From NCBI RefSeq assembly GCF_054482525.1, contig NZ_CM137006.1: a DNA stretch of 64,000 nt; one strand, 5' to 3'. The position numbers and the translations under genes were made by a program. The notes below the pieces were generated by a model. That model was not told the DNA's origin, did not search any database, and worked only from the letters and a program-made list of their open reading frames with translations. This document shows positions 1 to 64,000 of this stretch, piece after piece; within the stretch, counting starts at the first letter, position 1; each line of letters opens with the position of its first letter.

Positions 1-10707: not shown

Positions 10708-12816
10708 TCAGTACTCTCTCATATCCGGCGTATCCTGCTTTTCATCAGGGGTCTTCGGTGGGGATTTCGAGGCTGCACAGTTCCAGTTAATCAACAGTGA
10801 GTCACCATTAACCTGCTCCTTACCCTGCAAATGAATTTTTGTGCCGTTGAGAAAAATTTGTCCGTCCTTAGTCAGCACCAGCCTTGCCTTACCACAGCAG
10901 AGTTCCAGATGCTCACCGCCGGAGTAAATCGCGGTCTGCCCGGTATCATCCTTTTTCGTTTTACCAACGGTGAAGGTAACGTTATTTCCGACTTTGACGT
11001 CATAACCCAGCCCGACCATCAACGATTTATGCAAACCGATCTGCGAGGACTGCATCAGGGCCACCGAGGTGTTCATAATGCCACCTACCGTCGTCTGATA
11101 CGCCACGCCCACAGTCAGCGCACGAACAAGTCCAATCGTTTCCACCTGAACAGAGCCCACTTTAATGATCTGGTTACTGCCCACCGTCTCTATCTGGTTA
11201 ACACCCACCGTCTGTATCTGATTGTTGGTAACCGCAATCATCTGATTGTTGCCAATGGTCTCAGCATGGTTGTTTATCACATCCGTGGTGCGGTTATTCA
11301 GCACCTCGGTGTTCATGTTCTTCTGCGCGTGGATGTAGACCTGTTCTTTCCCTGTCGCATCGTCAAACTTCAGTTCATTAAACCCGCTGCCCTTATAGGT
11401 TTTCGAACGAATGGTCATCTGCGTCTTTGTTCCCGGCAGGCTGCCGGGGGTGCGGTTTTCCTGGTGGTAGGTACGCCCCATAATAATCGGCTGGTCCGGA
11501 TCGCCGTTGAGGAAGTCCACAATGACTTCCTGACCCACACGCGGTATCGCCAGGTTGCCAAAGCCGGTGCCTGCCCACGCCTGTGCCACACGGATCCAGC
11601 ATGAACTGTCCTGGTTTGACGGGTTATAGCGGTCCCAGTTAAATTTCACCCGCACGCGGCCATGTTCATCACAGAAGATTTCTTCTCCTGCCGGTCCCGT
11701 CACGACGGCGCTCTGCGGGCCGTCCACCAGCGGTTTCAGCAACGGCTGTGGCCGCCATGTTCTGTCTGCCGGTATTACCGCAAAGTGGTTATTCAGCGTG
11801 GTACCTGAACCCCTGCGTCCCGGCACCGCCTGCGGCTGCTCGCCGTGCAGTTCACTTGCCACCACCTGCCATTCCCGGTTCAGGTTCGCCTGCGGATGCC
11901 CCGTCAGCGCAATTCGCCGTCCCGGCCATATCTCCGGCGAACGGCTTGTTCCGCGCGCCACTTCTGCGTTGTTTCGCCAGCCATCCATCTGCCAGCAGGC
12001 AAAGTTCTGCCCGTGGGCACCCTTGAAACGTCCGGGGTAGTCATACACTTCATACTGTGTGCGCTGGTAATCCTGGTGCTGGCCTTCCTGATCAAAACGC
12101 CCTGCCCAGCCGGGTCGTTTAAAGGTGTAGTCTTTGGTCACCACGGAAGATGGGCGGATTTGTGCGCTGTAGAGGAACTGGCTGATGCATAGGGTGCTCA
12201 CCTCGGTACGGGTGTTCGGATTCCAGGGGATCTCAAAGGACTCCGGCAGATAACGCACGGTGTCGCACAGGACCAGGCTCTGGTCGGTACTTTTTTGCGC
12301 GTGCTCCTCATAAAAGAAGATGCCTTCCTCCGCCGCCATCCGGCACAGGAAATCGTAATCGGTTTCGCCGTACTGGACACAAAACTCACGGGAAGGATGC
12401 GGCTCGCTGAACAGCGGACTCCACTCGGTCACCCCGTTTTCTTTCAGGATCGTCGCGAGTATGCTTTCGATGTCCTCATTCTGGAAGATACGGAAGTTCT
12501 GGCGCAGCCCTGTGCGCCACAGCGGTGGGCACACCTTCATGCTGTACAGCATCTGGTTTTTGTCGTTCTCCCCCAGTTCAAACCAGGTCACCACACCTTT
12601 CACCCGGCGCTGTACGTCATCGCCCTGCCATACCGTCAGGTAGGCCATTTTGTCCAGCACCTGCGCAAATTCAAGGGAGAGAAACTGCTGGCTGACCAGA
12701 GAGAGATCGAGGGAAAAGAGCGAAGAGAGTGACTGGTTCAGATGAAAGGAGACCACCGCAAACGCGTCCGGTGGCAGGCCGTCCACTTCCAGCGTGAAAC
12801 GTAATCCGGTTGACAT
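10708..12816 (-). CDS. vgrG: T6SS spike protein VgrG (TssI), 702 aa
   Basis: Translation MSTGLRFTLEVDGLPPDAFAVVSF... with a gp27/gp5-like body and a C-terminal beta-helix repeat region (VGNNQ..., TVG repeats). Located between hcp and rhs. Confidence 0.9.
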   Translation of the reverse strand: MSTGLRFTLEVDGLPPDAFAVVSFHLNQSLSSLFSLDLSLVSQQFLSLEFAQVLDKMAYLTVWQGDDVQRRVKGVVTWFELGENDKNQMLYSMKVCPPLWRTGLRQNFRIFQNEDIESILATILKENGVTEWSPLFSEPHPSREFCVQYGETDYDFLCRMAAEEGIFFYEEHAQKSTDQSLVLCDTVRYLPESFEIPWNPNTRTEVSTLCISQFLYSAQIRPSSVVTKDYTFKRPGWAGRFDQEGQHQDYQRTQYEVYDYPGRFKGAHGQNFACWQMDGWRNNAEVARGTSRSPEIWPGRRIALTGHPQANLNREWQVVASELHGEQPQAVPGRRGSGTTLNNHFAVIPADRTWRPQPLLKPLVDGPQSAVVTGPAGEEIFCDEHGRVRVKFNWDRYNPSNQDSSCWIRVAQAWAGTGFGNLAIPRVGQEVIVDFLNGDPDQPIIMGRTYHQENRTPGSLPGTKTQMTIRSKTYKGSGFNELKFDDATGKEQVYIHAQKNMNTEVLNNRTTDVINNHAETIGNNQMIAVTNNQIQTVGVNQIETVGSNQIIKVGSVQVETIGLVRALTVGVAYQTTVGGIMNTSVALMQSSQIGLHKSLMVGLGYDVKVGNNVTFTVGKTKKDDTGQTAIYSGGEHLELCCGKARLVLTKDGQIFLNGTKIHLQGKEQVNGDSLLINWNCAASKSPPKTPDEKQDTPDMREY

Positions 12817-12980
12817 AGCAACCTCCGGGTTTAAGGAAAAACAGACAGTTCGCTGTTAAAGCGGCTGTAACAGTACAGTGTTACGCTTGCGTTCAGGCAC
12901 GCTACCGCCGAAGTTTCCGGCATCCGCCATCTCCCGTGAACGTAACCCCTTACTGACAACCTTTCTTTTTACGGCGTAAT

Positions 12981-13015
12981 ACAAAAACAGCATCCGGCCT
13001 AATAGCCGGATGCTG
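12981..13015 (-). terminator. Intrinsic terminator/attenuator hairpin between hcp and vgrG
   Basis: 10-bp perfect stem CAGCATCCGG / CCGGATGCTG (12988-12997 and 13006-13015) with an 8-nt loop. On the minus strand it is followed by a T run (plus-strand A run 12983-12987). Lies just 3' of the hcp stop. Confidence 0.5.
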
Positions 13016-13025
13016 TTGGCTTAAC

Positions 13026-13544
13026 TTATGCTTCCAGCGGTGCGCGCCAGTCGTCGGCACCGGAGGTGCCAGACTTGACGTGTTCCCACTCTATTTTGCG
13101 GTAGGCCAGTGAAACTTCGAGCAACTGGGTGAACTCGCGTTTCGCCGGATCCTGGCAATGCGGCATATGCAGTTTCATATCGACAATCGTCGAATCGGTC
13201 AGGCGGGTGGTGAAATAATGCTCCTGTTTGCCTTCCACAGAGGTACGCCACCAGTGAAGTTCAGTGGTTGGCAGCATTTCGCCGGAGGCCAGTGCGTTGT
13301 ACATCAGCGGAACAGCTTTGTTCAGCGCCACGGTAAAAATGAACGGCTTGTGAGCACGCTGACCCGCAGGCTGGCCGGACTGAGGATCGGTCGGGACAGT
13401 AACGTTATGCAGGAATTCCTGCACCAGCATCTCGTCTTCGTGCCCCTGCACATAGATGTTGCCGACAGAATCAGCGGTAAATGCACCTGCAGTAATATTT
13501 CCCTGGGTCTGACCTGTGATGGAGATATAACACGGTGTTGGCAT
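13026..13544 (-). CDS. hcp: T6SS tube protein Hcp (TssD), 172 aa
   Basis: MPTPCYISITGQTQGNITAGAFTADSVGN... is a typical Hcp N-terminus. Strong RBS (AAGGAG) upstream. Confidence 0.9.
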   Translation of the reverse strand: MPTPCYISITGQTQGNITAGAFTADSVGNIYVQGHEDEMLVQEFLHNVTVPTDPQSGQPAGQRAHKPFIFTVALNKAVPLMYNALASGEMLPTTELHWWRTSVEGKQEHYFTTRLTDSTIVDMKLHMPHCQDPAKREFTQLLEVSLAYRKIEWEHVKSGTSGADDWRAPLEA

Positions 13545-14240
13545 TTGTAAACTCCTTGTTAACGTGGTTAATTACTACTTACAATGACCTGCCGTTAATC
13601 CCAGACAGGCAGATGCAGCTCACTTCACGGAACCGCATCATTTTTCAGTATTTTTTACATACAAACCGAGCTAGAATTTACGGTTGTCGTAAAAACTATT
13701 TTTAAAATCATTAAATCTCTTATTCAGCAATAAGTTAATAATATATATCTGGATAACCATACCCAACTATTCAAAGTCCGTATTGCCTCCATAAAATGGC
13801 CAAAGCTGAATCATGAATAAATATTGTATTTATCCTTTCTGAATTATCATTTTGATAATTTTTGAGATATTCCTTAAAAATACCCACTTAATCAATCACA
13901 AAACAAATATATAAACAAGCAATCATCAGATTAGCTTATGTTTAATGAAATTATTGTATAATTCAATAAGTTACATAAAAGCTCTATATTTAAATTATTG
14001 CCATAATACACCTGACGCGAATTGCACAGGTTCACACAATCTATTTAACGCTTGCAGAATACCCCTCTTTACGATCGATAAAAAGTCCTTTTCTTATTTA
14101 TTTTGAAGCGTAGAATGCGGGGTGATGAAGGAGTGGTGATTTTATTTTCACCGCCATTATGGCGGCATTGCCGATATTTTTTTGCGGTACAAATATGCCG
14201 TGTTCATGGCCTGTACGAGATAACATGACGGATCACTTTT
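13545..14240. promoter_or_regulatory. AT-rich divergent control region between hcp-vgrG-rhs (minus) and tssB...vasL (plus)
   Basis: 696 bp with no ORF, very AT-rich compared with the flanking genes. Contains a perfect palindrome AATTATCA-TTT-TGATAATT (13842..13860) and a 7-bp inverted repeat CCGCCAT-T-ATGGCGG (14151..14165) about 75 bp upstream of tssB. Confidence 0.4.
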
Positions 14241-14741
14241 ATGAGCAAAAAATTTGAAGGCAGCGTCGCGCCTCGCGAGCGTATAAATATATCCTATGTC
14301 CCGAAGACGGACGGCCAGACGGCTGAAGTAGAGCTTCCGCTTAACATGCTCGTTGTCGGCGATACCGGAAATACGCAGGAGACATCCCCACTGGATGAAC
14401 GTCAGGCAGTTTCCGTTAACAAGCACAATTTCGGTGCAGTAATGGCTGAAGCAGCCATTGGCCTCAATTTTACCGTCCCCGCCACGCTGAAGGGAAGCAC
14501 AACGGACGATGAACTGAATGTGGCGCTGAATATCAAGTCACTGGATGATTTTTCACCGGACAGCGTGGCCCGGCAGGTTCCGGAAGTGAATAAATTGCTG
14601 GAACTGCGTGAAGCACTGACTGCGCTGAAGGGGCCGATGGGCAACCTTCCGGCATTCCGTACCCAGCTCCAGGCATTGCTGGAAAATGAGGAGTCCCGCG
14701 AGCAGTTGCTTAAAGAAATCGGCCAGGTGAGTGGGAAATAA
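14241..14741 (+). CDS. tssB: T6SS sheath small subunit TssB (VipA), 166 aa
   Basis: MSKKFEGSVAPRERINISYVPKTDGQTAEVELPLNMLVVGD... is a typical TssB. Confidence 0.9.
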   Translation: MSKKFEGSVAPRERINISYVPKTDGQTAEVELPLNMLVVGDTGNTQETSPLDERQAVSVNKHNFGAVMAEAAIGLNFTVPATLKGSTTDDELNVALNIKSLDDFSPDSVARQVPEVNKLLELREALTALKGPMGNLPAFRTQLQALLENEESREQLLKEIGQVSGK

Positions 14742-14982
14742 CCACCACTATTTCATTAAACAGGGTTATCCAGACATGGCGGCACACAAAAATATCTCCG
14801 GGAAACACCCCCTCTCTGACGAAGACATTTTGCAGGCGGTTTACCGGGTATGTTTCAGCCCGTCCGGTGAAATCAACCGGGATGGCGTGGATGCGCTGAT
14901 TACAACACTGGATCGCCGTATCAGTGATCTATTGGATGAGATTATCCATCTTTGTGAGTTTCAGCAGAGCGCGCCGTACTGA
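14731..14982 (+). CDS. Hypothetical 83-aa ORF between tssB and tssC; C-terminal third resembles the conserved N-terminal motif of TssC
   Basis: ORF tail ...VDALITTLDRRISDLLDEIIHLCEFQQ aligns with TssC residues ...VDSMIADIDERISRQMDVIIHAPAFQQ (14 of 27 identical by eye). DNA is diverged, so not a recent duplication. May be non-coding remnant. Confidence 0.3.
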   Translation: MGNNHHYFIKQGYPDMAAHKNISGKHPLSDEDILQAVYRVCFSPSGEINRDGVDALITTLDRRISDLLDEIIHLCEFQQSAPY

Positions 14983-15050
14983 CGGCGCGTACTTCACTGA
15001 CGGCGAAAACCCGGTTTCAGAAACACAGCTAAAACAGAAGGATTTTCAGT

Positions 15051-16526
15051 ATGTCTTTACAGGAAGAGGAACTCGTTTCCAGTCATGCCGGGCAGACTGA
15101 TCAGGCGTCGTCGCTGCTTGATCAAATCATGGCACAGACCCGTATTCAGCCCGGTTCGGAAGGTTATGACGTTGCCCGCCAGGGTGTGACAGCCTTTATT
15201 GCCAGCATCCTGCAATCCACTGCATCTGCCGAACCGGTCAATAAACTGGCCGTGGACAGCATGATTGCAGATATAGATGAACGCATCAGCCGCCAGATGG
15301 ATGTCATCATCCATGCGCCTGCCTTTCAGCAGGTCGAGTCGTTCTGGCGCTCACTGAAAACCATGGTGGATCGCGTTGATTTCCGTGAAAACATCAAGGT
15401 CAACGTGCTTCATGTCACGAAGCAGGAACTTCTGGAAGACTTTGAATTTGCCCCAGAAATTATTCAGTCCGGATTTTATAAACACGTTTATTCGTCCGGA
15501 TTCGGACAGTTTGGTGGTGAACCCATCGCTGCCGTGCTGGGCGCTTATGAGTTCAAAAATACCGCTCCTGACATGAAACTGCTGCAATACGTCAGTGCCG
15601 TGGGCGCAATGGCGCACGCACCGTTCCTCTCCTCCGTTTCCCCGGAGTTTATGGGGCTGAACTCGTGGACCGAACTGCCTAATATCAAAGATCTTTATGC
15701 CATCTTTGAAGGTCCGGCCTACACCAAATGGCGCGCCCTGCGTGACTCGGAAGATTCGCGCTATTTAGGGCTTACGGCACCCCGCTTCCTGCTTCGCCAG
15801 CCTTATTCACCAACAGATAACCCTGTTAAGAACTTTAACTATCACGAAGATGTCAGCCGGAACCACGAAGATTATCTGTGGGGTAATACGGCCTGGATGC
15901 TGGCGTGCAATGTCGCAGACAGTTTTGCCAAATACCGCTGGTGTCCAAATATCATCGGTCCGCAAAGCGGCGGCGCAGTGAAAGATCTGCCGGTGCATCT
16001 GTTCGAAACGATGGGTCAGATTCAGGCCAAAATCCCAACCGAGGTGCTGGTCACCGATCGCCGCGAATTTGAACTGGCTGAAGAGGGTTTTATCACCCTT
16101 ACCATGCGTAAAGACTCTGATAATGCAGCCTTTTTCTCTGCAAACTCGGTACAAAAACCGAAGCACTTTCCGGGCAAAGACGCAGAAACCAACTATAAGT
16201 TGGGTACGCAGCTTCCTTATCTCTTCATCATCAATCGGTTAGCGCACTACATCAAGGTGTTGCAGCGTGAACAACTGGGGTCATGGAAAGAAAGGAGCGA
16301 CTTAGAGAGGGAGCTTAATACCTGGATCCGTCAGTATGTTGCCGACCAGGAAAACCCGCCTGCGGACGTGCGCAGCCGCAAGCCTCTGCGTGCTGCCAGA
16401 GTTGAGGTTATGGATGTGGAAGGCGAACCCGGCTGGTACCAGGTCGCGCTGAGCGTGCGGCCCCATTTTAAATTTATGGGGGCAAACTTTGAGCTATCCC
16501 TGGTTGGCCGGTTAGACAGGGAGTAA
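15051..16526 (+). CDS. tssC: T6SS sheath large subunit TssC (VipB), 491 aa
   Basis: Typical TssC sequence (…FQQVESFWRSLK…, …NIIGPQSGG…). RBS AGGA precedes ATG at 15051. Confidence 0.9.
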   Translation: MSLQEEELVSSHAGQTDQASSLLDQIMAQTRIQPGSEGYDVARQGVTAFIASILQSTASAEPVNKLAVDSMIADIDERISRQMDVIIHAPAFQQVESFWRSLKTMVDRVDFRENIKVNVLHVTKQELLEDFEFAPEIIQSGFYKHVYSSGFGQFGGEPIAAVLGAYEFKNTAPDMKLLQYVSAVGAMAHAPFLSSVSPEFMGLNSWTELPNIKDLYAIFEGPAYTKWRALRDSEDSRYLGLTAPRFLLRQPYSPTDNPVKNFNYHEDVSRNHEDYLWGNTAWMLACNVADSFAKYRWCPNIIGPQSGGAVKDLPVHLFETMGQIQAKIPTEVLVTDRREFELAEEGFITLTMRKDSDNAAFFSANSVQKPKHFPGKDAETNYKLGTQLPYLFIINRLAHYIKVLQREQLGSWKERSDLERELNTWIRQYVADQENPPADVRSRKPLRAARVEVMDVEGEPGWYQVALSVRPHFKFMGANFELSLVGRLDRE

Positions 16527-16532
16527 CACGCC

Positions 16533-16946
16533 ATGATACCGGATCGGGAAAGAACCACAGGTTCTCTTTTTGAGCGTATGGAAGCCTCACCGGCCAGAAA
16601 CTGGCAAGGAAGCAGTATTCATGCGCTCAGGCAGTCCATTCGCCAGAACCTGCGAAACATTCTTAATACCCGGTCCGGTAGTTGCCGGGGTGCGCCTGAA
16701 CTGGGCATTGATGAACCTGCAGGGGCTGAAAACTTCCGCGAATCAATGAGTCTGGCCATCGCGCAATGTATAGAACGCTATGAACCCCGGATCTCACACG
16801 CTGAAGTGCAGGCTGTGGTTTCATCCGCCGCCAGCCCGCTGGATATGACGTTTCATATTACAGCCAGGGTGACATTTAACGAAACGCATGAAGTGCTTGA
16901 ATTTGATATGGCACCGAATGGCAGCCAGCATTATCGGGTGGACTGA
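16533..16946 (+). CDS. tssE: T6SS baseplate protein TssE (gp25-like), 137 aa
   Basis: SLFERM..., gp25-like size and position after tssC. Confidence 0.85.
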   Translation: MIPDRERTTGSLFERMEASPARNWQGSSIHALRQSIRQNLRNILNTRSGSCRGAPELGIDEPAGAENFRESMSLAIAQCIERYEPRISHAEVQAVVSSAASPLDMTFHITARVTFNETHEVLEFDMAPNGSQHYRVD

Positions 16947-16949
16947 CAG

Positions 16950-18800
16950 ATGGAATTTGAAGAACGCTATTTCCGGGAAGAACTCGATTACCTGCGCCAG
17001 CTCAGCAAGCTGCTGGCAACGGAAAAACCCCATCTTGCCCGCTTCCTGGCCGAAAAAGATGCGGATCCGGATATTGAACGCCTGCTGGAAGGCGTGGCTT
17101 TTCTTACCGGCAATCTCCGCCAGAAAATTGAGGATGAATTCCCAGAACTGACGCACGGGCTTATTAAGATGCTCTGGCCTAATTACCTGCGTCCGGTTCC
17201 GGCAATGACCCTTATTGAATATACGCCGGATATGGATAAGTCTTCTGTGCCGGTGTTAATCCCCCGTAATGAGCAGTTTACAACCAAAGCCGGGGAAATC
17301 AGAGTCGATGAAGTGCTGCCCTCCGATGCTAAAAAGGAGGAGCCGCCTCCCTGTACCTTCACCCTCTGCCGGGATATCTGGCTGCTGCCCGTTCGCCTGG
17401 AGCAGATTGAAAACCGCAGTACGACCCGTAATGGTGTTATCAACATCACCTTTTCGGTCGCACCGGGAACGGACTTCCGCACGCTGGATCTGAACAAACT
17501 TCGCTTCTGGCTCGGCAATGACGACAACTATACCCGTGACCAGCTTTATTTATGGTTCTGTGAATACTTGCAGGGTGCCGACCTGACTGTGGGTGAACAG
17601 CATATTCGCCTGCCTGAGTTTATGCTGAAAGCTGTCGGTTTTGAGCCGCAGGATGCCATGCTGCCCTGGCCGAAAAACCTCCACAGCGGCTACCGGATCC
17701 TTCAGGAGTATTTCTGTTACCCGGATGCGTTTCTCTTTTTTGATCTTTGTGGTTGCCCGGCGTTGCCTGACGGATTGCAGGCTGAATCCTTTACCCTGCA
17801 ACTGCGTTTTTCGCGCCCATTGCCCGTGGACATCCGGCTGCGCCGCGATTCTCTGCGCCTGTATTGCGCACCTGCCATTAATTTATTTATCCACCATGCA
17901 GAAGCCATCACGCTGGACAACCGGCGGGCAGACTATCCGCTGGTTCCCAGCCGCCACTATCCGGAACATTACGATGTCTTTTCCGTTAACGGCGTGGTGA
18001 GCCAGGTGCAGGATATGTTCAGGAAAAAAGATCTGGGGCGTCCTGTTTCGACGCAGGCCGCGCGCCAGTGGCCTGCCTTTGAAAGTTTCAGCCATCAGAT
18101 GGAATACAGCCGGAAGCGGGAAGTGGTGTACTGGCATCACCGGACCAAAACATCCCTGTTCCATCGCGGCTTTGATCATACCCTTGCTTTTATACATGCT
18201 GATGGCAGTTATCCGTCAGACGAATCGCTGCTCAGTAATGAAGTGGTTTCGGTATCGCTGACCTGTACCAACCGTGAGCTTCCGTCACAAATTCGTTCCG
18301 GCGATATCACCGGCACAACCGGTAAAAATGCGGCTGTTGCTTCATTTCGCAACATTACCCGCCCGACGCAACCGCTCTGGCCGGTCATTGATGGCAGCCT
18401 GCACTGGTCCCTGCTCTCCGCCATGAACCTGAATTATCTGTCATTACTGGATACGGACGCGCTGAAGCAGGTCATCGCCAACTTTGATCGCCACGCAATC
18501 CATCATCCGCAGACGGCGCGGCTGTCACAACAAAAGCTGGATGCCATTGAGCGTCTGGAGACCCGCCCTGTCGATCGCCTGTTTACGGGCATTCCCGTCC
18601 GGGGGCTGGCCTCCACGCTGTATCTGCACCCGGAGCCGTTTGTCTGTGAAGGGGAAATGTATCTGCTTGGTACGGTGCTTTCGCATTTTCTGTCGCTGTA
18701 CGCCAGCGTTAACTCATTCCACATGCTGACCGTTGTGAACACAGAAAGCCAGGAGACATGGAAATGGACGGAAAGAACCGGGCAGCATCCTCTTATCTGA
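16950..18800 (+). CDS. tssF: T6SS baseplate protein TssF, 616 aa
   Basis: MEFEERYFREELDYLRQLSKLLA... N-terminus, size, and position between tssE and tssG. Confidence 0.85.
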   Translation: MEFEERYFREELDYLRQLSKLLATEKPHLARFLAEKDADPDIERLLEGVAFLTGNLRQKIEDEFPELTHGLIKMLWPNYLRPVPAMTLIEYTPDMDKSSVPVLIPRNEQFTTKAGEIRVDEVLPSDAKKEEPPPCTFTLCRDIWLLPVRLEQIENRSTTRNGVINITFSVAPGTDFRTLDLNKLRFWLGNDDNYTRDQLYLWFCEYLQGADLTVGEQHIRLPEFMLKAVGFEPQDAMLPWPKNLHSGYRILQEYFCYPDAFLFFDLCGCPALPDGLQAESFTLQLRFSRPLPVDIRLRRDSLRLYCAPAINLFIHHAEAITLDNRRADYPLVPSRHYPEHYDVFSVNGVVSQVQDMFRKKDLGRPVSTQAARQWPAFESFSHQMEYSRKREVVYWHHRTKTSLFHRGFDHTLAFIHADGSYPSDESLLSNEVVSVSLTCTNRELPSQIRSGDITGTTGKNAAVASFRNITRPTQPLWPVIDGSLHWSLLSAMNLNYLSLLDTDALKQVIANFDRHAIHHPQTARLSQQKLDAIERLETRPVDRLFTGIPVRGLASTLYLHPEPFVCEGEMYLLGTVLSHFLSLYASVNSFHMLTVVNTESQETWKWTERTGQHPLI

Positions 18801-19846
18801 GTCCGGGAAATCCCCCGGCAGATAAAGAGCAGAATGATCCGCTGGCACAGGTTTTTCATAACGCCTGCTCTTACAATTTTTTTGCCATGGCGGAGCTGTT
18901 GCACCGCCTGGCACAGGGTGAAAAGGGGACGCTGGAATTATCCCTGCGCGACGATCCGGCACAGGAAACCCTGCGTTTCAGCGCCGATGCCAGCCTTGCG
19001 TTTCCCCTGAGTGATATCAGTGCGCTGAAACGGGATACGTCAGGGTCATTCAGGATGACCACCACCTTTATGGGGTTACAGGGGAGCCAGTCGCCTCTCC
19101 CCGGTTATTACCTCGATCACCTGGCCTGGAAAGCGGTACATGAACAAAGTCCGGTAGGTGATTTTCTGGATATGTTCAGCCACCGCCTGACCCAGTTTGT
19201 CTGGCATATCTGGCGTAAGTACCGCTATCACATCAGTTTTCGTAACGGCGGTGTGGATGCGTTCTCGCAGCGCATGTACTCCCTTGTCGGGCTGGGCCAC
19301 CGCCACCTTCGCGATAAGCTGGCGATTAATCACAGCAAAATGCTGGCGTATTCCGGGATCCTGGCAAATCCGGGACGATCCCCGGAAATCATCTGCGGTC
19401 TGGTGTCCCACTGCTTTGATTTGTCAGACGTGATGCTGCAAAACTGGCAACGTCGCAAGGTGGATATTGAACCGGATCAGCAAAATAGCCTGGGGAGCTA
19501 TTCACTTAAAAATGGCGAAAAACTGGCAGGAAGATCGGTACTGGGCAACTTTGTTCTGGGTACACGGGTGCCCGATCTCAGCGGAAAATTCCAGCTCAGT
19601 ATTACCAGCCTGACCCGAAAACAGTTCCTCTCTTTTCTGCCGTCCGGCGAAAACTTCCTGCCACTGACGATGTTTGTGTCCTTCATCCTGCGCGATCAGC
19701 TTGCCTGGGACTTACATCTGGGGCTGGCGCCGGAGCAGGTGGGCGCAATGCGCCTGGGCGATAACAAAAGTGCGCTGCTGGGCTGGACCAGCTTCCTCGG
19801 CACACCGGAAGAACGACCCTCAGTCACCATCAGGGTACGGTCGTAA
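18758..19846 (+). CDS. tssG: T6SS baseplate protein TssG, 362 aa
   Basis: Overlaps the tssF end (translational coupling). RBS AGGAGA at 18751-18756. Size and position typical. Confidence 0.85.
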   Translation: MEMDGKNRAASSYLSPGNPPADKEQNDPLAQVFHNACSYNFFAMAELLHRLAQGEKGTLELSLRDDPAQETLRFSADASLAFPLSDISALKRDTSGSFRMTTTFMGLQGSQSPLPGYYLDHLAWKAVHEQSPVGDFLDMFSHRLTQFVWHIWRKYRYHISFRNGGVDAFSQRMYSLVGLGHRHLRDKLAINHSKMLAYSGILANPGRSPEIICGLVSHCFDLSDVMLQNWQRRKVDIEPDQQNSLGSYSLKNGEKLAGRSVLGNFVLGTRVPDLSGKFQLSITSLTRKQFLSFLPSGENFLPLTMFVSFILRDQLAWDLHLGLAPEQVGAMRLGDNKSALLGWTSFLGTPEERPSVTIRVRS

Positions 19847-20210
19847 ATTATGATAATCACGGAGCAGAATATGCCGGAAGAGAAACTACAGACGCTTTCA
19901 TTGCAGGTCATTAACGGCAGTGAGCTGGAAAGCGGGCGGGCGGCGCGCTGTCTGTTCACACAGCAGGGAAATGTCGGCCATGGCCCCGAATGCCACTGGT
20001 CGGTACAGGATCGTCAGCAGAGCATTCCGGCTCAGGCTTTTACCGTTATCCTGCACGATGGCACATTTTGTCTGCGCCCGCAGACGGCACAACTGTGGCT
20101 GAACCAGGCAAAAGTCACAGCAACATCAGACCTGATACAGCTGCGCCAGGGCGATGAGATCCAGATAGGGCGTCTGATGGTGAGGGTTCATCTGAACCGG
20201 GGAGATATCC

Positions 20211-30091: not shown

Positions 30092-33000
30092 GTGTTCAAA
30101 TTACCAACCCCGCAACTCTTCAGCGGACTCAAATCAGCCCTTCGGCCAGCCATGCCCAGGTTTAAAGTCTCCGCGTTCTGGCTGCTGATTCTGGCGTGGA
30201 TTTTTCTGCTGGTATGGATCTGGTGGAAAGGCCCGGCCTGGACACTGCATGAAGAGCAGTGGCTCAAGCCACTGGCGAACCGCTGGCTGGCCACGGCAGC
30301 GTGGGGTATTGTTGCCCTGATATGGCTTATTGTCAGGGTGATGAAGCGCCTGCAACAGCTTGAAAAACAGCAAAAACAACAGCGCGAGGAAGCCATTGAT
30401 CCGCTCAGTGTGGAACTGAACGCCCAGCAGCGTTACCTCGACCGCTGGCTGCTGCGCCTGCAACGCCATCTCGACAACCGCCGTTTCCTGTGGCAATTGC
30501 CGTGGTATATGGTCATCGGTCCGGCGGGCAGTGGCAAAACGACACTGCTGCGTGAGGGTTTTCCGTCAGACATTATTTATGCCCCGGAGGGCGCGCGCGG
30601 CGCAGAACAACGCCTGTACCTCACGCCCCATGTCGGTAAACAGGCTGTGATCTTTGATATCGATGGCACACTCTGTGCCCCCGCTGATGCGGATATCCTG
30701 CATCGCCGTCTGTGGGAACATGCCCTCGGCTGGCTGAAGGAAAAGCGCGCGCGCCAGCCGCTGAATGGGATTATTCTGACACTCGATTTACCCGATCTGC
30801 TGACCGCAGACAAACGCCGCCACGAGCATCTGTTACAGACGCTACGCAGCCGCTTGCAGGATATACGCCAGCATCTTCACTGCCAGTTACCGGTTTACGT
30901 GGTACTGACCCGGCTTGATTTATTGCAGGGTTTTGCCGCCCTGTTTCAGTCACTGAACAGACAGGATCGCGATGCGATTCTGGGCGTCACGTTCACCCGC
31001 CGTGCCCATGAAAATGATGACTGGCGAACAGAGTTGAATGCTTTCTGGCAGACATGGGTGGATCGAATGAATCTGGCGTTGCCGGATCTGATGGTCGGAC
31101 AGAGCCACGCCCGTGCGTCTTTATTTAGTTTTTCCCGCCAGATGCAGGGAAGCCGTGAACCGCTGGTATCACTGCTTGAGGGTCTGCTTGACGGCGAAAA
31201 TATGAACGTGATGCTGCGTGGCGTCTATCTCACCTCTTCGCTTCAGCGCGGACAGATGGATGATATTTTCACCCAGTCTGCCGCCCGCCAGTACCGGCTG
31301 GGCAATAACCCACTGGCGTCCTGGCCCCTGGTGGACACCGCGCCCTATTTCACCCGCAGCCTGTTCCCGCAGGCATTACTCGCAGAGCCTAATCTGGCAA
31401 CAGAGAGCCGCGCCTGGCTGATGCGTTCCCGTCGCCGCCTGACGGTTTTCTCTGCCACAGGCGGCGTGGCGGCACTGCTGCTCATTGCCGGCTGGCATCA
31501 CTATTACAACGGTAACTATCAGTCCGGCATCACCGTGCTTAAGCAGGCAAAAGCCTTTATGGATGTACCGCCTCCGCAGGGGGAAGATGACTATGGCAAC
31601 CTGCAACTGCCGCTGCTGAACCCGGTACGCGATGCCACTCTGGCCTACGGTGACTGGGGCGACCGCAGCCGCCTTGCGGAGATGGGATTATATCAGGGGC
31701 GACGCATCGGGCCTTATGTGGAACGGACCTACATGCAACTGCTGGAGCAACGCTATCTTCCGTCGCTGTTTAACGGGCTGGTCAAAGAGATGAACGCCGC
31801 GCCACCGGAGAGTGAGGAAAAACTCGCCGTGCTGCGCGTGATGCGAATGCTGGAGGATAAGAGCGGACGTAACAATGAGGTGGTGAAGCAGTATATGGCA
31901 AAACGCTGGAGCGAAAAGTTCCACGGCCAGCGCGATATCCAGGCGCAACTGATGTCCCATCTTGACTACGCGCTGGCTCACACAGACTGGCATGCAGAGC
32001 GTCAGGCGGGCGACGGTGACGCTATCAGCCGCTGGACGCCGTATGACAAGCCCGTTGTGTCAGCACAGAAAGAACTAAGCAAACTACCTGTCTACCAGCG
32101 GGTTTACCAGAGCCTGAAAACGCGGGCGCTGGGCGTTCTTCCTGCCGACCTCAATCTGCGTGACCAGGTAGGGCCAACCTTTGACCAGGTGTTTACATCT
32201 GCCGATGACAATAAACTGGTTGTTCCACAGTTTCTTACCCGTTACGGCCTGCAAAGCTATTTTGTAAAACAGCGCGATGAACTGGTTGAACTGACGGCGA
32301 TGGATTCCTGGGTACTCAACCTCACCCGCAGCGTGAAATACAGTGACGCCGACCGGGCGGAAATCCAGCGCCAGTTGACCGAGCAGTATATCAGCGACTA
32401 CACCGCCACCTGGCGGGCCGGGATGGACAATCTGAATATCCGCAATTTTGAGTCCATCGGACAACTGACCGGGGCGCTGGAGCAGGTTATCAGCGGCGAC
32501 CAGCCTTTGCAGCGGGCGCTGACCGTGCTGCGTGACAACACACAACCAGGCACCTTTTCTGAAAAGCTATCTGCTAAAGAACGGGATGAGGCCCTGGCTG
32601 AACCAGACTACCAGTTACTCACCCGCCTTGGGCATGAGTTCGCCCCGGAAAACAGTACCCTGACAGTCCAGAAAGATAAAGAAAGCACGATGCAGGCCGT
32701 GTACCTGCAGCTCACCGAGTTACACCGCTATCTGCTGGCGATCCAGAACGCGCCTGTACCTGGGAAATCGGCACTGAAAGCCGTGCAGTTACGGCTTGAT
32801 CAGAACAGCAGCGATCCCATATTCGCCACCCGCCAGATGGCAAAAACACTGCCTGCTCCGCTCAACCGCTGGGCAGGCAGGCTGGCTGACCAGGCCTGGC
32901 ATGTGGTGATGGTGGAAGCCGTTCACTATATGGAAGTGGACTGGCGCGACAGCGTGGTGAAACCGTTTAACGAGCAACTGGCAAATAACTATCCGTTTAA

Positions 33001-33616
33001 TCCACATTCTGCACAGGATGCCTCACTGGATGCCTTCGAACGATTCTTTAAACCAGATGGCATACTGGATACCTTCTACCAGCAGAACCTAAAGCTGTTT
33101 ATCGACAATGACCTGAGTCTGGAGGATGGCGATAACAACGTCATTATTCGCGAAGATATTATTGCGCAACTGGAAACCGCGCAGAAAATCCGTGACATAT
33201 TCTTCAGCAAACAGAACGGTCTGGGAACATCCTTTGCCGTGGAAACGGTATCGCTTTCCGGCAACAAACGCCGCAGCGTACTGAACCTTGACGGTCAGTT
33301 AGTCGATTACAGCCAGGGCCGTAACTATACCGCCCATCTGGTCTGGCCTAACAATATGCGCGAAGGCAACGAAAGCAAACTGACGCTGGTTGGTGCCCGC
33401 GGCGGCGCACCGCGCAGTATCAGCTTCAGCGGGCCGTGGGCTCAGTTCCGCCTGTTCGGGGCCGGACAGCTGACCGGAGTACAGGATGGCAACTTTACCG
33501 TGCGCTTTAGTGTGGACGGTGGCGCAATGACCTACCGCGTGCATACCGACACGGAAGATAACCCGTTCAGCGGTGGGTTGTTCAGCCAGTTTGGCCTGTC
33601 AGACACACTGTACTGA
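30092..33616 (+). CDS. tssM: T6SS membrane-complex protein TssM (IcmF-like), 1174 aa
   Basis: GTG start at 30092 preceded by RBS CAGGAG. N-terminal transmembrane helices, Walker A GPAGSGKT, large periplasmic C-terminal domain. Confidence 0.9.
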   Translation: MFKLPTPQLFSGLKSALRPAMPRFKVSAFWLLILAWIFLLVWIWWKGPAWTLHEEQWLKPLANRWLATAAWGIVALIWLIVRVMKRLQQLEKQQKQQREEAIDPLSVELNAQQRYLDRWLLRLQRHLDNRRFLWQLPWYMVIGPAGSGKTTLLREGFPSDIIYAPEGARGAEQRLYLTPHVGKQAVIFDIDGTLCAPADADILHRRLWEHALGWLKEKRARQPLNGIILTLDLPDLLTADKRRHEHLLQTLRSRLQDIRQHLHCQLPVYVVLTRLDLLQGFAALFQSLNRQDRDAILGVTFTRRAHENDDWRTELNAFWQTWVDRMNLALPDLMVGQSHARASLFSFSRQMQGSREPLVSLLEGLLDGENMNVMLRGVYLTSSLQRGQMDDIFTQSAARQYRLGNNPLASWPLVDTAPYFTRSLFPQALLAEPNLATESRAWLMRSRRRLTVFSATGGVAALLLIAGWHHYYNGNYQSGITVLKQAKAFMDVPPPQGEDDYGNLQLPLLNPVRDATLAYGDWGDRSRLAEMGLYQGRRIGPYVERTYMQLLEQRYLPSLFNGLVKEMNAAPPESEEKLAVLRVMRMLEDKSGRNNEVVKQYMAKRWSEKFHGQRDIQAQLMSHLDYALAHTDWHAERQAGDGDAISRWTPYDKPVVSAQKELSKLPVYQRVYQSLKTRALGVLPADLNLRDQVGPTFDQVFTSADDNKLVVPQFLTRYGLQSYFVKQRDELVELTAMDSWVLNLTRSVKYSDADRAEIQRQLTEQYISDYTATWRAGMDNLNIRNFESIGQLTGALEQVISGDQPLQRALTVLRDNTQPGTFSEKLSAKERDEALAEPDYQLLTRLGHEFAPENSTLTVQKDKESTMQAVYLQLTELHRYLLAIQNAPVPGKSALKAVQLRLDQNSSDPIFATRQMAKTLPAPLNRWAGRLADQAWHVVMVEAVHYMEVDWRDSVVKPFNEQLANNYPFNPHSAQDASLDAFERFFKPDGILDTFYQQNLKLFIDNDLSLEDGDNNVIIREDIIAQLETAQKIRDIFFSKQNGLGTSFAVETVSLSGNKRRSVLNLDGQLVDYSQGRNYTAHLVWPNNMREGNESKLTLVGARGGAPRSISFSGPWAQFRLFGAGQLTGVQDGNFTVRFSVDGGAMTYRVHTDTEDNPFSGGLFSQFGLSDTLY

Positions 33617-33626
33617 GGAGGCAGGG

Positions 33627-34979
33627 ATGAATAGTAACGGACTGACACAAACTATCGTTACCGGCAGTGACCCGCGCGGGTTGCCGGAATTCAGCGCCAT
33701 CCGCGAGGAAATAAACAAAGCCAGCCATCCGTCACAGCCTGAGCTGAACTGGAAACTGGTGGAGTCGCTGGCGCTGGCGATTTTTAAAGCCAACGGTGTG
33801 GATTTACACACCGCCACCTACTATACGCTTGCCCGGACACGGACACAGGGACTGGCGGGATTCTGCGAAGGTGCGGAACTGCTGGCGGCAATGGTAAGCC
33901 ACGACTGGGATAAATTCTGGCCGCAGGGCGGTCCGGCGCGTACTGAAATGCTGGACTGGTTTAACTCCCGAACCGGCAATATTCTGCGTCAGCAAATCTC
34001 CTTTGCGGAACCCGATCTGCCACTGATCTACCGCACAGAGCGGGCATTGCAGCTTATCTGCGACAAGCTTCAGCAGGTGGAGCTGAAGCGCGTTCCGCGC
34101 GTGGAGAATCTGCTCTATTTTATGCAGAACACGCGTAAGCGGCTTGAACCCCAGCCGAAGAGTAACGTTGAAAACGCCGTACAGACCACGGTTAGAACAC
34201 TGATTTATGCCCCGGAAACAACGGCTTCCTCCACGCCAGAAGCGGTAGTGCCTCCCCTGCCCGACCTGCCTGAGATGAAAGTAGAAGTGCGCAGTCTGTC
34301 AGAGAATCCCCCACAGGCCAGTGTGATGAAGCAAGGCAGTACGGTAAGAGGGTTTATCACGGGGATCGCCTGTTCAGTGGCTGTCGCCTCAGCATTGTGG
34401 TGGTGGCAGGTCTATCCGGTGCAACAGCAACTGTTACAGGTTAACGACACCGCGCAGGGCGCAGCAACGGTGTGGATGGCCTCACCTGAACTAGAAAACT
34501 ATGAGCGCAGGCTGCAACAGCTTCTTGGCGTCTCCCCGGTACAACCGCTGGAAACCGGGATGCAGATGATGCGTGTTGCCGACAGTCGCTGGCCGGAAAG
34601 CCTGCAGCAGCAGCAGGCCTCGACACATTGGAATGAAGCACTCAAAACCCGCGCACAGAGTAGCCCGCAGTTGCGTGGCTGGTTGCAGACCCGTCAGGAC
34701 TTACATGCTTTTGCAGATCTCGTGATGCGGCGCGAGAAAGAGGGACTAACCCTTTCCTATATCAAAAATGTCATCTGGCAGGCGGAGCGGGGACTGGGGC
34801 AGGAAACACCCGTTGAGTCTCTGTTGACGCAGTACCAGGATGCCCGTGCGCAGAAGCAGAATATAGATGCGCTGGAAAAACAAATTAATGAGCGACTCGA
34901 AGGCGTGTTAATCCGCTGGCTGCTGCTGAAGAATAACGTCATGCCAGAGGCGGCAACCGGGACCACGGCCGAAAAATAA
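33627..34979 (+). CDS. T6SS accessory protein, VasL-like, 450 aa
   Basis: Start ATG 33627 (MNSNGLTQ...) with RBS GAGGAGG. Internal transmembrane helix (ITGIACSVAVASALWWW). Position after tssM matches vasL. Confidence 0.55.
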   Translation: MNSNGLTQTIVTGSDPRGLPEFSAIREEINKASHPSQPELNWKLVESLALAIFKANGVDLHTATYYTLARTRTQGLAGFCEGAELLAAMVSHDWDKFWPQGGPARTEMLDWFNSRTGNILRQQISFAEPDLPLIYRTERALQLICDKLQQVELKRVPRVENLLYFMQNTRKRLEPQPKSNVENAVQTTVRTLIYAPETTASSTPEAVVPPLPDLPEMKVEVRSLSENPPQASVMKQGSTVRGFITGIACSVAVASALWWWQVYPVQQQLLQVNDTAQGAATVWMASPELENYERRLQQLLGVSPVQPLETGMQMMRVADSRWPESLQQQQASTHWNEALKTRAQSSPQLRGWLQTRQDLHAFADLVMRREKEGLTLSYIKNVIWQAERGLGQETPVESLLTQYQDARAQKQNIDALEKQINERLEGVLIRWLLLKNNVMPEAATGTTAEK

Positions 34980-35002
34980 TTATTTAATTAAAGGAGATTA
35001 TC

Positions 35003-35485
35003 ATGGCAAATATGAGTTATTTATCTTTGAGTGGAGAGACACAAGGGCTGATTTCAGCAGGTTGCTCAACGCTTGATTCTGTCGGAAACAAAGCACAGCC
35101 AGAACATAAAGATCAGATCATGGTTTATGCGTTAATGCATTCCATCTCAAGAAGTCAAAATGTCAATCATCATGAATTAATTATCACCAAACCGGTTGAT
35201 AAATCCTCACCATTGCTGGCAAAAGCACTTAGTGACAATGAAAAAATGGTAACATGTGAATTTATACTCTACCGAACCAGTAAAGCGGGTATTTACCAGC
35301 CTTATTATAAAATAAACCTGTCAAAAGCCCGAATATCAAGTATTGATTTTGTCACACCGCATGCTGTCCTGGAAAAAGAACTGGAGCCACAGGAGAGAAT
35401 TGCCTTTATTTATGAAGATATTTCCTGGGAGCATACGTTAGCCGGTACGAATGCAATGAGTAAATGGCAGGATCGTGTACAGTAA
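35003..35485 (+). CDS. hcp: Second Hcp-family protein (TssD paralogue), 160 aa
   Basis: MANMSYLSLSGETQGLISAGCSTLDSVGN... parallels the hcp at 13026..13544 (MPTPCYISITGQTQGNITAGAFTADSVGN). Located at the distal end of the cluster. Confidence 0.8.
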   Translation: MANMSYLSLSGETQGLISAGCSTLDSVGNKAQPEHKDQIMVYALMHSISRSQNVNHHELIITKPVDKSSPLLAKALSDNEKMVTCEFILYRTSKAGIYQPYYKINLSKARISSIDFVTPHAVLEKELEPQERIAFIYEDISWEHTLAGTNAMSKWQDRVQ

Positions 35486-35528
35486 TTTACTGTAATAACA
35501 TAATAAATTACTATTGCGGAGAGATATA

Positions 35529-36443
35529 ATGGCTGGTTTAAGGAATAATAACAACACACAGAATGCACAGTGGGCTGATTATGTGGGTGACATTCTTCGG
35601 GGGGCTCAACCGATAAACCAGCTAGTACCTCAGCACCCTTATCTTAACGACGTCCCACTCATTGATGAATTAAGGCGTCAGAACACTCATCATGTTATTC
35701 TCTTGACACTTGATGTTGCAAAAAAAATACTCAGCTCAATAACATCATTTGATTACATTCATTTTATCACTACACATCCTTCAGGTATAAAAGATACACT
35801 CGCTTGGTTAGTTAACGCGGGTAAATTAATGACTGAGTTTGATGGAAATGGGAAAATTATATTTAACTTTAATACCTTAAAGTATACAAAAGCAAGTTAC
35901 TTTGAAATACTTGGAGAGAAATATATAAAAATTACAACATCCAGCCCCTGGCTTTTAGAAAAGCTCGGTAAATATATTTTCTCTTCACGAGCGCCTCAAG
36001 TTCTGGAACTCGCTATTGGCTGGCGAGGAGTTTTATCTGAATCAATAAAAGGAGTTAAGTTCTGTATCTGGTTTTCAGTAGCCTGGAGAACCATAGAATT
36101 TATTATGAGTTCAGAGCGAGATCTGGTTAATTTTCTTGGTGATTTTTCAATGGATGTGGCCAAAGCAGTGATTGCAGGCGGTGTTGCAACTGCTATTGGA
36201 AGCCTGGCTTCTTTTGCCTGTCTTAGTTTTGGCCTTCCAGTAATTCTTGTAGGAGGAGCAATTTTACTTACAGGGATAGTGTGTACAGTTGTTTTAAATG
36301 AAATCGATGCTCAATACCATTTATCAGAAAAATTAAAAGATGCAATTAGAGATGGACTAAAACGGCAACAGGAACTTGATAAATGGAAAAGGGAAAACAT
36401 GACTCCATTTATGTATGTTCTTAACACTCCCCCCGTGATATGA
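35529..36443 (+). CDS. Putative Hcp-associated T6SS effector with C-terminal glycine-zipper membrane region, 304 aa
   Basis: AT-rich ORF directly after hcp. ATG 35529 preceded by GGAGAG; the track start 35514 is TTG. C-terminal hydrophobic, Gly/Ala-rich segment AVIAGGVATAIGSLASFACLSFGLPVILVGGAILLTGIV. No catalytic motif recognised. Confidence 0.45.
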   Translation: MAGLRNNNNTQNAQWADYVGDILRGAQPINQLVPQHPYLNDVPLIDELRRQNTHHVILLTLDVAKKILSSITSFDYIHFITTHPSGIKDTLAWLVNAGKLMTEFDGNGKIIFNFNTLKYTKASYFEILGEKYIKITTSSPWLLEKLGKYIFSSRAPQVLELAIGWRGVLSESIKGVKFCIWFSVAWRTIEFIMSSERDLVNFLGDFSMDVAKAVIAGGVATAIGSLASFACLSFGLPVILVGGAILLTGIVCTVVLNEIDAQYHLSEKLKDAIRDGLKRQQELDKWKRENMTPFMYVLNTPPVI

Positions 36444-36452
36444 GGATTAACT

Positions 36453-36920
36453 ATGCGTTTACATGTTAAATTGAAAGAGTTTTTTTCGATGTTTTTTATA
36501 GCCATATTATTTTTCCCTGCATTCAATGCTTCTTTATTTTTTACCGGAATTAAACCTCTATATTCAATAATAAAAGGCTCCACGGAAATATTTTATGATT
36601 GGAGAATGTTGATTCTATGCTTCGGTTTCATATCGTTTTCCTTGTTAAATATTCATGTAATTTTACTAACAATAATAAAATCATTCTTAATAAAAAAAAC
36701 AAAGGTAATCAATTTCGCCACAGACATAACAATACAGCTAACTCTTATATTTTTACTAATAGCTATCGTAATAGCACCTTTAATAGCTCCTTTTGTCACA
36801 GGATATGTCAATGCTAATTATCACCCCTGCGGTAATAACACGGGGATTTTCCCAGGAGCAATCTATATTAAAAATGGCATAAAATGTAATAATGAACATA
36901 TTTCTCGCAAGGAAGATTAA
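36453..36920 (+). CDS. ykfM: Small multi-pass inner-membrane protein, putative cognate immunity protein; probable ykfM orthologue
   Basis: AT-rich 155-aa ORF with about four hydrophobic helices, directly after the effector-like gene and next to yafT on the opposite strand. In K-12 ykfM (about 159 aa membrane protein) holds that position, recalled from memory. Confidence 0.5.
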   Translation: MRLHVKLKEFFSMFFIAILFFPAFNASLFFTGIKPLYSIIKGSTEIFYDWRMLILCFGFISFSLLNIHVILLTIIKSFLIKKTKVINFATDITIQLTLIFLLIAIVIAPLIAPFVTGYVNANYHPCGNNTGIFPGAIYIKNGIKCNNEHISRKED

Positions 36921-37033
36921 GCAGTTAAATAATTAAATATTCTAAAACAAACAGTTTTTAACGCCGGATTCCATGTCCTTTCTTGCACTGTCTTTGTCAG
37001 GAACAATTTCTTATGCAAAGAATTTTGTATTAT

Positions 37034-37057
37034 TGCCGCCAGAAATTCCTGGCGGCA
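37034..37057. terminator. Hairpin between convergent immunity-like gene and yafT
   Basis: 9-bp perfect stem TGCCGCCAG / CTGGCGGCA with 6-nt loop. Flanking T/A runs are weak. Confidence 0.3.
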
Positions 37058-37068
37058 GATATAATTTA

Positions 37069-37854
37069 TTATTGATAGCGGTTAACCAAATCTTTTACCA
37101 TCGCTTTATAGGTCTTTTGCTTAAGTTGTATGATTTGCTGCTCTGTCATATCAGTCGTACTGGCTTCATTCTTGCCGGGAAATGGTGGAAGCACTTTATA
37201 TTCATAATTCACCGGCGACCAGGCAGCCCACTCACCTGTAGCTACATCCACCAGCGTGAATCGCACCAGATAGCGCAGTGAGATTGTGTTAGTCAGTTTT
37301 TCATTTTTATAATCGGACCATACTGTTGATTTCAGTGCAGTGTCATATTTTCCTGTCTGCAACGTATCCTGGTAAACAATAATCGCTTTCTGATGGCCTT
37401 TTGCCGCCACAAAACGTAATGCCTGCATCCAGTTCATATTTTCGGCATCTACAACACCCAGACTTTCATCTTTGTTTTTGTCTTTATTACAAGTTACAGG
37501 TTTTTGCCTGTCAGGAATGCCAGAAAATGTGGCAACTGTATAATATTTTCTCATCTCCTCCTGCATAATGGTTTCCGGTGCGCGACTGCCAGACTGAACA
37601 AGTATAACGGGAGAATTAAGAGGTACACGAAACTCAACTCCTTCAAGCGCAGCTTGAATATCCTCCTCGGATACAGCCAGTGTGGTTTCATTACCATATA
37701 AATCTTTGTCTGTTAGTTGCTGGGGAACGTTTTTATTAATAGAACTTTGTGCGGTTTGAGTTTTTTTCTTTTTTTCATCAATAGGAGATTCAGAGGCACA
37801 TCCTGCAAGCAGCGAGAATAATACACATATACAACAAACCCTTCTTAAATTCAT
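37069..37854 (-). CDS. yafT: Lipoprotein YafT, 261 aa
   Basis: Signal peptide with lipobox LAGC ([19 protein letters not shown]). Position next to aspV as in K-12. Confidence 0.75.
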
Positions 37855-38124
37855 AATCGGACACTCCCTCGCCTGTCATAATCATGGTAATGTTTAACTA
37901 ACGATTTTTAATTATATACTCCACTTGAATCAGAACAAACAAAAATAACAGCAAATATAAATTCATTAAATCAATAGAAAAATGAAAATCATAACATGCA
38001 AATATATTTAAATTGAATGATTCGATAGTATGATTAAATATTAATGATATGGTCTACCATATGTGATTAACACATTTACAGCATAACAAAATCATAGACC
38101 GAAGAAATAGCGGGATTTAAATGC

Positions 38125-38153
38125 AAAAAACCGCAAAATTAAAAATCTTGCGG
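38125..38153 (-). terminator. Intrinsic terminator downstream of tRNA-Asp (aspV)
   Basis: Stem CCGCAA / TTGCGG, followed on the minus strand by a T run (plus-strand A run 38125-38130). Confidence 0.5.
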
Positions 38154-38184
38154 TTCTCTGAACCTCATTTTCATGAGGTGAATT

Positions 38185-38261
38185 TGGCGGAACGGACGGG
38201 ACTCGAACCCGCGACCCCCTGCGTGACAGGCAGGTATTCTAACCGACTGAACTACCGCTCC
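38185..38261 (-). tRNA. aspV: tRNA-Asp (GUC)
   Basis: 77-nt reverse-complement match to E. coli tRNA-Asp (GGAGCGGTAGTTCAGTCGGTTAGAATACCTGCCTGTCACGCAGGGGGTCGCGGGTTCGAGTCCCGTCCGTTCCGCCA), recalled from memory. Confidence 0.95.
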
Positions 38262-38393
38262 GCGTTGTGTTCCGTTGGGAACGAGGCAAATATTACGGAT
38301 TGCCTCACCCGTCGTCAATGGTTTTTCTCATCTTTTGAATCGTTTGCTGCAAAAATCGCCCAAGTCGCTATTTTTAGCGCCTTTCACAGGTAT

Positions 38394-39125
38394 TTATGCT
38401 CGCCAGAGGCAGCTTCCGCCTTTCTTCTGCACCAGATCGAGACGGGCTTCATGTGCTGCCAGCTCTTCATCTGTCGCAAAAACAACGCGTAACTTACTTG
38501 CCTGACGTACAATGCGCTGAATTGTTGCTTCACCTTGTTGCTGCTGTGTCTCTCCTTCCATCGCAAAAGCCATCGACGTTTGACCACCGGTCATCGCCAG
38601 ATAAACTTCCGCAAGAATCTGGGCATCGAGTAATGCCCCGTGCAGCGTTCGTTTACTGTTATCTATTTCGTAGCGGGCACATAACGCATCGAGGCTGTTG
38701 CGCTTACCGGGAAACATTTTCCTCGCCACCGCAAGGCTATCGGTGACCTTACAGAAGGTATTGGTCTTCGGAATATCGCGCTTAAGCAACGAAAACTCGT
38801 AGTCCATAAAGCCGATATCGAATGCTGCGTTATGGATCACCAACTCCGCGCCGCGGATATAGTCCATGAACTCATCGGCTACTTCGGCAAACGTGGGCTT
38901 ATCGAGCAAAAATTCATCGGCAATACCATGTACGCCAAAGGCTTCCGGATCCACCAGCCGATCGGGTTTGAGATAAACATGGAAGTTATTGCCCGTCAGG
39001 CGACGGTTCACCACTTCAACGGCACCAATCTCAATGATCTTGTGGCCTTCATAGTGCGCACCAATCTGGTTCATACCGGTGGTTTCGGTATCGAGAACGA
39101 TCTGGCGTGTAATTGCAGTGCTCAT
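38394..39125 (-). CDS. dnaQ: DNA polymerase III epsilon subunit (3'-5' proofreading exonuclease), 243 aa
   Basis: [20 protein letters not shown]... matches DnaQ. The track ORF starts 3 codons upstream. Confidence 0.95.
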
Positions 39126-39189
39126 AGCGGTCATTTATGTCAGACTTGTGGTTTTACAGTTCGATTCAATTACAGGAAGTCTACCAGAG

Positions 39190-39657
39190 ATGCTTAAACA
39201 GGTAGAAATTTTCACCGATGGTTCGTGTCTGGGTAATCCTGGACCTGGGGGTTACGGCGCTATTTTACGCTATCGCGGACGCGAGAAAACCTTTAGCGCA
39301 GGCTACACCCGCACCACCAACAACCGTATGGAGTTGATGGCCGCTATTGTCGCGCTGGAGGCGTTAAAAGAACATTGCGAAGTCATTTTGAGTACCGACA
39401 GCCAGTATGTCCGCCAGGGTATCACCCAGTGGATCCATAACTGGAAAAAACGTGGCTGGAAAACAGCAGACAAAAAACCAGTAAAAAATGTCGATCTCTG
39501 GCAACGTCTTGATGCTGCATTGGGGCAGCATCAAATCAAATGGGAATGGGTTAAAGGCCATGCCGGACACCCGGAAAACGAACGCTGTGATGAACTGGCT
39601 CGTGCCGCGGCGATGAATCCCACACTGGAAGATACGGGCTACCAAGTCGAAGTTTAA
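39190..39657 (+). CDS. rnhA: Ribonuclease HI, 155 aa
   Basis: [30 protein letters not shown]... matches RNase HI. Divergent from dnaQ, with overlapping promoter region. Confidence 0.95.
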
Positions 39658-40376
39658 GCCTGTGGTTTACGACATTGCCGGGTGGCTCCAACCGCCTGGC
39701 GAATTCGTGGCTTGTTTTTACTCTGTTTCATCGGATTTAGCGTTAAAGGAATAGTCCGTTTCCGGGCAACAATAAGTTGTAAGCAACCAAGCGCAGGAAT
39801 ATGCGCATTCAATAGTTTTCCTCCGTGTTTGTTCCACGGGAGAACGTGGAAACGGCTGGCGTGCAGCACTTCAAAATTCAACAAAGAGAGCCAGTCCAGT
39901 TGCCGCATCAGAGTAAACATCCGGCTATTATAGGGCGAGGTTTTGCGCAATACCGGCACAAGTTTGCGTAATCCCATTAAACTGATGGGGTTGAAGCCAC
40001 TAATTACCAGCCAGCCATCATCAATCAGTACCCGATCGGCTTCACGTAATAAACGATGCGGATCGGTGCACCACGGCAAGGTATGTGCCAGTAGACAAAC
40101 ATCAACGGATTTATCGGCAAAAGGAAGATGAAGTGGATCCGCCTGCACCTGGACGGGCATTCCTTGCGCAGAAACATTCACTTGATGAGAAACCGCGCAC
40201 GCTTCGCAATTGATTTCTGCGCTTAAATTGCCAATCTTAAGCAGATGAAAACCATACATTTTAGTGAACCACGGGTTGAGCTGGCGCTCCAGCGCCTTGC
40301 GATAAAGCTCTCCCCAGGGCAAATCGCCCCAGCAATCGGGAGCCACGACAGTTTGAGGGACTCTTGCCGGTTTCAT
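39654..40376 (-). CDS. yafS: SAM-dependent methyltransferase YafS, 240 aa
   Basis: Translation and position between rnhA and gloB as in K-12. Start taken at MKPARVPQ. Confidence 0.8.
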
Positions 40377-40406
40377 CACAACCTTCCGTTTCACACTGAG
40401 AGGTAA

Positions 40407-41165
<759 letters not shown>

Positions 41166-41236
41166 TAAAACTTTCTTGTCATCGGCTCCGTTCGCCGTTA
41201 TGATCGGTCGTCTTTTAAGCAACTATTGACACACAC

Positions 41237-42595
41237 ATGAAGGCAAAAGCGATATTACTCGCCTCTGTCCTGCTCGTGGGTTGCCAGAGTACCGGCAACG
41301 TACAACAGCACGCACAGAGCCTTTCTGCAGCTGGTCAAGGGGAAGCAGCAAAGTTTACAAGTCAGGCACGATGGATGGACGATGGGACGTCTATCGCGCC
41401 AGATGGTGACTTGTGGGCTTTCATTGGCGACGAGCTAAAGATGGGAATTCCGGAAAATGACCGGATTCGCGAACAGAAACAGAAATATTTACGCAATAAG
41501 AGCTATCTCCACGATGTAACTTTACGGGCAGAGCCGTATATGTACTGGATAGCCGGGCAAGTTAAAAAACGTAACATGCCTATGGAACTGGTACTACTAC
41601 CCATAGTGGAGAGCGCTTTTGATCCTCACGCAACGTCTGGCGCCAATGCCGCAGGCATCTGGCAGATCATTCCGAGCACGGGGCGCAATTATGGTTTGAA
41701 ACAGACCCGCAATTATGACGCGCGTCGCGATGTTGTTGCTTCAACAACTGCTGCGCTGAATATGATGCAGCGTCTGAACAAAATGTTTGACGGCGACTGG
41801 CTTCTGACCGTAGCGGCTTATAACAGCGGCGAAGGTCGGGTCATGAAGGCAATTAAAACGAACAAAGCGCGTGGGAAATCCACGGACTTCTGGTCGTTAC
41901 CGTTGCCGCAGGAAACGAAGCAGTACGTGCCTAAAATGCTGGCATTGAGTGATATTCTCAAAAACAGCAAGCGTTATGGCGTACGTCTGCCAACGACCGA
42001 TGAAAGCCGTGCTCTGGCGCGTGTGCACCTGAGCAACCCAGTTGAAATGGCGAAGGTTGCAGATATGGCGGGGATTTCCGTCAGCAAGCTGAAGACATTC
42101 AACGCTGGCGTGAAAGGCTCCACGCTGGGCGCAAGTGGTCCGCAGTACGTGATGGTGCCAAAGAAGCATGCAGATCAACTGCGTGAATCTCTGGCTTCGG
42201 GCGAAATTGCTGCTGTACAGTCGACGCTGGTTGCCGACAATACGCCGCTTAACAGCCGTGTTTACACCGTACGCTCTGGCGACACGCTTTCAAGTATCGC
42301 TTCACGTCTCGGCGTTAGCACCAAAGATTTGCAGCAGTGGAACAAACTGCGCGGATCTAAGCTGAAGCCAGGCCAAAGCTTGGCGATTGGCGCAGGTAGT
42401 AGCGCACAGCGGTTGGCAAACAACAGCGATAGCATTACGTATCGTGTGCGCAAAGGCGATTCGCTTTCAAGCATTGCTAAACGCCACGGCGTGAACATCA
42501 AAGATGTGATGCGCTGGAACAGCGATACTGCGAATCTGCAACCAGGCGATAAGCTGACGTTGTTTGTGAAAAACAACAACATGCCAGATTCCTGA
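41237..42595 (+). CDS. mltD: Membrane-bound lytic murein transglycosylase D, 452 aa
   Basis: Lipoprotein signal (LLVGCQS), transglycosylase domain, C-terminal LysM repeats (YTVRSGDTLSSIA, YRVRKGDSLSSIA). Confidence 0.9.
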   Translation: MKAKAILLASVLLVGCQSTGNVQQHAQSLSAAGQGEAAKFTSQARWMDDGTSIAPDGDLWAFIGDELKMGIPENDRIREQKQKYLRNKSYLHDVTLRAEPYMYWIAGQVKKRNMPMELVLLPIVESAFDPHATSGANAAGIWQIIPSTGRNYGLKQTRNYDARRDVVASTTAALNMMQRLNKMFDGDWLLTVAAYNSGEGRVMKAIKTNKARGKSTDFWSLPLPQETKQYVPKMLALSDILKNSKRYGVRLPTTDESRALARVHLSNPVEMAKVADMAGISVSKLKTFNAGVKGSTLGASGPQYVMVPKKHADQLRESLASGEIAAVQSTLVADNTPLNSRVYTVRSGDTLSSIASRLGVSTKDLQQWNKLRGSKLKPGQSLAIGAGSSAQRLANNSDSITYRVRKGDSLSSIAKRHGVNIKDVMRWNSDTANLQPGDKLTLFVKNNNMPDS

Positions 42596-42611
42596 CAAAC
42601 CAGATAATAAA

Positions 42612-42640
42612 AGGCACCGATTCCCCCGGTGTCTTTTTTA
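42612..42640. terminator. Intrinsic terminator between convergent mltD and yafE
   Basis: Hairpin CACCG-ATTCCCC-CGGTG followed by TCTTTTTTATTT. Confidence 0.5.
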
Positions 42641-42641
42641 T

Positions 42642-43412
42642 TTATGCTGCTTTATGTGCTTCTACAATGATGATATCACTGGTGAAAGAGCCATCATTCT
42701 GCAAGGCAAAATACGTTTTCACCTCTGTCGATGCGCTCTGTTGGTAAATGCGAATAGCGTCTACTAACGCTTCTGGCGTACGCATTCTCGCGACCCATGA
42801 AGAAAATTCCAGCGGTAACTTATCTGTAATTAAATTATCAACTATCAGATTGGCTTCATTGATTAACGTCAACCACTCACCGCTGGCGTAGTTTCGTACG
42901 TGAGAGGTATCGCGTAATGCTTCTACCGTCTGTAACCAGATGTCGCGCACTGGATGACCCGGAGACATTACGTCCATCACAATCAGCCTACCGCCGGGTT
43001 TCAATACCCGATTCACTTCACGCAGTGCTGCACCAACATCATGCCAGTGATGGGCAGAATAACGGCTGATAACAATATCAAATGCGTTATCGGCAAATGG
43101 CAGACTTTCGACATAACCCTGGCGGGTGGTGATATTTTTCAGTTGCCGGGCTTCGGCAGCTTGTGCCACGACATCCAGCATGTGGGCAGATAAGTCATAC
43201 GCCACCACCGCGCTCACGTTCTGCGCAGCGACAAAGCTGGCATGCCCTGCTCCGCAGCCCATATCAAGTACACTTGCATCAGGATAATCAGCCAGACGCA
43301 CCGCCAGGCGCTGTAAATCCCGTCCGGATGCATGTACGGTACTAGTCAGATATTCGCTAGCTTGAGAGCTAAACTGCTTTTCTACGTGGTCATGGTGGGA
43401 TTGTGTTGTCAT
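42642..43412 (-). CDS. yafE: SAM-dependent methyltransferase YafE, 256 aa
   Basis: Methyltransferase motif VLDMGCGAGH. Position as in K-12. Confidence 0.8.
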   Translation of the reverse strand: MTTQSHHDHVEKQFSSQASEYLTSTVHASGRDLQRLAVRLADYPDASVLDMGCGAGHASFVAAQNVSAVVAYDLSAHMLDVVAQAAEARQLKNITTRQGYVESLPFADNAFDIVISRYSAHHWHDVGAALREVNRVLKPGGRLIVMDVMSPGHPVRDIWLQTVEALRDTSHVRNYASGEWLTLINEANLIVDNLITDKLPLEFSSWVARMRTPEALVDAIRIYQQSASTEVKTYFALQNDGSFTSDIIIVEAHKAA

Positions 43413-43489
43413 TGCGCTGTCCTTTTGTTGTTTGAGTATAAAAGGGCAGCGCCAAACGTTGGTCTGCCCTGTGGCAGACCTGACATACC

Positions 43490-44341
<852 letters not shown>

Positions 44342-44530
44342 CTACTGTTATAGGGATTTTAGCTCACTCTTTCAACGAGCAATTGTATATTGTTATGTAA
44401 GCAAGTGCTTACACCGGTCAGAATTTTGCTCATTATCGAGAACATTAAATCGGATGACATATCACGCATCCTGATGGTTTAATGACAAATAAATTCAAAA
44501 TATCTCTTCTATTTTGCAATAGGAGCAAAA

Positions 44531-45445
44531 ATGAAAGCCACGTCGGAAGAACTCGCCATTTTTGTTTCGGTCGTCGAAAGCGGCAGCTTTAGCCGGGCAG
44601 CGGAACAATTAGGGCAAGCAAACTCAGCGGTAAGCCGGGCGGTGAAAAAGCTGGAGATGAAACTTGGCGTTAGCCTGCTTAATCGGACCACGCGACAACT
44701 TAGCCTGACGGAAGAAGGCGAGCGTTATTTTCGTCGCGTACAGTCAATTTTGCAGGAGATGGCAGCGGCAGAATCAGAAATTATGGAGACGCGTAATACA
44801 CCGCGTGGACTGTTACGGATCGATGCCGCAACTCCAGTGGTGCTGCACTTTCTGATGCCGTTGATTAAGCCTTTTCGTGAACGCTATCCGGAAGTCACTT
44901 TATCACTAGTCTCCTCCGAAACGATTATTAATTTGATCGAAAGAAAAGTGGATGTCGCGATACGCGCCGGTACGTTAACGGATTCCAGCTTACGTGCCAG
45001 GCCGTTATTTAACAGTTATCGAAAAATTATAGCCTCCCCCGATTATATTTCCCGCTATGGGAAGCCAGAAACGATCGACGATTTAAAGCAACATGTTTGC
45101 CTGGGATTCACTGAACCCGCTTCCCTCAATACCTGGCCGATAGCCTGTAGCGATGGACAATTACATGAGGTGAAGTACGGTTTGTCATCCAATAGTGGGG
45201 AAACACTGAAACAGCTTTGCCTGAGTGGCAACGGGATTGCGTGTTTGTCCGACTACATGATCGACAGAGAAATCGCTCGCGGAGAATTGGTGGAGTTAAT
45301 GGCAGATAAAGTGTTGCCAGTGGAAATGCCATTCAGTGCAGTCTATTACAGCGACCGTGCGGTAAGTACGCGCATCCGGGCTTTTATCGATTTCCTTAGC
45401 GAGCATGTAAAAACAGCTCCCGAAGGAGCTGTCAGAGAGGCTTAA
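44531..45445 (+). CDS. yafC: LysR-family transcriptional regulator YafC, 304 aa
   Basis: N-terminal helix-turn-helix ([23 protein letters not shown]) and LysR substrate-binding domain. Confidence 0.85.
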
Positions 45446-46245
45446 TCCCATTCAGGAGCCAGACCTTCCGGGCTAACCAGGCGGTCGTTGCAATCCAGTG
45501 CGGCGATCGCTTTTTTATCTTCGGCATCAAGCTGTAAATTTTGTGCCTTAAGATTACTCTCCAGGTTTTCACGTTTAGTAGAAGAAGGAATTACGGAGCA
45601 ACCTTCCCCCATAGCCCACGCCAGAATCACTTGAGCCGGAGTCGCATTGTGTTTAGTTGCGATACGAGCAATAACCTCATCTTTCAGGGCCTTCCCATAA
45701 GCCAGCGTCATATAGGAAGTAATATGGATGCCGTGCTGTTTAGCCCAAGCGACCACTTTACGGTTTTGCAGATAAGGAGAGAGTTCAATCTGGTTAGTAG
45801 CGATGTTTTCAGCGCCAACAGCAGCAATCGCTTTTTCCATCAATGGGATCGTGAAGTTGGAAATACCGATCTCACGCGTCAGCCCTTGTTTTTTCGCTTC
45901 CAGCAGCGCCTGCATAAACTCTTCAACAGAGACTTCATCGTTTGGTGACGGCCAGTGGATTAGCGTCAGATCTACATAATCGGTACGCAATTTTTGCAGG
46001 CTTTCTTTCAGGCTTGGGATCAATTTAGCTTTGTTGAGATTTTCAATCCAGATTTTAGTGGTGATGTAGAGTTCATGACGCGGCACGCCACTTTCTGCAA
46101 TCGCCTGACCTACTGCGGCTTCGTTATCATAGATTTGTGCGGTATCAATTGCGCGATAACCAAGTTCTAGCGCCGTTTTCACAGATGAAATAACAACGTC
46201 GTCTTTCAGACGGAAAGTACCTAAACCAAATGCAGGGATAGCCAT
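45442..46245 (-). CDS. dkgB: 2,5-diketo-D-gluconate reductase B (aldo-keto reductase), 267 aa
   Basis: [16 protein letters not shown]... with aldo-keto reductase signature. Position next to aspU. Confidence 0.9.
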
Positions 46246-46367
46246 AATATGCCTCTTTTAATGCTATTTTCGTTAACTGAGGTGATTATGGGCTTTAGAA
46301 TGTTGCGGAAAAAGGGCGTAAAACGCAGAGGATTTTTGCGATTTAAGCAATAATAGAAATATAGACG

Positions 46368-46395
46368 AAAAAAAACCTCGAGCGTTAACTCGAGG
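46368..46395 (-). terminator. rrnH operon intrinsic terminator after aspU
   Basis: Stem CCTCGAG / CTCGAGG with 6-nt loop, followed on the minus strand by T8 (plus-strand A run 46368-46375). Confidence 0.6.
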
Positions 46396-46407
46396 CTTCT
46401 TAATAAG

Positions 46408-46484
46408 TGGCGGAACGGACGGGACTCGAACCCGCGACCCCCTGCGTGACAGGCAGGTATTCTAACCGACTGAACTACCGCTCC
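46408..46484 (-). tRNA. aspU: tRNA-Asp (GUC), distal tRNA of rrnH
   Basis: Sequence identical to the aspV copy at 38185..38261; follows 5S rRNA. Confidence 0.95.
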
Positions 46485-46536
46485 ACCGAATTCTTTTACA
46501 ACCACCGGTTTTATGACCGGCTTACTGCTTAATTTG

Positions 46537-46656
46537 ATGCCTGGCAGTTCCCTACTCTCGCATGGGGAGACCCCACACTACCATCGGCGCTACGGCGTTT
46601 CACTTCTGAGTTCGGCATGGGGTCAGGTGGGACCACCGCGCTAAGGCCGCCAGGCA
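46537..46656 (-). rRNA. rrfH: 5S ribosomal RNA
   Basis: 120-nt reverse-complement match to E. coli 5S rRNA (TGCCTGGCGGC...GGGAACTGCCAGGCAT), recalled from memory. Confidence 0.95.
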
Positions 46657-46748
46657 AATTCTGTTTTATCAGACCGCTTCTGCGTTCTGATTTAATCTGT
46701 ATCAGGCTGAAAATCTTCTCTCATCCGCCAAAACATCTTCGGCGTTGT

Positions 46749-49652
<2,904 letters not shown>

Positions 49653-49837
49653 TCACAACCCGAAGATGTTTCTTTCGATTCATCATCGTGTTGCGAAAAT
49701 TTGAGAGACTCACGAATAATCTTTCGACTATTCAGTGTTTCAATTTTCAGCTTGATCCAGATTTTTAAAGAGCAAAACTTCGCAGTGAACCTTTGCAGGT
49801 ACACTCTGAAGTATTTTTTATTTAATCACTACAGAGA

Positions 49838-49913
49838 TGGTGGAGCTATGCGGGATCGAACCGCAGACCTCCTGCGTGCAAAGCAGGCGCTCTCCCAGCT
49901 GAGCTATAGCCCC
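49838..49913 (-). tRNA. alaV: tRNA-Ala (UGC), spacer tRNA
   Basis: Reverse-complement match to GGGGCTATAGCTCAGCTGGGAGAGCGCCTGCTTTGCACGCAGGAGGTCTGCGGTTCGATCCCGCATAGCTCCACCA. Confidence 0.95.
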
Positions 49914-49954
49914 ATAACATGTAGTTAAAACCTCTTCAAATTTGCGGTGCAAAT

Positions 49955-50031
<77 letters not shown>

Positions 50032-50100
50032 TGTAGAGGTTTTACTGCTCATTTTCATCAGACAATCTGTGTGAGCACTGCAAAGTACGCTTCTTTAAGG

Positions 50101-51642
<1,542 letters not shown>

Positions 51643-51819
51643 AAAAGTTTGATGCTCAAAGAATTAAACTTCGTAATGAATTACGTGTTCACTCTTGAGA
51701 CTTGGTATTCATTTTTCGTCTTGCGACGTTAAGAATCCGTATCTTCGAGTGCCCACACAGATTGTCTGATAAATTGTTAAAGAGCAGTTGCGACGCGGCT
51801 TTCAGCTCACTGTCGCGAG

Positions 51820-51970
51820 GTGGCGTATATTACGCTTTCCTCTTTCAGAGTCAACCCTGAATTTCAGGATTTTTCTCTTCAACCGAACCGGCTGTTTGTG
51901 TGAAGTGATTCACATCCGCCGTGTCGATGGAGGCGCATTATAGGGAGTCGTTTCAGGAAGACAAGCGGAA
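51820..51970 (-). promoter_or_regulatory. rrnH tandem promoters P1 and P2
   Basis: Minus strand reads CTTGTCTTCC...CTCCCTATAATGCGCCTCC (P1-like: -35 TTGTCT, -10 TATAAT) and TTGACTCTGAAAGAGGAAAGCGTAATATACGCC (P2-like: -35 TTGACT, -10 TAATAT), as in other E. coli rrn operons. Confidence 0.55.
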
Positions 51971-52007
51971 AAATGCATTTTTATTTCAACCGCTCATCTT
52001 TTAATCA

Positions 52008-52580
52008 TTACGCCGGTTTTTGCTGCTTTTTTATCGCTTGCGGCAGGTCTGCCAGGCTATTTAACACCCAATCCGCCGCGTTTTCTGCTTCAGGCGTAAC
52101 AGGTTTACCCGTACGCACCAGCACTTTTGTTCCCACGTTCGCCGCAGCTGCTGCCTGCATATCTTCTAATTTATCGCCCACCATATAAGAAGCGGCCATA
52201 TCAATATGCAAATAATCGCGTGCTGACAAAAGCATCCCCGGATGTGGTTTGCGGCAGTCGCAGACCTGGCGAAACTCTTCAACACTACCCTGCGGATGAT
52301 GCGGGCAATAATAGATACCATCCAGATCGACATCGCGGTCCGCCAGCGACCAGTCCATCCACTCGGTCAGCGTTTCAAACTGTGCTTCAGTAAATTTACC
52401 GCGAGCAATGCCAGACTGGTTGGTTACTACCACCAGCGCAAAGCCCATTTTTTTTAGCTCGCGCATGGCGTCAATAACACCGTCGATAAATTCAAAGTTG
52501 TCGATCTCATGGACATAGCCGTGATCGACATTAATGGTGCCATCACGGTCAAGAAAAATTGCGGGTACGCTCTTCGCCAC
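52008..52580 (-). CDS. gmhB: D-glycero-beta-D-manno-heptose-1,7-bisphosphate 7-phosphatase, 190 aa
   Basis: HAD-phosphatase motif FLDRDGTIN. Position between rrsH and metN as in K-12. Confidence 0.9.
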
Positions 52581-52669
52581 CTTTTATAGCTCCTTAATAA
52601 GGCATGTGACGCTAGTATCGCATGTTTCGACCAGCAAGAAAGTGCTCTTCGCATAAACCTGATTGATTT

Positions 52670-52685
52670 AGACGTCTGGATGCCT
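52670..52685 (+). promoter_or_regulatory. MetJ operator (tandem met boxes) upstream of metN
   Basis: AGACGTCT followed by GGATGCCT about 90 bp upstream of the metN start, resembling the AGACGTCT met-box consensus. Confidence 0.4.
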
Positions 52686-52767
52686 TAACATCCATTTCAT
52701 TGACGGCGTTGCCCGTTCCAGGCATTCGAAATGCCACGACTAACTTAATGACGATAATAAATAATCA

Positions 52768-53799
52768 ATGATAAAACTTTCGAATATCACCAAAGTGTTC
52801 CACCAGGGCACCCGCACCATCCAGGCGTTGAACAACGTCAGCCTGCATGTGCCAGCTGGACAAATTTATGGCGTTATCGGTGCCTCTGGCGCGGGTAAGA
52901 GTACGCTTATACGTTGTGTAAACCTGCTGGAGCGCCCAACCGAGGGTAGCGTGCTGGTCGATGGCCAGGAACTGACCACGCTGTCAGAATCCGAGTTGAC
53001 CAAAGCTCGCCGCCAGATTGGTATGATTTTCCAGCATTTTAACCTGCTCTCTTCGCGTACTGTTTTTGGCAACGTGGCTCTGCCGCTGGAGCTGGACAAC
53101 ACACCGAAAGATGAGATCAAACGTCGCGTGACGGAATTGCTGTCATTGGTTGGTCTTGGCGATAAGCATGATAGCTACCCGTCGAATCTTTCCGGTGGGC
53201 AGAAACAGCGTGTGGCGATTGCCCGTGCGTTAGCCAGCAATCCCAAAGTATTGCTGTGTGATGAGGCCACCAGCGCGCTGGATCCGGCAACGACACGTTC
53301 TATTCTCGAACTGCTGAAAGACATCAACCGCCGTCTGGGTTTGACGATTCTGTTGATCACCCACGAAATGGACGTTGTGAAGCGCATTTGTGATTGCGTG
53401 GCGGTCATCAGCAATGGCGAACTGATCGAGCAGGACACGGTAAGTGAAGTGTTCTCGCATCCGAAAACGCCGCTGGCACAGAAGTTTATTCAGTCGACCC
53501 TGCATCTGGATATCCCGGAAGATTACCAGGAACGTCTGCAAGCGGAGCCATTCACTGACTGCGTGCCGATGCTGCGTCTGGAGTTTACCAGTCAATCGGT
53601 CGATGCCCCACTGCTTTCTGAAACCGCGCGTCGTTTCAACGTCAACAACAACATTATTAGCGCGCAGATGGATTACGCCGGTGGCGTTAAGTTCGGCATC
53701 ATGCTGACTGAAATGCACGGCACACAACAAGATACGCAAGCCGCCATTGCCTGGCTGCAGGAACACCATGTAAAAGTAGAGGTACTGGGTTATGTCTGA
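52768..53799 (+). CDS. metN: Methionine ABC transporter ATP-binding protein, 343 aa
   Basis: Walker [10 protein letters not shown] and ABC signature LSGGQKQR. Confidence 0.95.
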
Positions 53800-54445
53800 G
53801 CCGATGATGTGGCTGCTGGTTCGTGGCGTATGGGAAACGCTGGCAATGACCTTCGTATCCGGATTTTTTGGGTTTGTGATTGGTCTGCCGGTTGGCGTCC
53901 TGCTTTATGTCACGCGTCCGGGGCAAATTATTGCTAACGCGAAGCTGTATCGTACCGTTTCTGCGATTGTGAACATTTTCCGTTCCATCCCGTTCATTAT
54001 CTTGCTGGTATGGATGATTCCGTTTACCCGCGTTATTGTTGGTACATCGATTGGTTTGCAGGCAGCGATTGTTCCGTTAACCGTTGGTGCAGCACCGTTT
54101 ATTGCCCGTATGGTCGAGAACGCTCTGCTGGAGATCCCAACCGGGCTAATTGAAGCTTCCCGCGCAATGGGTGCCACGCCGATGCAGATCGTCCGTAAAG
54201 TGCTGTTACCGGAAGCATTGCCGGGTCTGGTGAATGCGGCGACTATCACCCTGATTACCCTGGTCGGTTATTCCGCGATGGGTGGTGCAGTCGGTGCCGG
54301 TGGTTTAGGTCAGATTGGCTATCAGTATGGCTACATCGGCTACAACGCGACGGTGATGAATACGGTACTGGTATTGCTGGTCATTCTGGTTTATTTAATT
54401 CAGTTCGCAGGCGACCGCATCGTCCGGGCTGTCACTCGCAAGTAA
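53792..54445 (+). CDS. metI: Methionine ABC transporter permease, 217 aa
   Basis: Multi-pass permease; overlaps the metN stop. Confidence 0.95.
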
Positions 54446-54484
54446 CGTTCAACACAACATAAATAATTGAAGAAGGAATAAGGT

Positions 54485-55300
54485 ATGGCGTTCAAATTCA
54501 AAACCTTTGCGGCAGTGGGAGCCCTGATTGGATCACTGGCACTGGTAGGCTGCGGTCAGGATGAAAAAGATCCAAACCACATTAAAGTCGGCGTGATTGT
54601 TGGTGCCGAACAGCAGGTTGCAGAAGTCGCGCAGAAAGTTGCGAAAGACAAATATGGCCTGGACGTTGAGCTGGTAACCTTCAACGACTATGTTCTGCCA
54701 AACGAAGCATTGAGCAAAGGCGATATCGACGCCAACGCCTTCCAGCATAAACCGTACCTTGATCAGCAACTGAAAGATCGTGGCTACAAACTGGTCGCAG
54801 TAGGCAACACTTTTGTTTATCCGATTGCTGGTTACTCCAAGAAAATCAAATCACTGGATGAACTGCAGGATGGTTCGCAGGTTGCCGTGCCAAACGACCC
54901 AACTAACCTTGGTCGTTCACTGCTGCTGCTGCAAAAAGTGGGCTTGATCAAACTGAAAGATGGCGTTGGCCTGCTGCCGACCGTTCTTGATGTTGTTGAG
55001 AACCCCAAAAATCTGAAAATTGTTGAGCTGGAAGCACCGCAGCTGCCGCGTTCTCTGGACGACGCGCAAATCGCTCTGGCAGTTATTAACACCACCTATG
55101 CCAGCCAGATTGGCCTGACTCCAGCGAAAGACGGTATCTTTGTCGAAGATAAAGACTCCCCGTATGTAAACCTGATCGTGACGCGTGAAGATAACAAAGA
55201 CGCCGAGAACGTGAAGAAATTCGTTCAGGCTTATCAGTCTGACGAAGTTTACGAAGCAGCAAACAAAGTGTTTAACGGCGGCGCTGTTAAAGGCTGGTAA
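54485..55300 (+). CDS. metQ: Methionine-binding lipoprotein, 271 aa
   Basis: Lipobox LVGCG; NlpA-family substrate-binding protein. Confidence 0.95.
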   Translation: MAFKFKTFAAVGALIGSLALVGCGQDEKDPNHIKVGVIVGAEQQVAEVAQKVAKDKYGLDVELVTFNDYVLPNEALSKGDIDANAFQHKPYLDQQLKDRGYKLVAVGNTFVYPIAGYSKKIKSLDELQDGSQVAVPNDPTNLGRSLLLLQKVGLIKLKDGVGLLPTVLDVVENPKNLKIVELEAPQLPRSLDDAQIALAVINTTYASQIGLTPAKDGIFVEDKDSPYVNLIVTREDNKDAENVKKFVQAYQSDEVYEAANKVFNGGAVKGW

Positions 55301-55417
55301 TTTTTAGGCTGTTTCCACAATTTGTAATATCATTCAGGACGGGCGCTTGCCCGTCTTGTCATTTTTACAAGCTCCTGATTCAATATTGACGTTTTGATCA
55401 TACATTGAGGAAATACT

Positions 55418-55822
55418 ATGCGTGCTTTACCGATCTGTTTAGTAGCACTCATGCTAAGCGGCTGTTCCATGTTAAGCAGATCCCCTGTCGAACCCGTTCA
55501 AAGCACTGCACCCCAGCCGAAAGCGGAGCCTGCAAAACCGAAAGCGCCGCGCGCCACGCCGGTCCGAATTTATACCAATGCAGAAGAATTAGTCGGCAAA
55601 CCGTTCCGCGATCTCGGTGAAGTCAGTGGCGACTCTTGCCAGGCCTCTAATCAGGACTCTCCGCCGAGCATTCCAACCGCGCGTAAGCGGATGCAAATCA
55701 ACGCCTCGAAAATGAAAGCCAATGCGGTATTACTGCATAGCTGCGAAGTCACCAGCGGTACGCCAGGCTGCTATCGTCAGGCTGTATGTATCGGTTCTGC
55801 GCTTAACATTACGGCGAAATGA
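55418..55822 (+). CDS. rcsF: Outer-membrane lipoprotein RcsF, 134 aa
   Basis: MRALPICLVALMLSGCSMLSR... with Pro/Ala/Lys-rich linker and C-terminal Cys residues. Confidence 0.9.
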   Translation: MRALPICLVALMLSGCSMLSRSPVEPVQSTAPQPKAEPAKPKAPRATPVRIYTNAEELVGKPFRDLGEVSGDSCQASNQDSPPSIPTARKRMQINASKMKANAVLLHSCEVTSGTPGCYRQAVCIGSALNITAK

Positions 55823-56526
55823 GCAGTTTCCAGTTCGAGCAAATAGGCGTTATTCGCTCGCCCTATAAAGAAAAATTCGCCGTTCCGCGCCAGCCAGGTC
55901 TGGTAAAAAGCGCCAACGGCGAGCTGCATCTCATTGCTCCCTACAACCAGGCCGACGCCGTTCGCGGCCTGGAAGCGTTCAGCCATTTATGGATCCTTTT
56001 CGTCTTTCATCAAACGATGGAAGGCGGCTGGCGTCCGACTGTGCGTCCACCGCGCCTCGGCGGTAATGCCAGAATGGGTGTTTTCGCTACGCGCTCCACT
56101 TTCCGCCCTAACCCGATTGGTATGTCGCTGGTAGAGCTGAAAGAGGTTGTTTGCCATAAAGACAGCGTGATTCTGAAGCTCGGCAGTCTGGATCTGGTAG
56201 ATGGTACGCCGGTGGTGGATATCAAACCGTATCTCCCCTTTGCCGAATCGCTTCCAAATGCCAGTGCCAGCTATGCGCAAAGTGCGCCAGCGGCAGAGAT
56301 GGCGGTGAGCTTTACCGCAGAGGTCGAAAAGCAGCTTTTGACGCTGGAGAAACGTTATCCGCAGTTAACGCTGTTTATCCGCGAAGTACTGGCGCAGGAC
56401 CCGCGCCCGGCCTATCGTAAAGGTGAGGAAACGGGCAAAACCTATGCCGTCTGGCTGCATGATTTTAACGTTCGCTGGCGCGTCACCGACGCAGGTTTTG
56501 AAGTCTTTGCGCTGGAACCGCGTTAA
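55819..56526 (+). CDS. tsaA: tRNA methyltransferase TsaA (YaeB), 235 aa
   Basis: Translation and position between rcsF and proS. Confidence 0.85.
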   Translation: MSSFQFEQIGVIRSPYKEKFAVPRQPGLVKSANGELHLIAPYNQADAVRGLEAFSHLWILFVFHQTMEGGWRPTVRPPRLGGNARMGVFATRSTFRPNPIGMSLVELKEVVCHKDSVILKLGSLDLVDGTPVVDIKPYLPFAESLPNASASYAQSAPAAEMAVSFTAEVEKQLLTLEKRYPQLTLFIREVLAQDPRPAYRKGEETGKTYAVWLHDFNVRWRVTDAGFEVFALEPR

Positions 56527-56636
56527 ATTCGCTCCCTTCTCTTTTGACATTTCTTTTGCACTGGTAAACTAAATCACTTTTTTTGTCCCAGGCTCGCCTT
56601 GAGCCTGTTCTACCTTCCAACTGGAACCGTAACAAC

Positions 56637-58355
56637 ATGCGTACTAGCCAATACCTGCTCTCCACTCTCAAGGAGACACCTGCCGACGCCGAGGTGATCA
56701 GCCATCAGCTGATGCTGCGCGCCGGGATGATCCGCAAGCTGGCCTCCGGGTTATATACCTGGCTGCCGACCGGCGTGCGCGTTCTGAAAAAAGTCGAAAA
56801 CATCGTGCGTGAAGAGATGAACAACGCCGGTGCGATCGAGGTGTCGATGCCGGTGGTTCAGCCAGCCGATTTGTGGCAAGAGAGTGGTCGTTGGGAACAG
56901 TACGGTCCGGAACTGCTGCGTTTTGTTGACCGTGGCGAGCGTCCGTTCGTACTCGGCCCAACTCATGAAGAAGTTATTACAGACCTGATTCGTAACGAGC
57001 TGAGCTCTTACAAACAGCTGCCGCTGAACTTCTATCAGATCCAGACCAAGTTCCGCGACGAAGTGCGTCCGCGTTTCGGCGTCATGCGTTCCCGCGAATT
57101 CCTGATGAAAGATGCTTACTCTTTCCATACTTCTCAGGAATCCTTACAGGAAACCTACGATGCAATGTATGCGGCCTACAGCAAAATCTTCAGCCGCATG
57201 GGGCTGGATTTCCGCGCCGTACAGGCCGACACTGGTTCTATCGGCGGCAGCGCCTCTCATGAATTCCAGGTGCTGGCGCAGAGCGGTGAAGACGATGTGG
57301 TCTTCTCCGACACCTCTGACTATGCAGCGAACATTGAGCTGGCAGAAGCTATCGCGCCGAAAGAACCGCGCGCTGCTGCTACCCAGGAAATGACGCTGGT
57401 TGATACGCCGAACGCGAAGACCATCGCGGAACTGGTTGAACAGTTCAATCTGCCGATTGAGAAAACGGTTAAGACTCTGCTGGTTAAAGCGGTTGAAGGC
57501 AGTAGCTTCCCGCTGGTTGCGCTGCTGGTGCGCGGTGACCACGAGCTGAACGAAGTTAAAGCAGAAAAACTGCCGCAGGTTGCCAGCCCGCTGACTTTTG
57601 CGACCGAAGAAGAAATTCGTGCCGTGGTTAAAGCCGGTCCGGGTTCACTGGGTCCGGTAAACATGCCAATTCCGGTGGTGATTGACCGTACCGTTGCGGC
57701 GATGAGTGATTTCGCTGCTGGTGCTAACATCGATGGTAAACACTACTTCGGTATCAACTGGGATCGCGATGTCGCTACCCCGGAAATTGCTGATATCCGT
57801 AACGTGGTAGCTGGCGATCCAAGCCCGGATGGCCAGGGTACGCTGCTGATCAAACGTGGTATCGAAGTTGGTCACATCTTCCAGCTGGGTACCAAGTACT
57901 CCGAAGCACTGAAAGCCTCCGTACAGGGTGAAGATGGCCGTAACCAAATCCTGACGATGGGTTGCTACGGTATCGGGGTAACGCGTGTAGTAGCTGCGGC
58001 GATCGAGCAGAACTACGACGAACGCGGCATCGTATGGCCTGACGCTATCGCGCCGTTCCAGGTGGCGATTCTGCCGATGAACATGCACAAATCCTTCCGC
58101 GTACAAGAGCTTGCTGAGAAACTGTACAGCGAACTGCGTGCACAAGGTATCGAAGTGCTGCTGGATGACCGCAAAGAGCGTCCGGGCGTGATGTTTGCTG
58201 ATATGGAACTGATCGGTATTCCGCACACTATTGTGCTGGGCGACCGTAACCTCGACAACGACGATATCGAATATAAATATCGTCGTAACGGCGAGAAACA
58301 GTTAATTAAGACTGGTGACATCGTCGATTATCTGGTGAAACAGATTAAAGGCTGA
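56637..58355 (+). CDS. proS: Prolyl-tRNA synthetase, 572 aa
   Basis: [34 protein letters not shown]... The track ORF start at 56583 is an upstream extension. Confidence 0.95.
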
Positions 58356-58361
58356 TGCCAG

Positions 58362-58392
58362 AAAGGGTCCTGAATTTCAGGGCCCTTTTTTA
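58362..58392 (+). terminator. Intrinsic terminator after proS
   Basis: Hairpin AGGGTCCTGAATTTCAGGGCCCT followed by TTTTTT. Confidence 0.6.
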
Positions 58393-58407
58393 CATGGATT
58401 GTATAAA

Positions 58408-64000: not shown

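What the first reader, a model, noticed from the sequence alone, without database searches (positions are those of the whole stretch)
12817..13025. Hairpin between hcp and vgrG may set the hcp to vgrG-rhs expression ratio
A perfect 10-bp stem followed by a U run lies immediately 3' of hcp and upstream of vgrG. Partial termination here would give high Hcp and lower VgrG/Rhs levels from one promoter.
Basis: inference. Interest (0 to 1): 0.25.

Follow-up and report, generated by a model that had tools for sequence, protein, structure and literature searches.

The report
Terminator hairpin between hcp and vgrG
The hairpin after the E. coli type VI secretion tube gene hcp is a real, conserved transcription terminator that also protects hcp mRNA; it was published for a near-identical strain in 2026, and a conserved RfaH (ops) loading site lies 76 bases downstream of it.

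Summary
Genes run on the minus strand. Eight bases after the hcp stop lies a 32-nt hairpin (13017..12986) with 13 perfect pairs plus a G.U (not 10), then UUUGUAUU. It is the longest short-loop inverted repeat in the 64 kb window. Across 26 Enterobacteriaceae sequences, 8 of its 14 pairs show compensatory changes.

It is not new. The window is the E. coli T6SS-1 cluster. The 209-nt hcp-vgrG spacer is 97% identical to EHEC O157:H7, where it was described in April 2026 as "h3R" (PMC13141884). Deleting the hairpin there lowered hcp mRNA and protein and raised downstream expression.

Inducing a swapped hcp promoter in EHEC raised vgrG mRNA, but less than hcp mRNA. The hairpin also stabilises hcp mRNA, and whether vgrG has its own promoter is unresolved.

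I add one point. A 94-nt block conserved across genera follows the terminator and holds a perfect RfaH ops site, GGCGGTAGCGTG (12909..12898). The EHEC paper never mentions RfaH or ops. The unrelated EAEC Sci-1 cluster has the same hcp, terminator, ops order. Leaky read-through followed by RfaH loading is therefore the most likely mechanism. Interest is low to moderate.

The parts
13026..13544 (-). hcp (T6SS tube protein, 172 aa)
   Evidence: ORF list. Pfam PF05638, E = 5e-31. Annotated as an Hcp family effector in identical E. coli genomes.
12986..13017 (-). Terminator hairpin. 5' arm 13017-13004, loop 13003-13000 (ATTA), 3' arm 12999-12986. 13 Watson-Crick pairs plus a G.U.
   Evidence: Covariation: 93.4% of cells paired, 8 of 14 pairs with compensatory changes, 0 of 500 shuffles reach the observed score. 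Equals h3R region I of EHEC.
12978..12985 (-). U tract after the stem (UUUGUAUU). With the last two stem U's it reads UUUUUGUAUU.
   Evidence: The T run is nearly invariant across the 26 aligned sequences.
12866..12959 (-). Conserved non-coding core of the spacer, inside the EHEC paper's 'region II'.
   Evidence: An nhmmer profile finds it only 61-80 nt after the hcp stop, in 25 loci from about 12 genera. Alignment A3. It stays next to hcp when other genes are inserted before vgrG.
12898..12909 (-). ops element GGCGGTAGCGTG (RfaH loading and pause site) on the non-template strand
   Evidence: Exact match to the ops12 consensus (consensus from PMC5995543). The GGTAGC part is invariant in 22 sequences. 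Exact GGCGGTAGNNTG is present at the same relative position in 19 related loci, and about 200 nt further downstream in one more, L028.
12822..12826 (-). vgrG Shine-Dalgarno GGAGG, 5 nt before the ATG at 12816-12814
   Evidence: Read directly from the sequence.
10708..12816 (-). vgrG (702 aa)
   Evidence: Pfam PF05954, PF04717 and PF22178.
7096..10641 (-). First rhs gene of the downstream vgrG-rhs array
   Evidence: Pfam RHS_repeat, DUF6531 and RHS. Further rhs pieces lie at 1907-5855.

Best explanation
The hairpin is a Rho-independent terminator that acts as a leaky attenuator at the end of hcp. It also forms the 3' end structure that protects hcp mRNA from decay.

Most polymerases starting at the hcp promoter stop at the hairpin. 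This gives an abundant, stable monocistronic hcp message for the protein needed in hundreds of copies per tube. A minority read through. Seventy-six nt further on they meet a perfect ops pause site, where RfaH can load. RfaH would make them resistant to pausing, Rho and H-NS across the long vgrG-rhs array and would help couple translation.

Shown by sequence: the hairpin, the U tract, the covariation and the conserved ops site. Shown by published experiments on the orthologue: termination, hcp mRNA stabilisation and partial read-through. Inferred: that ops in this spacer recruits RfaH, and that read-through rather than an internal promoter feeds it.
For: Structure and rarity of the hairpin.

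Selection on the structure. Two compensatory pairs separate the two E. coli spacer types. Across 26 sequences 8 of 14 pairs covary, 93% of cells are paired against 36-59% when the partner is slid, and 0 of 500 shuffles match.

A hairpin plus T tract follows 71 of 84 distinct hcp orthologue 3' flanks, against 49 of 394 control segments. It is present in all 23 distinct loci that also carry an ops or near-ops motif.

EHEC experiments on a spacer 97% identical, with an identical stem: the junction transcript is absent in wild type, hairpin deletion gives hcp3 mRNA at 6%, Hcp3 at about 50% and more junction RNA, and a gfp-spacer-mCherry reporter behaves the same way. Induction of a swapped hcp3 promoter raises vgrG3 mRNA less than hcp3 mRNA.

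ops. There is an exact consensus match in the sense orientation. The RfaH contact bases G4, G5, T6, A7 and G8 are invariant, and variation falls on the degenerate position 10.

No sigma-70-like promoter was found on the sense strand of the spacer.

Independent parallel. The EAEC Sci-1 cluster has hcp, then a 10-pair hairpin with a T run, then ops1, then clpV. Its Hcp is only 28% identical. There ops1 and rfaH are experimentally required for downstream genes transcribed from the upstream promoter.
Against: The EHEC authors conclude that hcp3 and vgrG3 are separate operons and predict a promoter in the spacer.

In their Ptrc plasmids, deleting the 170 bp that include the ops site increased VgrG3 and mCherry. 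A purely positive role for ops would not predict this. It may reflect the ops pause without enough RfaH on a multicopy template, but that is my inference.

No RfaH occupancy or rfaH-dependence data exist for this locus. B2-type E. coli carry GGCGGTAGCGTA, which loses G12 of the pause dinucleotide.

In Yersinia T6SS4, mutating the equivalent hcp4 stem-loop lowered only hcp4 mRNA and left downstream transcripts unchanged. A stabiliser-only role is therefore possible in some systems.
Confidence: 0.6

Rival explanations
1. The hairpin is an essentially complete terminator. hcp and vgrG-rhs are two separate operons, and vgrG is driven by its own regulated promoter inside the spacer. This is the EHEC authors' model.
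For: No hcp3-vgrG3 junction RT-PCR product in wild-type EHEC, although both genes gave internal amplicons. BPROM, Sapphire and Virtual Footprint predictions of a promoter and of Fis, NarP, MalT and MelR sites. The spacer core is conserved across genera, as a promoter or operator would be.
Against: No sigma-70-like site on the sense strand of the spacer at the scan threshold. The spacing between the conserved blocks varies by 0-7 nt through a T-run indel, which fits poorly with a -35/-10 pair spanning them. Their predicted promoter overlaps the 3' end of the small ORF, which puts it downstream of ops. The invariant ops would then lie outside the transcript and have nothing to act on. Inducing the swapped hcp3 promoter did raise vgrG3 mRNA. 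Replacing h3R with Plac or ParaBAD still gave no detectable VgrG3.
Confidence: 0.25
2. The hairpin is only an mRNA decay barrier. Transcription runs through it, the polycistronic RNA is cleaved, and the stem-loop protects the hcp segment from 3' exonucleases. This is the mechanism proposed for hcp4 of Yersinia pseudotuberculosis T6SS4.
For: Hairpin deletion in EHEC drops hcp3 mRNA to 6%. Yersinia precedent: a stem mutant lowers hcp4 mRNA only. Five of 12 short-spacer (66-99 nt) hcp-vgrG loci did not score as terminators, and three of these (L021, L024, L027) keep a strong hairpin without a usable T tract.
Against: The T tract directly after the stem is nearly invariant in the 26-sequence family. 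A pure decay barrier does not need it. Hairpin deletion increased junction RNA and doubled the downstream reporter. The junction transcript was undetectable in wild type.
Confidence: 0.1
3. The hairpin is a chance palindrome or a REP-type repeated element with no specific role.
For: The stem shares GCCGGATGC with the E. coli REP consensus (recalled from memory).
Against: There is one copy per genome in 2762 E. coli genomes. The position is fixed 5-19 nt after the hcp stop in the 23 ops-motif loci. The stem shows compensatory evolution. No comparable hairpin appeared in randomised sequence.
Confidence: 0.01

Closest known systems
h3R region I of EHEC O157:H7 EDL933 (Vazquez-Lopez et al., Microbiol Spectr 2026, PMC13141884)
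   Same: It is the orthologous element. The locus is the same (tssB / hcp / 209-nt spacer / vgrG). The spacer is 97.1% identical. The 14-pair stem is identical, starts 8 nt after the stop and spans 32 nt. The reported functions are termination and hcp mRNA protection.
   Different: One loop base differs (ATTA here, ATCA in O157). The paper does not report cross-genus conservation or covariation. It never mentions RfaH or ops, although its 'region II' contains the ops site.
GC-rich stem-loop 3' of hcp4 in Yersinia pseudotuberculosis T6SS4 (PLoS Pathog 2025, PMC12503267)
   Same: A stem-loop directly after the tube gene raises hcp mRNA relative to the rest of the cluster. It was tested by stem mutation.
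   Different: In Yersinia it behaved as a 3' protective loop and not as a terminator. The downstream gene is tssE4 rather than vgrG. It was not compared here for sequence homology.
ops1 / RfaH control of the EAEC Sci-1 T6SS (bioRxiv 10.1101/2025.02.08.637259) and RfaH ChIP at T6SS loci of CFT073 (PMC9765446)
   Same: A consensus GGCGGTAGCGTG lies in the spacer directly after hcp and before the next genes. I find that the Sci-1 spacer also has a hairpin with a T run between hcp and ops. The preprint's Table S4 lists the variant GGCGGTAGCGTA at 042 coordinate 264,452, which is the orthologous hcp-vgrG spacer.
   Different: Sci-1 is a different T6SS lineage (Hcp 28% identical) and the downstream gene is clpV. 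The preprint does not mention a terminator. It labels the 264,452 site 'hcp/clpV'. RfaH dependence has not been tested for the T6SS-1 spacer.
Intra-operon attenuating terminators and decay terminators (for example the puf and pap intercistronic stem-loops; named from established knowledge and cited in PMC12503267)
   Same: A stem-loop after the gene for the most abundant subunit sets unequal expression within one transcription unit.
   Different: Here the element is followed by a dedicated antiterminator loading site.

Membership tests
Rho-independent (intrinsic) terminator | G+C-rich stem-loop in the sense transcript | tested here: met
   14 pairs, 8 of them G-C, loop of 4, -26 kcal/mol, z = -5.6
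Rho-independent (intrinsic) terminator | U-rich tract immediately 3' of the stem | tested here: met
   UUUUUGUAUU counting the two terminal stem U's. Conserved in 26 sequences. A d'Aubenton-Carafa-type score is +18 to +40, using a formula recalled from memory.
Rho-independent (intrinsic) terminator | Located after a stop codon on the coding strand | tested here: met
   Starts 8 nt after the hcp TAA. There is no T run on the opposite strand.
Rho-independent (intrinsic) terminator | Structure maintained by compensatory substitutions | tested here: met
   8 of 14 pairs have changes on both sides. 0 of 500 shuffles reach the covariation score.
Rho-independent (intrinsic) terminator | Transcripts actually end there, and with what efficiency | not testable with these tools
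   Only indirect published data on the EHEC orthologue exist: RT-PCR, qPCR and reporters. No 3'-end mapping was found.
EHEC h3R region I | Orthology: same flanking genes and near-identical sequence | tested here: met
   97.1% identity over 209 nt to O157:H7 genomes, in tssB/hcp/vgrG context
mRNA 3' stabilising stem-loop (decay terminator) | Removal lowers the abundance of the upstream message | not testable with these tools
   Published for the orthologue: hcp3 mRNA at 6% and Hcp3 at about 50% after a 31-bp deletion
RfaH ops element | 12-nt consensus GGCGGTAGnnTG on the non-template strand | tested here: met
   GGCGGTAGCGTG at 12909..12898, in the sense orientation. Identical to ops12 of PMC5995543.
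RfaH ops element | Conservation of the RfaH contact bases (G4, G5, T6, A7, G8) and the T11-G12 pause dinucleotide | tested here: met
   GGTAGC is invariant in 22 sequences from about 12 genera. T11 is nearly invariant. G12 is A in B2-type E. coli and Pseudocitrobacter.
RfaH ops element | Lies in an untranslated leader or intergenic region upstream of a long, H-NS-silenced, horizontally acquired operon | tested here: met
   It is intergenic, and the overlapping 45-aa ORF is not conserved. More than 10 kb of vgrG-rhs lies downstream. H-NS silencing is taken from the literature on EHEC.
RfaH ops element | RfaH occupancy and rfaH-dependent expression of downstream genes | not testable with these tools
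   No data for this T6SS-1 spacer were found in the searched library.
Any Rfam RNA family | Covariance-model match | tested here: not met
   No match at E <= 1 in 12000-14500 on either strand
REP / repeated extragenic palindrome | Many dispersed copies per genome | tested here: not met
   The 209-nt spacer occurs exactly once per genome in the 2762 E. coli genomes that carry it. This was a blastn of the whole spacer, so dispersed copies of the 32-nt hairpin alone would not have been detected.

The most novel reading that the evidence does not exclude
The hairpin and the ops site 76 nt downstream are two halves of one conserved switch: an attenuator followed by an RfaH loading site. Tube protein is made by default. 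Spike and effector genes (vgrG-rhs) are expressed only from the minority of polymerases that read through and are then converted by RfaH.

The same hcp, terminator, ops order occurs in two T6SS lineages whose Hcp proteins are 28% identical. The unexplained repression by 'region II' of EHEC h3R would be the ops pause acting without enough RfaH. The failure to switch on the EHEC T6SS by promoter swapping would be a problem of RfaH or ops licensing. The two published halves have not been connected in the literature I could search.
Probability: 0.5. Interest if true: 0.5.

Novelty: already known. Interest (0 to 1): 0.3.

Why it matters
A T6SS tube needs hundreds of Hcp subunits for each VgrG trimer. 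How one locus delivers that ratio is a practical question for anyone trying to activate silent T6SSs. EHEC's system could not be switched on by promoter swapping or by hns deletion.

The hairpin itself is now textbook-type and published. The useful addition is that the 'mystery' inhibitory region downstream of it holds a perfect, deeply conserved RfaH ops site. This gives a directly testable reason why VgrG, PAAR and Rhs stay off, and it suggests simple experiments: RfaH supply and ops point mutants.

Tried and rejected
- **Rfam:** a scan of 12000-14500 at E <= 1 found nothing.
- **The repeat finder:** with max_distance 12 it missed the hairpin because the arm-to-arm distance is larger. I replaced it with my own scan.
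- **Structured RNA in the core:** RNAalifold found only a weak 9-pair local helix with a covariation term of -0.16. The long-range helix from the single-sequence fold (CAGUA/UACUG and GUUACG/CGUAAC) is 87.5% paired but shows no covariation beyond shuffles (151 of 500 shuffles for the score). It is neither supported nor excluded.
- **Sigma-70 promoter in the spacer:** none on the sense strand at 9 of 12 matches. Inspecting the TAnnnT hexamers by eye gave no candidate with a credible -35.
- **Sigma-54 promoter:** TGGC-N-TGC near 12929 has the wrong spacing (by eye).
- **LexA box:** CTGTACTGTTACAG has a 6-nt rather than an 8-nt spacer (by eye).
- **Small ORF:** the 45-aa ORF annotated in some genomes (12993..12856, starting inside the 3' arm) runs from 5 to 77 codons with frame breaks in relatives, so it is not coding.
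- **REP element:** rejected, one copy per genome.
- **Other ops matches:** two further exact matches in the window (27757-27768 and 42984-42995, minus strand) lie inside coding sequence, one of them antisense to clpV. I treated them as chance, since RfaH does not load at intragenic ops-like sites.
- **3'UTR-derived sRNA from hcp:** not pursued. The 3' UTR is only 8 nt plus the hairpin.

Full report
**What is in the sequence**

The finding's coordinates (12817-13025) are exactly the 209-nt spacer between two minus-strand genes. Upstream is hcp (13544..13026, 172 aa, Pfam T6SS_HCP, E = 5e-31). Downstream is vgrG (12816..10708, 702 aa, with Phage_GPD, Phage_base_V and Gp5_trimer_C domains). An rhs gene follows at 10641..7096.

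On the minus strand, 8 nt after the hcp TAA, lies AACAGCATCCGGCT-ATTA-GGCCGGATGCTGTT (13017..12986), followed by TTTGTATTAC. As RNA it folds at -26 kcal/mol (z = -5.6, 0 of 200 shuffles as stable).

It is the longest perfect inverted repeat with a short loop in the 64 kb window. None of 30 first-order Markov randomisations gave a stem of 12 or more pairs. The T run is on the sense side only.

**Where the window comes from**

The region is 100% identical to many E. coli chromosomes. It is the T6SS-1 cluster next to yafV, ivy and fadE. tssB-tssC-...-tssK run divergently from hcp-vgrG-rhs.

The 209-nt spacer occurs once per genome in 2762 of 5426 complete E. coli genomes. In 2183 of them the match covers at least 80% of the spacer, almost always at 95-100% identity. 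Another 551 carry a variant that is 60-80% identical.

**Evidence of selection on the hairpin**

- **Within E. coli.** The divergent variant (for example MS7163 and N96) has AACAACATCCTGC...GCAGGATGTTGTT. Two base pairs are changed on both sides relative to the window (G-C to A-U and G-C to U-A), and the T run is intact.
- **Across species.** A scan of one genome per species with the Hcp protein returned 80 loci. A hairpin plus T tract of -8 kcal/mol or stronger follows the stop codon in 71 of 84 distinct hcp 3' flanks. The same scan hit 49 of 394 random 140-nt segments from the same loci.
- **Covariation.** For the 26 homologous hairpins from Escherichia, Citrobacter, Yokenella, Pseudocitrobacter, Buttiauxella, Atlantibacter, Superficieibacter, Lelliottia, Trabulsiella, Phytobacter and Enterobacter (alignment A2), the 14-pair helix is paired in 93.4% of cells. 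The figure is 36-59% when the 3' partner is slid by 1-3 columns. Eight pairs carry compensatory double changes, and no shuffle of 500 reaches the observed covariation score.
- **U tract.** It is nearly invariant.

The structure and the T run are both under selection. This points to termination and not merely to a stable stem.

**It is already published**

A full-text search found Vazquez-Lopez et al. (Microbiol Spectr, April 2026; PMC13141884). In EHEC EDL933 they name the hcp3-vgrG3 spacer 'h3R'. Its region I is a predicted terminator hairpin 'at position +8', 32 bases long with 14 interactions. O157:H7 spacers are 97.1% identical to the window, and the stem is identical. Only one loop base differs.

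Their data:
- No hcp3-vgrG3 junction RT-PCR product in wild type.
- Deleting the 31-bp hairpin cut hcp3 mRNA to 6% and Hcp3 to about 50%, and slightly raised junction RNA. Deleting 170 bp (regions I and II) raised junction RNA and VgrG3 further.
- A gfp-h3R-mCherry reporter behaved the same way: GFP halved and mCherry doubled.
- With the hcp3 promoter replaced by ParaBAD, induction raised vgrG3 mRNA, but less than hcp3 mRNA.

A parallel study in Yersinia pseudotuberculosis T6SS4 mutated the GC-rich stem-loop after hcp4. Only hcp4 mRNA dropped, and the authors interpreted the element as a 3' protective loop (PMC12503267).

The idea that a hairpin after hcp sets the ratio of Hcp to the rest of the system is therefore known. 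For this very element it has been tested.

Aligning the whole spacer across genera shows that the roughly 95 nt after the terminator (window 12959..12866) are more conserved than the neighbouring vgrG protein. VgrG is only 54-79% identical in the same loci.

A profile of this core matches only 61-80 nt downstream of hcp stops, in 25 loci. It stays attached to hcp even where DUF4225-type genes have been inserted before vgrG, in Lelliottia and Citrobacter werkmanii.

At its centre is GGCGGTAGCGTG (12909..12898), read in the sense direction. This is an exact match to the 12-nt ops element that recruits the antiterminator RfaH (consensus).

- **Invariant bases.** GGTAGC is invariant in all 22 aligned sequences. 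It includes G4, G5, A7 and G8, whose substitution abolishes RfaH recruitment, and T6, the flipped-out base RfaH recognises, whose substitution cuts recruitment about 3-fold (PMC5995543).
- **Where variation falls.** The substitutions seen within the 12-mer are at the degenerate position 10 (GGCGGTAGCCTG in Buttiauxella, GGCGGTAGCATG in Phytobacter), at G12 in B2-type E. coli and Pseudocitrobacter, and at G1 in one Citrobacter sequence. One divergent Buttiauxella sequence departs more widely.
- **Literature.** The EHEC paper contains no occurrence of RfaH, ops, NusG or antitermination. Its 'region II' (roughly nt 40-170 of the spacer) contains the site at nt 117-128.

RfaH control of T6SS is itself known. 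A 2025 preprint showed that rfaH and a consensus ops1 in the hcp-clpV spacer are needed for EAEC Sci-1. It remarks that the EDL933 cluster 'carries ops elements'. Its Table S4 lists the variant GGCGGTAGCGTA at EAEC 042 coordinate 264,452. I verified that this is the orthologous hcp-vgrG spacer, although the table labels it hcp/clpV. RfaH ChIP in CFT073 also found T6SS loci.

**A recurring layout**

I read the Sci-1 hcp-clpV spacer. It has a 10-pair hairpin (GACGGACAGGGCATCCTGTCCGTC) followed by ATTTTTATTTTTT directly after hcp. GGCGGTAGCGTG lies 93 nt further on, 31 nt before clpV.

The two Hcp proteins are only 28% identical, and the spacers are otherwise unrelated. In Sci-1 the genes after ops are essential and are transcribed from the promoter upstream of tssB. 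Polymerases must therefore pass the hcp hairpin there. This makes leaky termination followed by RfaH loading a credible reading for the present locus as well.

**Most likely mechanism**

Steps shown by sequence:
- A canonical, selected terminator at the end of hcp.
- A conserved ops site downstream, in an untranslated spacer.
- A good Shine-Dalgarno (GGAGG, 12826-12822) before vgrG.

Steps shown by published experiments on the orthologue:
- The hairpin lowers downstream expression and raises upstream expression.
- Transcription from the hcp promoter reaches vgrG at a reduced level.

Inferred steps:
- The polymerases that read through pause at ops and acquire RfaH.
- RfaH then carries them through more than 10 kb of vgrG-rhs DNA. 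In EHEC this DNA is H-NS silenced.

I put 0.6 on this combined model and about 0.9 on the terminator function alone.

**Rivals**

1. **Complete termination with an independent vgrG promoter (the EHEC authors' view; 0.25).** Against it: no sigma-70-like site on the sense strand, variable spacing between the conserved blocks, and a predicted promoter that would lie downstream of the invariant ops.
2. **Decay barrier only (0.1).** The Yersinia result and the T-tract-less hairpins in several short-spacer loci speak for it. The conserved T tract and the reporter data speak against it.
3. **Chance or a REP-type repeat (0.01).** Excluded.

One awkward fact for my model: deleting region II, which includes ops, increased expression from Ptrc plasmids. 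I attribute this to the strong ops pause on a multicopy template with limiting RfaH. That is inference, not evidence.

**Verdict**

The hairpin is real, functional and conserved, and it is already known. The added value here is the cross-genus covariation evidence and the observation that the terminator is paired with a perfect RfaH ops site in two T6SS lineages. Interest is 0.3.

Noticed in passing
window 12866-12959 (minus strand): Outside the ops 12-mer, the conserved core contains three GGA motifs: GGGAGAUGG (GGA at 12934-12932), GCGGAUG (12925-12923) and CCGGAAAC (12918-12916). The last sits in the loop of a small GCCG/CGGC hairpin. This resembles paired CsrA sites, and the EHEC authors speculated about CsrA without locating sites. 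The function of the non-ops part of the core is unknown.
   Followed up: partly
L087 24173-24340 (E. coli 042 Sci-1, hcp-clpV spacer): It has the same order as in the window: hcp stop, 10-pair hairpin with a T run (24181-24204), then consensus ops (24298-24309), then clpV. The preprint that characterised ops1 does not mention the hairpin.
   Followed up: yes
window 12856-12993 (minus strand): A 45-aa ORF that starts at an ATG inside the 3' arm of the hairpin is annotated as 'hypothetical protein' (WP_001297813.1; EDL933_0238 in the paper) in some genomes. In relatives it is 5-77 codons long with frame breaks, so it is almost certainly not a gene.
   Followed up: yes
window 27757-27768 and 42984-42995 (minus strand): Two more exact matches to GGCGGTAGNNTG lie inside coding sequence. 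One is antisense within clpV/tssH (25016-27913, plus strand) and one is inside ORF 42642-43412. They are probably chance. Published ChIP shows RfaH ignores intragenic ops-like sites.
   Followed up: partly
L019, L021, L024-L027, L029, L035 (Lelliottia, Enterobacter, Rahnella, Citrobacter, Buttiauxella): A second class of closely related hcp-vgrG loci (Hcp 88-94% identical) has a short spacer of 68-83 nt, no ops and no conserved core. Some (for example Rahnella L024 and L027) have a strong hairpin with no T tract. This suggests a stabiliser-only variant of the junction.
   Followed up: partly
L020 3919-5977, L023 3833-5435, L032 3727-5307: In Lelliottia and Citrobacter werkmanii, two to three genes have been inserted between the terminator-ops leader and vgrG. 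In the two Lelliottia loci these include a DUF4225 protein with a small downstream ORF, which looks like an effector/immunity pair. The leader therefore belongs with the 3' side of hcp and not with vgrG.
   Followed up: partly
L005 1509-1540 (E. coli UTAK-6): A natural variant carries an uncompensated G-to-T change in the 5' arm. A U.C mismatch replaces a G-C pair, and the fold weakens from -25.5 to -19.3 kcal/mol. It could serve as a natural weaker-terminator allele.
   Followed up: no
window 1907-10641 (minus strand): The array downstream of vgrG looks degraded. The first rhs ORF (1181 aa) stops within the RHS core motif. A second rhs is split into three ORFs (4281-5855, 3668-4387 and 1907-3616), which suggests frameshifts or recombination between rhs copies.
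   Followed up: no
window 13545-14240: The 696-bp divergent region between hcp and tssB is very A+T-rich. It is the H-NS-bound 't6sP' region of the EHEC paper. No strong sigma-70 consensus for hcp was evident in the scan.
   Followed up: no
Supplementary Table S4 of bioRxiv 10.1101/2025.02.08.637259: The same table lists the variant ops GGCGGTAGCGTA next to a PAAR gene (EC042_RS08380, coordinate 1,652,782). Orphan spike or effector islands may also carry ops-like leaders.
   Followed up: no

What the first reader, a model, noticed from the sequence alone, without database searches (positions are those of the whole stretch)
13545..14240. AT-rich divergent control region with a Fur-half-site-like palindrome
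The 696-bp gap between hcp (minus) and tssB (plus) is much more AT-rich than the flanking genes, which would suit nucleoid-protein silencing of acquired DNA. It contains a perfect 19-bp palindrome AATTATCA-TTT-TGATAATT (13842..13860), whose arms resemble Fur-box half-sites in an everted arrangement, and a 7-bp inverted repeat CCGCCAT-T-ATGGCGG (14151..14165) near the tssB start.
Basis: inference. Interest (0 to 1): 0.4.

Follow-up and report, generated by a model that had tools for sequence, protein, structure and literature searches.

The report
H-NS-silenced T6SS-2 divergent promoter gap
This is the already studied AT-rich control region between the hcp and tssB operons of the common E. coli type VI secretion system 2, which is silenced by H-NS; the "Fur-like" palindrome is really in the sequence but is no better than chance and nothing shows that it binds Fur.

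Summary
The gap 13545-14240 (696 bp) lies between hcp (minus strand) and tssB (plus strand). It is 33% GC against 52.5% for the window, and it contains the window's most AT-rich 200 bp (21.5% GC). Both inverted repeats sit at the stated coordinates.

The "perfect 19-bp palindrome" is really 8-bp arms around a non-symmetric TTT spacer. A repeat that good appears in 19.5% of composition-matched shuffles. Its match to the Fur consensus is 12/19, and 91% of shuffles reach that. The half-sites are everted rather than in the 7-1-7 arrangement that Fur uses. The repeat is missing from E. albertii, Yokenella, Citrobacter youngae and the B2/APEC-type E. coli allele. The second repeat (14151-14165) is perfect in only about 6% of genomes that carry the locus.

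The locus is the E. coli T6SS-2 "bidirectional promoter" already studied in EHEC O157:H7, where the gap is 97% identical and the palindrome identical. There, deleting hns derepresses both operons. No Fur effect has been published. A fur and iron test in APEC was negative, but it used an allele that lacks the palindrome.

Verdict: this is a known H-NS-silenced divergent promoter region. The palindrome is probably incidental, and the Fur reading is unsupported though not strictly excluded. Interest is low.

The parts
13026..13544 (-). hcp (Hcp family tube protein; hcp2 of PCN033, hcp3 of EHEC papers), first gene of the leftward hcp-vgrG-rhs operon
   Evidence: ORF of 172 aa. Annotated as an Hcp family T6SS effector, WP_001142958.1, in PCN033 and other genomes.
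13545..14240 (.). AT-rich divergent intergenic control region: the T6SS-2 'bidirectional promoter' and target of H-NS silencing
   Evidence: GC 0.332, minimum 0.215. Present at 95-100% identity in 2235 of 5426 complete E. coli genomes. Orthologous gaps in five other alleles or species keep their length (635-705 bp) and GC (0.29-0.33) while sequence identity falls to 0.37-0.62. hns-deletion data come from EHEC and APEC.
13842..13860 (.). Interrupted inverted repeat AATTATCA-TTT-TGATAATT (the reported 'palindrome')
   Evidence: Read directly. Chance level in shuffles. Fur consensus match 12/19. Single copy per genome, and the 30-mer is exact in 2010 of 2231 genomes. Left arm lost in E. albertii; absent from the APEC O1, Yokenella and C. 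youngae gaps. Its arms overlap two back-to-back -35-like hexamers, TTGATA on + at 13852-13857 and ATGATA on - at 13850-13845.
13817..13833 (.). Second AT-rich inverted repeat ATAAATA-TTG-TATTTAT; overlaps the best Fur-consensus match in the gap (13/19 at 13816-13834) and a minus-strand -10-like TACAAT (13828-13823)
   Evidence: It lies in a 35-bp block identical between E. coli and E. albertii.
14056..14116 (+). Only block conserved across all six alleles: AGAATAC ... AAAAAGTnCTTyTm ... GTA(G/A)AAT. Candidate tssB core promoter, with a -10-like TAGAAT at 14111-14116, 17 bp after a poor -35-position hexamer CTTTTC at 14088-14093
   Evidence: Alignments A1, A2 and the six-way alignment. The 14113 G/A polymorphism keeps a -10-like hexamer, TAGAAT or TAAAAT. 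The promoter assignment is inference; no transcription start data were available to me.
14151..14165 (+). Inverted repeat CCGCCAT-T-ATGGCGG in the probable tssB leader
   Evidence: Perfect only in a minority haplotype. Lies in a segment missing from Yokenella and C. youngae and diverged in E. albertii and APEC O1. Not part of the predicted minimum-energy RNA fold, whose z-score is -1.63. The ATG at 14159 is lost in most haplotypes, so there is no conserved upstream ORF.
13545..13620 (-). hcp leader: Shine-Dalgarno AAGGAG (complement of 13552-13557) and a CTGCC/GGCAG stem-loop region
   Evidence: Conserved across genera at the hcp-proximal end. Only 1 variable column in 13545-13700 among 12 E. 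coli haplotypes. The fold is not unusual, z -1.69.
14241..14741 (+). tssB, first gene of the rightward structural operon (tssB-tssC-tssE-tssF...)
   Evidence: ORF of 166 aa. Annotated tssB, WP_000037390.1.

Best explanation
The gap is the shared control region of the two divergent operons of E. coli T6SS-2: hcp-vgrG-rhs to the left and tssB...tssM to the right. Its function most likely depends on its composition rather than on any one motif.

The roughly 450-bp core is 22-30% GC and rich in TpA steps and A/T tracts, and it sits between genes of about 52% GC. I propose that it nucleates H-NS filaments, which cover both promoters and keep the system off in laboratory culture. Removing H-NS derepresses transcription, but a further unknown signal is needed for full expression.

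The 19-bp interrupted inverted repeat lies in the AT-richest centre. It is most likely an incidental product of AT-rich sequence. At most it contributes an H-NS-preferred TTGATAATTT-like tract or -35-like hexamers. It is not a Fur operator.

The tssB core promoter is probably near the only block conserved in all orthologues, with a -10-like TAGAAT at 14111-14116. The GC-rich repeat at 14151-14165 is a haplotype-specific feature of the leader.

Shown: anatomy, composition, chance levels, distribution and conservation. Taken from papers: H-NS dependence. Inferred: nucleation in the gap, promoter positions, and that the palindrome has no function.
For: Composition: GC 0.332 with a minimum of 0.215, the lowest in the 64-kb window.

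AT-richness and length are conserved without sequence conservation. The six orthologous gaps are 635-705 bp and 0.29-0.33 GC, with pairwise identity of 0.37-0.62. Each has its own inverted repeats of at least 7 bp at different places.

Same locus as EHEC t6sP: 97% identity over the gap, and the 60 bp around the palindrome are identical in 1964 of 2228 genomes including O157:H7.

Published experiments:
- hns deletion raises T6SS genes up to 60-fold and is complemented (PMC5363993).
- hns deletion raises tssB and hcp3 mRNA and reporter output, and DMEM or MM9 medium is also needed for protein (PMC13141884).
- hns deletion, but not fur deletion or iron limitation, raises clpV2, hcp2A and hcp2B in APEC (PMC5874247).
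- A later paper cites earlier work as showing H-NS bound to this gap.

Palindrome at chance level: an inverted repeat of at least 8 bp appears in 19.5% of shuffles. The Fur match is 12/19 against a shuffle mean maximum of 12.4. Clustering of Fur-like windows gives P of 0.08-0.18.

The palindrome is not conserved in E. albertii, APEC O1, Yokenella or C. youngae. It is single-copy in E. coli genomes, so it is not a repeated operator.
Against: - H-NS binding was not tested here, and I could not read the primary paper on binding and transcription starts (Kim et al. 2022, pmid 35984617).
- Matches to the H-NS high-affinity motif, which I recalled from memory as TCGATAAATT, are not significantly enriched: 4 sites at 8/10 or better against 2.2 +/- 1.6 in shuffles.
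- Within the EHEC-type allele the 30-mer containing the palindrome is exact in 90% of genomes. That would also fit a functional site, although the whole hcp-proximal half of the gap is at least as conserved.
- Proven Fur boxes can match the consensus as poorly as 11/19 and 13/19 (sci1). The classic fepA-fes region peaks at 13/19. Sequence alone therefore cannot exclude weak Fur binding.
- hns deletion alone does not give full expression, so some specific regulator site must exist somewhere in the gap.
Confidence: 0.75

Rival explanations
1. The palindrome, together with the neighbouring Fur-like windows at 13816-13884, is a weak Fur-binding cluster. It would act as a second, iron-responsive lock beneath H-NS. 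On this view, iron limitation supplies the extra signal needed once H-NS is removed.
For: - Perfect GATAAT and ATTATC hexamers at 13854 and 13843.
- Six windows with at least 11/19 matches within 50 bp, spaced in multiples of 6 bp.
- Proven sci1 Fur boxes match only 11/19 and 13/19.
- EHEC lacking hns makes Hcp3, TssB and ClpV protein only in DMEM or MM9, and the authors could not explain this. That these media are iron-poor relative to LB is my own knowledge, not tested.
- Fur controls E. coli T6SS-1.
Against: - All Fur-likeness is at chance level for this composition: 91% of shuffles reach 12/19, the best 7-1-7 match is 10/14 against a shuffle mean of 10.0, and the cluster P is 0.08-0.18.
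- The half-sites are everted with a 3-bp spacer. This is neither the head-to-head 7-1-7 dyad nor a run of three phased hexamers (established Fur-box models; read from the sequence).
- Positive controls score higher in shorter, less AT-rich DNA: fepB-entC 15/19 and 13/14, fhuA 14/19.
- The published PWM scan of the EHEC gap did not list Fur.
- EHEC reporters were not induced in any medium tested, including sci1-inducing medium.
- T6SS-2 was unchanged or down in macrophage-phagocytosed EHEC, where fur itself was down.
- fur deletion and iron limitation had no effect on T6SS-2 in APEC, though that allele lacks the palindrome.
- Not conserved in orthologues.
Confidence: 0.07
2. The dyad is the operator of another dimeric or tetrameric regulator that counteracts H-NS. 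One candidate class is a LysR-type protein such as LeuO or ArgP, because TATC-N5-GATA fits the generic T-N11-A box. Another is IHF bending the region.
For: - The inner 13 bp, TATCATTTTGATA, have T-N11-A dyad form (read from the sequence; the family rule is from my own knowledge).
- The published scan of the EHEC gap predicted ArgP, CysB and LeuO sites, all LysR-type, though their positions were not available to me.
- There is a one-mismatch IHF core match, TATCAAAATGATA, on the minus strand at 13845-13857.
- An unidentified activating signal is known to be required.
- The 30-mer is exact in 90% of genomes with this allele.
Against: - The dyad is at chance level and is not conserved in E. albertii or more distant orthologues.
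- Natural variants break the innermost pair (A13849G) or alter the spacer.
- Four other one-mismatch IHF cores occur in the gap.
- None of the conditions chosen from the predicted sites activated the EHEC reporters.
Confidence: 0.08
3. The symmetry reflects two back-to-back -35 hexamers of divergent sigma-70 promoters. TTGATA (13852-13857, +) would pair with AAAAAT (13876-13881) to drive tssB. ATGATA (13850-13845, -) would pair with TACAAT (13828-13823) to drive hcp.
For: The consensus scan reports exactly these two sites, each at 9/12. TACAAT lies in a 35-bp block identical in E. albertii. A later paper says earlier work found several transcription start sites in this gap.
Against: - Promoter-like hits are at chance frequency: 5 found against 3.8 +/- 1.7 expected.
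- A 4-bp insertion in E. albertii would stretch the minus-strand spacer to 20 bp.
- The leaders would be long, about 270 and 350 nt.
- The only block conserved in all six alleles, which has a -10-like hexamer, is elsewhere at 14056-14116.
Confidence: 0.1

Closest known systems
EHEC O157:H7 EDL933 T6SS-2 bidirectional promoter 't6sP' between hcp3 and tssB (Wan 2017, PMC5363993; Kim, Lee and Yoon 2022, pmid 35984617; Vazquez-Lopez 2026, PMC13141884)
   Same: It is the same locus: the same flanking genes, a 696-bp gap at 97% identity, and an identical palindrome. H-NS-repressed, silent in laboratory media, and the activating signal is unknown.
   Different: There are 21 differences over the gap. 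O157:H7 lacks the perfect 14151-14165 repeat. As far as I could read, none of the accessible papers mentions the 13842-13860 dyad or Fur at this promoter (one search finds no 'palindrom' or 'iron').
APEC TW-XM / APEC O1 (phylogroup B2) T6SS-2 hcp2B-vipA2 divergent region (Ma 2018, PMC5874247)
   Same: Same island position at aspV, same divergent hcp/tssB layout, a 705-bp gap at 31.5% GC, derepressed by hns deletion.
   Different: A deeply diverged allele: gap identity is about 0.49, TssB is only 54.5% identical and Hcp 94%. It has no palindrome. It is found in 553 genomes against 2235 for the allele here. fur and iron had no effect there. That TW-XM carries the APEC O1-type allele is inferred from the matching gene order; I did not verify it on the TW-XM sequence.
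EAEC sci1 (T6SS-1) promoter with two Fur boxes overlapping Dam GATC sites (Brunet 2011, PMC3145626)
   Same: An E. coli T6SS promoter upstream of tssB with AT-rich Fur-like sequence. The Fur boxes there also match the consensus poorly, at 11/19 and 13/19.
   Different: At sci1, Fur binding was shown by FURTA and EMSA, one box overlaps the -10 element, and GATC sites lie within the boxes. Here there is no Fur evidence. The two GATC sites (14073, 14231) are far from the palindrome. The T6SS subtype and sequence are different.
H-NS silencing of the Salmonella SPI-6 T6SS (Brunet 2015, cited)
   Same: An enterobacterial T6SS kept off by H-NS acting at an AT-rich promoter region. The cited papers give this as the precedent; I did not read the primary paper.
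   Different: A different island and sequence. No comparison was made here.

Membership tests
Fur box (Fur operator) | Match to the 19-bp consensus GATAATGATAATCATTATC above what the local composition gives | tested here: not met
   The palindrome matches 12/19 and the best site in the gap 13/19. The maximum in 1000 dinucleotide shuffles averages 12.4, and 91% reach 12. Controls: fepB-entC 15, fhuA 14, fepA-fes 13. Caveat: proven sci1 boxes score only 11 and 13, so this test has low power.
Fur box (Fur operator) | Head-to-head 7-1-7 dyad TGATAATnATTATCA, or at least three phased NATWAT hexamers | tested here: not met
   The half-sites are everted (ATTATCA-TTT-TGATAAT). The hexamers start 11 bp apart. 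The best 7-1-7 match is 10/14, equal to the shuffle mean of 10.0; fepB-entC scores 13/14.
Fur box (Fur operator) | Fur- and iron-dependent expression or binding | not testable with these tools
   No published test exists for this allele. The test was negative for the B2 allele, which lacks the palindrome. EHEC reporters stayed silent in all media tried.
Fur box (Fur operator) | Site conserved in orthologous promoters | tested here: not met
   Left arm lost in E. albertii. Absent from APEC O1, Yokenella and C. youngae.
H-NS-silenced promoter region | AT content well above the genome and the flanking genes | tested here: met
   GC 0.332 with a minimum of 0.215, against a window mean of 0.525. 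All five orthologous gaps are 0.29-0.33 despite 37-62% sequence identity.
H-NS-silenced promoter region | Derepression on hns deletion | not testable with these tools
   Published for the same locus in EHEC and for the B2 allele in APEC.
H-NS-silenced promoter region | Direct H-NS occupancy of the gap | not testable with these tools
   PMC13141884 states this, citing refs 27 and 40. The primary paper is not held.
H-NS-silenced promoter region | Enrichment of high-affinity nucleation motifs (TCGATAAATT-like; motif recalled from memory) | tested here: inconclusive
   Four sites at 8/10 or better (13788, 13852, 13963, 14075) against 2.2 +/- 1.6 in shuffles.
Divergent sigma-70 promoter pair | -35 and -10 elements on both strands, more than chance, conserved in orthologues | tested here: inconclusive
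   Five promoter-like sites against 3.8 +/- 1.7 expected. One -10-like hexamer (14111-14116) is conserved in all six alleles, but its -35 is poor. No transcription start data were available.
Structured RNA leader or known RNA family | Rfam match, or a fold more stable than shuffles with conserved pairing | tested here: not met
   No Rfam match at E<=1. Fold z-scores are -1.63 and -1.69. The 14151-14165 stem is not conserved.

The most novel reading that the evidence does not exclude
The 13842-13860 dyad, exact in about 90% of the roughly 2200 genomes carrying this allele, could be the operator for the still unknown second signal. That signal lets T6SS-2 express once H-NS is lifted, and it is seen as the DMEM/MM9 requirement in EHEC lacking hns. 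The regulator might be Fur sensing low iron, or a LysR-type anti-silencer. If so, a single defined site could be tested to find what switches on the most common E. coli T6SS.
Probability: 0.07. Interest if true: 0.45.

Novelty: already known. Interest (0 to 1): 0.12.

Why it matters
T6SS-2 is the most widespread type VI system in E. coli. The allele here is in 41% of complete genomes, EHEC O157:H7 included. What turns it on is an open question: the 2026 EHEC study could not activate it in any medium. The region itself and its H-NS silencing are already published, so this finding adds no new kind of element.

What this check does add:
- The Fur-like dyad carries no statistical or comparative weight.
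- The one published negative Fur test was done on a diverged allele that lacks the dyad, so it does not settle the matter for this allele.
- The only sequence block conserved across genera is at 14056-14116. That is a better place than the palindrome to look for the core promoter and an activator site.

Tried and rejected
- **Known RNA families:** an Rfam scan of 12800-14800 at E<=1 found nothing.
- **Structured leaders:** folds of the tssB leader (14120-14260) and the hcp leader (13525-13700, minus strand) are not unusual, with z -1.63 and -1.69. The 14151-14165 hairpin is not in the minimum-energy fold.
- **Small ORFs in the gap:** these are 13535-13705, 13945-14106, 14103-14228 and 14159-14257. 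I rejected them. They lie in polymorphic or indel-bearing stretches, and the ATG at 14159 is AAG or AGG in most haplotypes.
- **Intrinsic terminator at 14160-14183:** the scan flags a weak stem with 3 GC pairs. It competes with the stronger 14151-14165 stem and is not conserved, so I did not pursue it.
- **Repeated operator elsewhere in the genome:** the 30-mer is single-copy, and only stray partial hits exist, for example in wzy.
- **Dam/Fur overlap as at sci1:** the GATC sites at 14073 and 14231 are far from the palindrome, and GATC 14073 is lost in E. albertii.
- **Sigma-54, sigma-28, sigma-E and sigma-S motifs** around the conserved block: I checked these by eye and found no match (inference only).
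- **A real Fur weight matrix:** Chen 2007 holds no site sequences in its text. I used consensus counts with shuffles and three K-12 positive controls instead.
- **Transcription start data:** Kim 2022 is not held, and the Sy 2020 supplements are not held.
- **Distant orthologues:** the genome-contig scan with TssB returned only four loci, so comparative power is limited to six alleles.

Full report
**What is at the coordinates**

The window has hcp at 13026..13544 on the minus strand and tssB at 14241..14741 on the plus strand, so the gap is 13545..14240, 696 bp. The gap is 100% identical to E. coli PCN033, where RefSeq annotates the same two genes inside a T6SS cluster. To the left are vgrG, RHS core proteins and ISAs1. 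To the right are tssB, tssC, tssE, tssF, tssG, tagH, tssJ, tssK, icmH, tssH, vasI, tssA and tssM.

The window as a whole is not the PCN033 record. It lacks PCN033's IS200C in tssG and carries an IS421 inside tagH. Its best full match is strain VTB96933v.

GC is 0.332 in the gap against 0.525 for the window and 0.50-0.58 for the flanking genes. The 200-bp window starting at 13801 (0.215) is the lowest in all 64 kb.

**The inverted repeats**

AATTATCA-TTT-TGATAATT is at 13842..13860 and CCGCCAT-T-ATGGCGG is at 14151..14165, as reported. The first is not a perfect palindrome, because the TTT spacer is not symmetric. A third repeat, ATAAATA-TTG-TATTTAT, lies at 13817..13833.

In 2000 dinucleotide-preserving shuffles of the gap, an inverted repeat with arms of at least 8 bp and a spacer of at most 10 bp appears in 19.5%, and one with arms of at least 7 bp in 56%. 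The AT-rich dyad is therefore unremarkable for this composition. Every orthologous gap examined has its own repeats of at least 7 bp at other positions. E. albertii even has a 9-bp-arm repeat.

The GC-rich repeat is rarer by chance (0.7% of shuffles). However, the 40-mer around it matches this window exactly in only 132 of 2228 genomes. In the sampled haplotypes the arms change: CCGCCATCAAGGCGG, CCGCCATTAGGGCGG, and CCGCCATCAAGACGG in O157:H7. It is missing from Yokenella and C. youngae and diverged in E. albertii and APEC O1. It is not part of the predicted minimum-energy fold of the leader.

**Fur likeness**

- Against GATAATGATAATCATTATC the palindrome scores 12/19 and the best site in the gap 13/19, at 13816-13834. 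The maximum in shuffles averages 12.4, and 91% reach 12.
- The best 7-1-7 match is 10/14, equal to the shuffle mean.
- The two perfect hexamers are arranged ATTATC...GATAAT, tail to tail, with starts 11 bp apart. By established Fur-box models this is neither the head-to-head dyad bound by a Fur dimer nor a phased hexamer array.
- A local cluster of six windows with at least 11/19 matches is not significant (P 0.08-0.18).
- Classic Fur-regulated K-12 regions score 13 (fepA-fes), 14 (fhuA) and 15 with 13/14 (fepB-entC), in shorter and less AT-rich DNA.
- The proven sci1 Fur boxes match only 11 and 13 of 19. Consensus counting therefore cannot exclude weak binding; it only shows there is no positive signal.

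**Distribution and conservation**

The gap is present at 95-100% identity in 2235 of 5426 complete E. coli genomes, once per genome. The 60 bp around the palindrome are identical in 1964 of 2228 of these, O157:H7 included. The 30-mer is exact in 2010 of 2231 and occurs essentially nowhere else in E. coli genomes. Natural variants include A13849G, which breaks the innermost pair, and T13851G in the spacer.

Among 12 sampled haplotypes, variable columns per 100 bp are 0.6 at 13545-13700, 3 at 13701-13800, 7 at 13801-13900, 18 at 13901-14000 and about 9 nearer tssB. The palindrome has 2 variable columns in 19 bp, so it is no better conserved than its hcp-side neighbours.

Outside this allele the dyad disappears:
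- E. albertii keeps CATTTTGATAATTTTTGAGATA but has a different left side.
- The B2-type allele (APEC O1, found in 553 genomes) has no trace of it, and neither do Yokenella regensburgei or Citrobacter youngae.

All six gaps keep the divergent hcp/tssB layout, a length of 635-705 bp and a GC of 0.29-0.33, while pairwise identity is only 0.37-0.62. This pattern, with composition and length conserved but sequence not, is what a region that works through its AT-richness would show.

**What is conserved**

Three parts are shared by all six alleles:
- the hcp-proximal leader, with the Shine-Dalgarno AAGGAG;
- the last 40 bp or so before the tssB start;
- one internal block at 14056-14116: AGAATAC, AAAAAGTnCTTyTm and GTA(G/A)AAT.

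The internal block contains a -10-like TAGAAT (TAAAAT in most E. coli) at 14111-14116, 17 bp after a poor -35-position hexamer. I infer that this is the tssB core promoter and that it depends on an activator, which would give a leader of about 118 nt. This is inference. The simple promoter scan did not call it. Its five hits, which include two back-to-back -35-like hexamers on the palindrome arms, are at chance frequency (5 against 3.8 +/- 1.7).

**What is published on this locus**

- In EHEC EDL933 the cluster is almost silent in culture. Salt, pH, medium and temperature did not induce it. hns deletion raised z0254, z0264 and z0267, one of them 60-fold, and complementation reversed this (PMC5363993).
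- A 2026 study calls the gap the unknown bidirectional promoter, t6sP. It cites earlier work for H-NS binding there and for several transcription start sites. It shows that hns deletion raises hcp3 and tssB mRNA and reporter output, and that protein appears only when hns-deleted cells are also grown in DMEM or MM9.
- The same study found no medium or additive that activates wild-type reporters. It tried sugars, amino acids, Zn, Cu, H2O2 and sci1-inducing medium. [quoted passage not shown]
- In APEC TW-XM, hns deletion raised clpV2, hcp2A and hcp2B, while fur deletion and iron limitation did not. In the same strain Fur did control T6SS-1 (PMC5874247).
- The gene order described for TW-XM matches the APEC O1 allele, whose gap lacks the palindrome and whose TssB is only 54.5% identical to the one here. 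That negative Fur result is therefore not a direct test of the dyad.
- In phagocytosed EHEC, fur was down and T6SS-2 was unchanged or down.
- A 2023 review lists Fur only for E. coli T6SS-1.
- I found no paper reporting a fur or iron test of the EHEC-type allele.

**Conclusion**

The Fur reading rests on two hexamers that are expected by chance in DNA this AT-rich, in an arrangement Fur does not use, at a site that evolution has not kept. I rate it at about 7%.

Two alternatives remain at about 10% each, and both are compatible with H-NS silencing. In one, the dyad is the site of some other regulator that counters H-NS. In the other, it reflects back-to-back -35 hexamers.

The most likely account (confidence 0.75) has four parts. 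H-NS nucleates on the AT-rich core and occludes both promoters. A still unknown activating input is needed as well. The palindrome is incidental. The repeat at 14151-14165 is a haplotype quirk of the leader.

Noticed in passing
window 20212-21548: A 1337-bp IS421 (IS4-like; 372-aa DDE transposase on the minus strand at 20382-21500) is inserted in tagH. It is absent from PCN033, which has IS200C in tssG instead. Only 7 genomes share this insertion, for example VTB96933v. The T6SS in the source strain may therefore be impaired whatever its promoter does.
   Followed up: partly
L001 25220-27013 (PCN033) against window 18758-19846: RefSeq annotates PCN033's tssG as split by IS200C and its vgrG as frameshifted. 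Yet PCN033 was published as having a functional T6SS, based on 2- to 4-fold competition effects of hcp mutants (PMC4882540). The window has an intact 362-aa tssG ORF.
   Followed up: partly
window 13026-14741 against L006 37509-39236 (APEC O1): E. coli carries two deeply diverged T6SS-2 alleles at the same aspV site. The EHEC/PCN033 type is in 2235 genomes and the B2/APEC O1 type in 553. TssB is only 54.5% identical between them, less than between E. coli and Yokenella (77%), while Hcp is 94% identical. Results from APEC 'T6SS2' should not be carried over to EHEC-type strains without checking.
   Followed up: partly
window 13026-13544 (hcp) and L003-L005: Hcp is 97-99% identical in protein between E. 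coli, E. albertii, Yokenella and C. youngae. Third codon positions are only 66-73% identical, and the neighbouring TssB is 77-93% identical. This points to very strong purifying selection on this Hcp rather than recent transfer.
   Followed up: partly
window 13545-14240: Polymorphism among 12 E. coli haplotypes rises steeply across the gap, from 1 variable column in 13545-13700 to 18 per 100 bp in 13901-14000. This could be a recombination boundary or stronger constraint on the hcp side. It is unexplained.
   Followed up: no
L003 about 960-980; L006 (reverse complement of 38013-38717) about position 338; window 13842-13880: Three diverged alleles each have a different inverted repeat near the same central position of the gap. 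E. coli has AATTATCA-N3-TGATAATT, E. albertii has TCAAAAT-N6-ATTTTGA overlapping it, and APEC O1 has ATTCCTT-A-AAGGAAT just to the right. This is probably coincidence (rough post hoc odds of 0.05-0.1), but it could mean that dyad symmetry is conserved by position.
   Followed up: no
window 14731-14982: An 83-aa ORF between tssB and tssC is annotated as a hypothetical protein in every E. coli genome fetched (WP_000718847.1 or WP_000123970.1). Its function is unknown.
   Followed up: no
window 2109-4226 and 6911-9028: Two RHS core genes lie to the left of vgrG and share segments that are 87-88% identical. One is annotated as frameshifted in PCN033. This is ordinary Rhs toxin-cassette turnover. 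The AT-rich patches at 5841-6940 (GC about 0.34) are probably Rhs tips and immunity genes.
   Followed up: no

What the first reader, a model, noticed from the sequence alone, without database searches (positions are those of the whole stretch)
14731..14982. Small ORF between tssB and tssC with a TssC N-terminal-like motif
tssB and tssC are usually adjacent, but here they are 310 bp apart and the gap holds an 83-aa ORF. Its tail (VDALITTLDRRISDLLDEIIHLCEFQQ) parallels the conserved N-terminal helix of the downstream TssC (VDSMIADIDERISRQMDVIIHAPAFQQ), while the DNA is quite different. It could be a relic of another tssC 5' end left by recombination between T6SS loci, or a small peptide that mimics the TssC N-terminus.
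Basis: seen in the sequence. Interest (0 to 1): 0.5.

Follow-up and report, generated by a model that had tools for sequence, protein, structure and literature searches.

The report
Leftover tssC fragment kept as mini-ORF
The short gene between the two sheath genes of this E. coli type VI secretion cluster is an old partial copy of the start of the large sheath gene. It stayed readable for a long time but now drifts and breaks in many strains, including this one, so it is a modest evolutionary curiosity rather than a proven new component.

Summary
The window is an E. coli T6SS-2-type cluster (identical to strain 1190). tssB (14241-14741) and tssC (15051-16526) are 309 bp apart. The gap holds the RefSeq 'hypothetical protein' (Z0263 in EDL933), with a conserved ATG at 14776.

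Residues 28-72 of the peptide are homologous to TssC residues 58-102, the first ordered helices of sheath domain 3. Support: hhalign E 2e-12; the six best PDB hits are all TssC/VipB; a scan of 1.84 billion proteins found, besides its own family and four apparently spurious long proteins, only TssC N-termini.

The ORF occurs only where TssC is at least 87% identical (Escherichia, Citrobacter, Salmonella, Atlantibacter, Yokenella). More distant loci have gaps of roughly 0-65 bp (one of 162 bp).

It is best read as a partial duplicate of the resident tssC. Deep branches show past selection: the frame stayed open in three clades (P about 1e-3 under neutrality), and conserved columns match those of TssC. 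Recent evolution looks near-neutral, with a flat codon-position profile and 15 nonsynonymous against 3 synonymous changes between E. coli alleles. Many lineages carry stops or frameshifts. The window itself has TGG->TGA at codon 69, giving 68 aa instead of 74.

No function is shown.

The parts
14241..14741 (+). tssB (sheath small subunit, 166 aa); stop TAA at 14739-14741
   Evidence: Pfam T6SS_VipA E 1e-51; RefSeq annotation of the identical record
14731..14775 (+). Upstream extension of the maximal ORF (GTG start, overlaps the tssB end). Not conserved and probably not coding.
   Evidence: Allele B has no start codon here. An SD-like pairing sits only 1 nt from the GTG. RefSeq starts at 14776.
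14762..14765 (+). Weak Shine-Dalgarno-like AGGG upstream of ATG 14776
   Evidence: Duplex with the anti-SD is -3.3 kcal/mol here, the same as tssB. Other clades give -4 to -11.8 kcal/mol; spacing is about 8-10 nt except in two loci whose best pairing abuts the start codon.
14776..14982 (+). Small ORF as annotated (WP_000718847, 68 aa plus TGA). Orthologue of Z0263; 74 aa in most E. coli.
   Evidence: AF2 predicts helices 15-26 and 35-73, mean pLDDT 84.
14857..14991 (+). TssC-homologous segment (codons 28-72 of the 74-codon frame). It runs through the in-frame TGA.
   Evidence: hhalign E 2e-12; nhmmer with a tssC 5' DNA profile; PDB and 1.84-billion-protein searches
14980..14982 (+). Nonsense codon TGA (TGG = Trp69 in the other allele-A locus read here, L071). 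It removes the last 6 residues, including the conserved W-R.
   Evidence: L001 compared with L071. This exact gap sequence occurs in 37 of 2257 E. coli genomes that carry the gap. The same TGA is in metagenome contigs L106, L157 and L174.
14998..15000 (+). Ancestral stop codon of the 74-aa ORF
15018..15050 (+). Nearly invariant tssC leader and translation-initiation region (CAGAAAYAC…AAGGATTTTCAGT; SD AAGGA at 15038-15042)
   Evidence: Alignment of 14 loci from three clades. It is the least variable 30-nt windows of the whole tssB-gap-tssC region (pi 0.03-0.04). Outgroup intergenic regions share AGAAGGATTTT.
15051..16526 (+). tssC (sheath large subunit, 491 aa). The parental segment, TssC residues 58-102, is at 15222-15356.
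   Evidence: Pfam VipB and VipB_2, TIGR03355; PDB VipB E 1e-247

Best explanation
The ORF is a paralogous fragment of the 5' part of tssC. It most likely arose by partial duplication of the resident tssC in the ancestor of one lineage of enterobacterial T6SS-2 (i2-type) clusters. The fragment was fixed between tssB and tssC as a separate 70-74-codon ORF with its own ATG and SD-like site.

Shown:
- Codons 28-72 are homologous to TssC residues 58-102. These are the first ordered helices of TssC, which bundle with a C-terminal TssB helix in sheath domain 3.
- The insertion is restricted to that lineage.

Inferred from sequence evolution:
- For a long period the reading frame and the TssC-like core residues were kept by selection, so it was probably translated.
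- In present-day lineages constraint is weak to absent, and the ORF is repeatedly inactivated while tssB and tssC stay intact.

In this window it is already truncated by a nonsense mutation. My reading is that it is now a largely vestigial, dispensable mini-ORF. The only clearly constrained sequence in the gap today is the roughly 33-45 nt tssC leader at its 3' end.
For: Homology.

Lineage restriction and synteny:
- A gap of 293-312 bp with the ORF occurs only in loci whose TssC is at least 87% identical to the query (E. coli, E. albertii, Citrobacter youngae and C. portucalensis, Salmonella enterica, Atlantibacter, Yokenella, plus unnamed contigs).
- It always lies between tssB and tssC. Loci with TssC at or below 81% identity have gaps of about -58 to +66 bp, with one of 162 bp.

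Resident origin: the family HMM scores highest on the TssC proteins of carrier loci.

Past selection:
- Three clades differ at about 40-45% of sites yet keep the start codon and frame, and the indels seen among the intact ORFs are multiples of 3.
- Neutral simulation gives P(ORF open) of 0.10-0.12 per branch, about 1e-3 for three branches, ignoring indels.
- Between-clade differences run p2 < p1 < p3, for example 19/28/41 (chi-square p 0.001 to 0.6 across between-clade pairs; below 0.02 mainly for pairs involving the Escherichia clade).
- Columns conserved between clades are the ones conserved in TssC (Spearman 0.45, p 0.002; identity 0.60 against 0.29).

Present relaxation:
- E. coli alleles A and B differ by 15 nonsynonymous and 3 synonymous changes (omega about 1.5, against 0.07 for tssB and tssC).
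- Within the 70-aa clade, minimum steps per codon position are 29/33/32, against 35/10/111 for tssB and 35/21/157 for tssC. The profile stays flat for intact sequences and for the helix region alone.
- NG86 omega is 0.53, against a neutral expectation of 0.69-0.96.
- Helix-breaking substitutions occur (L->P, H->P).

Inactivations alongside intact tssB and tssC:
- C. youngae: TGA at codon 21.
- Yokenella: frameshift plus TAG.
- E. albertii NBRC 107761: no ATG, a frameshift and stops, although TssC is 96% identical.
- Salmonella L083: TAG.
- L089 and L148: frameshifted although TssC is 99% identical to L075.
- This window: TGA at codon 69.
Against: - The ORF is intact and annotated in all 59 full-length E. 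coli matches sampled, of 2257 genomes that carry the gap, and in several genera.
- An SD-like element and an ATG are present in all three clades.
- The deep-branch signals mean a weakly selected function today cannot be excluded. Tip-branch inactivations and high tip dN/dS are also what a weakly selected accessory gene would show.
- The left boundary of the duplicated segment is not established. The N-terminal 27 residues and the upstream intergenic region show no significant similarity to the tssC start.
- My sample of intact non-Escherichia ORFs came from protein searches, so it is biased toward intact copies. The unbiased species-level sample is only five loci, two intact and three broken.
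- There are no expression data. The cluster is reported as H-NS-silenced in vitro (PMC13141884).
Confidence: 0.55

Rival explanations
1. It is a still-functional, weakly selected accessory micro-protein. It is a free copy of the first domain-3 helix of TssC that binds the partner surface of that helix (the C-terminal helix of TssB). It would act as a decoy, chaperone or modulator of TssB-TssC pairing, sheath assembly or recycling.
For: - The ORF, start codon and SD-like site are kept in three clades across a divergence where neutral survival is about 1e-3.
- Conserved columns coincide with TssC-conserved columns.
- Between-clade codon-position bias is present.
- AF2 predicts a confident helical peptide, pLDDT 84.
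- The homologous TssC helix forms the domain-3 bundle with a TssB helix in solved sheaths (PMC5807055, PMC4632598).
- The ORF is intact in essentially all E. coli genomes sampled.
Against: - There is no detectable protein-level constraint within clades.
- Proline substitutions occur in the helix.
- Independent nonsense or frameshift alleles occur next to intact tssB and tssC. A truncation that removes the conserved W-R is present in this window and in 37 E. coli genomes.
- The C-terminal end is variable: 58, 66, 68, 70, 74, 77 and 105 aa.
- There is no interaction or expression evidence.
Confidence: 0.25
2. What matters is the act of translating the gap, or its RNA, and not the peptide. An open, translated spacer ORF would prevent Rho-dependent polarity on tssC and the ten downstream genes, or the gap would carry regulatory signals for tssC such as an internal promoter or CsrA sites.
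For: - ORF openness, ATG and SD are retained while the amino-acid sequence drifts.
- The last ~33-45 nt before tssC are nearly invariant.
- One paper cites a report that tssB and tssC are separate transcription units in EHEC, and another that CsrA represses tssC (both cited in PMC13141884). I could not read the primary papers.
Against: - Conservation correlates with TssC-conserved residues, which translation alone would not give.
- The stop lies 48-68 nt before the tssC ATG and its position varies, so there is no termination-reinitiation coupling.
- There is no sigma-70-like promoter or terminator hit in the gap, no Rfam match and no covarying RNA structure.
- PMC13141884 itself finds a single polycistronic tssB operon.
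- Broken ORFs coexist with intact downstream genes.
Confidence: 0.12
3. The fragment was imported from a different T6SS locus by recombination, rather than duplicated from the resident tssC.
For: - The fragment is only 38-47% identical to the adjacent TssC.
- Pairwise DNA similarity is nil.
- Some distant TssC proteins (Helicobacter, Halomonas) score nearly as well as resident ones, 33-35 bits against 35-39.
Against: - The 21 best-scoring TssC proteins are all from carrier loci.
- The fragment sits exactly at the tssC 5' side, in the same orientation and frame order.
- The divergence is explained by age, since the three clades are themselves about 40-45% divergent.
- I did not have E. coli T6SS-1 or T6SS-3 TssC sequences to test directly.
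Confidence: 0.05
4. It is a chance ORF with a chance resemblance.
For: The ORF is short. The Pfam and NCBIfam hits are below threshold.
Against: - hhalign E 2e-12.
- Database-wide hits, apart from its own family and four apparently spurious long proteins, are TssC N-termini in register.
- DNA-profile hits occur in all 12 gaps tested.
- The position is conserved in several genera.
Confidence: 0.01

Closest known systems
TssC/VipB N-terminal region (sheath domain 3 helices; Pfam PF05943 start, TIGR03355 positions ~44-76)
   Same: There is sequence homology over 45 residues. The conserved pattern is the same: D-x-(L/M)-I-x-x-(L/I)-D-x-(R/K)-I-x-x-(L/Q)-x-D-x-I-(I/L)-H-x-x-x-(F/Y)-(Q/R)-Q-x-x-x-x-W-R. 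A helical structure is predicted.
   Different: The ORF is only 68-74 aa against about 490 aa. It lacks domains 1 and 2, the inter-subunit beta-strands and a demonstrable ClpV-binding helix (TssC ~21-32). It scores far below the family cut-offs, so it cannot build a sheath.
Z0263 of E. coli O157:H7 EDL933 / RefSeq WP_000718847, WP_000123970, WP_001521869 ('hypothetical protein')
   Same: It is the same gene at the same position. TssC is Z0262 and TssB is Z0264 according to PMC6730261.
   Different: In the papers I could search, Z0263 appears only as a marker gene in one genomic survey (PMC10657854). I found no description of its TssC homology or of any function.
TagJ/HsiE1 (accessory protein that binds a TssB helix and ClpV in P. 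aeruginosa H1-T6SS)
   Same: It is a non-essential accessory protein, encoded in the cluster, that acts on the sheath through a helix-binding interaction (PMC4632598). This is the functional analogy for the 'mimic' reading.
   Different: There is no sequence or fold relation. TagJ is a full-size protein with experimental support, whereas here nothing has been tested.
Gene remnants left by partial tandem duplication (truncated paralogue next to its parent gene)
   Same: The fragment lies next to its parent, in the same orientation, and covers only the 5' part. It shows recent near-neutral evolution and recurrent inactivation.
   Different: It stayed open as an ORF with conserved parent-like core residues across deep divergence. 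An ordinary remnant would not be expected to do this.

Membership tests
TssC/VipB sheath large subunit (PF05943 + PF18945; TIGR03355) | Scores above the curated family cut-off | tested here: not met
   PF05943: 13.3 bits against a cut-off of 27. TIGR03355: 14.3 bits against 271.5.
TssC/VipB sheath large subunit (PF05943 + PF18945; TIGR03355) | Full-length architecture of about 490 aa with the sheath core domains and the gpW/gp25-like C-terminal domain | tested here: not met
   The ORF is 68 aa (74 in relatives). Only profile positions 1-26 of 301 are matched.
TssC/VipB sheath large subunit (PF05943 + PF18945; TIGR03355) | Homology to the N-terminal domain-3 helices | tested here: met
   hhalign E 2e-12 over 45 columns. 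The PDB top hits are TssC/VipB.
TssC/VipB sheath large subunit (PF05943 + PF18945; TIGR03355) | N-terminal ClpV-binding helix (SLLDxIM motif, TssC ~21-32) | tested here: inconclusive
   The N-terminal 27 aa give no significant match (hhalign E 0.098). Clade 3 has '…VSLLSDEAIKQ', which resembles the motif by eye only.
Gene remnant / pseudogene fragment | Derived from part of a neighbouring parent gene | tested here: met
Gene remnant / pseudogene fragment | No purifying selection on the encoded sequence | tested here: inconclusive
   Met within clades. Not met on the deep branches.
Gene remnant / pseudogene fragment | Independent disruptions in related lineages while the neighbours stay intact | tested here: met
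   C. youngae, Yokenella, E. albertii NBRC 107761, Salmonella L083, L089, L148 and this window.
T6SS-associated accessory (Tag) protein | Conserved linkage to T6SS core genes across genera | tested here: met
   It always lies between tssB and tssC in Escherichia, Salmonella, Citrobacter, Atlantibacter and Yokenella.
T6SS-associated accessory (Tag) protein | Expressed protein with an effect on T6SS assembly or activity | not testable with these tools
   I found no expression or mutant data. Only one searched paper mentions Z0263.
Regulatory leader peptide / coupled upstream ORF | Stop codon overlapping or adjacent to the downstream start, or a conserved attenuator or RNA structure | tested here: not met
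   The stop lies 48-68 nt upstream and its position varies. There is no covarying structure, no Rfam hit and no terminator.

The most novel reading that the evidence does not exclude
The Z0263 family is a previously unrecognised T6SS accessory micro-protein born from tssC. It is a free copy of the first domain-3 helix of TssC, and it docks onto the C-terminal helix of TssB. It thereby tunes TssB-TssC pairing, sheath polymerisation or ClpV-dependent recycling in the T6SS-2 clusters of E. coli, Salmonella and Citrobacter. It is weakly selected and therefore often lost.
Probability: 0.22. Interest if true: 0.65.

Novelty: new member of a known kind. Interest (0 to 1): 0.33.

Why it matters
This ORF is present in about 40% of complete E. 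coli genomes, including O157:H7 where it is Z0263, and it is annotated only as 'hypothetical protein'. Recognising it as a tssC-derived fragment has three uses:
- It explains the unusual 309-bp tssB-tssC spacing.
- It gives annotators a reason not to treat it as an independent T6SS component or effector.
- It marks one lineage of enterobacterial T6SS-2 clusters.

If the minority reading is right and it is a weakly selected TssB-binding helix mimic, it would be a natural, genetically encoded probe of the domain-3 interface. It would also be an example of a structural gene fragment becoming a regulator. The mixed signal of old constraint and recent decay is also a small, clean case of how a new mini-gene is born and then lost.

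Tried and rejected
- Pairwise DNA comparison of the ORF with the tssC 5' end: only 7-9-nt chance words.
- tblastn of TssC 1-130 against the gap in other frames, to look for further frameshifted remnants: the visible part of the output showed only weak chance matches (E 0.64 or worse); the top of the list, including the expected in-frame match, was cut off.
- Similarity of the upstream intergenic region and ORF start to the tssC leader and start, which would fix the left duplication boundary: local alignments place 'TATGTCTTTACAGG' on 'TATTTCATTAAACAGG' or 'TCTGT-TTTTCAGG', but shuffling gives p 0.05-0.6. Profile comparison of the N-termini gives E 0.098. I treat this as suggestive only.
- Sigma-70 promoter and intrinsic terminator scan: nothing inside the gap.
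- Rfam at E<=1: nothing.
- RNAalifold on 14 loci: covariation term -0.34, no convincing structure.
- Foldseek of the AF2 model against the PDB: no match.
- Metagenome pattern scan, meant as an unbiased census of ORF integrity: it was dominated by near-identical E. coli alleles. In the same contigs tssC itself is 'broken' in 13 of 64, so singleton disruptions there (L091, L155, L166) cannot be told from assembly errors. Only L089 and L148, on long contigs, are used as evidence.
- Primary paper on tssB and tssC transcription units (Kim et al. 2022): not held in the library.
- A TssB-linker-peptide AF2 fusion: considered and not run, because the tool returns no inter-residue contacts or PAE and so could not show docking.

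Full report
**What is in the window**

The region is an E. coli type VI secretion cluster of the T6SS-2 kind. It is 100% identical to E. coli strain 1190 (NZ_CP023386), and the tssB-to-tssC stretch queried is present in 2275 of 5426 complete E. coli genomes.
- hcp and vgrG run leftward.
- tssB (14241-14741), tssC (15051-16526), tssE, tssF and the rest run rightward.
- Between the tssB stop (14739-14741) and the tssC ATG lie 309 bp.
- The conserved and RefSeq-annotated start is ATG 14776, giving 68 aa (WP_000718847, 'hypothetical protein').
- In EDL933 the orthologue is Z0263, lying between TssC (Z0262) and TssB (Z0264) (PMC6730261).

**The similarity to TssC is real**

- BLASTP against the adjacent TssC gives 15/32 identities at TssC 63-94, E 7e-8.
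- The only Pfam and NCBIfam hits are the TssC families, in register but far below cut-off.
- A profile of 13-14 family members against a profile of 20 TssC N-termini aligns 45 ungapped columns, peptide 28-72 to TssC 58-102, with probability 97.7% and E 2e-12.
- A profile search of the PDB returns six TssC/VipB chains as its six best hits. They match at the first residues ordered in sheath structures (3j9g_B 1-37).
- A profile scan of 1.84 billion representative proteins returned 23 hits at E<=0.001: the family itself, TssC N-termini at the same coordinates, and four long proteins matched in several short stretches (P0053, P0054, P0056, P0057) that look spurious and were not examined further.
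- Pairwise DNA similarity is nil. A DNA profile of tssC 5' ends still finds the segment, in frame, in all 12 gaps tested.
- The homology runs through this window's stop codon. Most E. coli encode 74 aa ending …FQQSAPYWRRVLH, matching TssC FQQVESFWRSL. The window has TGG->TGA at 14980-14982. Exactly this gap sequence is found in 37 of the 2257 E. coli genomes that carry the gap.

**Distribution**

I scanned one genome per species with TssC as the query.
- A 293-312-bp gap containing the homologue appeared only where TssC is at least 87% identical: E. coli-like, E. albertii, Citrobacter youngae, Atlantibacter and Yokenella.
- Every locus at or below 81% identity (Lonsdalea, Rahnella, Buttiauxella, Yersinia, Trabulsiella, Halomonas, Helicobacter and others) has tssB and tssC about -58 to +66 bp apart, with one at 162 bp.
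- Protein searches added intact 70-aa versions in Salmonella enterica, C. portucalensis and unnamed contigs, and a third clade of 66-105 aa. All lie between tssB and tssC.
- The family HMM scores best on the TssC proteins of the loci that carry it.
- The simplest origin is therefore a partial duplication of the resident tssC 5' region in the ancestor of this cluster lineage.
- I could not establish the left boundary. The N-terminal 27 residues and the upstream spacer resemble the tssC start only by eye.

**Evolution gives a two-phase picture**

Deep branches show past selection.
- The three clades differ at about 40-45% of sites in the ORF, yet each keeps the ATG, an SD-like site and the frame. 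The indels seen among the intact ORFs are multiples of three.
- In neutral simulations an ORF of this sequence survives 0.3 substitutions per site with probability 0.10-0.12. That is about 1e-3 for three branches, before counting indels.
- Between-clade differences follow p2 < p1 < p3 (for example 19/28/41). Position 3 is as diverged as in tssB and tssC.
- The columns that stay identical between clades are those conserved in TssC (Spearman 0.45, p 0.002).
- So the ORF and its TssC-like helix were under selection for a long time.

Within clades that signal is gone.
- E. coli alleles A (272 genomes) and B (about 1968 genomes) differ by 15 nonsynonymous and 3 synonymous changes. tssB and tssC have omega of about 0.07.
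- In the 70-aa clade, minimum steps per codon position are 29/33/32, against 35/10/111 for tssB and 35/21/157 for tssC. The profile is also flat for intact sequences and for the helix alone.
- NG86 omega is 0.53, against 0.69-0.96 expected under neutrality.
- Leu->Pro and His->Pro substitutions occur in the helix.

Inactivations are frequent and independent, and they sit next to intact tssB and tssC.
- C. youngae has TGA at codon 21.
- Yokenella has a frameshift plus TAG.
- E. albertii NBRC 107761 has no ATG, a frameshift and stops, although TssC is 96% identical.
- Salmonella L083 has TAG.
- L089 and L148 are frameshifted although TssC is 99% identical to an intact relative.
- This window has TGA at codon 69.

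**What the copied segment does in TssC**

TssC residues from about 61 are the first that are ordered in contracted sheaths. The N-terminal TssC helices bundle with C-terminal TssB helices to form the surface domain 3, which is involved in ClpV recycling (PMC4632598, PMC5807055, PMC5048182). AF2 predicts the peptide as helix 15-26 plus a long helix 35-73, mean pLDDT 84. A free copy could in principle occupy the TssB helix. That is an inference, not a result.

**Other features of the gap**

- The ~33-45 nt before the tssC ATG (15018-15050, with SD AAGGA) are almost invariant across clades. They resemble the whole intergenic spacer of outgroups and are probably the tssC translation-initiation region.
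- I found no promoter or terminator consensus, no Rfam family and no covarying RNA structure.
- A report that tssB and tssC are separate transcription units, and a report of CsrA repression of tssC, are cited in PMC13141884. That paper itself finds one polycistronic operon. I could not read the primary sources.

**Verdict**

- The ORF is a tssC-derived partial paralogue that was once maintained and is now largely vestigial. It is truncated in this window (confidence 0.55).
- A still-active, weakly selected TssB-binding mimic (0.25) and a translation-only or regulatory spacer (0.12) remain possible.
- Import from another T6SS locus is unlikely (0.05), and chance is excluded.
- The feature is a new member of a known kind, a truncated paralogue next to its parent gene. 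Its interest is modest unless expression and binding are shown.

Noticed in passing
L002:3811-5202 and L073:2810-4201 (O157:H7 TX 265-1 and strain 720632); not in the window, whose tssC is 491 aa: tssC is annotated 463 aa long, with a premature stop, in O157:H7 and some other strains. This matches the published CAG->TAG nonsense mutation in vipB (Z0262) of EHEC (PMC12981562).
   Followed up: partly
window 14241-15400 compared with L071 and L002; metagenome loci L088, L095, L141, L149, L174, L175: There is a recombination mosaic around the gap. Between L071 and L002, tssB dS is 0.18 but tssC dS is 0.013. Several metagenome contigs carry small-ORF alleles that are A/B chimeras. So a recombination breakpoint often falls inside or next to the ORF.
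   Followed up: partly
P0025, P0020, P0055; L097: Natural deletion variants fuse other sequence in frame to the small ORF: TssB residues 1-26, a mid-TssB fragment, or an ORF antisense to hcp. One variant (L097) deletes the whole relic together with the last tssB codons. These look like T6SS-inactivating or gap-removing deletions in some E. coli lineages. Single short contigs could be assembly artefacts.
   Followed up: no
window 15018-15050: A leader of about 33 nt upstream of tssC (CAGAAAYAC…AAGGATTTTCAGT) is nearly invariant across three clades whose synonymous sites differ by 45-50%. It is more conserved than the flanking coding sequence. This suggests a constrained translation-initiation or regulator-binding site; CsrA has been proposed in the literature.
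   Followed up: partly
window 14969-14990: A GC-rich hairpin (GCGCCG-TACTGA-CGGCGC, extendable to 7-8 bp) has the window's TGA stop in its loop and is not followed by a U-run. It is weaker in allele B and absent in the other clades.
   Followed up: no
L082:1767-2653: In one Logan contig tssC is cut after 234 aa and followed by a YafT-like gene. The rest of the T6SS cluster appears to be deleted there.
   Followed up: no
window about 2507-10557 (L001 3267-11317): Downstream of vgrG, on the minus strand, the record carries two RHS core-protein pseudogenes (one frameshifted with an internal stop, one N-terminally truncated) and small hypothetical ORFs. An ISAs1 transposase lies next to yafV.
   Followed up: no

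Follow-up and report, generated by a model that had tools for sequence, protein, structure and literature searches.

A probable Tme/Tmi effector-immunity cassette closing the T6SS-2 cluster of E. coli and its likely relics ykfM and yafU in K-12

At the end nearest to aspV, the T6SS-2 cluster of E. coli carries an AT-rich cassette made up of hcp, tme and ykfM. Our analysis indicates that this cassette very probably encodes a Tme-family antibacterial effector together with its cognate Tmi immunity protein, YkfM, and that the ykfM and yafU genes of E. coli K-12 are its relics. The toxin/immunity family has already been published, and the pair described here can be assigned to it, by sequence, as its E. 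coli copy. A previous sequence-only reading of this DNA proposed an Hcp-linked membrane-targeting effector followed by a membrane immunity protein, a layout that agrees with the apparent membership of the pair in the Tme/Tmi family. Its suggestion that the effector may be uncharacterised does not hold, since the family, its DxxK-TMH-D motif and a protein differing at one residue are all found in Fridman et al. 2020 (PMC7046647).

In the window, i.e., the whole 64,000-nucleotide stretch of DNA analysed, the three ORFs are located where the sequence-only reading had placed them. The hcp gene (35003-35485, plus strand) encodes a 160-aa protein that matches TIGR03344 over residues 1-157 (E 1e-60). 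The tme gene (35529-36443, plus strand, ATG start) encodes 304 aa and is the full-length counterpart of K-12 yafU, while the tmi gene, ykfM (36453-36920, plus strand), encodes a 155-aa DUF1240-like predicted inner-membrane immunity protein. The intergenic gaps are 43 bp between hcp and tme and 9 bp between tme and ykfM. The mechanical ORF of tme opens at TTG 35514; PGAP uses ATG 35529, which is preceded by a GGAG Shine-Dalgarno sequence, and a GAGG Shine-Dalgarno sequence precedes ykfM. The trio closes the T6SS cluster, which is complete and runs through tssM and vasL into hcp-tme-ykfM. This hcp is indeed the second of the region; the other (172 aa, 13026-13544, minus strand) adjoins vgrG and Rhs, and the two Hcps share only 29% identity. 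On the right-hand side, the pair ends, as had been read, beside the lipoprotein gene yafT (37069-37854, minus strand), the boundary common to K-12. Beyond yafT are tRNA-Asp (aspV; 38185-38261, minus strand, based on ARAGORN and the K-12 annotation), which is the chromosomal landmark of the island, and dnaQ. Between the convergent ykfM and yafT genes, a consensus scan located a terminator-like GC-rich hairpin (37033-37058, plus strand), a weak candidate given that two terminator-like sites were found against 1.4 expected.

The GC content is 0.39 in hcp, 0.38 in tme and 0.30 in ykfM, while that of the T6SS core is ~0.54-0.60, which bears out the AT-richness previously noted for the pair. Since hcp is also AT-rich, the biased composition extends over all three genes and is not confined to the pair. 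Both tme and ykfM are genuine genes rather than chance ORFs because they are kept in ~2600-3000 complete E. coli genomes and their dN/dS values are below 1. These values, calculated from just 15-26 substitutions per gene, were 0.19 for tme, 0.13 for tme residues 122-304, 0.29-0.32 for ykfM and 0.26 for hcp, suggesting purifying selection on tme, its toxin domain and ykfM, including the orphan copy of K-12.

The 304-aa protein is identical at 303 of its 304 residues to WP_000908071.1, to which PMC7046647 Suppl. Data 5 assigns a Tme domain (residues 122-277, E 1.3e-37). In the same table, Hcp precedes it by 43 bp and a three-TM protein of 155 aa follows after 9 bp; one such downstream accession, WP_001236629.1, is annotated as YkfM by PGAP in strain PCN033. 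The Tme family is defined by a C-terminal domain with an almost invariant DxxK motif, a TM helix and then an Asp residue (PMC7046647). With the published boundaries (Suppl. Data 5), the Tme toxin domain of the window protein, residues 122-277, is located at 35892-36359 (plus strand). The DxxK motif corresponds to D209-V-A-K212 (36153-36164, plus strand), with D209 and K212 invariant in 52 diverse homologues and 10 close ones. It is followed by a hydrophobic helical hairpin, residues ~213-256, closed by the conserved D260 (36165-36308, plus strand), a residue conserved in at least 90% of the 52 diverse homologues. The C-terminal glycine-zipper-like hydrophobic block of the sequence-only reading was recovered in this hairpin, which contains the small-xxx-small run A216-A220-G224-S228 and reaches Kyte-Doolittle maxima of up to 2.7; the published table gives a Phobius TMH at 234-256 (PMC7046647 Suppl. 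Data 5).

Using the toxin as a query, an exhaustive profile search recovered 702 representatives. Their common core corresponds to profile positions ~120-280 and occupies the C-terminus in every case, with the longest proteins reaching 839 aa; the AFDB matches include PAAR-fused Vibrio proteins. In a search for Vibrio Tme1, ten profile-hit clusters were sampled, all of them from other taxa; thus, the link to Tme1 relies on the motif and on the table in PMC7046647. The 304-aa protein had no match in Pfam (best DUF6722, E 6.9), nothing significant in NCBIfam, best E values of 0.35-0.93 in PDB sequence searches and no match in a PADLOC defence-system search. No similarity to known pore-forming folds (the colicin pore domain, AhlB-like alpha-PFTs, VasX and Tse4/Ssp6) was detected. 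The AF2 model, of only moderate overall quality (pLDDT 66.8), predicts helices at 199-234 and 238-263, with pLDDT of ~68-86 by 10-residue block. Fold searches with this model returned generic helical hairpins and gave no independent support for pore formation.

The toxin N-terminus is not signal peptide-like. It contains a conserved motif at residues ~14-38, W..Y.GD.LRG..PINQL.PQH.Y (35568-35642, plus strand), which is a candidate loading or recognition region. This motif is near-identical across subfamilies that are only ~36% identical overall, and homologues from Kluyvera, Xenorhabdus and Rahnella retain it. A role as a polymorphic-toxin delivery domain was considered and found no support: a word-index profile search, limited in reach, returned no alternative C-terminal toxins, and the matches to the N-terminal profile consisted of short fragments (≤125 aa) and a single DUF1240 fusion. 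Yersinia, Photorhabdus and Serratia contain many short fragments of the tme N-terminus.

The 155-aa protein had been described as a four-helix protein. We found three strong hydrophobic segments instead, with centres near residues 21, 66 and 103, and the published Phobius topology is i12-32o52-75i96-119o (PMC7046647 Suppl. Data 5). With three predicted helices and a location 9 bp downstream of tme, YkfM lies within the range of three to six helices, the N-terminal one serving as anchor, and the 50-bp limit used for Tmi proteins. YkfM had no direct match to Pfam DUF1240 (PF06836) even at E 10, and one of nine aligned relatives reaches E 1e-3 in Pfam. When the YkfM profile was compared by hhalign with the DUF1240 proteins whose genes follow tme homologues, the probability was 97.3% (E 1.9e-11, 123 columns), and in BLASTP YkfM shares 50% identity (E 7e-48) with the DUF1240 protein encoded downstream of Salmonella tme. 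Based on this transitive and profile-profile homology, YkfM appears to be DUF1240-like, a kind of Tmi member that the family paper admits (PMC7046647). Additionally, a DUF1240 gene is located directly downstream of the tme homologue in all four loci compared (Salmonella, Rahnella, Xenorhabdus and Kluyvera). The invariant YkfM residues Y123, C126, G131, Y138, K140 and C145 are in the predicted periplasmic tail. An A8 tract is located within ykfM at 36692-36699.

The sequence-only reading also suggested that K-12 ykfM, yafU and yafF could be relics of this module. For the first two genes, the alignments support the proposal: the 155-aa protein and K-12 YkfM share 93% aa identity, as orthologues, and K-12 YafU corresponds to toxin residues 193-304 (112 residues) with 96% identity. 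On this reading, K-12 would keep the immunity gene intact as ykfM and only the 3′ end of the toxin gene as yafU. The third gene is ruled out as a relic: because its sequence is annotated in RefSeq as 'ISAs1 family transposase' in K-12-type genomes, yafF is an IS scar (an ISAs1 fragment) at the deletion junction. Based on a pairwise DNA alignment with NC_000913, the left end of K-12 homology, i.e., the deletion breakpoint, was localized inside tme at ~36087 (unstranded), and everything to the left of it, including the T6SS, is missing from K-12. A megablast search with 34900-37100 as query gave the same picture, with K-12-type genomes matching from query position 1188, beside an ISAs1 family transposase. 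PGAP already applies the name ykfM to the 155-aa gene of strains that have a T6SS, and UniProt already labels full-length toxin homologues 'Inner membrane protein yafU', so that the names are linked in databases.

A deletion associated with an IS would have taken away the T6SS together with hcp and tme codons 1-192 in K-12 and in ~8% of complete E. coli genomes, leaving yafU as a dead 3′ stump and ykfM intact. The intact K-12 ykfM is most likely an orphan immunity gene against a toxin carried by ~47% of E. coli. Among 5426 complete E. coli genomes, ykfM is present in 2997 and the 5′ half of tme in 2573; hence, about 424 genomes carry an orphan ykfM, a count inflated by the K-12 derivatives abundant in RefSeq. 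The stop codon of K-12 ykfM is mutated, and its protein is four residues longer. Two other decay states were identified: strain EC21 has a truncated vasL with hcp-tme-ykfM intact, and in XJ6.2 the breakpoint is within hcp. The E. coli locus is near-monomorphic, with two alleles ~3% apart, and a 'distant' blastn search of E. coli for more diverged versions of the toxin gene returned essentially none. Our literature searches found no publication linking ykfM or yafU to the T6SS, and the functional reading of an orphan Tmi with a Tme stump was not found in print; a 2025 paper guessed that K-12 ykfM encodes a porin (PMC11742677).

The mechanism that we propose follows Vibrio Tme1 and Tme2. For Tme1/Tmi1 and Tme2/Tmi2, periplasm-specific toxicity, depolarisation, propidium iodide (PI) uptake and cognate-only rescue have been demonstrated, and both toxins undergo T6SS-dependent secretion and mediate T6SS-dependent killing (PMC7046647). 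By analogy, the T6SS would inject the E. coli toxin into an adjacent Gram-negative cell, and from the periplasm of that cell its hairpin would insert into the inner membrane, dissipate the membrane potential and permeabilise the membrane without lysis. YkfM in the inner membrane of sister cells would protect them against the cognate toxin only. Our literature search turned up no experiment addressing secretion, toxicity or immunity for the E. coli pair; from the Vibrio precedent we infer its toxicity and the protection by YkfM. Gene linkage suggests that the toxin may be loaded via the adjacent Hcp subtype, with the conserved N-terminal 40 residues as the probable recognition element; a delivery role for the N-terminal motif is likewise suggested by analogy with the Tme1 N-terminus (PMC10435454).

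The hcp gene at 35003-35485, last in the main T6SS operon, presumably carries or chaperones the toxin. By position, it corresponds to 'hcp2A' in APEC T6SS2 naming, and a 2018 APEC study reported no effector for Hcp2A. The hcp genes beside tme homologues in Salmonella and Rahnella are 74% and 57% identical to it, respectively. In Salmonella, as in the window, the hcp at tme is in a T6SS context, and an array is formed by hcp-tme-tmi, a truncated second-class tme and a second tmi. In Rahnella, hcp-tme-tmi is a stand-alone module with no T6SS genes visible in the 13-kb locus, while in Xenorhabdus and Kluyvera the homologues, which share the N-terminal motif, lack both an adjacent hcp and T6SS neighbours. 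The 'hcp1' gene of strain PCN033 agrees with the window hcp in its 483-bp length and in its first 26 ORF bases (primer T3, PMC4882540), and its deletion caused no competition defect against K-12 W3110 (PMC4882540). We rejected these knockouts as evidence on Hcp-dependent killing; they are uninformative because the tme of PCN033 itself is split by an ISVsa5 element and because the W3110 prey carries ykfM.

Four alternative explanations were weighed. The pair may belong to Tme/Tmi but be delivered by the VgrG/PAAR spike or an adaptor, the neighbouring hcp being merely the structural end of the operon. Spike loading is favoured for RIX-bearing proteins such as Tme1; for Vibrio Tme1 itself, the authors prefer it to loading in the Hcp lumen, with the loading platform not identified (PMC10435454). 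Family members fused to PAAR, VgrG and ImpA point in the same direction, as do the Xenorhabdus and Kluyvera homologues, which have the motif and lack the hcp. Additionally, a 34-kDa cargo of 304 aa is large for the Hcp lumen. Nevertheless, the same divergent Hcp subtype is found beside the toxin in three genera, including the stand-alone hcp-tme-tmi module, Hcp is the gene upstream in the E. coli rows examined in PMC7046647 Suppl. Data 5, and the vgrG of the window pairs with the other hcp and the Rhs toxin on the opposite strand, all of which makes delivery by the spike unlikely. A doubtful, slightly less improbable alternative concerns K-12 only: ykfM could be a neutral leftover, weakly or not expressed, non-protective and awaiting decay, so that 'orphan immunity' would have only historical meaning. 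The breakpoint and the ISAs1 scar are common to the sampled K-12-type genomes, so many orphan copies may stem from a single inherited event rather than repeated selection, and their count is the inflated one given above. No promoter stands out upstream of ykfM in a scan that is itself uninformative, its promoter-like sites being at chance level (9 against 9.3 expected); the mutated stop codon fits the neutral-leftover explanation. On the other hand, the K-12 ORF is intact and 93% identical, with a dN/dS of 0.32 against the window allele; the EC21 and XJ6.2 decay states also spare tme-ykfM; and ykfM::Tn5 in K-12 causes hyperlethality to nalidixic acid, mitomycin C and peroxide (PMC2824699), phenotypes that indicate that the gene is not silent.

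The same phenotypes, in a T6SS-less strain that keeps the YafU stump with its DxxK motif and hairpin, could be taken to favour a self-contained membrane toxin/antidote or stress module (addiction- or holin-like) that is not T6SS cargo, as could the stand-alone tme-DUF1240 pairs of Xenorhabdus and Kluyvera. This is very improbable: a T6SS is present in 77% of the genomes with Tme, and hcp plus vgrG in 99.7% of them, a T6SS-associated gene precedes ~70% of tme genes, family members are fused to PAAR, VgrG and MIX, and the secretion of and killing by Tme1 and Tme2 are T6SS-dependent (PMC7046647). A classical addiction module is a poor fit to a family in which Tme1 is non-toxic from the cytoplasm (PMC7046647), and the PADLOC search gave no defence-system match. 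The least credible alternative is that both proteins are non-toxic membrane accessory parts of the T6SS-2 apparatus. Both are membrane proteins, encoded at the structural operon end after tssM, vasL and hcp; their base composition, however, is unlike that of the core genes, and the pair occurs away from apparatus genes in other genera. Moreover, ykfM was kept after apparatus loss, and the extra immunity genes and truncated second toxin of Salmonella are typical of effector-immunity turnover. A T6SS-delivered Tme effector with its cognate Tmi is the reading that we prefer. Two further proposals, that K-12 is natively immune through YkfM and that the N-terminal ~40 residues of the toxin are an undescribed Hcp-subtype delivery signal, are advanced jointly and tentatively, as a serious possibility that falls short of a probability.

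Several published systems can be compared with the cassette. The closest are Tme1/Tmi1 and Tme2/Tmi2 of V. parahaemolyticus, which share with it the C-terminal Tme domain with DxxK-TMH-Asp, the lack of a signal peptide, the genetic association with the T6SS and, directly downstream, a gene for a multi-helix, DUF1240-like membrane protein (PMC7046647); YkfM itself does not reach the Pfam DUF1240 threshold. Unlike in Tme1 and Tme2, the upstream gene in the window is hcp. Tme1 bears RIX at its N-terminus, whereas the 121 N-terminal residues of the window toxin carry a motif restricted to Enterobacterales. RIX, which is arginine-rich and spans the N-terminal ~55 residues, has been reported only in Vibrionaceae and Moritellaceae (PMC10435454), and it is by this published taxonomic range and by its own motif that the window N-terminus is set apart. 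Hcp-dependent pore-forming or membrane-depolarising effectors of the T6SS, namely Tse4 of P. aeruginosa, Ssp6/Ssp4 of Serratia, VasX of V. cholerae and Tke5 of P. putida, have the same expected outcome, i.e., inner-membrane depolarisation from the periplasmic side combined with a membrane immunity protein. Tse4 has glycine-zipper character and depends on Hcp. In Pfam, NCBIfam and PDB searches, the window toxin showed no sequence relationship to anything beyond the Tme family. Tme1 and Tme2 behaved like VasX in depolarisation and PI assays (PMC7046647), whereas Tke5 has been described to disturb ion homeostasis with no considerable damage to the membrane, as opposed to the PI permeability found for Tme. 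Hcp-ET of E. coli is also an hcp-linked antibacterial toxin with a downstream immunity gene, but the window Hcp is a plain 160-aa TssD without a C-terminal extension and its toxin is a separate ORF. Orphan immunity modules are known for Rhs and CdiA, and immunity islands for Bacteroidales. As in these modules, the immunity gene of K-12 has been kept without the toxin or the apparatus. The Salmonella locus, with its truncated second-class tme and second tmi, resembles the known orphan effector-immunity arrays; the near-monomorphic E. coli locus, in contrast, is not a polymorphic array.

With regard to T6SS biology, the cassette is ordinary, being one more member of a published family that is already in the supplement of PMC7046647, and the link between ykfM/yafU and the T6SS is a modest annotation gain rather than a new kind of system. 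The toxin is still a 'hypothetical protein' in ~2600 complete E. coli genomes, and K-12 ykfM continues to pass for an uncharacterised gene. Interpreting the two K-12 genes as an orphan Tmi (ykfM) and a Tme stump (yafU) would explain both in evolutionary terms, and the pair nominates a cargo for Hcp2A. In competition assays, K-12 prey may mask the Tme effector. If our proposals are correct, K-12, the standard 'naive' T6SS prey, would be immune to a Tme carried by about half of E. coli, and this effector would be systematically invisible in assays with such prey. The N-terminal ~40 residues, in turn, would serve one Hcp subtype specifically and be the counterpart of RIX in enterobacteria. Likewise, the phenotypes of K-12 ykfM could reflect a Tmi membrane protein, possibly restraining the YafU stump, and not a porin. 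Besides the stress hyperlethality, K-12 ykfM has been a top mutational target in antibiotic-selection screens.

A complete T6SS cluster ends, 3′ of vasL, in three genes with good Shine-Dalgarno sequences that follow one another on the + strand: an hcp (35003-35485; 160 aa; TIGR03344 match, E 1e-60), a gene for a 304-aa protein (tme, 35529-36443) and, directly after it, a gene for a 155-aa protein (ykfM, 36453-36920), separated by 43 and 9 bp, respectively. The tme start is the ATG chosen by PGAP; a TTG five codons upstream gives a mechanical ORF of 309 aa. To the right of ykfM lie yafT (37069-37854, - strand), tRNA-Asp (38185-38261) and dnaQ. The sequence-only reading had placed the three genes accurately and described the two ORFs as AT-rich relative to the T6SS core. 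Their GC contents are indeed 0.38 and 0.30, and that of hcp 0.39, vs ~0.54-0.60 for tssM, vasL and other core genes; by composition, hcp groups with the two downstream genes and not with the core. This hcp had been called a second copy, and the other one, encoding 172 aa, is present on the opposite strand together with vgrG, an intact Rhs gene and a fragmented one (1907-13544, -). Downstream of this divergent hcp-vgrG, the two Rhs genes occupy 1907-5855 and 7096-10641 (both -). The intact core protein has 1181 aa; the Rhs gene after it is pseudogenised or frameshifted, its three ORFs of 524, 239 and 569 aa jointly spanning the RHS core model. Two small ORFs between the Rhs genes (162 and 149 aa) gave no family match.

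Type VI membrane-disrupting effectors (Tme) are defined by a C-terminal domain in which a nearly invariant DxxK precedes a predicted transmembrane helix with one more Asp at its flank, and their Tmi immunity proteins are DUF1240 or DUF1240-like (PMC7046647). Searched alone, the 304-aa protein had no match in Pfam, NCBIfam, PADLOC or PDB, and its close homologues were few (E. coli; Salmonella, 62%; Rahnella, 39%). An exhaustive profile search recovered 702 cluster representatives of up to 839 aa that share profile positions ~120-280, always C-terminally. In an alignment of 52 diverse homologues, D209 and K212 are the sole invariant residues besides Met1, D260 is conserved in at least 90%, and the hydrophobic block 213-256 lies between K212 and D260. 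Its earlier description as glycine-zipper-like fits the small-xxx-small run A216-A220-G224-S228. The next downstream gene in the Salmonella, Rahnella, Xenorhabdus and Kluyvera loci encodes, every time, a DUF1240 (PF06836) membrane protein.

In Supplementary Data 5 of the family paper, WP_000908071.1 appears among the Tme proteins (residues 122-277, E 1.3e-37); its neighbours there are an Hcp, 43 bp upstream, and a three-helix protein of 155 aa, 9 bp downstream (PMC7046647). This accession is the PGAP product of the 304-aa ORF in a 99.9%-identical genome, and the window protein differs from it only by V168A. The suggestion that the effector may be uncharacterised is thus superseded: the family is published and a protein one residue away was already catalogued (PMC7046647), making this a system of known kind. 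The proposal of an effector/immunity pair is supported, since at the sequence level the E. coli pair carries every hallmark of Tme/Tmi. In UniProt, full-length homologues from E. coli, Morganella and Serratia among the AFDB50 matches bear the name "Inner membrane protein yafU" and some Salmonella homologues are called "ImpA domain-containing protein"; none of the AFDB50 matches carries a Tme annotation.

The 155-aa protein is YkfM, a name already given by PGAP in T6SS-positive strains. YkfM had no direct match in Pfam. Since it shares 50% identity (E 7e-48) with the product of the DUF1240 gene that follows the Salmonella toxin gene, and an Escherichia YkfM profile matches the DUF1240 proteins of other tme loci (profile-profile probability 97.3%, E 1.9e-11), YkfM is predicted to be a DUF1240-like Tmi as the family paper uses the term. 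Instead of the four helices first proposed, we found three strong hydrophobic segments, as in the published Phobius topology, i12-32o52-75i96-119o (PMC7046647). The Lys-rich loop at residues 76-85 fits the cytoplasmic side; the C-terminal tail, with invariant Y123, C126, G131, Y138, K140 and C145, would therefore face the periplasm, where its two cysteines could form a disulfide.

The Vibrio proteins Tme1 and Tme2 are T6SS effectors whose toxicity from the periplasm is absent or much reduced when they act from the cytoplasm; they collapse the membrane potential and admit propidium iodide, like VasX, with no cell lysis, and each is neutralised by its cognate Tmi only (PMC7046647). By analogy, the E. 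coli toxin would be fired into neighbouring Gram-negative cells, its hairpin, coming from the periplasmic side, would insert into the inner membrane, and YkfM would block it within the membrane.

Of the K-12 genes proposed as relics of this module, the alignments bear out two: YkfM of K-12, which has 159 aa because its stop codon is mutated, shows 93% identity to the window protein, and YafU, flagged as a pseudogene in RefSeq, is 96% identical to toxin residues 193-304. In the K-12 stump the DxxK and the hairpin are retained, but the Tme domain lacks its first 71 residues. DNA homology between the window and K-12 starts abruptly at ~36087, within the toxin gene. Beyond this breakpoint K-12 carries yafF, also named as a relic; for K-12-type genomes, RefSeq labels it a fragment of an ISAs1-family transposase. 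The break in homology inside the toxin gene, with this fragment alongside, indicates that an IS-associated deletion removed the T6SS, hcp and codons 1-192 of tme from K-12. Family assignment and relic history, taken jointly, are highly probable. The gain here is incremental: K-12 ykfM is explicitly read as an orphan Tmi and yafU as a Tme stump, with testable consequences for K-12-based competition assays. In the adjacent yafT, dS between the window and K-12 is 0.34, with 38 nonsynonymous changes, vs a dS of 0.10 for ykfM and 0.05 for dnaQ; this excess over its neighbours suggests that yafT marks a recombination boundary or has been replaced by another allele. The product is named inconsistently in RefSeq (lipoprotein YafT, aminopeptidase or hypothetical).

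In a set of 5426 complete E. coli genomes, ykfM is present at a coverage of at least 80% in 2997 and the toxin 5′ half in 2573, leaving ~424 with an orphan ykfM, a count inflated by the many K-12 derivatives in the set; ~43% carry neither. Two alleles, ~3% apart, occur in E. coli, with essentially none more divergent. Independent T6SS decay states spare the cassette: EC21 (extract 1-2104) has a 5′-truncated vasL followed by intact hcp-tme-ykfM, and in XJ6.2, where the match begins at window ~35436, near the hcp 3′ end, the breakpoint lies inside hcp and tme-ykfM is kept without it. Two of the ~3100 matches to the tme-ykfM region are on plasmids. All dN/dS values, from small substitution counts, are below 1: 0.19 for tme, 0.13 for its residues 122-304 (Tme domain and C-terminal tail), 0.26 for hcp and 0.29-0.32 for ykfM, a range that covers the value obtained against the orphan copy of K-12. 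That YkfM is protective in K-12 we rate as even to slightly above even.

K-12 studies handle ykfM as unknown, and our literature search found no paper linking ykfM or yafU with T6SS. For a K-12 ykfM::Tn5 mutant, hyperlethality is reported with nalidixic acid, mitomycin C and peroxide (PMC2824699), and in a 2025 screen ykfM was, under three antibiotics, the gene hit most often, its mutations clustering where a helix meets the cytoplasm (PMC11742677). An A8 run at 36692-36699 (A7 in K-12) encodes the Lys-rich loop just past helix 2; this slippage-prone homopolymer could account for the hotspot without any resistance role.

By position, the hcp at 35003 is the "hcp2A" of APEC T6SS2, in which the main operon runs from vipA2 to hcp2A and hcp2B-vgrG2 is divergent; antibacterial cargo was not reported for Hcp2A (PMC5874247). 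The APEC cluster is H-NS-repressed (PMC5874247), which fits the AT-richness of the three genes. Over this stretch the window is 100% identical to porcine ExPEC PCN033 (NZ_CP006632.1; extract 2130-4382), except that in PCN033 tme is split by the IS4-like ISVsa5 at window ~36209, with ykfM intact; the window gene is uninterrupted, which places the window in a close relative of PCN033 or a version of it free of the IS. Deletion of the 483-bp PCN033 "hcp1", whose primer coincides with the start of the hcp ORF at 35003 over 26 bases, did not lower killing of K-12 W3110 (PMC4882540). Because PCN033 tme is disrupted and W3110 carries ykfM, this result is uninformative on the effector and does not count against the proposed model.

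Linkage leads us to lean modestly towards delivery of the toxin in the Hcp lumen. The hcp beside Salmonella tme is 74% identical to the window's hcp at 35003, and the orphan hcp beside the Rahnella tme-tmi module 57%, vs 29% between the two Hcps of the window. This recurrent adjacency argues against loading on the VgrG/PAAR spike, which we consider unlikely even though the Xenorhabdus and Kluyvera tme-tmi pairs have no hcp neighbour and spike loading is favoured for Vibrio Tme1 (PMC10435454). The Tme1 N-terminus is needed and enough for secretion; its RIX delivery domain is only reported in Vibrionaceae and Moritellaceae (PMC10435454), and the N-terminal 121 residues of the E. coli toxin are probably not RIX. 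They contain a motif, W..Y.GD.LRG..PINQL.PQH.Y (residues 14-38; 35568-35642, +), far better conserved than the rest of the protein and near-identical between subfamilies only 36% identical elsewhere. By analogy with Tme1, we propose this motif as a candidate loading determinant. A word-index profile search for it on other toxin domains returned short fragments only, as many stand-alone ORFs (38-125 aa) of Yersinia pestis, Photorhabdus, Xenorhabdus, Serratia, Morganella and Providencia, and one fusion to DUF1240. Its conservation may just as well reflect use as an anchor for recombination. In Salmonella enterica DALPDZ010000034.1 (5476-9010), an orphan effector-immunity array, which E. coli lacks, lies between vasL and yafT: hcp, tme and a DUF1240 gene, then a truncated tme of 169 aa, an ORF of 43 aa and another DUF1240 gene. 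The truncated tme is of a second class, with the same N-terminus and a different body.
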